A stretch of DNA of 32,000 bases. Source: Wallemia ichthyophaga EXF-994 (lineage: Eukaryota > Fungi > Basidiomycota). The stretch is from NCBI RefSeq assembly GCF_000400465.1, contig NW_008806281.1, positions 240,001-272,000 on the forward strand, given 5' to 3'. Positions 1 to 32,000 of the stretch are shown here, piece after piece. The translations under genes were made by a program, and so were the position numbers. Position 1 is the stretch's first letter. Every line of letters starts with the position of its first letter. A model generated the notes under the pieces. The model was not told the DNA's origin, made no database searches, and saw only the letters and a program-made list of their open reading frames with translations.

Positions 1-185
1 ATAACAGCTTTTGGAATCTTTGCTTTGTCTTCTTTGTTGGGAGCACCAGTCCTAAGAAACTAAGTCAGTGCTTGTACATCTAGATATCTTATAAATACAT
101 TTTCAATTTTACAAGTTGACGATCCTGGTTAAAGAATAGCCTTGCTACTAACGTCCAACACATTCCAGTGAAATTACTCAAAATA

Positions 186-3100
186 ATGAATGATTGTGGG
201 TAATTTAAAGTCTAGAGCACTAACCAATCTAACGCTCAATCTCAGCTGATGTAAATCATCAAGTTTCTATCCTGAAAGCTCTACGTAGACGATCACTATC
301 GCAAGGCCAGCGTACTGCAATTGATCCTGATCTACCACCGACCAAACAAGAAATTCAAAATGATAAAGCTTTGAATCAATATGTGAGTCGTGTTTATCTT
401 GATATTGAGTACCTCTCTTAGCCCCTTTTCCTAGTGGGTCCCTGCTTCTGCTCACCCAGAGACTACCACCCATCCAAATGAATTCAATCATTACGTTTCC
501 AATCACTCTCCTACACCATCAAACTCAGGCTCTCTTAGCAGGATTAGATCCTCCAGCTCTCATGGCTCTTCACTCTCCCGTAGAAAGTCAAAGCTATCAA
601 GACAATACACTCCAACTGAGGATGACGGCGTTGGCGATAATGATTTCATATCCCCATCCTCCTCCAAGCCAAGTTCTCTTAATTTGGTTCGTTTTCATCT
701 CCTAATGACGCGTAAACACTTACACATTCCAGCTCCAATCTCTCACAGAAGAGACTTCAAATGAAATGTCTCAATCAAATGATGAGAATTATCATGTTAA
801 AAATGATAATTATACTTCTAAACCCAAAAAACTCAAAAATGGCTCAAGAGTTGCGGTACCGTCATATCAAATTGATTCCGAAATTTTCTCATCGGACCAT
901 AGACCACCACCACGCCTCGACTTGTCCTTCAACCATAGCCTTCTTGATCATCCTATCAAGGATGATAGACCTCTATCCACTCTCACGAATGATATCTTTG
1001 ACGCCTATGCTATGGGTAATGAACGTGGCTCATTCAGTTCTGTCTCTTCTGCTATTTCTTCAGAGAATACTCACCCTTTCGAACACGACTTACGACTTGA
1101 CCAATCTCATTCTCACGATAGTTATACTCACGATAATCAGATTCACGACACTCAATTACACACCGAAGATGATGATGCCCAGACCATTCATGGCTCTCCA
1201 AATCAAAACAAGCAAGATACTCTCAAGATTGTCAATACCAATGTTTCACCTTCAAAGAGTTCTCTGAATACTCCAAACACTCTCAGGAACAACTCTATAT
1301 CCTCCACTGAAGACACAAACGAGTCTAATGAATCCACATCAGAAGAGATATCAGAGTCAGTTGAAACGGGTGAAAGTTACGAAACGATATCCAGTGAACA
1401 CGTTGACAATGCCTACATGGTAACAAAGTCTTTGAAAAACAGGGTTCAACCACCGACACCAATACCAAGCGAAATACCCCCACCAACTTCAAATCCAATG
1501 AAGATGTCGATGGATCTCTCAGTAGGCTCGCTTATACCGGAATTTCCCGCACAGACTAGACATACCAATATCAATAATATCAATACTAACATAAAAAAGA
1601 TTGATAGTGTGAACAGCTTTCCAAATGTTGACCAAATGCTATTCGAACCTTCGAGACCTGCTCCTGAACCTCCAACTCCAATAATCTTTTCTGATCTTCC
1701 TTCTCGGAACAACCCATCTCCTACACCTTCAACTGGCTCGTCTACCTCAAAGAAGAAGGGATGGAATTGGCTCAAAGAGAAGGAAAGAGCTAGGAATGAA
1801 CGTGCACTGAAAATGAAAGAACTCAAAGATGCCAAAGTTAGAGAAAAGCTTGAGTTAAAGGAGAAGGAGAAGCGTGAACGAGAAGAACGTCTAGCACGTG
1901 AGAAGGAGAAACGTCGTGAGATGGAAGAGAAAGAAAAGGCTAAAGCTAAATCTAAGAGTGACATGAAAGTGCGCGAGCGTGAAAAAAGAGATAAAGAGAA
2001 AAAGGAGCGTGAGTTGAAGAAGGAGAATGACTTAAAGGTCGCTCGCGAGGAAAAAGAGAAGAAGGAGCGTGAGGAGAAAGAGAAAAAAGACCGAGAAGAA
2101 AAAGAGCGGAAGGAGCGGGAACTTCAGAAGAAAGAGCGCGAAGAAAACGAAAAGAGGGAGCGTGAATCTGCCAAGAAGGAGCGTGAAGATCGTGAAAAGA
2201 ACGAGCGCGAGGAGAAAGAAGCCAAAATGAAAGAAGAGCGCGAAGCCAAGGAAGCCAAACTCAAAAGCGATCGTGAGGAAAAGGAATCTAAAGCTAGAGA
2301 GGCGCGCGAGGCTGAGGAGAGTAAACTTCAACGCGATCGTCAAGAACAAGAAGCTCGAGAAGCCGAATCTGAAGCCAAAGCCAAGGCTGAAAGAGAGGAT
2401 AGAGAAATCCAGATGAAAGCTGAGCGCGAGGAGATGGAACAACGAAAAATGAAGGAGCGCGAAGAAGAGCAAAGTAAGCTCAAAAAAGAACTGGAAGAGT
2501 TGGAGGAAAAGCTCAAGAAGGAGCAAGAAGAGAAGGAGGAAGAGGAGAGACTCATGAAGGAACGTTTAGAGCAAGAGGAGATTATAAAGAAGGAGCGTGA
2601 AGCTGAAGCCAAACTCAGACAAGAACTTGAAGAGCAAGAAAATGCTCTGAAGAGAGAGATCGAAGAGAGAGAACAGCGTGAGGAAGAACTTCACCGACAG
2701 CTTGAAGAAGAGGGGCAGCTCGAGAGAGAGCGTGAAGAAGAGCAGCTTCAAAAAGAACGTGAAGAGGCTGAACTCGAACTCCAAAGAGAGCGTGAGAAGG
2801 AGGAGCGTCTTAAAGAGCTTGCAGAAGCTGAGCTTGATAATCAGAGAGAGCTTGAAGAGAAGCAGCTTCAGAAAGAACTCGCTGATGCTGAGATCGAGCT
2901 CCAGAAAGCACGTGAGGAGGAAGAAGAAAATGCAAAAAAGGAGCGCGATGAGACCAAGAAAGTGGAGAGTGATAAACAGAAGAAAGAGTCCGAAAAGAAG
3001 CCCAAAGAGAAAAGACTTAAACCATCCTTCAAGCTTAAGAAATCTGATTCCGCAGCGTCATCTAAGTCAAGCAAAGAGGCAGCAAAGCAGGCAACCAAGG

Positions 3101-5839
3101 CCAAAGAGCAGGAGCGCGCTCGGGACAAGGAAGCGGCCAAGGAACGCAAAGAGGCAGCAAAGATTGCCGCAGCTCAGTCACGTGAAGCTGCTAAGAATAC
3201 TCAATCATCTCATATAGGATTCGTTGGCACTTTGTTCGGATCAAAGAAGAAGAGCAGCAGCAGTCTGAAGTCTAATTCTACTAAATCCTCAACAAGTGAT
3301 CAGCCAAAAGAGAAAAAGAAGAAAGACAAGGGTAAGAAGGAGAAGAAAGCCAATGATTCGGAACAAAAGCCTCAAGCACCGGCTAACATGTTTGACTATC
3401 GCTATCCTATCCAAATCGAACGTGCTATTTACAGATTGTGAGTCAGATATTAAATGTAAGGAAATGCTAACGAATAGCGCCTCAGGAGTCACCTCAAGCT
3501 CGCTAATCCACGCCGGTCACTTTACGAGCAAGTATTAATTAGCAACTTCATGTTCTGGTATTTATCAATAGTGAATCACCAGAATCAGAGGCAGGTTGAA
3601 GCTAGACACAGACAAGATGACCAGATTGAGGTGCACAGACAGGAGGAGTTTGTCGAGAATGCGGACCAAAACAGCTTTGTAAATTACGAAGCTTCGAGTG
3701 TGTTGACATCTTCACCTACACCTCAAAACTCGCCGACGCATCCATCCGTACCGGACTCACCTCCAACTCCAGCTTTGTCAGGCGAAATTCCCCTTCCTCA
3801 CGAGGAGCATGGAGAGGAATCTGAAGAGAAACATCCTTTGGCTCTCAATGAAGGTAGCGAGGAAGATTTAACGGAGGAGACACTGTCATCACTTACGAGT
3901 GATATAATACAAGAAATAGAAATTGGTGAGCCAGTTTTACCTGCTCAAGCAACCATGAAGGGACCGGAACGAGCTACAACTACTGCAAAAGCACCATCGC
4001 CATCACCTTCTCCACCTGAGATTCTACCTGAAGATGTACAAGAAGTTATCGCACCACCTGAATCGGTGTCTTCAGGTTCACCTTCACCCCCGATGGCACT
4101 TGATTCACCTATTGAGCTGGAAGAGGCGCGTATGTCACCATTAGCATCGTTTGAAGATCAGATCCAAAGACCAAGTGATCCACCAGTCGAGCGTCAAGAA
4201 GAGATGCAAAAGGAGCAGAAGCAAAAGCAAAAGCAGAGGGAGTCAGTAATAGCTGAGCCTCCTGTATCTTTACCTGTAATGACACAACCAGCGCGTCCAG
4301 AGACACCTCCTCAGCAACCACCTTCACCAGTTACAATACCAGCATCACCAGCTCAGCCACACCATGCACCAGCTCAACCATCGCGACCACCATCAACTGC
4401 ACGACAATTATTGAATATTGTGACACAGCAGCCTTCAAGATCACCATCACCGGGACCATCACCCTCATCTGTACCTGCACCCGTTTCATCACCTGTAGCC
4501 TCACCGGGACCATCACCACTTACGCAGAACAATCAACAGAGAAGCGCATCTCCAACACCAAAGAGAAACAGACTTACAAAGATGGTAAGCACAGGTAGCT
4601 TTAGAGGGGAGATTGGTATGAAGCAACCATCGTACGAAGATCCGTACAAAATGTTGGATAAGCCGAAGCAATCGCCGCATTCATTGACGTACTCTTCGCC
4701 AACGCAGTCGCAGTCACAGACAGTGATGCAACCATCTTCACCTAGACAGCAGTTTCCAGGAATGATACAGCAACCATCACCTAGACAGCAGTCTCCAGGT
4801 ATAATACATCAACCATCTTCACCTAGACAGCAATCTCCAGGTATGTTGCAGTTACCATCACCAAGGCAGCAGTCTCCAGGTATGATGCATCAACCTGCAA
4901 GACAACAGTCGCCAGTAATGATGTACCAACATCCAAGACAACAGTCGCCAGTAATGATGCACCAACCTCCACGACAACAATCACCAGTTATGATGCATCA
5001 ACCTCCAATACAACAATCATCATACATATTACAACAACCACCAAGACAACAAGGGTCACCGATAATGCGTACACCATCGCCTGCCCAAATGCAAGAATAC
5101 CAACAAGCGCAATTCGAACAACAACAAGCACCTGGAGGATCACAAATGTACGGACCATCACCATCACCACCACCAGTGCCATCACATTCACCTAGTCCAA
5201 TGCAACAAACGCAACAACAGAATCAAGGATTTGGGATGCATGGATGGGGAGTGTATCAACAGAATTCGCAGCATCATCAGCAATTAATGAAACAGCAGGC
5301 GTATATGCATCAACAGCAAGTACAACAACAGCAACAACAACAGGAGTTGCAGCAGCAAAGGTATATAAATGCGATGGCTATACAGGAAGTACGTCGTGGG
5401 TCGTGGTCGCCTGGGTCACAGATGCAACAACAACAACAGCAGTACCAACAACAACAACAGTACCAACAGCAGCATTATAGTGTGAGTGTGGAATTGGTGT
5501 GTAGTAGAAGAAAGCTAACTGAATTTGAAACAGCAGCAGCAGCCACCACCACCACAACAACCACAACATCAACATTACCAACAGCAACAACCACACCAAA
5601 ACTCACAAGACTCACAGCAACGTTCACATAAATCCAAGTACTTACCATCGCGTTCAAGTTCAGCTTCAAATGTACCAACGCAGAATAATGTTGGACGTCG
5701 ACCAAGTTTACCACATCTACAAACGTTGGGAGTAGATGAGAGAATAACGGCAAGTTCAGCACCTAGTTCACCGGCATCAACGGGGTTTGTAATTGAAGAC
5801 GCCCCGACTTTACCAGCGATGACATATGAGAATTTGTAA
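186..5839 (+). CDS. ZDS1: Zds1-like protein (Zds_C domain; PP2A-Cdc55 regulator family), ~1801 aa, 6 exons
   Basis: Manual splicing gives exons 186-195, 246-382, 435-686, 733-3437, 3486-5481, 5534-5839 (5406 nt, in frame). The intron at 3438-3485 joins RYPIQIERAIYRL to SHLKLANPRRSLYEQVLISNFMFWYL, the Zds_C motif. Upstream exons missing from the ORF track give LRRRS...IDPDLP, WVPASAHPE and LSRRKSKLSRQY, which resemble Zds-family N-terminal blocks. The true start may lie further upstream because the spliced frame stays open to the window edge. Confidence 0.85.
1780..3180 (+). repeat. Low-complexity E/K/R-rich coding region (single-alpha-helix/coiled-coil-like) inside the Zds1-like gene
   Basis: About 450 codons of REEKEKKEREE-type sequence with almost no Pro or Gly in the core; it also produces the long F/L/S-rich antisense shadow ORFs. 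Confidence 0.85.
4729..5070 (+). repeat. Coding minisatellite, ~9 imperfect copies of 33-42 bp encoding (Q)P(S)xPRQQSP(G/V)MMH
   Basis: Units read directly: QPSSPRQQFPGMIQ, QPSPRQQSPGIIH, QPSSPRQQSPGMLQ, LPSPRQQSPGMMH, QPARQQSPVMMY, QHPRQQSPVMMH, QPPRQQSPVMMH, QPPIQQSSYILQ, QPPRQQGSPIMR. Confidence 0.9.
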
Positions 5840-7418
5840 CTTTTTATCAAGGTGTCTTAATTTCATCATGGCATGAGTTGTGCTCGTTAGACGGTCATCA
5901 GATATGTTTTGATTGATAGATTAGAGCTACTACGATGATATAGCGCGCACGAATGGCGGTCGTACAGACACAGGTGTTGATTATCGCGTTGTGAGCGAAG
6001 TGGCTGAGTAAGTCCACAGTGGGCAGTAGCCATACGAGCGGAAGGCTTACAGATACGGCCGTTGCTATCGTGGATGCCCCTTCCGAAAATACCATTCGAT
6101 GAGAATTTCGGTAAAATGATCTTCTCGTTGGCAGATCTGGCAATTGGAGTAAATGTAGATATAATTTCAGCTGAGACTGCGGGTGGCGGCAAAAGAGACC
6201 ATCTATTTCACCTCCTGTAGAAACCCAACCCGGTCGTTATTTTCTTCTCCACTAGAGGCACACCGGAGTCCCTCATGGGCGTGCTTGTCATGTCTACTCT
6301 CGATTTGCTCCTGCACGAACAGTACACGCTCAGCTTATTATAAATGGCGCTTAGCGTGCATTAACAGAATACTCTTTCAACTAGGTACCTTCGATACTCG
6401 CTCATTTTTGGTCGAAGCGGATAGCCTCTTTTTCGGTCATCAGCGTGGTCGTCTTTGCAGCTGTGAATGTGTCCATGTAAGGAAATGGTTGTAGACCGGG
6501 TGGTCATACGAGGTATCAAACTCACACTCACGCTCCCTCTAGATACGGCATGGAAGTTGTGCAATCGACATATCTACACCACCACGTGGGGAGGAAGGGC
6601 CATCGATACATCTTCACGGTCTATTTGTACCCTACCTACCTCAGCTACGACGTGCCAACCAGACACACTCACTCTTCTCCAATTCTGTACTCTCGATCGT
6701 GCCGCAACTAATCCTATCGCATAGATTGGGTTTTTGTAGAGCAAAGCGATTCTCTCACTCGCCTGCTTTTCGCAGAATATGCGTTTTACACTTTAAATAG
6801 GGTGCGTTCATCGCAGGAGCAACGCATCAACGCATAATCACAAACCTCACTCCTAATAGTATTTCCTCTGGTACATCTAGCTCTTGCCTGTCGATCTGTC
6901 GTCTTTGAATCTCTTTACTAAGCAGAAATTGAGAATCACAGTATGTTGACTTGCTCCACTGGCTCATTGGCTGTCTATCGCATACGGGTTGGAGCTCGTC
7001 TGCCAGCGTCTGTTTAGACCCCTTTGGATGGCAAGTCTGCTCTTGTTTGCTAGCAACACTTATATACCTGCAACATTCATCGGAAACACACTCACACGCG
7101 CACACAAATACCAAATTCAAGCAAGCAAAATAATGTCTTACTATGCAGAATTCGATTGTTTGACAATGCTCATCTTTCAAAGATTGATGTTTACATTGAG
7201 TGTCTTGTTTTGTTGCGTTGTGTTCAATTCGATAGCTAGAAGTGTGAAGTGTGAAATACAAACTGTATAGAGGTTGTCCTGGAAAAAGCCTGATAAAGTT
7301 TAAATTGTCCATCTTGAGAGCCAACAGCATGTGCAGGAGTGTTGATATTGAAGAAGGTAATCACAACGCGTGAAGCTCCATCGGCACGTTCAGCGTTGTG
7401 GTTGCGGATTTCCCTCTG

Positions 7419-7494
7419 GTACCTTCTCTTGTGCTTTGTCAAATCATGATTCTGCGTAAAGTGCATCGCAGATATCGCATTTTTAAGGCTTCTC
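7419..7494 (-). pseudogene. Decayed C2H2 zinc-finger remnant
   Basis: Minus strand reads EKP-[TAA]-KCDICDA-[frameshift]-FTQNHDLTKHKRR-Y, matching EKP(Y/F)xCx2Cx3Fx5Lx2Hx3H with a stop at the aromatic position, a 2-nt loss before F and the last His replaced by Tyr (TAC). Confidence 0.7.
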
Positions 7495-8389
7495 CGCTGG
7501 AAGAGTGTGATGAGGTTTTGGATGTTTGTTAGGCTTGCGAGGTTTTGGCTTTCTGAGCTGGAGTGGGGTAGGATGGTTCAACTCGACGTCTGGCTGGTGA
7601 CGGTCCAAGCCTGTACCTGTATTATAATTGACGATTGGAGATGCGTCTCCAGTTCCCGATAATTGCCTTATACCGCGTTTTAATCCCTCCTGGTCGTAAA
7701 AAATGGGCCTAAACGTGGGATTATCGCACAGCACTGATTGAGATGCTTATACTCGTTGAGCTGCTTGAAATTAAAGTATTAATTATTGGAATTTTGGTGA
7801 CTTAAATTAGAGAGAGAAGCGGGTGAATATCATAGCCAAGATACTCCATCGGATAATAAGTAAATCACATCGAAATTACTCTAGAGCTTAAAATATTAGC
7901 TCTGCGTTAGCCACAATGTTGAGGAATGCTTGAACTTCTTATGTTTGTCAGTTCAGTCAGGCCACAAAAATTTCCATCCAGGCTGCTGAGGGCGCACCGA
8001 TATCCAACAAATATGCGTAATTAGGAATCCATAGGAATACATTGGTCAGCTACGAAGCTCAAAGTCCCTCAAGGCTGATGGCCAACGCTTTTTGTATTTA
8101 AGCCAGCCACAGGGTGGATCTAGATAATTAATTCATATAATATGCAATTTCATCATAGAAAGAAGCATGGAGCGCTCACAAATTGGTTCAGCAGGTATTT
8201 GAAAAGTCATTGGCTTTGCTGTACTGCACATATAAGTAGTCCTTGGCAGGTGAAAGGACAGAAGAATGGCAACAAGAGAATATTCCCGTGTTGTAGATTC
8301 GAATGCATTGTAAATTGTAACTAATATTTATGTGTTTTCACCGCGAGCAGAACCGGCACCAGAACGACCAGAACGACGACCACCATTAA

Positions 8390-8885
8390 ATGTTCGCAAC
8401 TCACGCACGTCAAGGATTAAAGAATTTAGTTCCACCAAAGATAGCAACACCAGGTGCAGTAGTGAGTTGTTAACACCGTTTACAACCTCAAACAACTCAC
8501 AAATCCAAGTCTGGCTCTGAGGGCGGTGCTAGAATGAACTCCGTTATTGAGTTTTATAGCAAATTACCAAAAGGTAACGCAGCTCCAAAGTCTAGTGGTA
8601 TCAAAGGCAAATACTTTGATGGCTCAAATTCATCACGTACTCCATTACTCGCAACGATTGGTGGATTATTCTTATTCGGATATACGCTTGATTGTGAGTT
8701 TTTATCTTTTTCTTATGATTATTTCTTACATTTGATAATCAGACAACCGTAAGTTGATTGGAATTCCTTTTGTCTTTCTCACTAACTCGTTCTTTCTCCC
8801 CAGTTCACCTCAGTGAGTTGGATTTTTATGATACACTCACACCAACTGACATACCCTAGAGCACCACAAGAACAACCACCATTAG
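8390..8885 (+). CDS. ATP17: Mitochondrial ATP synthase subunit f, 98 aa, 5 exons including 6-nt and 9-nt microexons
   Basis: Exons 8390-8461, 8510-8693, 8743-8748, 8804-8812, 8860-8885 give MFATHARQGLKNLVPPKIATPGAV...VIEFYSKLPKG...LFLFGYTLDYNLHLKHHKNNHH*, typical of fungal subunit f. Confidence 0.92.
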
Positions 8886-9005
8886 ATTCTTTTAATATCT
8901 TGTGCTTGATGAATGAATCCTTATCCTTACATGTCTTTACATGAGGCCACATGCTTCTGATTACCTTTACTTACCTTTGCTTACCCTTGCATCCACTCCA
9001 TCATC

Positions 9006-10356
9006 ATGTCCCAACTGTCCAGTGAATTTGAAATCGACGATGACCACCAAAGAATGTTGGACTTAGATGAAATTCAACGAAACAACGATGAATTCCTCGT
9101 GGCGTACCCATTCAACTTTATTAAATGGTCCAGATTATGGCAGTAAGTTGGTTTGGCTGCATATACCCTTTTCCTTATGTACAACACGTAGAGGCTCTTC
9201 AAGGATCATCACTACTGATTTGGAACAAGGCATTTATCCTTTCGGTAAAGGTAAAGGTAAACCTATTGAAGTCTTTATCGGTATGACGAAGAGGAATAGA
9301 TTGGAAATTCTCATCCCTTACTCAATGATTTCTGAAAGGTTCAAAGACATAAAGCAAAATGATTTTGAAAACATTCACTTCTATCACTTTGTTTCTCCTG
9401 CACACTTTCAAACTTTAGAAGACTTCCTTGGTTTTGCTAATATTCAAGATAAGAAGAGCGGTATCTTTAAGATAAATAAACGCTATAAGCGCGATAGATC
9501 TAAATATCGCGTTACTCATAACGTCGTACTTGAGAAAAAGTACTTTGAAATGTCTAGGCGTTTCTATCGGCTTATTAAATTGGCAGATGATCAACTTAGA
9601 GGTAGTGTCATTGCTATGGATTGGATAACAAATCCCAACACAAATATCATTCAAGGTCTCAGCATATTCGTACTTGATAAAACTAAATCGAATCACTATC
9701 AGGATTGGGTTACGGTCACTGATACTTATACTGAAAACAAGGACGAAGTTGAAAGACGATATTTGAAGAGATACGTACAAGCTATCCTTGACACCAAGAC
9801 TTCCGATCAAGATGAGTGTCGAATGATCATCGTTAAGAAGTCAATGCTACCCCAAGACATGGATAGGACAAAAGATGCGCTCAAGCAGTTTCTTCCTGAT
9901 AATATTTTTGAGGGTATGCAAATGGACATTAGTAGTAGGGTTCATGATGAATTGAATGTTATAAGGCGAACAGTTGAACCTTTCAATATCTACGGTATAA
10001 CGAGTCTCATACCACTTTATCACGCCCTATGCTCTGATGTCACCGGTGAAGAGCCTAGTTATAGACGCATGCTCGATGCTATTGGTATGCCCTTAGACGA
10101 TCAAGAGATGGTTGATATTTTGGAGAATAACGCTGTGCATTTGCTCAATCTTGCAGATTGCTTACTCACATCTACTTTTATAGATTATCAGAAAATGATA
10201 CAGTTCCCAGAAACCCACAAGGGTACTAGACCCGCAGAGGAGTCATCCGATGAAGACAGCGAAGATCAAGATGACGATGAGGTGAGTGTGTTTATTTATT
10301 TATAAATAAATAACTCATTGCTGACACACATGCAGAAGATGGAAAATTATCTCTAG
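9006..10356 (+). CDS. Uncharacterised ~415 aa protein, possibly a degenerate Gfd2/YDR514C-like (DEDDh RNase H-fold) family member
   Basis: Exons 9006-9142, 9192-10281, 10336-10356 are in frame with canonical splice sites. The segments VIAMDW..IIQGLSIFVLD, LIPLYHAL, SYRRMLDAIGMP and ENNAVHLL weakly parallel the FVAIDVE..EIGIA.LD / DT..L / SL..LL..LGIP / HNAGNDA pattern. The CDS is well supported; the family call is tentative. Confidence 0.6.
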
Positions 10357-10531
10357 ACAGAAATTCACGCTGGTTTCATGTTTACGTTATGCATTCAGTC
10401 GAGAAGGCTTTCAAAATTAAATTATGTAATTGATTTGGATAGATCAAGGTGTATAAATATCACAAATAGTCATACAAACCAGTGGAACATTAATAAGATG
10501 GCGCATAGGGTATTTACAAACAGCAGCAAAA

Positions 10532-12005
10532 TTAATCTTTAAGCTCCTTCTTCATGATAGCCTCCATAGCATCAAAGTCTGAAGTATCCACCTTGATTAT
10601 TTCCTTCTTAAGGGTTTCCTCAATAGAATTCATAACTTTCCAGGATTCCTTATCATGAATGAAATTGACAGCAAGTCCCTTCCTACCGAATCTACCAGTT
10701 CTACCAATTCTATGTAAATATGTCTCGCTATCAGGTTTTCCTGACGCAGTCTTTGGCATATCGTAATTAATCACCATGTTTACTTGACTAATATCGATAC
10801 CTCTAGCAATAACGTTTGTGGTGATGAGAACTTTAGTTTTACCATCTCTGAAAGAATCAATGGTTAGATCTCTCTCGCTAGATTCCTGTTTACCGTGGAG
10901 TGAGACAACGGTGTGTCCTTCAGCAGTCATACGATGAGCGATTTCGTCAGCTGTATCTCTACGATGAACGAAAATGATGGACTGTCCGACAGTCATGAGC
11001 TCGTATAATTCGACCAAGACTTTAAATTTATGTTCCAAGTTATCACAATCCATGTAGAATTGCTTTATTCCTTCTACAGAGAGTTCTTCTTGTTTAAGTC
11101 TGATTTCATTAGCTGCAGGTGCGAATTTAGCAGCAAAATTTCTAACGATATCGGGGAATGTAGCGGAGAAGAGAAGAATTTGAGGTTTGGAAGTGATGAG
11201 GTTTTTAGCTTTAATGGATTGGTCACCCATAGAATGTTGGTCTAACATGTTATCAGCCTCATCCAAGACAAAAACCTTGACTTCTTTTGCGTTTATTTGA
11301 CCTTTACGTACAGCGTCAACGAGGGCGCCTGGGGTTGCCACAATAACTTGAGCGTCTACTTTAGACCCTTTAGGGATAGCATCCTTTATAGCGAAAGCAG
11401 TTTTTACGTTTGTGAATTGACCCATTTGTTGAATAACCGACATTGTTTGTCTGGCGAGTTCTCTAGAAGGGGAGAGAACAACAGCTTGGGGATTTGAGGA
11501 ATCATAATTTATACGTGATAGGATAGCTAAAGCGAAGGCAGCAGTTTTCCCCGTACCTGATTGAGATTGTGCAATCATGTTGCGAGGTGGATTTTGGAGG
11601 AGGAGTGGAAGGGCTCTTTCTTGAATTTTGGATGGTTTTTGAAATTTCATGGCGTAGATACCTTTTAAGAGGTTTTCGTGGCTGTAAGTGTGTGTTTAAG
11701 GGGGAGTTGTGCTAGCTCAACAGACACACTCACAGTCCGAGCTCTTCGAAAGTGCTAGCAGAGTATAAGGGAGAATTTGGATCAGCTTGTTGATCAGCGA
11801 GAGTGACGGAGACTTCTAGTTCTTGTTTTGGTTGCTGTGGTTGCTGTGGTTGGTCTCCTTGTTCCGCCTTCTCTCCTTGATCCGCCTGCTCCGCCTTCTC
11901 GGTAGACAAACCACCAATTCTATCTGCTAGGCTTGTAACGTTATCCTGCTGCTCAGGGTTGTTATTAGATTCAGTTATCCAGCCTTGCTCGTCGTCTTGT
12001 GGCAT
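10532..12005 (-). CDS. DBP5: DEAD-box RNA helicase Dbp5 (mRNA export)
   Basis: FQKPSKIQERALPLLL, AQSQSGTGKT, DEAD, SAT, HRIGRTGRFG and the Dbp5-specific EGIKQFYMDC. One intron (11682-11733) joins the 11730-12005 and 10532-11650 ORFs. Confidence 0.96.
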
Positions 12006-12065
12006 GATGGTTTAAGTGAAGAAGCTCCTTCTGCCCAAACGACCAAGTTCTTCTCTTTTTTTAAA

Positions 12066-13461
<1,396 letters not shown>

Positions 13462-13628
13462 GTTAATTTGATATAGATGATTTGTGTGATAAATTGCAAA
13501 ACTTCACCAAAGAAGGAGCGACCAGTTGAGAGGATTAAAGGAATGTATATCATATAGTCAATGTAGTTAGAATATCCACAAATAAGACATGTAAATAAAA
13601 ATAAGTTCAAATTTTATTAAAAATTTGA

Positions 13629-15340
13629 TCAAGCATTTTTGAGAAGCGGAGTCCCTTCGTATTTGTGATACATCTGATACAATTGCTCTTGCTCCTCTTG
13701 CTCATATACTACTTGCTGTTTCTGCTGCTAACGAAACGCTTGTTGTTGATTGCTCTAGGATTTGCGATAAATGTGCCTGGATCAACGCCTCCATATCCAG
13801 TTGGTGCCTGACACAGTGCATGCTGCATACCAGCATTAGGCGCTCGTCCCTGATTCTGCCTATGACGCACGTCAATCATATACTGAGGCTGTGGTTGTGG
13901 TTTTGTCTCCATCTGAGCTTGTGGTTGAAGATGTGGCTGCGCTGCTTGTTGCTGTTGGATTGGCACTGTATTCTGCACCGCAGCACCCAACACCTGTGCT
14001 GCCTATACTGGCTACAATGCCTCAGCTCGCATCTCCGATCCAGGCACGCCTGTATTGTAAACCTTCTCATTCCACGCCTGACCCAGTCCCGCTTGCAAAG
14101 CATCCGAATTTTCTACAACCCATGATCCTGGTTCGTTGTATGTATTAGCAATAGCACACATCAAGTGGAAGTCACTCAAACACTCCCTTGCATTCTGGTA
14201 TGACTTCCTATTGATCTTGGGCTTGATTGTGTTTAGTGCCACTGGGTTCTTGATCAGCAGTGCATAGTCAGGGTACAGCTTGTCACTTTGTTAGCCTTTT
14301 CTGATTTGATCAAACACCACTTACCTTCTTCGATGGCACTTCACGGAAAATATCACTCCTTGGTCTACCATTCTCGTTCGTCAACGTCCAAACCACTTCG
14401 AAGAATGGCAAAAGGACCTTCTCCAGACGTTCCTTAGTCTCCCCATCAACACCGGCCTTCTTCTTCTTGTTCGTGGGTTCAGTCTCTTCAACATCGACAT
14501 TTGGATTACCATCAGTGAATGGTATTGCGCTTGCGCTAGCCCATTGGAAGATTTGAGACTGGTGTGGAAGTTTTAGTTGAAGATCTGCTATGTTTGCTAC
14601 CAGTGTTCAACTCGGGTGATTCGACAGGCGGAGCTATTTGCGGCTGCTGTTGCTGCTGTTGAGCCATATTGCGCTTATGTCTAGATGCTTCTTCGATAGT
14701 GGTACCATCATTTTCAAGCGCATTCTCCCATTGCTCTTCAGTCAGACCATCGTCGTACACAACACCAGCACGCGCTCTTCAACCGCCCTCCAAAGCCTCC
14801 TGATCAGCCTCAATAATAGGATTCTATTTGATCGTCGTTCTGTAGATTTCTGGTAACTCTCCGTCTGTAATCAATCTTCCAACATTATCAACAGGTAAAC
14901 CCTTCATTTGATTGGACAGCTTGTCATTCTCTGCTCTCTCCCTGTCCATTCTATTGAAGACATCTATTTCACTTTCCCCTCTAGCGAGCTGCTCGTTGAT
15001 TTCATTATCATTCATAACACCAGCTTCATCCTCTTCTTCAGCTTCTTGTTCGAGGAAAGATCTCAGGAAATCCTCACGCTCTTCAGCTGTCGATTTATTG
15101 TCAATTTACCTGCTTGGATAACCTTGCCGTCTATTTCCAACTTATACTGTGCACGTGCAAGAATCTGATTTTTGACTGAACGCTCAGTGATTAATCTCAA
15201 TATTCCAACTTCCTTCTTCTGCCCAAATCTATGAGCATGGTCTTGAGCTTGAAGATCAACGTGTGGATTCCAGTCTGAGTCGAAGATAATAACCGTGTCT
15301 GCTGATTGAAGGTTGAGACCCAAACCACTAGTCCTTGTAG
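13629..15340 (-). pseudogene. 5'-truncated, disabled copy of a SNF2/STH1-type SWI/SNF ATPase (helicase motifs V-VI, SnAC region, bromodomain, Q-rich tail)
   Basis: [40 protein letters not shown] (motif VI R>H), YDDGLTEEQW and YPDYALLIKNPVALNTIK...ANTYNEPGSWV. Frameshifts near 15103, 14835 and 14537; stops TGA 14779-14781, TAG 14012-14014 and TAG 14003-14005. An intron is retained at 14279-14324. Homology ends abruptly near 15340. Confidence 0.9.
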
Positions 15341-15399
15341 TCGAGTGAGATCTGAGTTTATCAAAGAGAACTATATGTCATGTGGAACATAATAAATAG

Positions 15400-16520
15400 T
15401 AATTCATTTGAAGTCTTTTAGTAAGCCGATTGTGCTCATATTGATTTGGATCATCATGATCATCATCTTTCAATACTTGCTCATCCTTCTTGACATTAAT
15501 AGGCAGTGTCTCATGGAGCGGCTGCGTTATGTGCAATTGTCCGCAATTATCATCTTGACATCCTTCATAGTGACTCTAATTGCCATCGTTTGTGATCTTT
15601 CTCGCGAGGGAGTTTGCGATACTGACTCTAACAGTTCCCAAATAGCTCTAGCGCCGTATGCTGGGGAGTATCCAGACTCCGCCAAATGATCGATACTCTC
15701 ATACCTCACATTCAAACGCATCTGCTTCTCCCCTAGCATCTTATTGACTTCAATGATACGCAATTTAGCATGTCTGATAGACCTGTGGTTGAGTTTGTTG
15801 AAAAACAACGTATGATCAAGTCGATTGAGAAACTTCGGAGGCTACACTCTCTCAACTCGTTCTAATACCTCTTTGGTAGCTTCCTCGGTAACATTCTCAT
15901 CTGGACTCTCGGTTCTGAGATGCTCTCAAGAGCTGAGATTAGAAGTGGCTATAATGATTGTTGCCTAAATTTAGGCTTGACCTTGGCTGTCTGTCAAGGT
16001 GTCATCCAGCATTTAGCTGCTTTAGCGGCGACAGTCTTGCGGCGATCGTGTTGGAGTTGAAGATTGTCAAGGCTTTTCTTAAAAGCCGCCGCACCTTCGA
16101 TGCTCGTGTTGAAGCAGGCCGAACCATCGTAGTGAGCTTTCGCCTTCTCTATTTCCTCGTTGCAAAGAGCCGATGACATCTGCCACATGTCAGACATTGC
16201 AATCGAATGACGTGACGTCCTTGACGCGTGTTGAGGAAGTTGAGACGCAAATCCATAAGCATTAAAGCTTCGCCTTGGAGATATATTTTACTGATGCCAA
16301 GGGTGTGGCATCCTCCTTGCGCTGGTTGGGATTGACGAGAAATCCTCACTCGTTCTTAATGGCAGTTTCTGTCTTCTCCTTGTATTTTTAGTGCGTTTTT
16401 GGTCCTTTTGCTGATCTCAGCTACGTCTTCGGCGTAAAACAGCTTCTTATTCTCCTTTTCACGCTCCCTGTTCATCATAGCGAGCATTTCTTCGAATTGA
16501 GCTTTTGAAGTCATTCGTTA
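15400..16520 (-). pseudogene. Heavily degraded ClpB/Hsp100 fragment (NBD2 and C-terminal domain), most like mitochondrial Hsp78
   Basis: Across shifting frames: AEDVAEISKRT, VRISRQ, LDD-TLTDSQG, TIIIATSNLSS, PKFLNRLDHTLFFNKL, GYSPAYGARAI. Multiple stops and frameshifts; no intact Walker A. Confidence 0.8.
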
Positions 16521-16882
16521 TAGTGAGCTTAGACAACAAACTGGATTTCCTGCACAATTAACTTTTATTATCTAATTACTTATGGCTGCGCCCTGGTCGC
16601 CATCCGACCCATTTCTCCTCGGTAGCTCCATTTCTTCCCAGAAGTCGAACAAAGGCGTAAACCCGTGTAAAATTGTTGAATATCTACATAATGCATTCAT
16701 ACATGTTTTTCTTCTTGACAAGATATGAACATTTCGTTAAAAAATTTCACCACGCCCATCATAAAATCTGCGCTCGCTCATTTTTTTTCCTCGGTCGATT
16801 TTATTTTTCACCCATCCCGAAATTCATCTCAGGATTTCGCTGAATTCAACTTAGGTTTTTCGTTCTTGACCAAGTTTTCAAA

Positions 16883-17683
16883 ATGGCTGACCGTGGTAAG
16901 TACAAGGGAATTTATAGGCGCCAACACAGCTCACATATTATAGGCAGAGGATTCGGTAGAGGCAGAGGTCGTGGACCACGCCGTGGCAGACAAACCAAAG
17001 ACGAGAGCAAGGAGTGGGTTCCAGTAACCAAGCTTGGCCGTCTTGTGAAGGCAGGCAAGGTCAAGTCAATGGAGGAGATCTACTTGTTCTCAATTCCTGT
17101 CAAGGAGTACCAAATTGTCGACTTCTTCTTGCCAAAGCTCAAGGATGAAGTTATGAAGATTTCTCCAGTTCAGAAGCAAACTAGAGCTGGTCAACGTACA
17201 CGCTTCAAGGCTTTCGTTGCAATTGGTGACTCTGATGGCCACGTTGGTCTCGGTGTCAAGTGCGCAAAGGAAGTTGCAACCGCTATCCGTGGTGCAATGA
17301 TCGCAGCAAAGCTTGCGACTATTCCAGTCAGACGTGGCTACTGGGGTAACGCTCTTGCTGAACCACACACAGTCCCTTGCAAGGTTTCTGGTAAGTGTGG
17401 TTCCGTCATGGCTAGGTTGGTTCCTGCTCCAAGAGGTACCGGTATCGTCGCTGCTCCTGCTTCAAAGAGGATGTTGCAATTAGCTGGTATTCAAGACTGT
17501 TACACTCAAACCAAGGGTAACACTTCAACCATGGGTAACTTTATCAAGGCCACCTTCCAAGCTATCTCTGGTACTTACGCTTTCCTCACTCCAAACCTCT
17601 GGCGTGATATTGCTCCACCACAGCATCCATTTGAAGAGCACTCAGCTCACCTTCAACTCGCACAAAAGCGTTCAGCTTACTAA
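16883..17683 (+). CDS. RPS2: 40S ribosomal protein uS5 (S2), 250 aa after removing a 48-nt intron
   Basis: RGG-rich N-tail, [41 protein letters not shown]. Intron 16896-16943 (GTAAGT...TAG) is in frame and has no stop. Confidence 0.97.
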
Positions 17684-17779
17684 GTCTAAGTGCTTATCTT
17701 TTGTAAGAGTTTGATTGTTCTTGAAATTTGTACGATTAGATTTGGTTGTGCTTGATTTGGGAGTGTACTTCATACCATC

Positions 17780-19228
17780 ATGTCTGATCAACTTACACCG
17801 CTAGCTATAGCATTCTCTGGTGCATTAGGCGCTGTTGTTAGCAGTTAGTTGAGATTTCTTGTCGATGATAGCTTCTAATTGTTCAAAGACGGCATTGTTT
17901 ACCCACTTGACACACTCAAAACACGCATACAAGCTAAAGACGCTAGCGACGAAACTGAAGACAGCGAAAGCAGCGATAACACCAAATATCAAGTCACAGA
18001 CATTTCAAATGATCTAGCACACATCCCTAAGAATACTCTTATCAACGGTATCATAAAGCTGTTCAAACAAGAAGGCATAGCAGCTGCGTATGGTGGTTTT
18101 GGTGCAAGTATGCTCAACACATTCTCACAGCGTGGGTTTCATTGGCTGTTTATGTATTATTCTCATGAAACCCCCAGAATTCGCATACTTTGTACGCACA
18201 CCGCTTATTGAACTCCACCTTCTAACCGGTCGCTACAAAAGTATTGGTATGGCGCAGTGAGAACGGCGTGGATCAAGTCATCCAAAAACAACGGCAATCT
18301 ATCCACAGTTGTTGAGTTACTCATGTGAGTTGAGTGTGTTTGTTTGGTATGATGATGTCATGACTCACACACATACACACTCAGCGGTGCAATAGCCGGC
18401 GATCTCGCACAGGTATTCACTATACCTGTCAATGTCATAGCCACAAGACAGCAGATCGGCGTGCAAGACGGCAACACCAACGCTACCTTCTTCTCCGTAG
18501 CTAAGCAGATAATCACAGACGACGGTCTTACTGGGCTGTGGAGGGGCTTACAGCCATCGCTGGTTCTTTCAGGTGGGATCCTTTCTTGTTATGCGAGCTC
18601 ATTCTTACGTTTTTTACGCTTTTCTCGCTCTCAGTCAATCCCGCTATCACTTACGGCGCTTACGAGAAACTTAAAACTGCCGCTCTGTCGAGACATCTCA
18701 GCCGCAGCGACGGGAGGATGAGTCCATGGGCCAATTTTTTCCTCGGGGCTATGTCCAAGACAGCAGCGACTATCGTGGGTAGAGGTTGTTTGTGCTGAAC
18801 TGGTCTGATGATACACATACAGGTCACATACCCTTATGTTAGTCTGCATTTGCGCTGATATACATATGTCACTGTCTCTAACAAGCACCCAGATCATGGC
18901 GAAAGTTAGAGTCATGGCTGGTACCCCGGTTACTTGGCGTAGCTCAAGAACCATTGAGCAGGACAAGAAGGAGTTGAAGAAGAATACAGGCGCACTTAAG
19001 CTCCTCATGCACATTTACAAGAAGAGGGGTATTGCTGGGTGGTACCAGGTGGGTCACTCTAGCAGCTCACTAGCACACTTTCTAATACTTGTCTCTTTCC
19101 TGCAGGGCATGCACGCTCAAATTGTCAAGGCCGTTCTCCAACAAGCTCTCTTGTTCGTCTTGAGAGACATATTTGAAAAGTACACCCTTTTCGGCGTGCT
19201 TATCTTGCGCTCTCTCCGTTCAGCTTGA
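17780..19228 (+). CDS. ANT1: Mitochondrial carrier family protein, peroxisomal adenine nucleotide transporter (Ant1/PMP47-like)
   Basis: SGALGAVVSNGIVYPLDTLKTRIQ, QFAYFYWY, TIPVNVIATRQQ, GLWRGLQPSLVLSVNPAITYG and TYPYIMAKVR. Several introns, with microexons at 18178-18191 and 18823-18837. Confidence 0.85.
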
Positions 19229-19322
19229 TGGGGTGGTGGGTTGTGTAGTATGAAATATGTGGTATTTGGCTTGTAGCTGTTGTCTTTGATACATGTATGT
19301 ATCTAAATATGAGTGGATTCTT

Positions 19323-20316
19323 TTACAGATTGACAATATCAACAATCACAGCATGCAGATTGTAATCCTTATCCTTATCATTCACATAATGACCACCGAC
19401 TGGACTGTTAGCTGCATTGACATGAATAGTGTAGTCACCGTTGTCGTAATGAACGACTTGAAATCCTCTGCTTTCGTGTATATGTCCAAAGACATGTAGT
19501 TTTGGTCTCAGACGCGGCAGTGCGTCTGTCAATTCGATGCAGCCGACGTGTAAATTGGATTGGGTTTTATCGAGGATGTTTCGAGGAGGACCGTGGGTGA
19601 TTCTGAGAAGGTGTTAGCTGAGAGTGCAGGAGTATGTGCTCTCCACTCAACAAAACATCGGTAGGTTCAAAGCTGCTGACTGTTTCTAATATTGTGTTAG
19701 TTTTGGGTGGATTGAGTGGAATCAAGCTATCACAACCCACGTAATGCTTTCATAGCTGTCTGCAACGAGGTTATTTTCAAGCAATATGAGTGAGACACAC
19801 TTACATGCTTCGTTGGTCGACGGGAGGGGTATAGAGGAGAACCAAGAATCTTCCATGTCTTTCTATCTATGCCTATTTCTCTGGTGTTATTTTGGAGGTA
19901 GTAAACACCATTAGTGACACCTTGAATTCCACATAGGAAGTGTATAGCGTCGGGGTCGCTGTGAGATAGATTCCAACTGCCATTTGTATATGGATATCCC
20001 TCTCTCAGTAACATTATATCGTGATTTCCAGCTATAATGACTTTTGAAGGGCAGGAAGATGATGCAAGCCAATTTGCAGTTACTCCATATTCAATGTTGG
20101 ACAGAGTAGACAAATCACCTGCGTGTATGAGAATTTCACCGTATGGAATATCGAATGTACGATTGTGAGTGTCCTGTGTGTGTTTAGGAGGGCTATTTGA
20201 TAGTGCTGGCTACGCACAGATATCAGAATGAAACGCGTTGAGTTTGGCAATTTATTTGGAGGTGCAGCAAGATCATATTCAAAGTAGATGGCGAATTCAT
20301 CTTGAACCAGATTCAT
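19323..20316 (-). CDS. Calcineurin-like metallophosphoesterase (MPPED-type)
   Basis: Splicing recovers all five motifs: ISDTH, HAGDL, IAGNHD, ITHGPP and FGHIHE. Confidence 0.88.
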
Positions 20317-20387
20317 GTACACGTCTATAGCCTCTGTGAATAGCCACCTCCCTGCCTCTCAACCACCAAATATAAATATTATTTAAA

Positions 20388-21292
20388 ATGTCTAGTATCG
20401 GCACTGGATATGATTTATCTGCATCCACGTATTCCCCAGATGGCAGAATATTCCAAGTCGGTCGCCTCTTACGCCAGAAACAGCACACGCTGACGTTTGC
20501 ATGCATTTTAGATTGAATACGCAAACAAGGCTGTGGAGAATGCTGGGTGGGTATAGATTGGCTTATGTACGCTATCTCACTCCTTCCAGCACTGTAATTG
20601 GGATTAGAACTAAAGACGGCGTCATCCTCGCTGCACAGAAGCTGTTAGATTCCAAATTGCTCGTTTCTGGCACAGCCAAGCGTATACTGACTGCTGATAT
20701 GCATATCGGTATGGTAAGTGTGGTTTCCTGTTCACGATTCCCTCTTCTCAACTCGCTCCACTCCCAGGCCTCTGCCGGTTTGCGTGCGGATGGAAAGCAC
20801 CTTCAGACAAGGGCGAGAGAGGAGTGCAAGAACTACCGCGACAACTACATGTCGCCTATCCCCCTCAAACACCTCTCTGACAGACTCGGCTCGTATCTCA
20901 ACGCGTACACGCTGTACTCCTCCGTGAGGCCATTCGGGATATCCACAGTCATCTCGTCGTGCGACAAGAACGGTCCACAGCTCTACGCTATTGAGCCATC
21001 TGGTCTCTACTGGGGATACCAAGCTACTGCTATCGGTAAAGGCAAGCAACTCGCTCAGACGGAACTCGAGAAACTTAATTTCGACGAGCTGTCAATGCGT
21101 CAGGCTGTGTTTGAAGCAGCTAGAATTATTCACCTCGTTCATGACCCTACTAAGGACAAGGGATTCGAGTTGGAGATTAGCTGGATCGGTAAAGACTCGC
21201 AGTATAAACACGTTCACGTGCCTGCGCAACTGTATGACGAGGCTAACGAGTTGGGTAAGACACAGGCTGAGTCTGGACGTATGCAGGAGTGA
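20388..21292 (+). CDS. PRE10: 20S proteasome subunit alpha 7
   Basis: [62 protein letters not shown]; three introns. Confidence 0.95.
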
Positions 21293-21366
21293 GTTGGTGT
21301 ATGCAGTATGCAGTTAAGTGTTAAGTGTATTTGATAAAGATGAGCATGATTAGCGCATTACAAGAA

Positions 21367-22150
21367 CTACTTGTTCTCTGGAGTGAATTTCAAGCTGTGC
21401 TCGGTGTTAGGAGTGTTAAATAACTAAGCCAACCTATTTAAACCCACCTAACGGAATTGACACAGTGACGGTCATTCACCTTGTCACCAGCTAGATTCTT
21501 ATATCCCTCGCCTTCAAAGATGTGTCCAAGATGACCGTCGCAGTTGGAGCATGTTATTTCGATCCTCTTCATCCCGAATGAGTTATCGACGTGACGGTTG
21601 ATTTTCCCGGGGAGGGCTGTGAAATAAGCAGGCCAGCCGCCTAAAGGGGTGTGAGTGTGATAACCGGTGTGATTACGAATGCTTACAATGGCTAACCATT
21701 TTGTGGCTATTGTTTGGTTAAATTTTCATAGGTGGTGTCTCAAAGAAAAACGCACTCAGATGTATAAAGTGGAGTGTCGCAACCAGCGCAATTGTACACG
21801 CCTTTGTCGAAATGCTCGTCGTATTCACCTAAGTCGGTGTGTCAACTATGACGTTATTCACCGCCACAGTGGCAAACCTCACCAGTGCCTGCCATTTCGG
21901 TGCCCTTTTGACGTAGAATGCGGAACTGGAGGGCGTTAGAGGTTTGTGTGGGGGATGATATATGAATTGTACCTGCTCTGGAGAAAGCTTTGCTTGCCAT
22001 TCAGCTGTGTATCCAGTGAGTTGTGTTTAGACTGTAGAATGCAAAAGAATGCCCACCTTCTGAAATCATCTTGTGTTTTGCTGCTTGGGTGGTGCTTGTG
22101 ATTCTTCTTGCTAAAGTAGGTCTAGCTGCTAGTGCTCTACGTAGTAGCAT
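21367..22150 (-). CDS. MXR2: Methionine-R-sulfoxide reductase MsrB with N-terminal mitochondrial-type presequence (not in ORF track)
   Basis: Manual splicing gives MLLRRALAARPTLARRITSTTQAAKHK-MISEAEWQAKLSPEQFRILRQKGTEMAGTGEYDEHFDKGVYNCAGCDTPLYTSDHKMVSHCGWPAYF...EITCSNCDGHLGHIFEGEG...RHCVNSVSLKF, with two CxxC zinc motifs and the catalytic RHCVNS. Confidence 0.93.
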
Positions 22151-22275
22151 TATAAGAAAGAGTAGACATGGCAATATAAATCAGTCTATGTATATTGTAT
22201 ATGTGGATTGTATCGATTGAAAGCATCCTCGACATTCTCAGCATCCTTAACGCCCTCAACACCCTCACAACCCAA

Positions 22276-22968
22276 ATGCCATCTTCCATACTCCTCCTCA
22301 ATCCGAATTCCAGCGAACAAGTCACAGAAGGGCTGCGCAGTCTAGTGGGAAACTGCAGCGATGACGAGTGCAGTATAACGACCCAATCGGCACCGCCCGA
22401 GGCACCAAGGAGCATCTACGACACCGCCAGTGGCGTAAAGAGTGCCATGGAATGTTACAAGCGCAACTACACGCAATACGACGGTGTAATAGTAGGATGC
22501 TATTCGAACCATCCCCTCATACCAATGCTCCGCGAGCGGTACAAGTACAAGCAGATCATCGGTGTCTTAGAGGCTTCTATCACCGCAGCTCTGCTATCTC
22601 CCGCGAGGAAATTCGGCTTTGTCACTACCTCCCCGCACTGGATCGACGAGTTCGGTAGAGCTGTAGGTGAGACCCTCGGCATTGGCGCCAACGCGTCAGA
22701 TCGCTACGTTGGAACCACCTGCAGTGATTTCGATGTCGTAGAATTGCGTACTGCTAAAGAAAGCACCGTCAATGCTAAACTTATTCATTGCGCTCAGGAT
22801 CTCGTACAGCGTGGCGCAAACACTGTTGTTCTCGCTTGCGCAGGTATGGCTGGGAAAAGTGTGTACGTTCAACACCAACTGCGTCAACTCAATAGCCAGC
22901 GCGTAGATGTTATCGATGGGGTGCAAGTGGCCGTTGACCAGATGAAAATGTTGGTTAAAATGTTGTGA
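22276..22968 (+). CDS. DCG1: Asp/Glu/hydantoin racemase family protein (Dcg1-like), intronless
   Basis: ILLLNPNSSEQVT, DGVIVGCYSNHPL, IGVLEAS and VVLACAGM retain both catalytic-type Cys; ATG at 22276, TATAAA at 22175-22180. Confidence 0.85.
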   Translation: MPSSILLLNPNSSEQVTEGLRSLVGNCSDDECSITTQSAPPEAPRSIYDTASGVKSAMECYKRNYTQYDGVIVGCYSNHPLIPMLRERYKYKQIIGVLEASITAALLSPARKFGFVTTSPHWIDEFGRAVGETLGIGANASDRYVGTTCSDFDVVELRTAKESTVNAKLIHCAQDLVQRGANTVVLACAGMAGKSVYVQHQLRQLNSQRVDVIDGVQVAVDQMKMLVKML

Positions 22969-22982
22969 TGAGATGATTATGC

Positions 22983-23016
22983 CAAATGTCTCAAATATCT
23001 CAAATGTCTCAAATGT
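22983..23016. repeat. 9-bp tandem repeat (CAAATGTCT), ~4 copies, between the convergent DCG1 and IES2 3' ends
   Basis: caaatgtct caaatatct caaatgtct caaatgt read directly. Confidence 0.8.
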
Positions 23017-23032
23017 AATACATTACAACTGC

Positions 23033-23922
23033 TCACTGTACACTAAATAAGGCACCACTTGGTCTACTCACCCAACGATAGGTGAGCAATGACTGCGGAG
23101 TTTCATCGACGACAACCTGCGAAGACTCGCGATCCTCCTCATCTTTATCCTCCTCCTTCTTTCCTCGACGTTTAGAAGCGGTTTTGGTGAGCAATCTGTT
23201 GATAGTCTCCACCTTCTCATTCTCTAGACGCTGATCAGATTGGTGTTTACGCCTGCGCAGCAACTCAGCCTTTTTCAACGCCTGTTCTTCTTCTGTGAGC
23301 GTAGTCTTATGCTGTCTGCCTATATCAAGTGACATGAGCTCTGGTGTGTCGCTGGTGCCGTCGTCATTGGGTTGTTTGAGTGCAGCACGCTGTCTCGCAG
23401 TGAGACGTTGTTCATCTTTATCATTGTCTTTCCGCGTGTCTGCGTCATCGAGGTCATCCAACTCATCTTGATCGAGGTCATCCTCACCTTCACCCTCACC
23501 CTCACCACTGCTTATCTCGTCAATTTCCTCCTCACGCGATTTTTCGCGCGGTTTCTGCTGAGTTGCACGGGCGGAAGTGCGGGCAGAAGAGCGTGCACCG
23601 CGTGGTCTAGCAGCAGCACTCGAGTTGGATTTCTTATTAGTGGAACCAGGTGGGCGACCTCTGCGAGCCTTTGGCTTGGAGGTTTGAGACGGTGTGTCGT
23701 CGTCGTCGTTGTCGTCGTTGTCGTCATCCTCGTCGTCGTCGTTGTGTATATCGTCGTCATCGTCGACCATGTCCACATCATCTTGAGAATAATCCTCCAT
23801 GTTATCGTGTCCATCCTCCGAGGCTAACTCGTCTACCTCATCATCCTCACTCTCGACGATGGCTTGTAATAAATTTAATTTAATTTCCAGTTAAAATCCA
23901 ACTAAGACGCACTCTTTGGCAT
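23033..23922 (-). CDS. IES2: INO80 complex subunit Ies2 (PAPA-1 domain)
   Basis: Acidic N-terminus, then LTEEEQALKKAELLRRRKHQSDQRLENEKVETINRLL and a C-terminal YRWVS. Proposed start ATG 23922 with a short first exon (MPK) and a GTGCGT intron; alternative start at 23800. Confidence 0.8.
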
Positions 23923-23943
23923 TTTATTTTTATTTATCTTTAT

Positions 23944-25697
23944 TTATTTTACCTGTTGGCTGTTGGATTCAAACCTCCCAAGCGTCACCTCCTCCCAGAT
24001 TTCTCTGCAGTTGACGACTGATCCGAGTCTTGAACAAAGAAGAAAAGCCCCCGAAAGCTTCCGATTGAGGCTGTAAGTTTCCTTAGGCGGTGGTGTAAGA
24101 CGATGTTGGAGCATGATCGGTATCTGTGCCTTGACGCGTTCCGTGATGGTTTGATTCAAGAAGCTGTAAGGTTCTGCCTGTCTGAACGGCTCACCCAGAG
24201 CCAACATGGATGCGATATGTGCGTTGATCATTTCCTCGCTCTCGTCGCCCGTCAGATATCCCAACTGCAGCGAAGTCCTCACGCACTCCTCTCTATCGCC
24301 ATTCCCTGCTGCCAGTAACAAACGTCCAAACGCACCGACGAAATCCTCCGTATACGCTCTTGACGCGCCGAAGTCGATAAGGTTAATCCTTCCACACTCC
24401 CCATCCCACAGGAAGTTACTCCAGTTAGGATCTGTCTGCATCAGTCTGAATTGGAATATTTCGCTAATGCAAAGGCGCATAATGGCTGATCCAATCTGTG
24501 TGGCGGGTGAGCAGTGTACACAGCACACTCGCTATACCTTTCACCCACCTTGTCTTTCGTTGGCTGGTCGTATGTGTACGCCCTCGACAGCGACTCTCCC
24601 GGCATGAATTGTGTGGTGAGTATGTTGGGTGTGCACAAGTCTTTTACCACCACGGGGCAGCTGAAGACGGGGTCATTATGCAGATACTCCCCAAACCGCT
24701 CTCCACATTCAGCTTCGCGGAGGTAGTCGCATTCATCAGCCAGCTCAGTGCGCATCTGACGAATAGTGTTATCGAGGAACAATCCACGCGGGAGGATGCC
24801 GCTGGCCGCGACGAGCAGTTTAAGGTTGTTCAGATCCGAGCTAATGCTCTCTTTAACGCCTGGGAACTGGATTTTGAGGGCGACGTGCATGCGTGGGTGT
24901 GTGGGGTGGTGTGCGCTGAGTGTCGCCGTGTGCACCTGCCCAATACTCGCAGCAGCCACAGGCACCTTGTCGAAATGCTCGAAATGGCTGATCCAGTCAG
25001 CACCGTACTCGGCGGCGAGCACTCTCTCTAGCTGCCAGTTGGGCATGTAGTCGGCCTTATTCTGTAGCCGCGTCAACGCCGTTTCTATCTCGGGTGGCAG
25101 CAGGTGGCTGTCCTGGATCGAGAGGAATTGTCCGAGTTTGAGGGCTGCGCCGCGCATTACTGACAGCTTGGCCACTAGTCGGTCGACGTTGGCTGGGGAG
25201 AGCAAGGCGGAATGTTGGGTATTGCCGCCGCGGAGTACTTGACTCGCTGTGCCGTACGTAAGCCCCGCTGCTAAGCCTCCGTAGTGGAATAGCCTGCCTA
25301 AGCGCGAAGACGGTACCTTTGTGTAGCGTGGAGAGTGTGAGGGTGGTTGAGAGGGTGGCACTGCGAGAGGCTGTGTGGGTGTATGCGATATCCCCGATGT
25401 CTCGTGTATGCCGTGCGGCTGTAAAGTAGTTTGAGACATTGTGGTGGATGGCTGTGAGTCTGGTTGTTTGGGAGAATGAGTTCTTGAGAGTGATTGGCTG
25501 GGATTGCTAGAATGATTTCGATCCATGTGTGCATTCTGTGTGTCACTGCCACTGCCACCACCACCACCACCACCACCACCACTATCGCGTGCGTAAGCAT
25601 ATAAATCCTCCAAAGACTCAAATTGCTGTGTATTTCGTGGCAAAGGGGTATAAATCCGCTTCAAAGAGTTCAAAATTTTAAAATAATTGGAAAGCAT
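23944..25697 (-). CDS. COQ8: ABC1/UbiB atypical kinase Coq8
   Basis: VPSSRLGRLFHYGGL, RGAALKLGQFLS, AAASIGQVH, VALKIQFPGV, MQTDPNWSNF and LIDFGA. One intron near 24495-24550. First ATG is 25697 (the ORF-track start at 25721 is TTG). Confidence 0.95.
25544..25583 (-). repeat. (GGT)n microsatellite encoding poly-Gly in the Coq8 N-terminal region
   Basis: About nine CCA units on the + strand, translated as DSGGGGGGGGGSGS. Confidence 0.9.
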
Positions 25698-25723
25698 GTC
25701 GTGGTGGTTCCGAGTAGACAACC

Positions 25724-26150
25724 ATGGTCAACGTAAAGAGCTGGAAGGAGTACCAGAAGCGGAGTATTGAGCTGTTCAGCGACAATCCAAAGAAGGTGGA
25801 GCGCTGTGCTTTGTACCAGTCACCACACTAACCACCCACAGTACCGATACTGCGTTAAATGGCGAGCAGCCAAGAAGGATCTGGTCGTCAAGTCCACCAA
25901 CGACCACCTCTGCCTCAAGTACAAAACCCAGTCGGCGTCTATTCTCAATAGATTCCTCTCTTTCAATCGCAAGCTCGGCTTCCTTATGTCTGACACGGAG
26001 GATTTCCAGATTCAGCAGCCAGAATCACAACCACAATCACAACCTCAATCTCAATCTCAGTCACAGTCGCGACCACCACAATTACACCCACACTCTCCCT
26101 CAGACTCCCCCTCGACAAAAAATAAGAAGAAAAACAAGAAGAAAAAGTAG
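25724..26150 (+). CDS. SRP21: Signal recognition particle Alu-domain subunit SRP9/Srp21
   Basis: MVNVKSWKEYQKRSIELFSDNPKK + intron + YRYCVKWRAAKKDLVVKSTNDHLCLKYKTQSASILNRF, the fungal SRP9 pattern, followed by a Q/S/P-rich and lysine tail. Confidence 0.88.
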
Positions 26151-26200
26151 CTTTGCTTGTATTTTACTTGACATCCCAGATTTCACTTGATATCCCCTTC

Positions 26201-27750
26201 TCACTGACTCAGCGGCAACGACACCGGCTTCTTGGGCGGGCTCTTGACCGTCTTGGGTGCCCCACTCTCCATAATCACCTTGAGCATCTCCTTGTTCATC
26301 CGAGCTGCCTCCTCGAAACGTGGCTCCAAGAAACGTGCCGTCGACTCAAACTTGTCCTTGTAGTGACTAAACGAGCCATGTTCGATAACCTCGGACCATC
26401 CTCGAGTTGCAACCACGAATTCTGTATCGTCCGAGCGATGGCTAATGTCAAAAGACGCCGACTCGAGCGCCGTATTCAGTCTATCGGGCGACCTAAAGAG
26501 GTACTCAGCCACACCGATCCACATCCTAAACAGGGGTGTTCCTGCGACGTCTAGATGATCAAAGGGATGAATACCCAGTCTGTTCCAGCAATCCACCATA
26601 GCAAGAATTGTGAGATGTGAGTTGCGTGCCGAGCAGTGCTGACTGGAGGGCTGATGGAGTGAGAAGCGATCGAGCAGGCTCTCACTAAGCAGAATAGGTG
26701 TGCGCTCACTCTTGCTTCCGTTCGTCCCTGGCTCCACTCCATCTTTATACCCAAACACCCGCCTACGAGCGTCGAGAGCGCGCTCCTTCAAACCATGGTA
26801 ATCCCCCGCAATCATCAACTTGAATAGCTCAGTCGCGGATGCAGCAAACTGCCGCACTTGCGCATGTGCACTTGGATTGAGAATAGCCAACCCCGCATAC
26901 ACATGCCACTTATTCGCATATATCCGCAGAGCTATGTTGCACTTGACGACTTCTATCCCGTTCACATAACGGTCTAGCTCCCACGGATAGCTCTGAGACA
27001 TGTTCCACGCTGTGCCCATGCTGAGGAAAGCGGCGTGGGTGACTGCCTGGGTGTTGGCAGTAACTATGTCATGCTCCTCGTACGTCAGATACACATAGCG
27101 GCTGCGAAAGCAGCTGAAGACATCCTCCGCCTTGCGCAGTACCCAGTCTGGAGAAGTGTGTTGGATGAGTACCTGGTGCGTTTGTGAGACATTGCACAAA
27201 GTGCAAAATGAAAATTGAAAAAACTCAAACCCACCAACGGCTGCCCCTCAGGACTCACGGTGGGGCCATGAAGAGAGTGGATGGATACTACATGCACATC
27301 GTGTGGAAGATGCCTCTCGAACGCAGCCCGTTCAGGTGCCTTTACTGAGGTCTGAGCCGACACTATGGCACCCACTTTCGTAGACGCGCCATACTCCCCA
27401 ACTACCCTATCTATGAACTCCGCCTCTACTGAATAGATGACGAAATCTGCCTTGCGTGATACTAGATGACCGTTTTTGACTACATGTACGGGTGTGTCGC
27501 GGTAGTAAGCAAATAGGCTGTCGTAGTTCTCAGGTCTATCGCAGACGATGCAGCTGTGCGTGTGTGTATCAGCGTAAGCTCTATGTAATAAACTCGATGA
27601 CGTAATTGTGACTGTAATTGCACTGTAGCTGCCACAACCTACGCAACCACCCACTCACCTCCAACCAGACTTGTAGAAATTGTTCGCATACATCTTCCCC
27701 ATATCCCCCATACCGATTATTCCAATTATAAATTCATTTTCAACTCCCAT
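26201..27750 (-). CDS. TYR1: Prephenate dehydrogenase (NADP+)
   Basis: IGIIGMGDMGKMYA Rossmann motif, SRKADFVIYSVEAE, AQTSVKAPE, SIHSLHGP, EEHDIVTANTQAVTHAAFLSMG and NKWHVYAGLAILN; at least two introns. Confidence 0.94.
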
Positions 27751-27790
27751 CGTCGTCGTCGTTCTGCTTATAGAAAGTGAAAGTGTAGCA

Positions 27791-28618
27791 ATGACCGGTC
27801 GATTGAAATTTAAAAAAAGCAGCAACCAATCGGATTCCGAGATTTTTGACAAGACGAAAGAGAAGTTCAAGAGGCGGTGCACGCGCATAAGTCCTCCGCG
27901 GTATGCATATCTCGACGAGCCTATTAGTCCGCCGAGAAAGACACGCAGACGGCGTTGGAATGGCGATGATGCTGACGCAGAAGAGGAAGAATTCAACGCC
28001 AAGTTATACGATGTCGGTGGTGAGGATGGTGCGTTTGAAGCATACGTACCTCCACCATGGCGAGGTGGGGAATCTTATACCAGCTATTTGGATACATTTT
28101 CAAACGACAGCGACGACGACGAGAGATATGCGGAGAATATAAGGCAGAAAATGTGGGAGAAATCTCACCCAGGAGAAGCACAGCATGCGCGTGAGTTTGC
28201 AAAGATGAAATCAGATCGAAGGAATATTACGAGTCGAGCGAAATACGCAGCTCGCGATGAAATACACAGCGAGCAGGCAGAACAAGCTGCTAAACAGATC
28301 AATGAGGCAGAGAAGCAAGCAGAAGCCAAACGACAGTCATTCAGGTCATTCTGGCTGAATACTCCGGGTAAAATCACCTCAAGCAATATCAAATACCCCT
28401 CATTCGATGGTTGCATTAGCGAGAGCAGCGTCAGTAGCTTCTTGCAACTCTCTCATTTACGCGCATCCGATAAGAAACGCGTGGTGAGAGACGTTATGCG
28501 CATTTTCCACCCAGACAAGTTCGTGCGATATGAAAGTCAAATCCCAACGCAGGAATACGATTCGATTAAGGAGAAAGTGTCCATGATAGCAAGGATACTG
28601 ATACATCTGCTTGAATAA
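27791..28618 (+). CDS. Conserved-type hypothetical protein with a C-terminal J-like HPDKF motif (NFKBIL1-like C-terminus), intronless
   Basis: 275 aa from ATG 27791: basic N-terminus, acidic middle, helical region, then KRVVRDVMRIFHPDKF. The family call is from motif resemblance only. Confidence 0.7.
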   Translation: MTGRLKFKKSSNQSDSEIFDKTKEKFKRRCTRISPPRYAYLDEPISPPRKTRRRRWNGDDADAEEEEFNAKLYDVGGEDGAFEAYVPPPWRGGESYTSYLDTFSNDSDDDERYAENIRQKMWEKSHPGEAQHAREFAKMKSDRRNITSRAKYAARDEIHSEQAEQAAKQINEAEKQAEAKRQSFRSFWLNTPGKITSSNIKYPSFDGCISESSVSSFLQLSHLRASDKKRVVRDVMRIFHPDKFVRYESQIPTQEYDSIKEKVSMIARILIHLLE

Positions 28619-28624
28619 ATTGCT

Positions 28625-29201
28625 TCAGTTCTTGTTCTTGTAGTTTTTGTAGATAATCCCAGCATTCAGGTACGTCGCGTATCCCAACCACGCGCAGTAA
28701 GGGAGGTAAAGATAGAAAGCATTCGTGTCAATCCCTCTGAGATCATTTGTAGTCTTCAGCACTGTCCCAAGAAGTGCGGCAATATCTAATAAAGCGAGCA
28801 CAGGCTTTTTGGCACCGAAAAATAGTGGTGTCCAGAGCATATTCATTCCAAACTGCGCGTATTGAAGGTGCAAGCTATCTCTAGCTGCGTCACCGATGAA
28901 TGGCGTGTTGACATGCGACGCTGTCAAGTGAGCCGCATATCCCATTGCACCGTACAACAGAGTCCACACGATTGGGAAGGCTATTCTGGGTGGCTGGCCT
29001 GGTGGTTTAGCCAGAGCTGCATACCATGTGTTAACAGAGGACTTGGTTATAGCCCCGCTTAAACCACCCAAAGCTATCGGCAATCCAACGGCAATTGCCG
29101 GGTTACGAGGTATTTCATAGAGCTATTTGGTTTCTTAGCCGTGGTTCCAGCGTACAACTCACAGCTCAACTCACAAGCGATGACGATAGCAATTCGATCA
29201 T
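28625..29201 (-). CDS. TspO/MBR (translocator protein) family membrane protein
   Basis: First exon MIELLSSSL (ATG 29201), an intron, then LYEIPRNPAIAVGLP, WYAALAKPPGQPPRIAFPIVWTLLYGAMGYA, NMLWTPLFFG and LPYCAWLGYATYLN. Confidence 0.92.
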
Positions 29202-29341
29202 GGTCGTTGGAGGTAGAGACGCGTTTCGAATCAATCTTGGACATGAGTGTATTTCCCTTCATCAGCCTGCACTTCTGACTCAAGATTTGCTTTTAGATCA
29301 ATCCATCCATTTTCTCGATGACGTCTTGATTGTAAACTAGA

Positions 29342-30052
29342 ATGGCAGTACCGAATACGCGTGAATAAATCCATTAACACGGTACAAAACCCTCTAACTC
29401 TTGCGCAGCCGATAAGAAACCGCTCAATGACCTCCTCGCACGCGTCCAAGCGCTCGATTCTGCGAACAAGGAGAGGTGGGCAGTGTGGCTGTGTGTTATC
29501 CACCAATCTAACCCTGATTAGCTCAAAGAGGAAGCGAGAGGAGAGGGATGACAAGGTTAACAAGAGGGTGAATGGGCTCGACGTTGTGCGTTGTGCGTTA
29601 TAAATCCGTCTTCTCTGCTCACAAACGCGTAGGAAATGGGTGAAGAGAGTGAGAGAATAGCTCATGAGGGCGATAACCGTGATATACAAATATATCACGC
29701 TGCGCCTCCTAACTCCGCACATCCCGCTCACTCCTCTGTCTTCCGCGCTACACCGGCAAAATCTGGGCAGGCTGGGCAGTCTAAAACACCCCCAAATAAC
29801 CACAAAACACACACGCACACAGCGCGCACCACCCCCAAAACTACCCTCCCCAAGGAAGACGACGACGTCATCGTGATTGACAATCTCACACCAAAGAAGC
29901 AGTACACGCCAAACAGTGCAACTTCGAACAAATTCAGAGGCGGTAGGATATCGGAGGCGTACAAAATGACTCCGAGGAGGAAGATGACGCGTGAAATGCT
30001 TATGCCTGAGGAGAGCTTTGAGAAGGAGAATGAGAATGAGGATGCGTGGTGA
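29342..30052 (+). CDS. Small disordered TP-rich hypothetical protein (~183 aa, 4 exons)
   Basis: Exons 29342-29360, 29409-29475, 29522-29567 and 29633-30052 splice in frame with CTAAC/CTCAC branch sites: MAVPNTPDKKPLNDLLARVQALDSANKESSKRKREE...MTPRRKMTREML. No family recognised. Confidence 0.75.
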
Positions 30053-30276
30053 GTGTGGTGATCTGTACTGTTGTAATTCTATCGCAATTGATTATTTATA
30101 TTCTGTGCAATGATTTACAAGGCTTTAACACTTGAATACACCATAAGTTGTGCTTATCCCTGCGCGATAATCGATATTATGAAATGTGTTAGTTAGCAGG
30201 ATTATGATCAATTGATCTCATTTTTAATTTCCAGCTCACTTTTAGCGCGATTTCCTTTTTCGGCGACGGGCCTTAC

Positions 30277-30282
30277 TATAAA
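30277..30282 (+). promoter_or_regulatory. Candidate TATA box for the AA9-like gene
   Basis: TATAAA about 150 bp upstream of ATG 30428; position and sequence only. Confidence 0.4.
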
Positions 30283-30427
30283 GGCCGGACTTGTTTCGTT
30301 AATTATTTGTCAAGTCAAAGATCGCTGGACGTTCTAACCTCAATCAACTGGTATTGATTAAGACAGAGTCTCTGGGAGATAAAACCACAGCACAGCACAC
30401 ACACAGACACACACATACACACTCACA

Positions 30428-31501
30428 ATGCACTTCTCACAAGCCATCGCGACAGCACTACTTAGCGCAATGCCGGTCATTGCAGCGCCAGTGCCAACAC
30501 CAATGAGTATGTCATCAAAACAAAGCCAGATGGTATCGCCGGACCTGATACGAGCAGCGCAAGCAAGCGAGCCTGTAGCAATAAAGGATGTAAAGTCGCA
30601 CGACCTAACGTGTGGCAGGGGAGCGTCGGTGCAGCACCAAGACCACCCTGTCGCTATAGACGCAGGCACGCAGCTGCAGATGCAATGGAGCGACGACTGG
30701 AAGCACTCCATCGGACCTATAATGACATACCTCGCTGCGTGCGTCGACAACGACTGTGCTCAGTCCGACGTAACTACACTCGAATGGTTCAAGATCGACC
30801 AGAAGGCTGCCGATGCGAGTGGGGCTTGGTGGCAAAGCGAGTTGGATACGCAGCGCATATACGTGCCTATCCCTGCCGCCTTGCGTGAGGGCAATTACAT
30901 AGTGCGTCATGAAGTAATCGTGCTCGATCAGGACCCTGTGCTGTTCTTCCCGGCCTGCGCTGCGCTGAATGTGCGCAACCAGAACCAAGTTGAGGTTGAG
31001 GGCGTAGAGACTTACCCATCGTCAAACTTCACGGTGGAAATACCAGGTGCTTACGGTGAAGACGACGAGGGGTTGCAGAGCGTGGATGAGGCCTTTGACG
31101 CTCACAGTTACGTCTTCCCAGGTCCACCCGTCTGGCAGCCAGATGTGGATGGATTGGTAGAGAGCGCATCGAGCGATGGGTTCTACGAGGCGGCTGAAAT
31201 GGATGTAGAGATGGCTGGCGATGCTTATCAGGTGCAGTTTTTAGCGCCAAATATCACATCGAGCGTCGAGTTTGTCAGTAGCACCGCGACTACACTGATG
31301 CCTACGATGACAGTGGAAAGCGTGAGTAGCACGACAAGCAGCACTTCCACGGGTACAGCTACAGCTACACCATCCCCCACTCCTTACCACGCGCAACTAT
31401 CACCGCTCCCAACAGATATAAATCACGGTGAGAGCGGCGGTGAAGCGGAAGATGGGCCATCTTACGATGACGGTAGCTGGAATCCAACAAAGTATGACTA
31501 A
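30428..31501 (+). CDS. Secreted AA9 (GH61/LPMO)-fold protein lacking copper-binding residues, with an acidic and Ser/Thr-rich tail; intronless
   Basis: Signal peptide MHFSQAIATALLSAMPVIA; AA9 scaffold motifs DLTCG, W.HSIGPIMTYLAAC, WFKIDQ, IPAAL..GNYIVRHEVI, FFPACAAL and VEIPGAY. No His at the mature N-terminus. Confidence 0.88.
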   Translation: MHFSQAIATALLSAMPVIAAPVPTPMSMSSKQSQMVSPDLIRAAQASEPVAIKDVKSHDLTCGRGASVQHQDHPVAIDAGTQLQMQWSDDWKHSIGPIMTYLAACVDNDCAQSDVTTLEWFKIDQKAADASGAWWQSELDTQRIYVPIPAALREGNYIVRHEVIVLDQDPVLFFPACAALNVRNQNQVEVEGVETYPSSNFTVEIPGAYGEDDEGLQSVDEAFDAHSYVFPGPPVWQPDVDGLVESASSDGFYEAAEMDVEMAGDAYQVQFLAPNITSSVEFVSSTATTLMPTMTVESVSSTTSSTSTGTATATPSPTPYHAQLSPLPTDINHGESGGEAEDGPSYDDGSWNPTKYD

Positions 31502-31566
31502 ATATCGATAAAATTAAAAGTTTTGTAGATTGATAAATTCAGATTGATTCTTGAAGAATTACGGCC

Positions 31567-32000
31567 ATGTCAATTCCATCCGTGTCACGAGCAGAGATAG
31601 TCCAGTGGATAAATGGGGTACTTGACAGCAATTATACCAAAGTAGAGCAGTGCGGAACCGGTGCGATTTACTGCCAGCTTCTCGATTCAATTTACCGTGC
31701 GTGGTGATGTGTTTGTGGGGAGTAGCGGGTTTAACGGGGATTTACAGAGAATGTGCCACTGGGGAGAGTCAAGTTTAATGCTCGCCAGGTGTGTTAAATG
31801 GGTTGGCAAACACCACAGCACTCACCAACATTCCCAGGAATACGAGTACATAAACAACTTCAAAATTCTGCAAACGGCGTTTAGAGTGAGTGTCTTGCTT
31901 TTCCTGCTTCTCTACTCACACAATTCTCGCCAGTCTAACAAGAGTGAGTTGCTTGTCTTGTCCACTTGACCACACGGTTAACCACAATCCAGTGTGAGTG
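31567..32000 (+). CDS. BIM1: Microtubule plus-end protein EB1/Bim1 (CH domain, partial; runs off the window)
   Basis: MSIPSVSRAEIVQWINGVLDSNYTKVEQCGTGAIYCQLLDSIY..VPLGRVKFNARQEYEYINNFKILQTAFRSNK; several introns and a 10-nt exon at 31934-31943. Confidence 0.93.

Follow-up and report, generated by a model that had tools for sequence, protein, structure and literature searches.

The AA9-like gene and its neighborhood

The DNA analyzed here (the window) is a 32,000-nucleotide stretch from Wallemia ichthyophaga EXF-994. On its plus strand, positions 30428 to 31501 hold a complete, single-exon gene for an AA9-like protein without the histidine brace, identified from the list of open reading frames and the Pfam AA9 match (357 codons plus the stop). 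The initial annotation had called the frame uninterrupted; indeed, there are no internal stops, and an identical 357-residue protein is recorded in the database for W. ichthyophaga. Without its signal peptide the mature protein has 338 residues. The gene is preceded by an AT-rich spacer of 375 bp, which begins after the stop codon (30052) of the upstream gene and holds a candidate TATA box read from the sequence, with a putative function (TATAAAGG, 30277 to 30284, plus strand, 144-151 nt upstream of the ATG). The identifiers EOR01203 and J056_004524 belong to this neighboring upstream gene and not to the AA9 gene.

The neighbors (the ABC1 kinase gene, the next two genes and the upstream gene) are the same on contigs L001 and L002 as in the window, and the same gene neighborhood was found in W. 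mellicola and on another Wallemia contig. In two strains of W. ichthyophaga, EB1 comes next after the AA9 gene. At the loci that could be read, each contig has one conserved position for the AA9-like gene. Three public gene models join the gene to its neighbors, which makes the models of this locus unreliable; a fused model has been automatically named 'AA9 family lytic polysaccharide monooxygenase' in the database. In the literature searched for Wallemia together with AA9, GH61 or LPMO, no description of the gene was found, and a word-limited database search surfaced no canonical AA9 paralog in Wallemia.

Family assignment and fold

The protein matches Pfam AA9 (PF03443) with an E-value of 5.8e-36 and 124.8 bits, well above the gathering cutoff of 27.8. 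Residues 38-217 align with profile positions 21-195 of 207. Because the match starts at profile position 21, the first 20 positions, including His1, are unmatched. The AA9 β-sandwich core was delimited by AlphaFold2 and Foldseek as residues 38-237 (30539 to 31138, plus strand). Block-mean pLDDT over residues 51-240 is mostly about 90 or higher, with dips to 73-85. In two AlphaFold2 models the core is predicted with confidence and the N-terminus and tail with little, and AYQVQFLA in the tail forms a strand. A Foldseek search against the PDB gave 5nns with an E-value of 2e-16 and a target-normalised TM-score of 0.69; the best 40 matches are all AA9 proteins (target-normalised TM-score about 0.65-0.70), as are all PDB sequence matches. 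Thus HMMER/Pfam, AlphaFold2 and Foldseek agree on the AA9/LPMO fold that had been proposed from the sequence. The scaffold cysteines (Cys62/Cys177 and Cys105/Cys110) and the core motifs GPIMTY, WFKID, RHE, PGAY and FPGP are all present, as the initial annotation stated. The protein has the immunoglobulin-like β-sandwich with two disulfide pairs, though two N-terminal strands are missing.

Copper-site positions

Equivalent positions were read from an alignment with canonical AA9s and PDB 5nns. The signal-peptide cleavage column is conserved (..A|HG.. in canonical AA9s, ..VIA|APVP.. here), and therefore the position of His1 is that of Ala20 (30485 to 30487). Ala20 stands in this column in all five orthologs. 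The mature N-terminus had been read as APVPT without His1; this reading holds, and residues 20-57 contain no histidine at all. In the alignment, the second-sphere histidine is replaced by Asp167 (30926 to 30928, plus strand; RHEIIALH to RHEVIVLD, as first noticed), which is followed by a 4-residue deletion. Asp167 is Asp in 5/5 orthologs, with codon GAT or GAC. Leu172-Phe173-Phe174 (30941 to 30949, plus strand) takes the place of (Gln/Glu)-Phe-Tyr. The LFFP substitutions were correctly recognized: Leu172 (30941 to 30943) lies in the Gln/Glu column and Phe174 (30947 to 30949) in the axial Tyr column, so that the protein has neither the second-sphere Gln/Glu nor the axial Tyr. The only kept copper ligand is His93 (30704 to 30706, plus strand), which aligns with brace His2 in WKHSIGP.

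His93 had been named the sole survivor, and four of the five copper-site residues are in fact gone in W. ichthyophaga. His93 itself is kept in the window and three orthologs (4/5) and is Phe in the distant ortholog (L003/P0005), and each of the five residues is absent from at least one clade member. The states seen here are uncommon: among the nearest 146 AA9 cluster representatives, His2 is H in 123 and the second-sphere His is H in 107; the Gln/Glu column holds E or Q in 144 and the Tyr column Y in 133. Tyr209 of the PGAY motif in the LC loop (31052 to 31054, plus strand) is kept; every clade member and 145 of the 146 representatives have Tyr here. From the motif, we infer that Tyr209 is the counterpart of the sugar-stacking tyrosine of TaAA9A and LsAA9A (PMC10166503, PMC5651836).

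Since it has no histidine brace, the protein cannot be a copper LPMO. We infer from the aligned residues that the W. ichthyophaga AA9-like protein would neither hold copper through a histidine brace nor oxidise polysaccharides, and the support for such a loss of LPMO chemistry is good.

The N-terminus

Hydrophobicity, the -3/-1 rule and the alignment predict a signal peptide of residues 1-19 (MHFSQAIATALLSAMPVIA, 30428 to 30484, plus strand) with cleavage at VIA|AP. It has a 14-residue hydrophobic core with a mean Kyte-Doolittle value of 2.04 and satisfies the -3/-1 rule. This signal peptide is plausible, and its cleavage column coincides with that of A|HG in canonical AA9s.

The mature protein starts with a replacement segment, APVPTPMSMSSKQSQMVS, of 18 residues (20-37; 30485 to 30538, plus strand), which was defined by alignments, AlphaFold2 and the codon table. 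It is rich in Pro, Ser and Gln and opens with X-Pro dipeptides (AP-VP-TP). This segment stands in place of His1 and of the roughly 24 canonical residues behind it, which form strands β1-β2 (HG[FYW]V..[IV]T[IV].GK.Y.G) and to which it is unrelated. Its AlphaFold2 pLDDT is below 50. The sequence is nevertheless constrained, with pN of 0.05-0.15 versus pS of 0.40-0.84 among the four closer orthologs. The brace-less AA9s P0068, P0135 and P0171, unlike the Wallemia protein, keep their N-terminal strands. Neither the strand replacement nor the 4-residue deletion after RHEVIVLD was part of the initial annotation.

A profile of the canonical N-terminus was searched with hmmsearch in all six frames of 28501-31000, a stretch that starts 1.9 kb before the gene and takes in its first 570 bases, and matched only the part already in the open reading frame. 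This search excludes a hidden upstream exon with a canonical His1 N-terminus and gave no alternative N-terminus starting with His, the finding that would have overturned the first reading. A string resembling an in-frame intron (GTATGT...CTGAT...CAG, 51 nt, 30507 to 30557) was also rejected. Its codons vary synonymously while the encoded residues are kept, the orthologs do not have GTATGT, and its excision would yield no His anyway.

The C-terminal extension

Composition and AlphaFold2 set off residues 238-357 (31139 to 31498, plus strand) as a C-terminal extension. The acidic, Ser/Thr-rich tail reported from the sequence was found as described, with a length of about 120-121 residues, 28% Ser+Thr and a pI of 4.05. 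It has 19 Asp+Glu against 1 Lys+Arg and no cysteine. pLDDT is below 50 at residues 242-266 and 275-344, which are probably disordered. Such a long low-complexity extension beyond the AA9 domain is a disordered C-terminal region (dCTR). The tail has a hydrophilic end (mean Kyte-Doolittle -1.84 over the last 20 residues), not a hydrophobic one of the GPI type. A Pfam scan of the tail found no PIR, CBM or other domain, and PIR PF00399 had no match even at E up to 10. Attachment to the wall therefore has no recognised basis in the sequence.

Three islands in the tail are conserved among the orthologs. Island 1 (VESASSDGFYEAAEMDVEMAGDAYQVQFLAP, 31157 to 31249, plus strand), found in the ortholog alignment, contains AYQVQFLA. 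This motif is invariant in 5/5 orthologs with synonymous differences at 7/8 codons, and two independent models make it a strand, at a low pLDDT of about 50-64. GDAYQVQF has what we take to be a loose resemblance to the PIR repeat (DGQ[IV]Q core), a lead only. Island 2, VSSTATTLMP (31274 to 31303, plus strand), contains the invariant SSTATT in the same alignment and probably belongs to an O-glycosylated stalk. Island 3 (YDDGSWNPTKYD, 31463 to 31498, plus strand; alignment, codon table, pLDDT 56-59) matches DDG(S/T)WN..KYD. The best-conserved short motifs of the protein include these tail islands and PDLIRAAQ, all outside the old active site. A profile search with the tail, capped at 8000 candidates and dominated by low-complexity ones, gave only another Wallemia fragment among the matches listed, and is a weak negative.

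Orthologs and selection

Syntenic orthologs were seen only in Wallemia-type sequences. The five orthologs are intact and all have the His-less N-terminus. By the NG86 method, core pN is 0.07-0.16 versus a saturated pS of 0.69-0.90, and dN/dS is 0.04-0.08 where computable. Tail pN is 0.19-0.33, leaving the core as the most constrained part. The codon table shows synonymous variation at Ala20, Asp167, Leu172 and Phe174 and across AYQVQFLA; synonymous change has thus left intact both the replaced residues and, in the tail, the motifs AYQVQFLA, SSTATT and DDG[ST]WN..KYD. A second W. ichthyophaga strain differs by 3 SNPs with the reading frame intact, and the distant ortholog occurs in eleven sequence variants, each of 361 residues. 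Purifying selection is strong, and the core, the N-terminal segment and the three tail motifs are all subject to it. These data exclude a pseudogene or relaxed selection, the decay that would have spoken against the first reading. The W. mellicola copy, which had looked broken by a stop, actually contains a 44-nt intron (GTGAGT...ATAG) between KDGK and YIVRHE; the NCBI model for this species used a different donor site and merged the gene with its upstream neighbor.

Proposed role and alternatives

We consider it very probable that the protein is a selected, non-oxidative derivative of AA9. Selection across the Wallemia genus argues for a repurposed non-enzyme rather than a dying gene. We propose a secreted, strongly acidic AA9 β-sandwich without a copper center (a pseudo-LPMO), which after export would most likely have a non-catalytic role, either extracellular or associated with the cell wall. 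The remodeled former substrate face, on the side of Tyr209, and the conserved tail motifs may bind a wall polymer or a partner, and the Ser/Thr stretch would be a glycosylated spacer. The invariant strand at AYQVQFLA may pack against the sandwich and substitute for the lost N-terminal strand. [quoted passage not shown] Taken as a whole, this account of a secreted pseudo-LPMO with an extracellular or wall-binding role is somewhat favored.

That its particular job is to bind glycans or the cell wall is a more tentative proposal. The initial annotation held that the protein reuses the flat LPMO surface, and this is doubtful. Tyr209 is kept and is the only clearly retained feature of the substrate face, but the N-terminal strands are replaced, the start of the L2 loop also falls in the replaced segment with low AlphaFold2 confidence, and the loop after the second-sphere His is 4 residues shorter. 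In LsAA9A, the sugar contacts Glu148, Asp150 and Arg159 sit in this last loop (PMC5651836). As the canonical substrate face is partly gone, the idea of glycan binding is weakened. The acidity by itself is no pointer to function, some canonical AA9 cores being equally acidic (P0008 core pI 4.3).

A function away from the old face is conceivable. The AA9 core might be an inert, stable scaffold without polysaccharide recognition, with the N-terminal segment and tail motifs carrying a function such as protein-protein interaction, aggregation of the sarcina-like clumps, or retention of water and ions in brine by an acidic glycosylated coat. The remodeled binding face, the presence of the tail islands and PDLIRAAQ among the best-conserved motifs, and a high acidity, as in other exposed Wallemia proteins (PMC3849046), are consistent with this possibility. 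However, the core is more constrained than the tail, the sugar-stacking PGAY tyrosine is retained and no partner is known; we judge it rather unlikely. Less likely by a good margin is a bolder version of the wall role, in which the LPMO scaffold was rebuilt as a new wall-architecture protein, with AYQVQFLA either packing against the sandwich in place of the deleted N-terminal edge strand or tying it to β-glucan by way of Gln residues, much as in PIR proteins, in the service of a thick, salt-responsive wall. [quoted passage not shown]

The protein might still be a metallo- or redox protein, in which a new site of His93, Asp167 and nearby acidic residues binds copper or another metal, for example in metal buffering as in LPMO-like proteins of the X325/Bim1 type, or carries out a different chemistry. 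Asp167 is invariant and located at the old site, His93 is retained in 4/5 orthologs, and copper-binding LPMO-like proteins without LPMO activity are known (Bim1/X325, PMC10166503). Against this, the N-terminal amine/His ligand is missing and His93 is Phe in a distant ortholog that is itself conserved in 11 variants, all of 361 residues. The polar Gln and Tyr have become Leu and Phe, which makes the pocket hydrophobic, and the GPI-type C-terminus of X325 proteins is lacking, so we regard this explanation as improbable. Even less credible is a gene-model artifact or a decaying relic, in which the true protein would begin with a His supplied by a different exon or processing step, or the gene would be drifting to loss. 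The three fused public models and the intron-like string at 30507-30557 could suggest it, but the canonical N-terminus profile had no match in 28501-31000 beyond the existing frame, the five orthologs share the His-less N-terminus, the string is kept as amino acids with a non-conserved GTATGT and gives no His on removal, and purifying selection is strong.

Under the preferred account of a selected pseudo-LPMO, the Wallemia clade is a clean natural case for studying what brace-less AA9s do, and one showing that the AA9 sandwich can do without its first strands. The ancestor of the Wallemiomycetes split off about 250 million years ago by the authors' estimate (PMC3849046), and in Wallemia fungi the enzymes that degrade plant polysaccharides are very few (PMC6319455). 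The strong constraint in this deeply diverged genus, together with the paucity of such enzymes, argues that the gene is kept for a role other than oxidative attack on biomass. The database name overstates the activity, and CAZyme counts that include this gene would credit Wallemia with an LPMO that, judged from the sequence, is almost certainly absent.

Comparison with known systems

The nearest solved structure is HiLPMO9B (PDB 5nns), and NcPMO-3 (4eis) and TaAA9A (2yet) were also matched. Like canonical fungal AA9 LPMOs, the Wallemia protein has the Pfam family, the β-sandwich, the disulfide pairs and about 30-35% core identity. Unlike them, it lacks His1, the axial Tyr, the second-sphere His and the Gln/Glu; its first two strands are replaced, 4 residues are deleted and its tail is clade-specific.

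Brace-less AA9s are already published, and the Wallemia pseudo-LPMO is a further variant. The precedent is LsAA9B, an Arg-AA9 of Lentinus similis (PDB 6rs6-6rs9), which is described as being without any copper site (PMC10354095, citing Frandsen et al. 2019). The fold matches here (Foldseek E 4e-12), but LsAA9B is not the nearest by sequence (2.4e-12 vs 1.3e-25 for 5nns). Arg-AA9s have an N-terminal Arg and an otherwise complete fold, whereas the Wallemia protein has Ala at position 1 in an Ala-Pro start, and its β1-β2 region is replaced. It is found in Wallemiomycetes; Frandsen, in 2019, reportedly placed Arg-AA9s almost entirely in wood-decay Agaricomycetes.

CnCel1, an AA9 of Cryptococcus neoformans, is localised to the wall and required for wall integrity and stress tolerance, which makes it an earlier example of an AA9 that acts on the wall of the cell producing it (PMC10166503). 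Similar to the Wallemia protein, it has a long disordered C-terminal region and occurs in a basidiomycete with few plant-degrading enzymes. However, CnCel1 has the full brace and depends on His1, as its H17A mutant fails to complement (PMC10166503), whereas the Wallemia protein naturally has Ala there.

The X282 'belt' AA9s (PMC10354095) and CoAA9A, whose disordered tail bears a Cys (PMC10990093), have a conserved short motif in or at the end of a Ser/Thr-rich extension, like the Wallemia tail, and aromatic residues of the X282 belt are predicted to hold it against the AA9 core (PMC10354095). Their motifs are unrelated in sequence to those of the Wallemia tail, and they keep a functional brace. 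The Wallemia tail has no Cys, which makes disulfide dimerisation of the CoAA9A type impossible.

X325/Bim1 proteins also combine an LPMO-like fold with cell-surface location and the lack of LPMO activity. X325 proteins are GPI-anchored, keep the histidine brace and bind copper; the Wallemia protein has no His1 and a hydrophilic C-terminus, and Pfam finds AA9 alone. PIR-type wall proteins are defined by the PF00399 repeat, which is absent here.

Results

The AA9 gene is a single ORF of 357 codons without interruption (window 30428-31501, +), as the initial annotation had it. Its product was assigned to AA9/GH61 by Pfam (PF03443, 124.8 bits, E = 5.8e-36), and the match spans profile positions 21-195 only, leaving the His1-bearing N-terminal part unmatched. 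The nearest solved structures by sequence are AA9 LPMOs (HiLPMO9B, 5nns, 1.3e-25; NcPMO-3, 4eis, 1.4e-18); LsAA9B (6rs6) matched at 2.4e-12. The AlphaFold2 model, built with 28 homologues as input, was confident in the core (block-mean pLDDT mostly ~90 or higher, residues 51-240), and pLDDT was below 50 for residues 1-44 and the greater part of the tail. In the Foldseek comparison with the PDB the first 40 places were all AA9, followed by AA11 and AA10; 5nns matched at E = 2e-16 with a target-normalised TM-score of 0.69. The proposed AA9 fold is thus borne out by each of these comparisons.

Copper-site residues were mapped by alignments with canonical basidiomycete AA9s and 5nns and by hmmalign of 150 sequences. 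The signal peptide cleavage column is conserved (canonical ...A↓HG(F/Y/W)V vs. ...VIA↓APVP in the window protein), so His1 is replaced by Ala20. The second brace histidine is kept as His93 (WKHSIGP). Asp167 (RHEVIVLD) stands for the second-sphere His of RHEIIALH, Gln/Glu has become Leu172, and the axial Tyr has become Phe174 (LFFP). All losses listed in the initial annotation are therefore present, the internal His93 alone remaining, and both scaffold cysteine pairs are intact as it described; the PGAY tyrosine (Tyr209) is also kept. At the same columns in the 146 nearest AA9 cluster representatives, His2 is H in 123, the second-sphere residue is H in 107, E/Q is found in 144 and Y in 133, and HHH(E/Q)Y is the commonest five-site pattern.

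The point substitutions were thus correctly recognized earlier, and the extent of the loss was overlooked. The stretch of about 24 residues that follows His1 in canonical AA9s, HG.V..(V/I)T(I/V).GK.Y.G, makes up strands one and two and the beginning of loop L2. The window protein has an unrelated segment of 18 residues in its place, APVPTPMSMSSKQSQMVS (residues 20-37), and the alignments place a 4-residue deletion directly after Asp167. In LsAA9A, three sugar-contacting residues (Glu148, Asp150, and Arg159) follow the second-sphere His, and the +1 sugar is stacked by MeHis1 (PMC5651836). A large share of the canonical substrate face is therefore remodelled, beyond mere copper loss.

An alternative N-terminus starting with His, which the initial annotation had raised against its own reading, found no apparent basis in the sequence. 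A canonical N-terminus profile searched against six frames of window 28501-31000 matched only 15 residues already in the ORF, and residues 20-57 contain no histidine, so N-terminal trimming could not expose one. X-Pro dipeptides are trimmed by DPP-IV/Ste13-type dipeptidyl aminopeptidases. The predicted mature N-terminus (window 30485-30502) opens with such dipeptides in a row, AP-VP-TP, and orthologues start with AP-VP, AP-LP-MP, or AP-LP; trimming may thus shift the true N-terminus inwards by a few residues, and none of the trimming options yields His. A 51-nt in-frame intron at 30507-30557 (GTATGT...CTGAT...CAG) was ruled out, as the orthologues lack the GTATGT and differ synonymously in this stretch while conserving its amino acids. 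Its excision would create no His.

The signal peptide and N-terminus are hidden in public automated models (window ~29231-31501 and beyond) because these fuse the AA9 gene with an upstream 189-aa gene, ending ...ENEDAW at 30052, and in two cases also with the downstream EB1 gene. Both the signal peptide and the N-terminal segment are missing from the fused models P0030 (746 aa), P0177 (813 aa), and P0004 (556 aa, W. mellicola), one of which carries the UniRef name 'AA9 family lytic polysaccharide monooxygenase'. Between ...LKDGK and YIVRHE, the W. mellicola orthologue (GCA_004918075.1, contig L001 ~7430-7480) is interrupted by an intron of 44 nt, GTGAGT...ATAG, that the window lacks; the NCBI model takes another donor and loses 13 residues (VYVPIPSTLKDGK). 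A candidate TATA box, TATAAAGG, is found 144 nt upstream of the AA9 gene in an AT-rich spacer. CA-rich imperfect microsatellite-like tracts (cacacacagacacacacatacacac...) lie directly upstream of the AA9 start codon (30385-30427) and inside the upstream gene (29800-29830), where the tract codes for the His/Thr-rich KTHTHTART. Two antisense ORFs overlapping the AA9 gene, 30358-30750 (-, 130 aa) and 30605-30988 (-, 127 aa), are taken to be chance ORFs.

The tail (residues 238-357) has the acidic, Ser/Thr-rich character first ascribed to it, with 19 acidic residues vs. 1 basic, a pI of 4.05, and 28% Ser+Thr. It has no Cys, and its C-terminal end is hydrophilic. Three islands are conserved: VES.S...A(E/D).DV..G(D/E)AYQVQFLA, SSTATT, and DDG(S/T)WN..KYD. 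Both AlphaFold2 models, of the window protein and the distant orthologue, give the invariant (Y)QVQFLA as a short beta-strand (pLDDT ~50-64), which weakly suggests that this strand packs on the sandwich, possibly at the place of the lost N-terminal strand. A published analogue is the X282 'belt' that certain Agaricomycete AA9s possess, a conserved extension predicted to pack against the core (PMC10354095).

Full-length relatives are few. Identity to the W. mellicola protein is 62% by local BLASTP (67% in the multiple alignment, with the corrected sequence), and the Wallemia-type proteins P0002 and P0003 reach 71% and 73% (74% and 79%, respectively). The deeply diverged, Wallemia-like distant lineage (P0005 cluster, L003/L004; 34-37% GC) shows 44-48% identity and is known here from metagenome and read-archive assemblies only, with contigs up to 287 kb. 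Database entries for Wallemia ichthyophaga, an obligately halophilic basidiomycete (PMC3849046), include an identical protein and its neighbours (cluster mates TIB31324.1 and EOR01203.1). In an exhaustive HMMER search of 1.84 billion cluster representatives, three clusters scored over 500 bits, each of the brace-less Wallemia type, and the next score dropped to 158 bits, that of ordinary His1-bearing AA9s. The brace-less clade is therefore restricted to Wallemia-like fungi.

The gene neighbourhood is conserved: the window and contigs L001 and L002 (W. mellicola and Wallemia-type) match in the upstream gene, the ABC1 kinase, and the two genes after the kinase. In the window, as in a second W. 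ichthyophaga strain, the AA9 gene is followed by one of EB1 type. This EB1/BIM1-type microtubule plus-end gene (31567-32000, +) starts 65 bp after the AA9 stop, runs off the window end, and is split by several ~50-nt introns (GTGCGT/GTGTGT/GTGAGT...CAG); a fused public model carries CH and EB1 domains (Pfam). The remainder of the window (766-28615) reads as compact fungal genome with housekeeping genes of the ordinary sort: a Zds_C protein (766-3438, +), a DEAD-box helicase (10532-11647, -), ribosomal protein uS5 (16883-17680, +), a proteasome subunit (20501-21289, +), a PAPA-1 domain protein (23033-23797, -), and the ABC1 kinase (24441-25718, -). It has neither tRNA genes nor Rfam matches at gathering score.

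Selection was assessed by Nei-Gojobori comparisons of five coding sequences. These have reached saturation at synonymous sites (pS 0.69-0.90). Non-synonymous divergence in the core ranges from 0.07 to 0.16 between the four closer species, and from 0.29 to 0.32 when these are compared with the distant one; dN/dS is 0.04-0.08 where dS is correctable. The N-terminal replacement segment is constrained (pN 0.05-0.15), and the tail evolves faster (pN 0.19-0.33, closer four). The codon table is the clearest evidence on selection: Ala20 is encoded by GCG, GCA, or GCC, Asp167 by GAT or GAC, and Leu172 by CTG, CTC, or CTT, and AYQVQFLA is invariant as protein with synonymous differences in 7 of 8 codons. 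The second W. ichthyophaga strain (L008, GCA_004918235.1) has three SNPs (30998, 31239, 31327) and an intact ORF; two of them change the protein, from Glu to Gly within the clade-specific QVEVEGVET insertion and from Ser to Gly in the tail. All 11 variants of the distant orthologue are 361 aa long. Relaxed selection, which the initial annotation had named as a ground for refuting its reading, was not seen.

Discussion

We consider it established that the window protein is a functional, exported AA9 derivative unable to form a histidine brace. The histidine brace is the copper site of LPMOs. The H17A mutant of CnCel1 is non-functional (PMC10166503), and brace-less LsAA9B is without a copper site (PMC10354095). 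From this established knowledge it follows that the window protein would have no LPMO chemistry. In the distant orthologue His93 is replaced by Phe, the axial position is Tyr, and Leu172 is replaced by Lys (codon table). Each of the five copper-site positions is dispensable somewhere in the Wallemia-type clade. Asp167 alone is fixed at the old copper site. This pattern agrees better with the absence of any metal site under selection than with a new one.

A role outside the cell or in its wall that is non-catalytic, and probably includes wall-polymer binding, is favoured by the signal peptide, the Ser/Thr-rich spacer, the strong acidity, and the retained LC-loop tyrosine. Acidity has also been reported for the hydrophobins (cell-wall proteins) of W. 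ichthyophaga (PMC3849046). Two further points count for a wall role: a wall-localised AA9 in another enzyme-poor basidiomycete offers a precedent (PMC10166503), and the wall has been assigned a central part in the salt adaptation of W. ichthyophaga (PMC3849046). Against wall binding, no anchor motif was found in the window protein (no GPI signal, no PIR or CBM match), and half of the former binding face has been lost.

Brace-less AA9s are already a known kind (Arg-AA9/LsAA9B), and no description of the Wallemia clade was found in the literature searched. Among the 146 nearest representatives, P0068, P0135, and P0171 carry Gln or Glu instead of His1 together with other copper-site losses, keep beta1-beta2 intact, and look like independent brace-less lineages. 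Unlike Arg-AA9/LsAA9B and these three, the Wallemia clade lacks the N-terminal strands, has a hydrophobic or basic residue for the near-universal Gln/Glu, possesses its own conserved tail, and lies outside Agaricomycetes.
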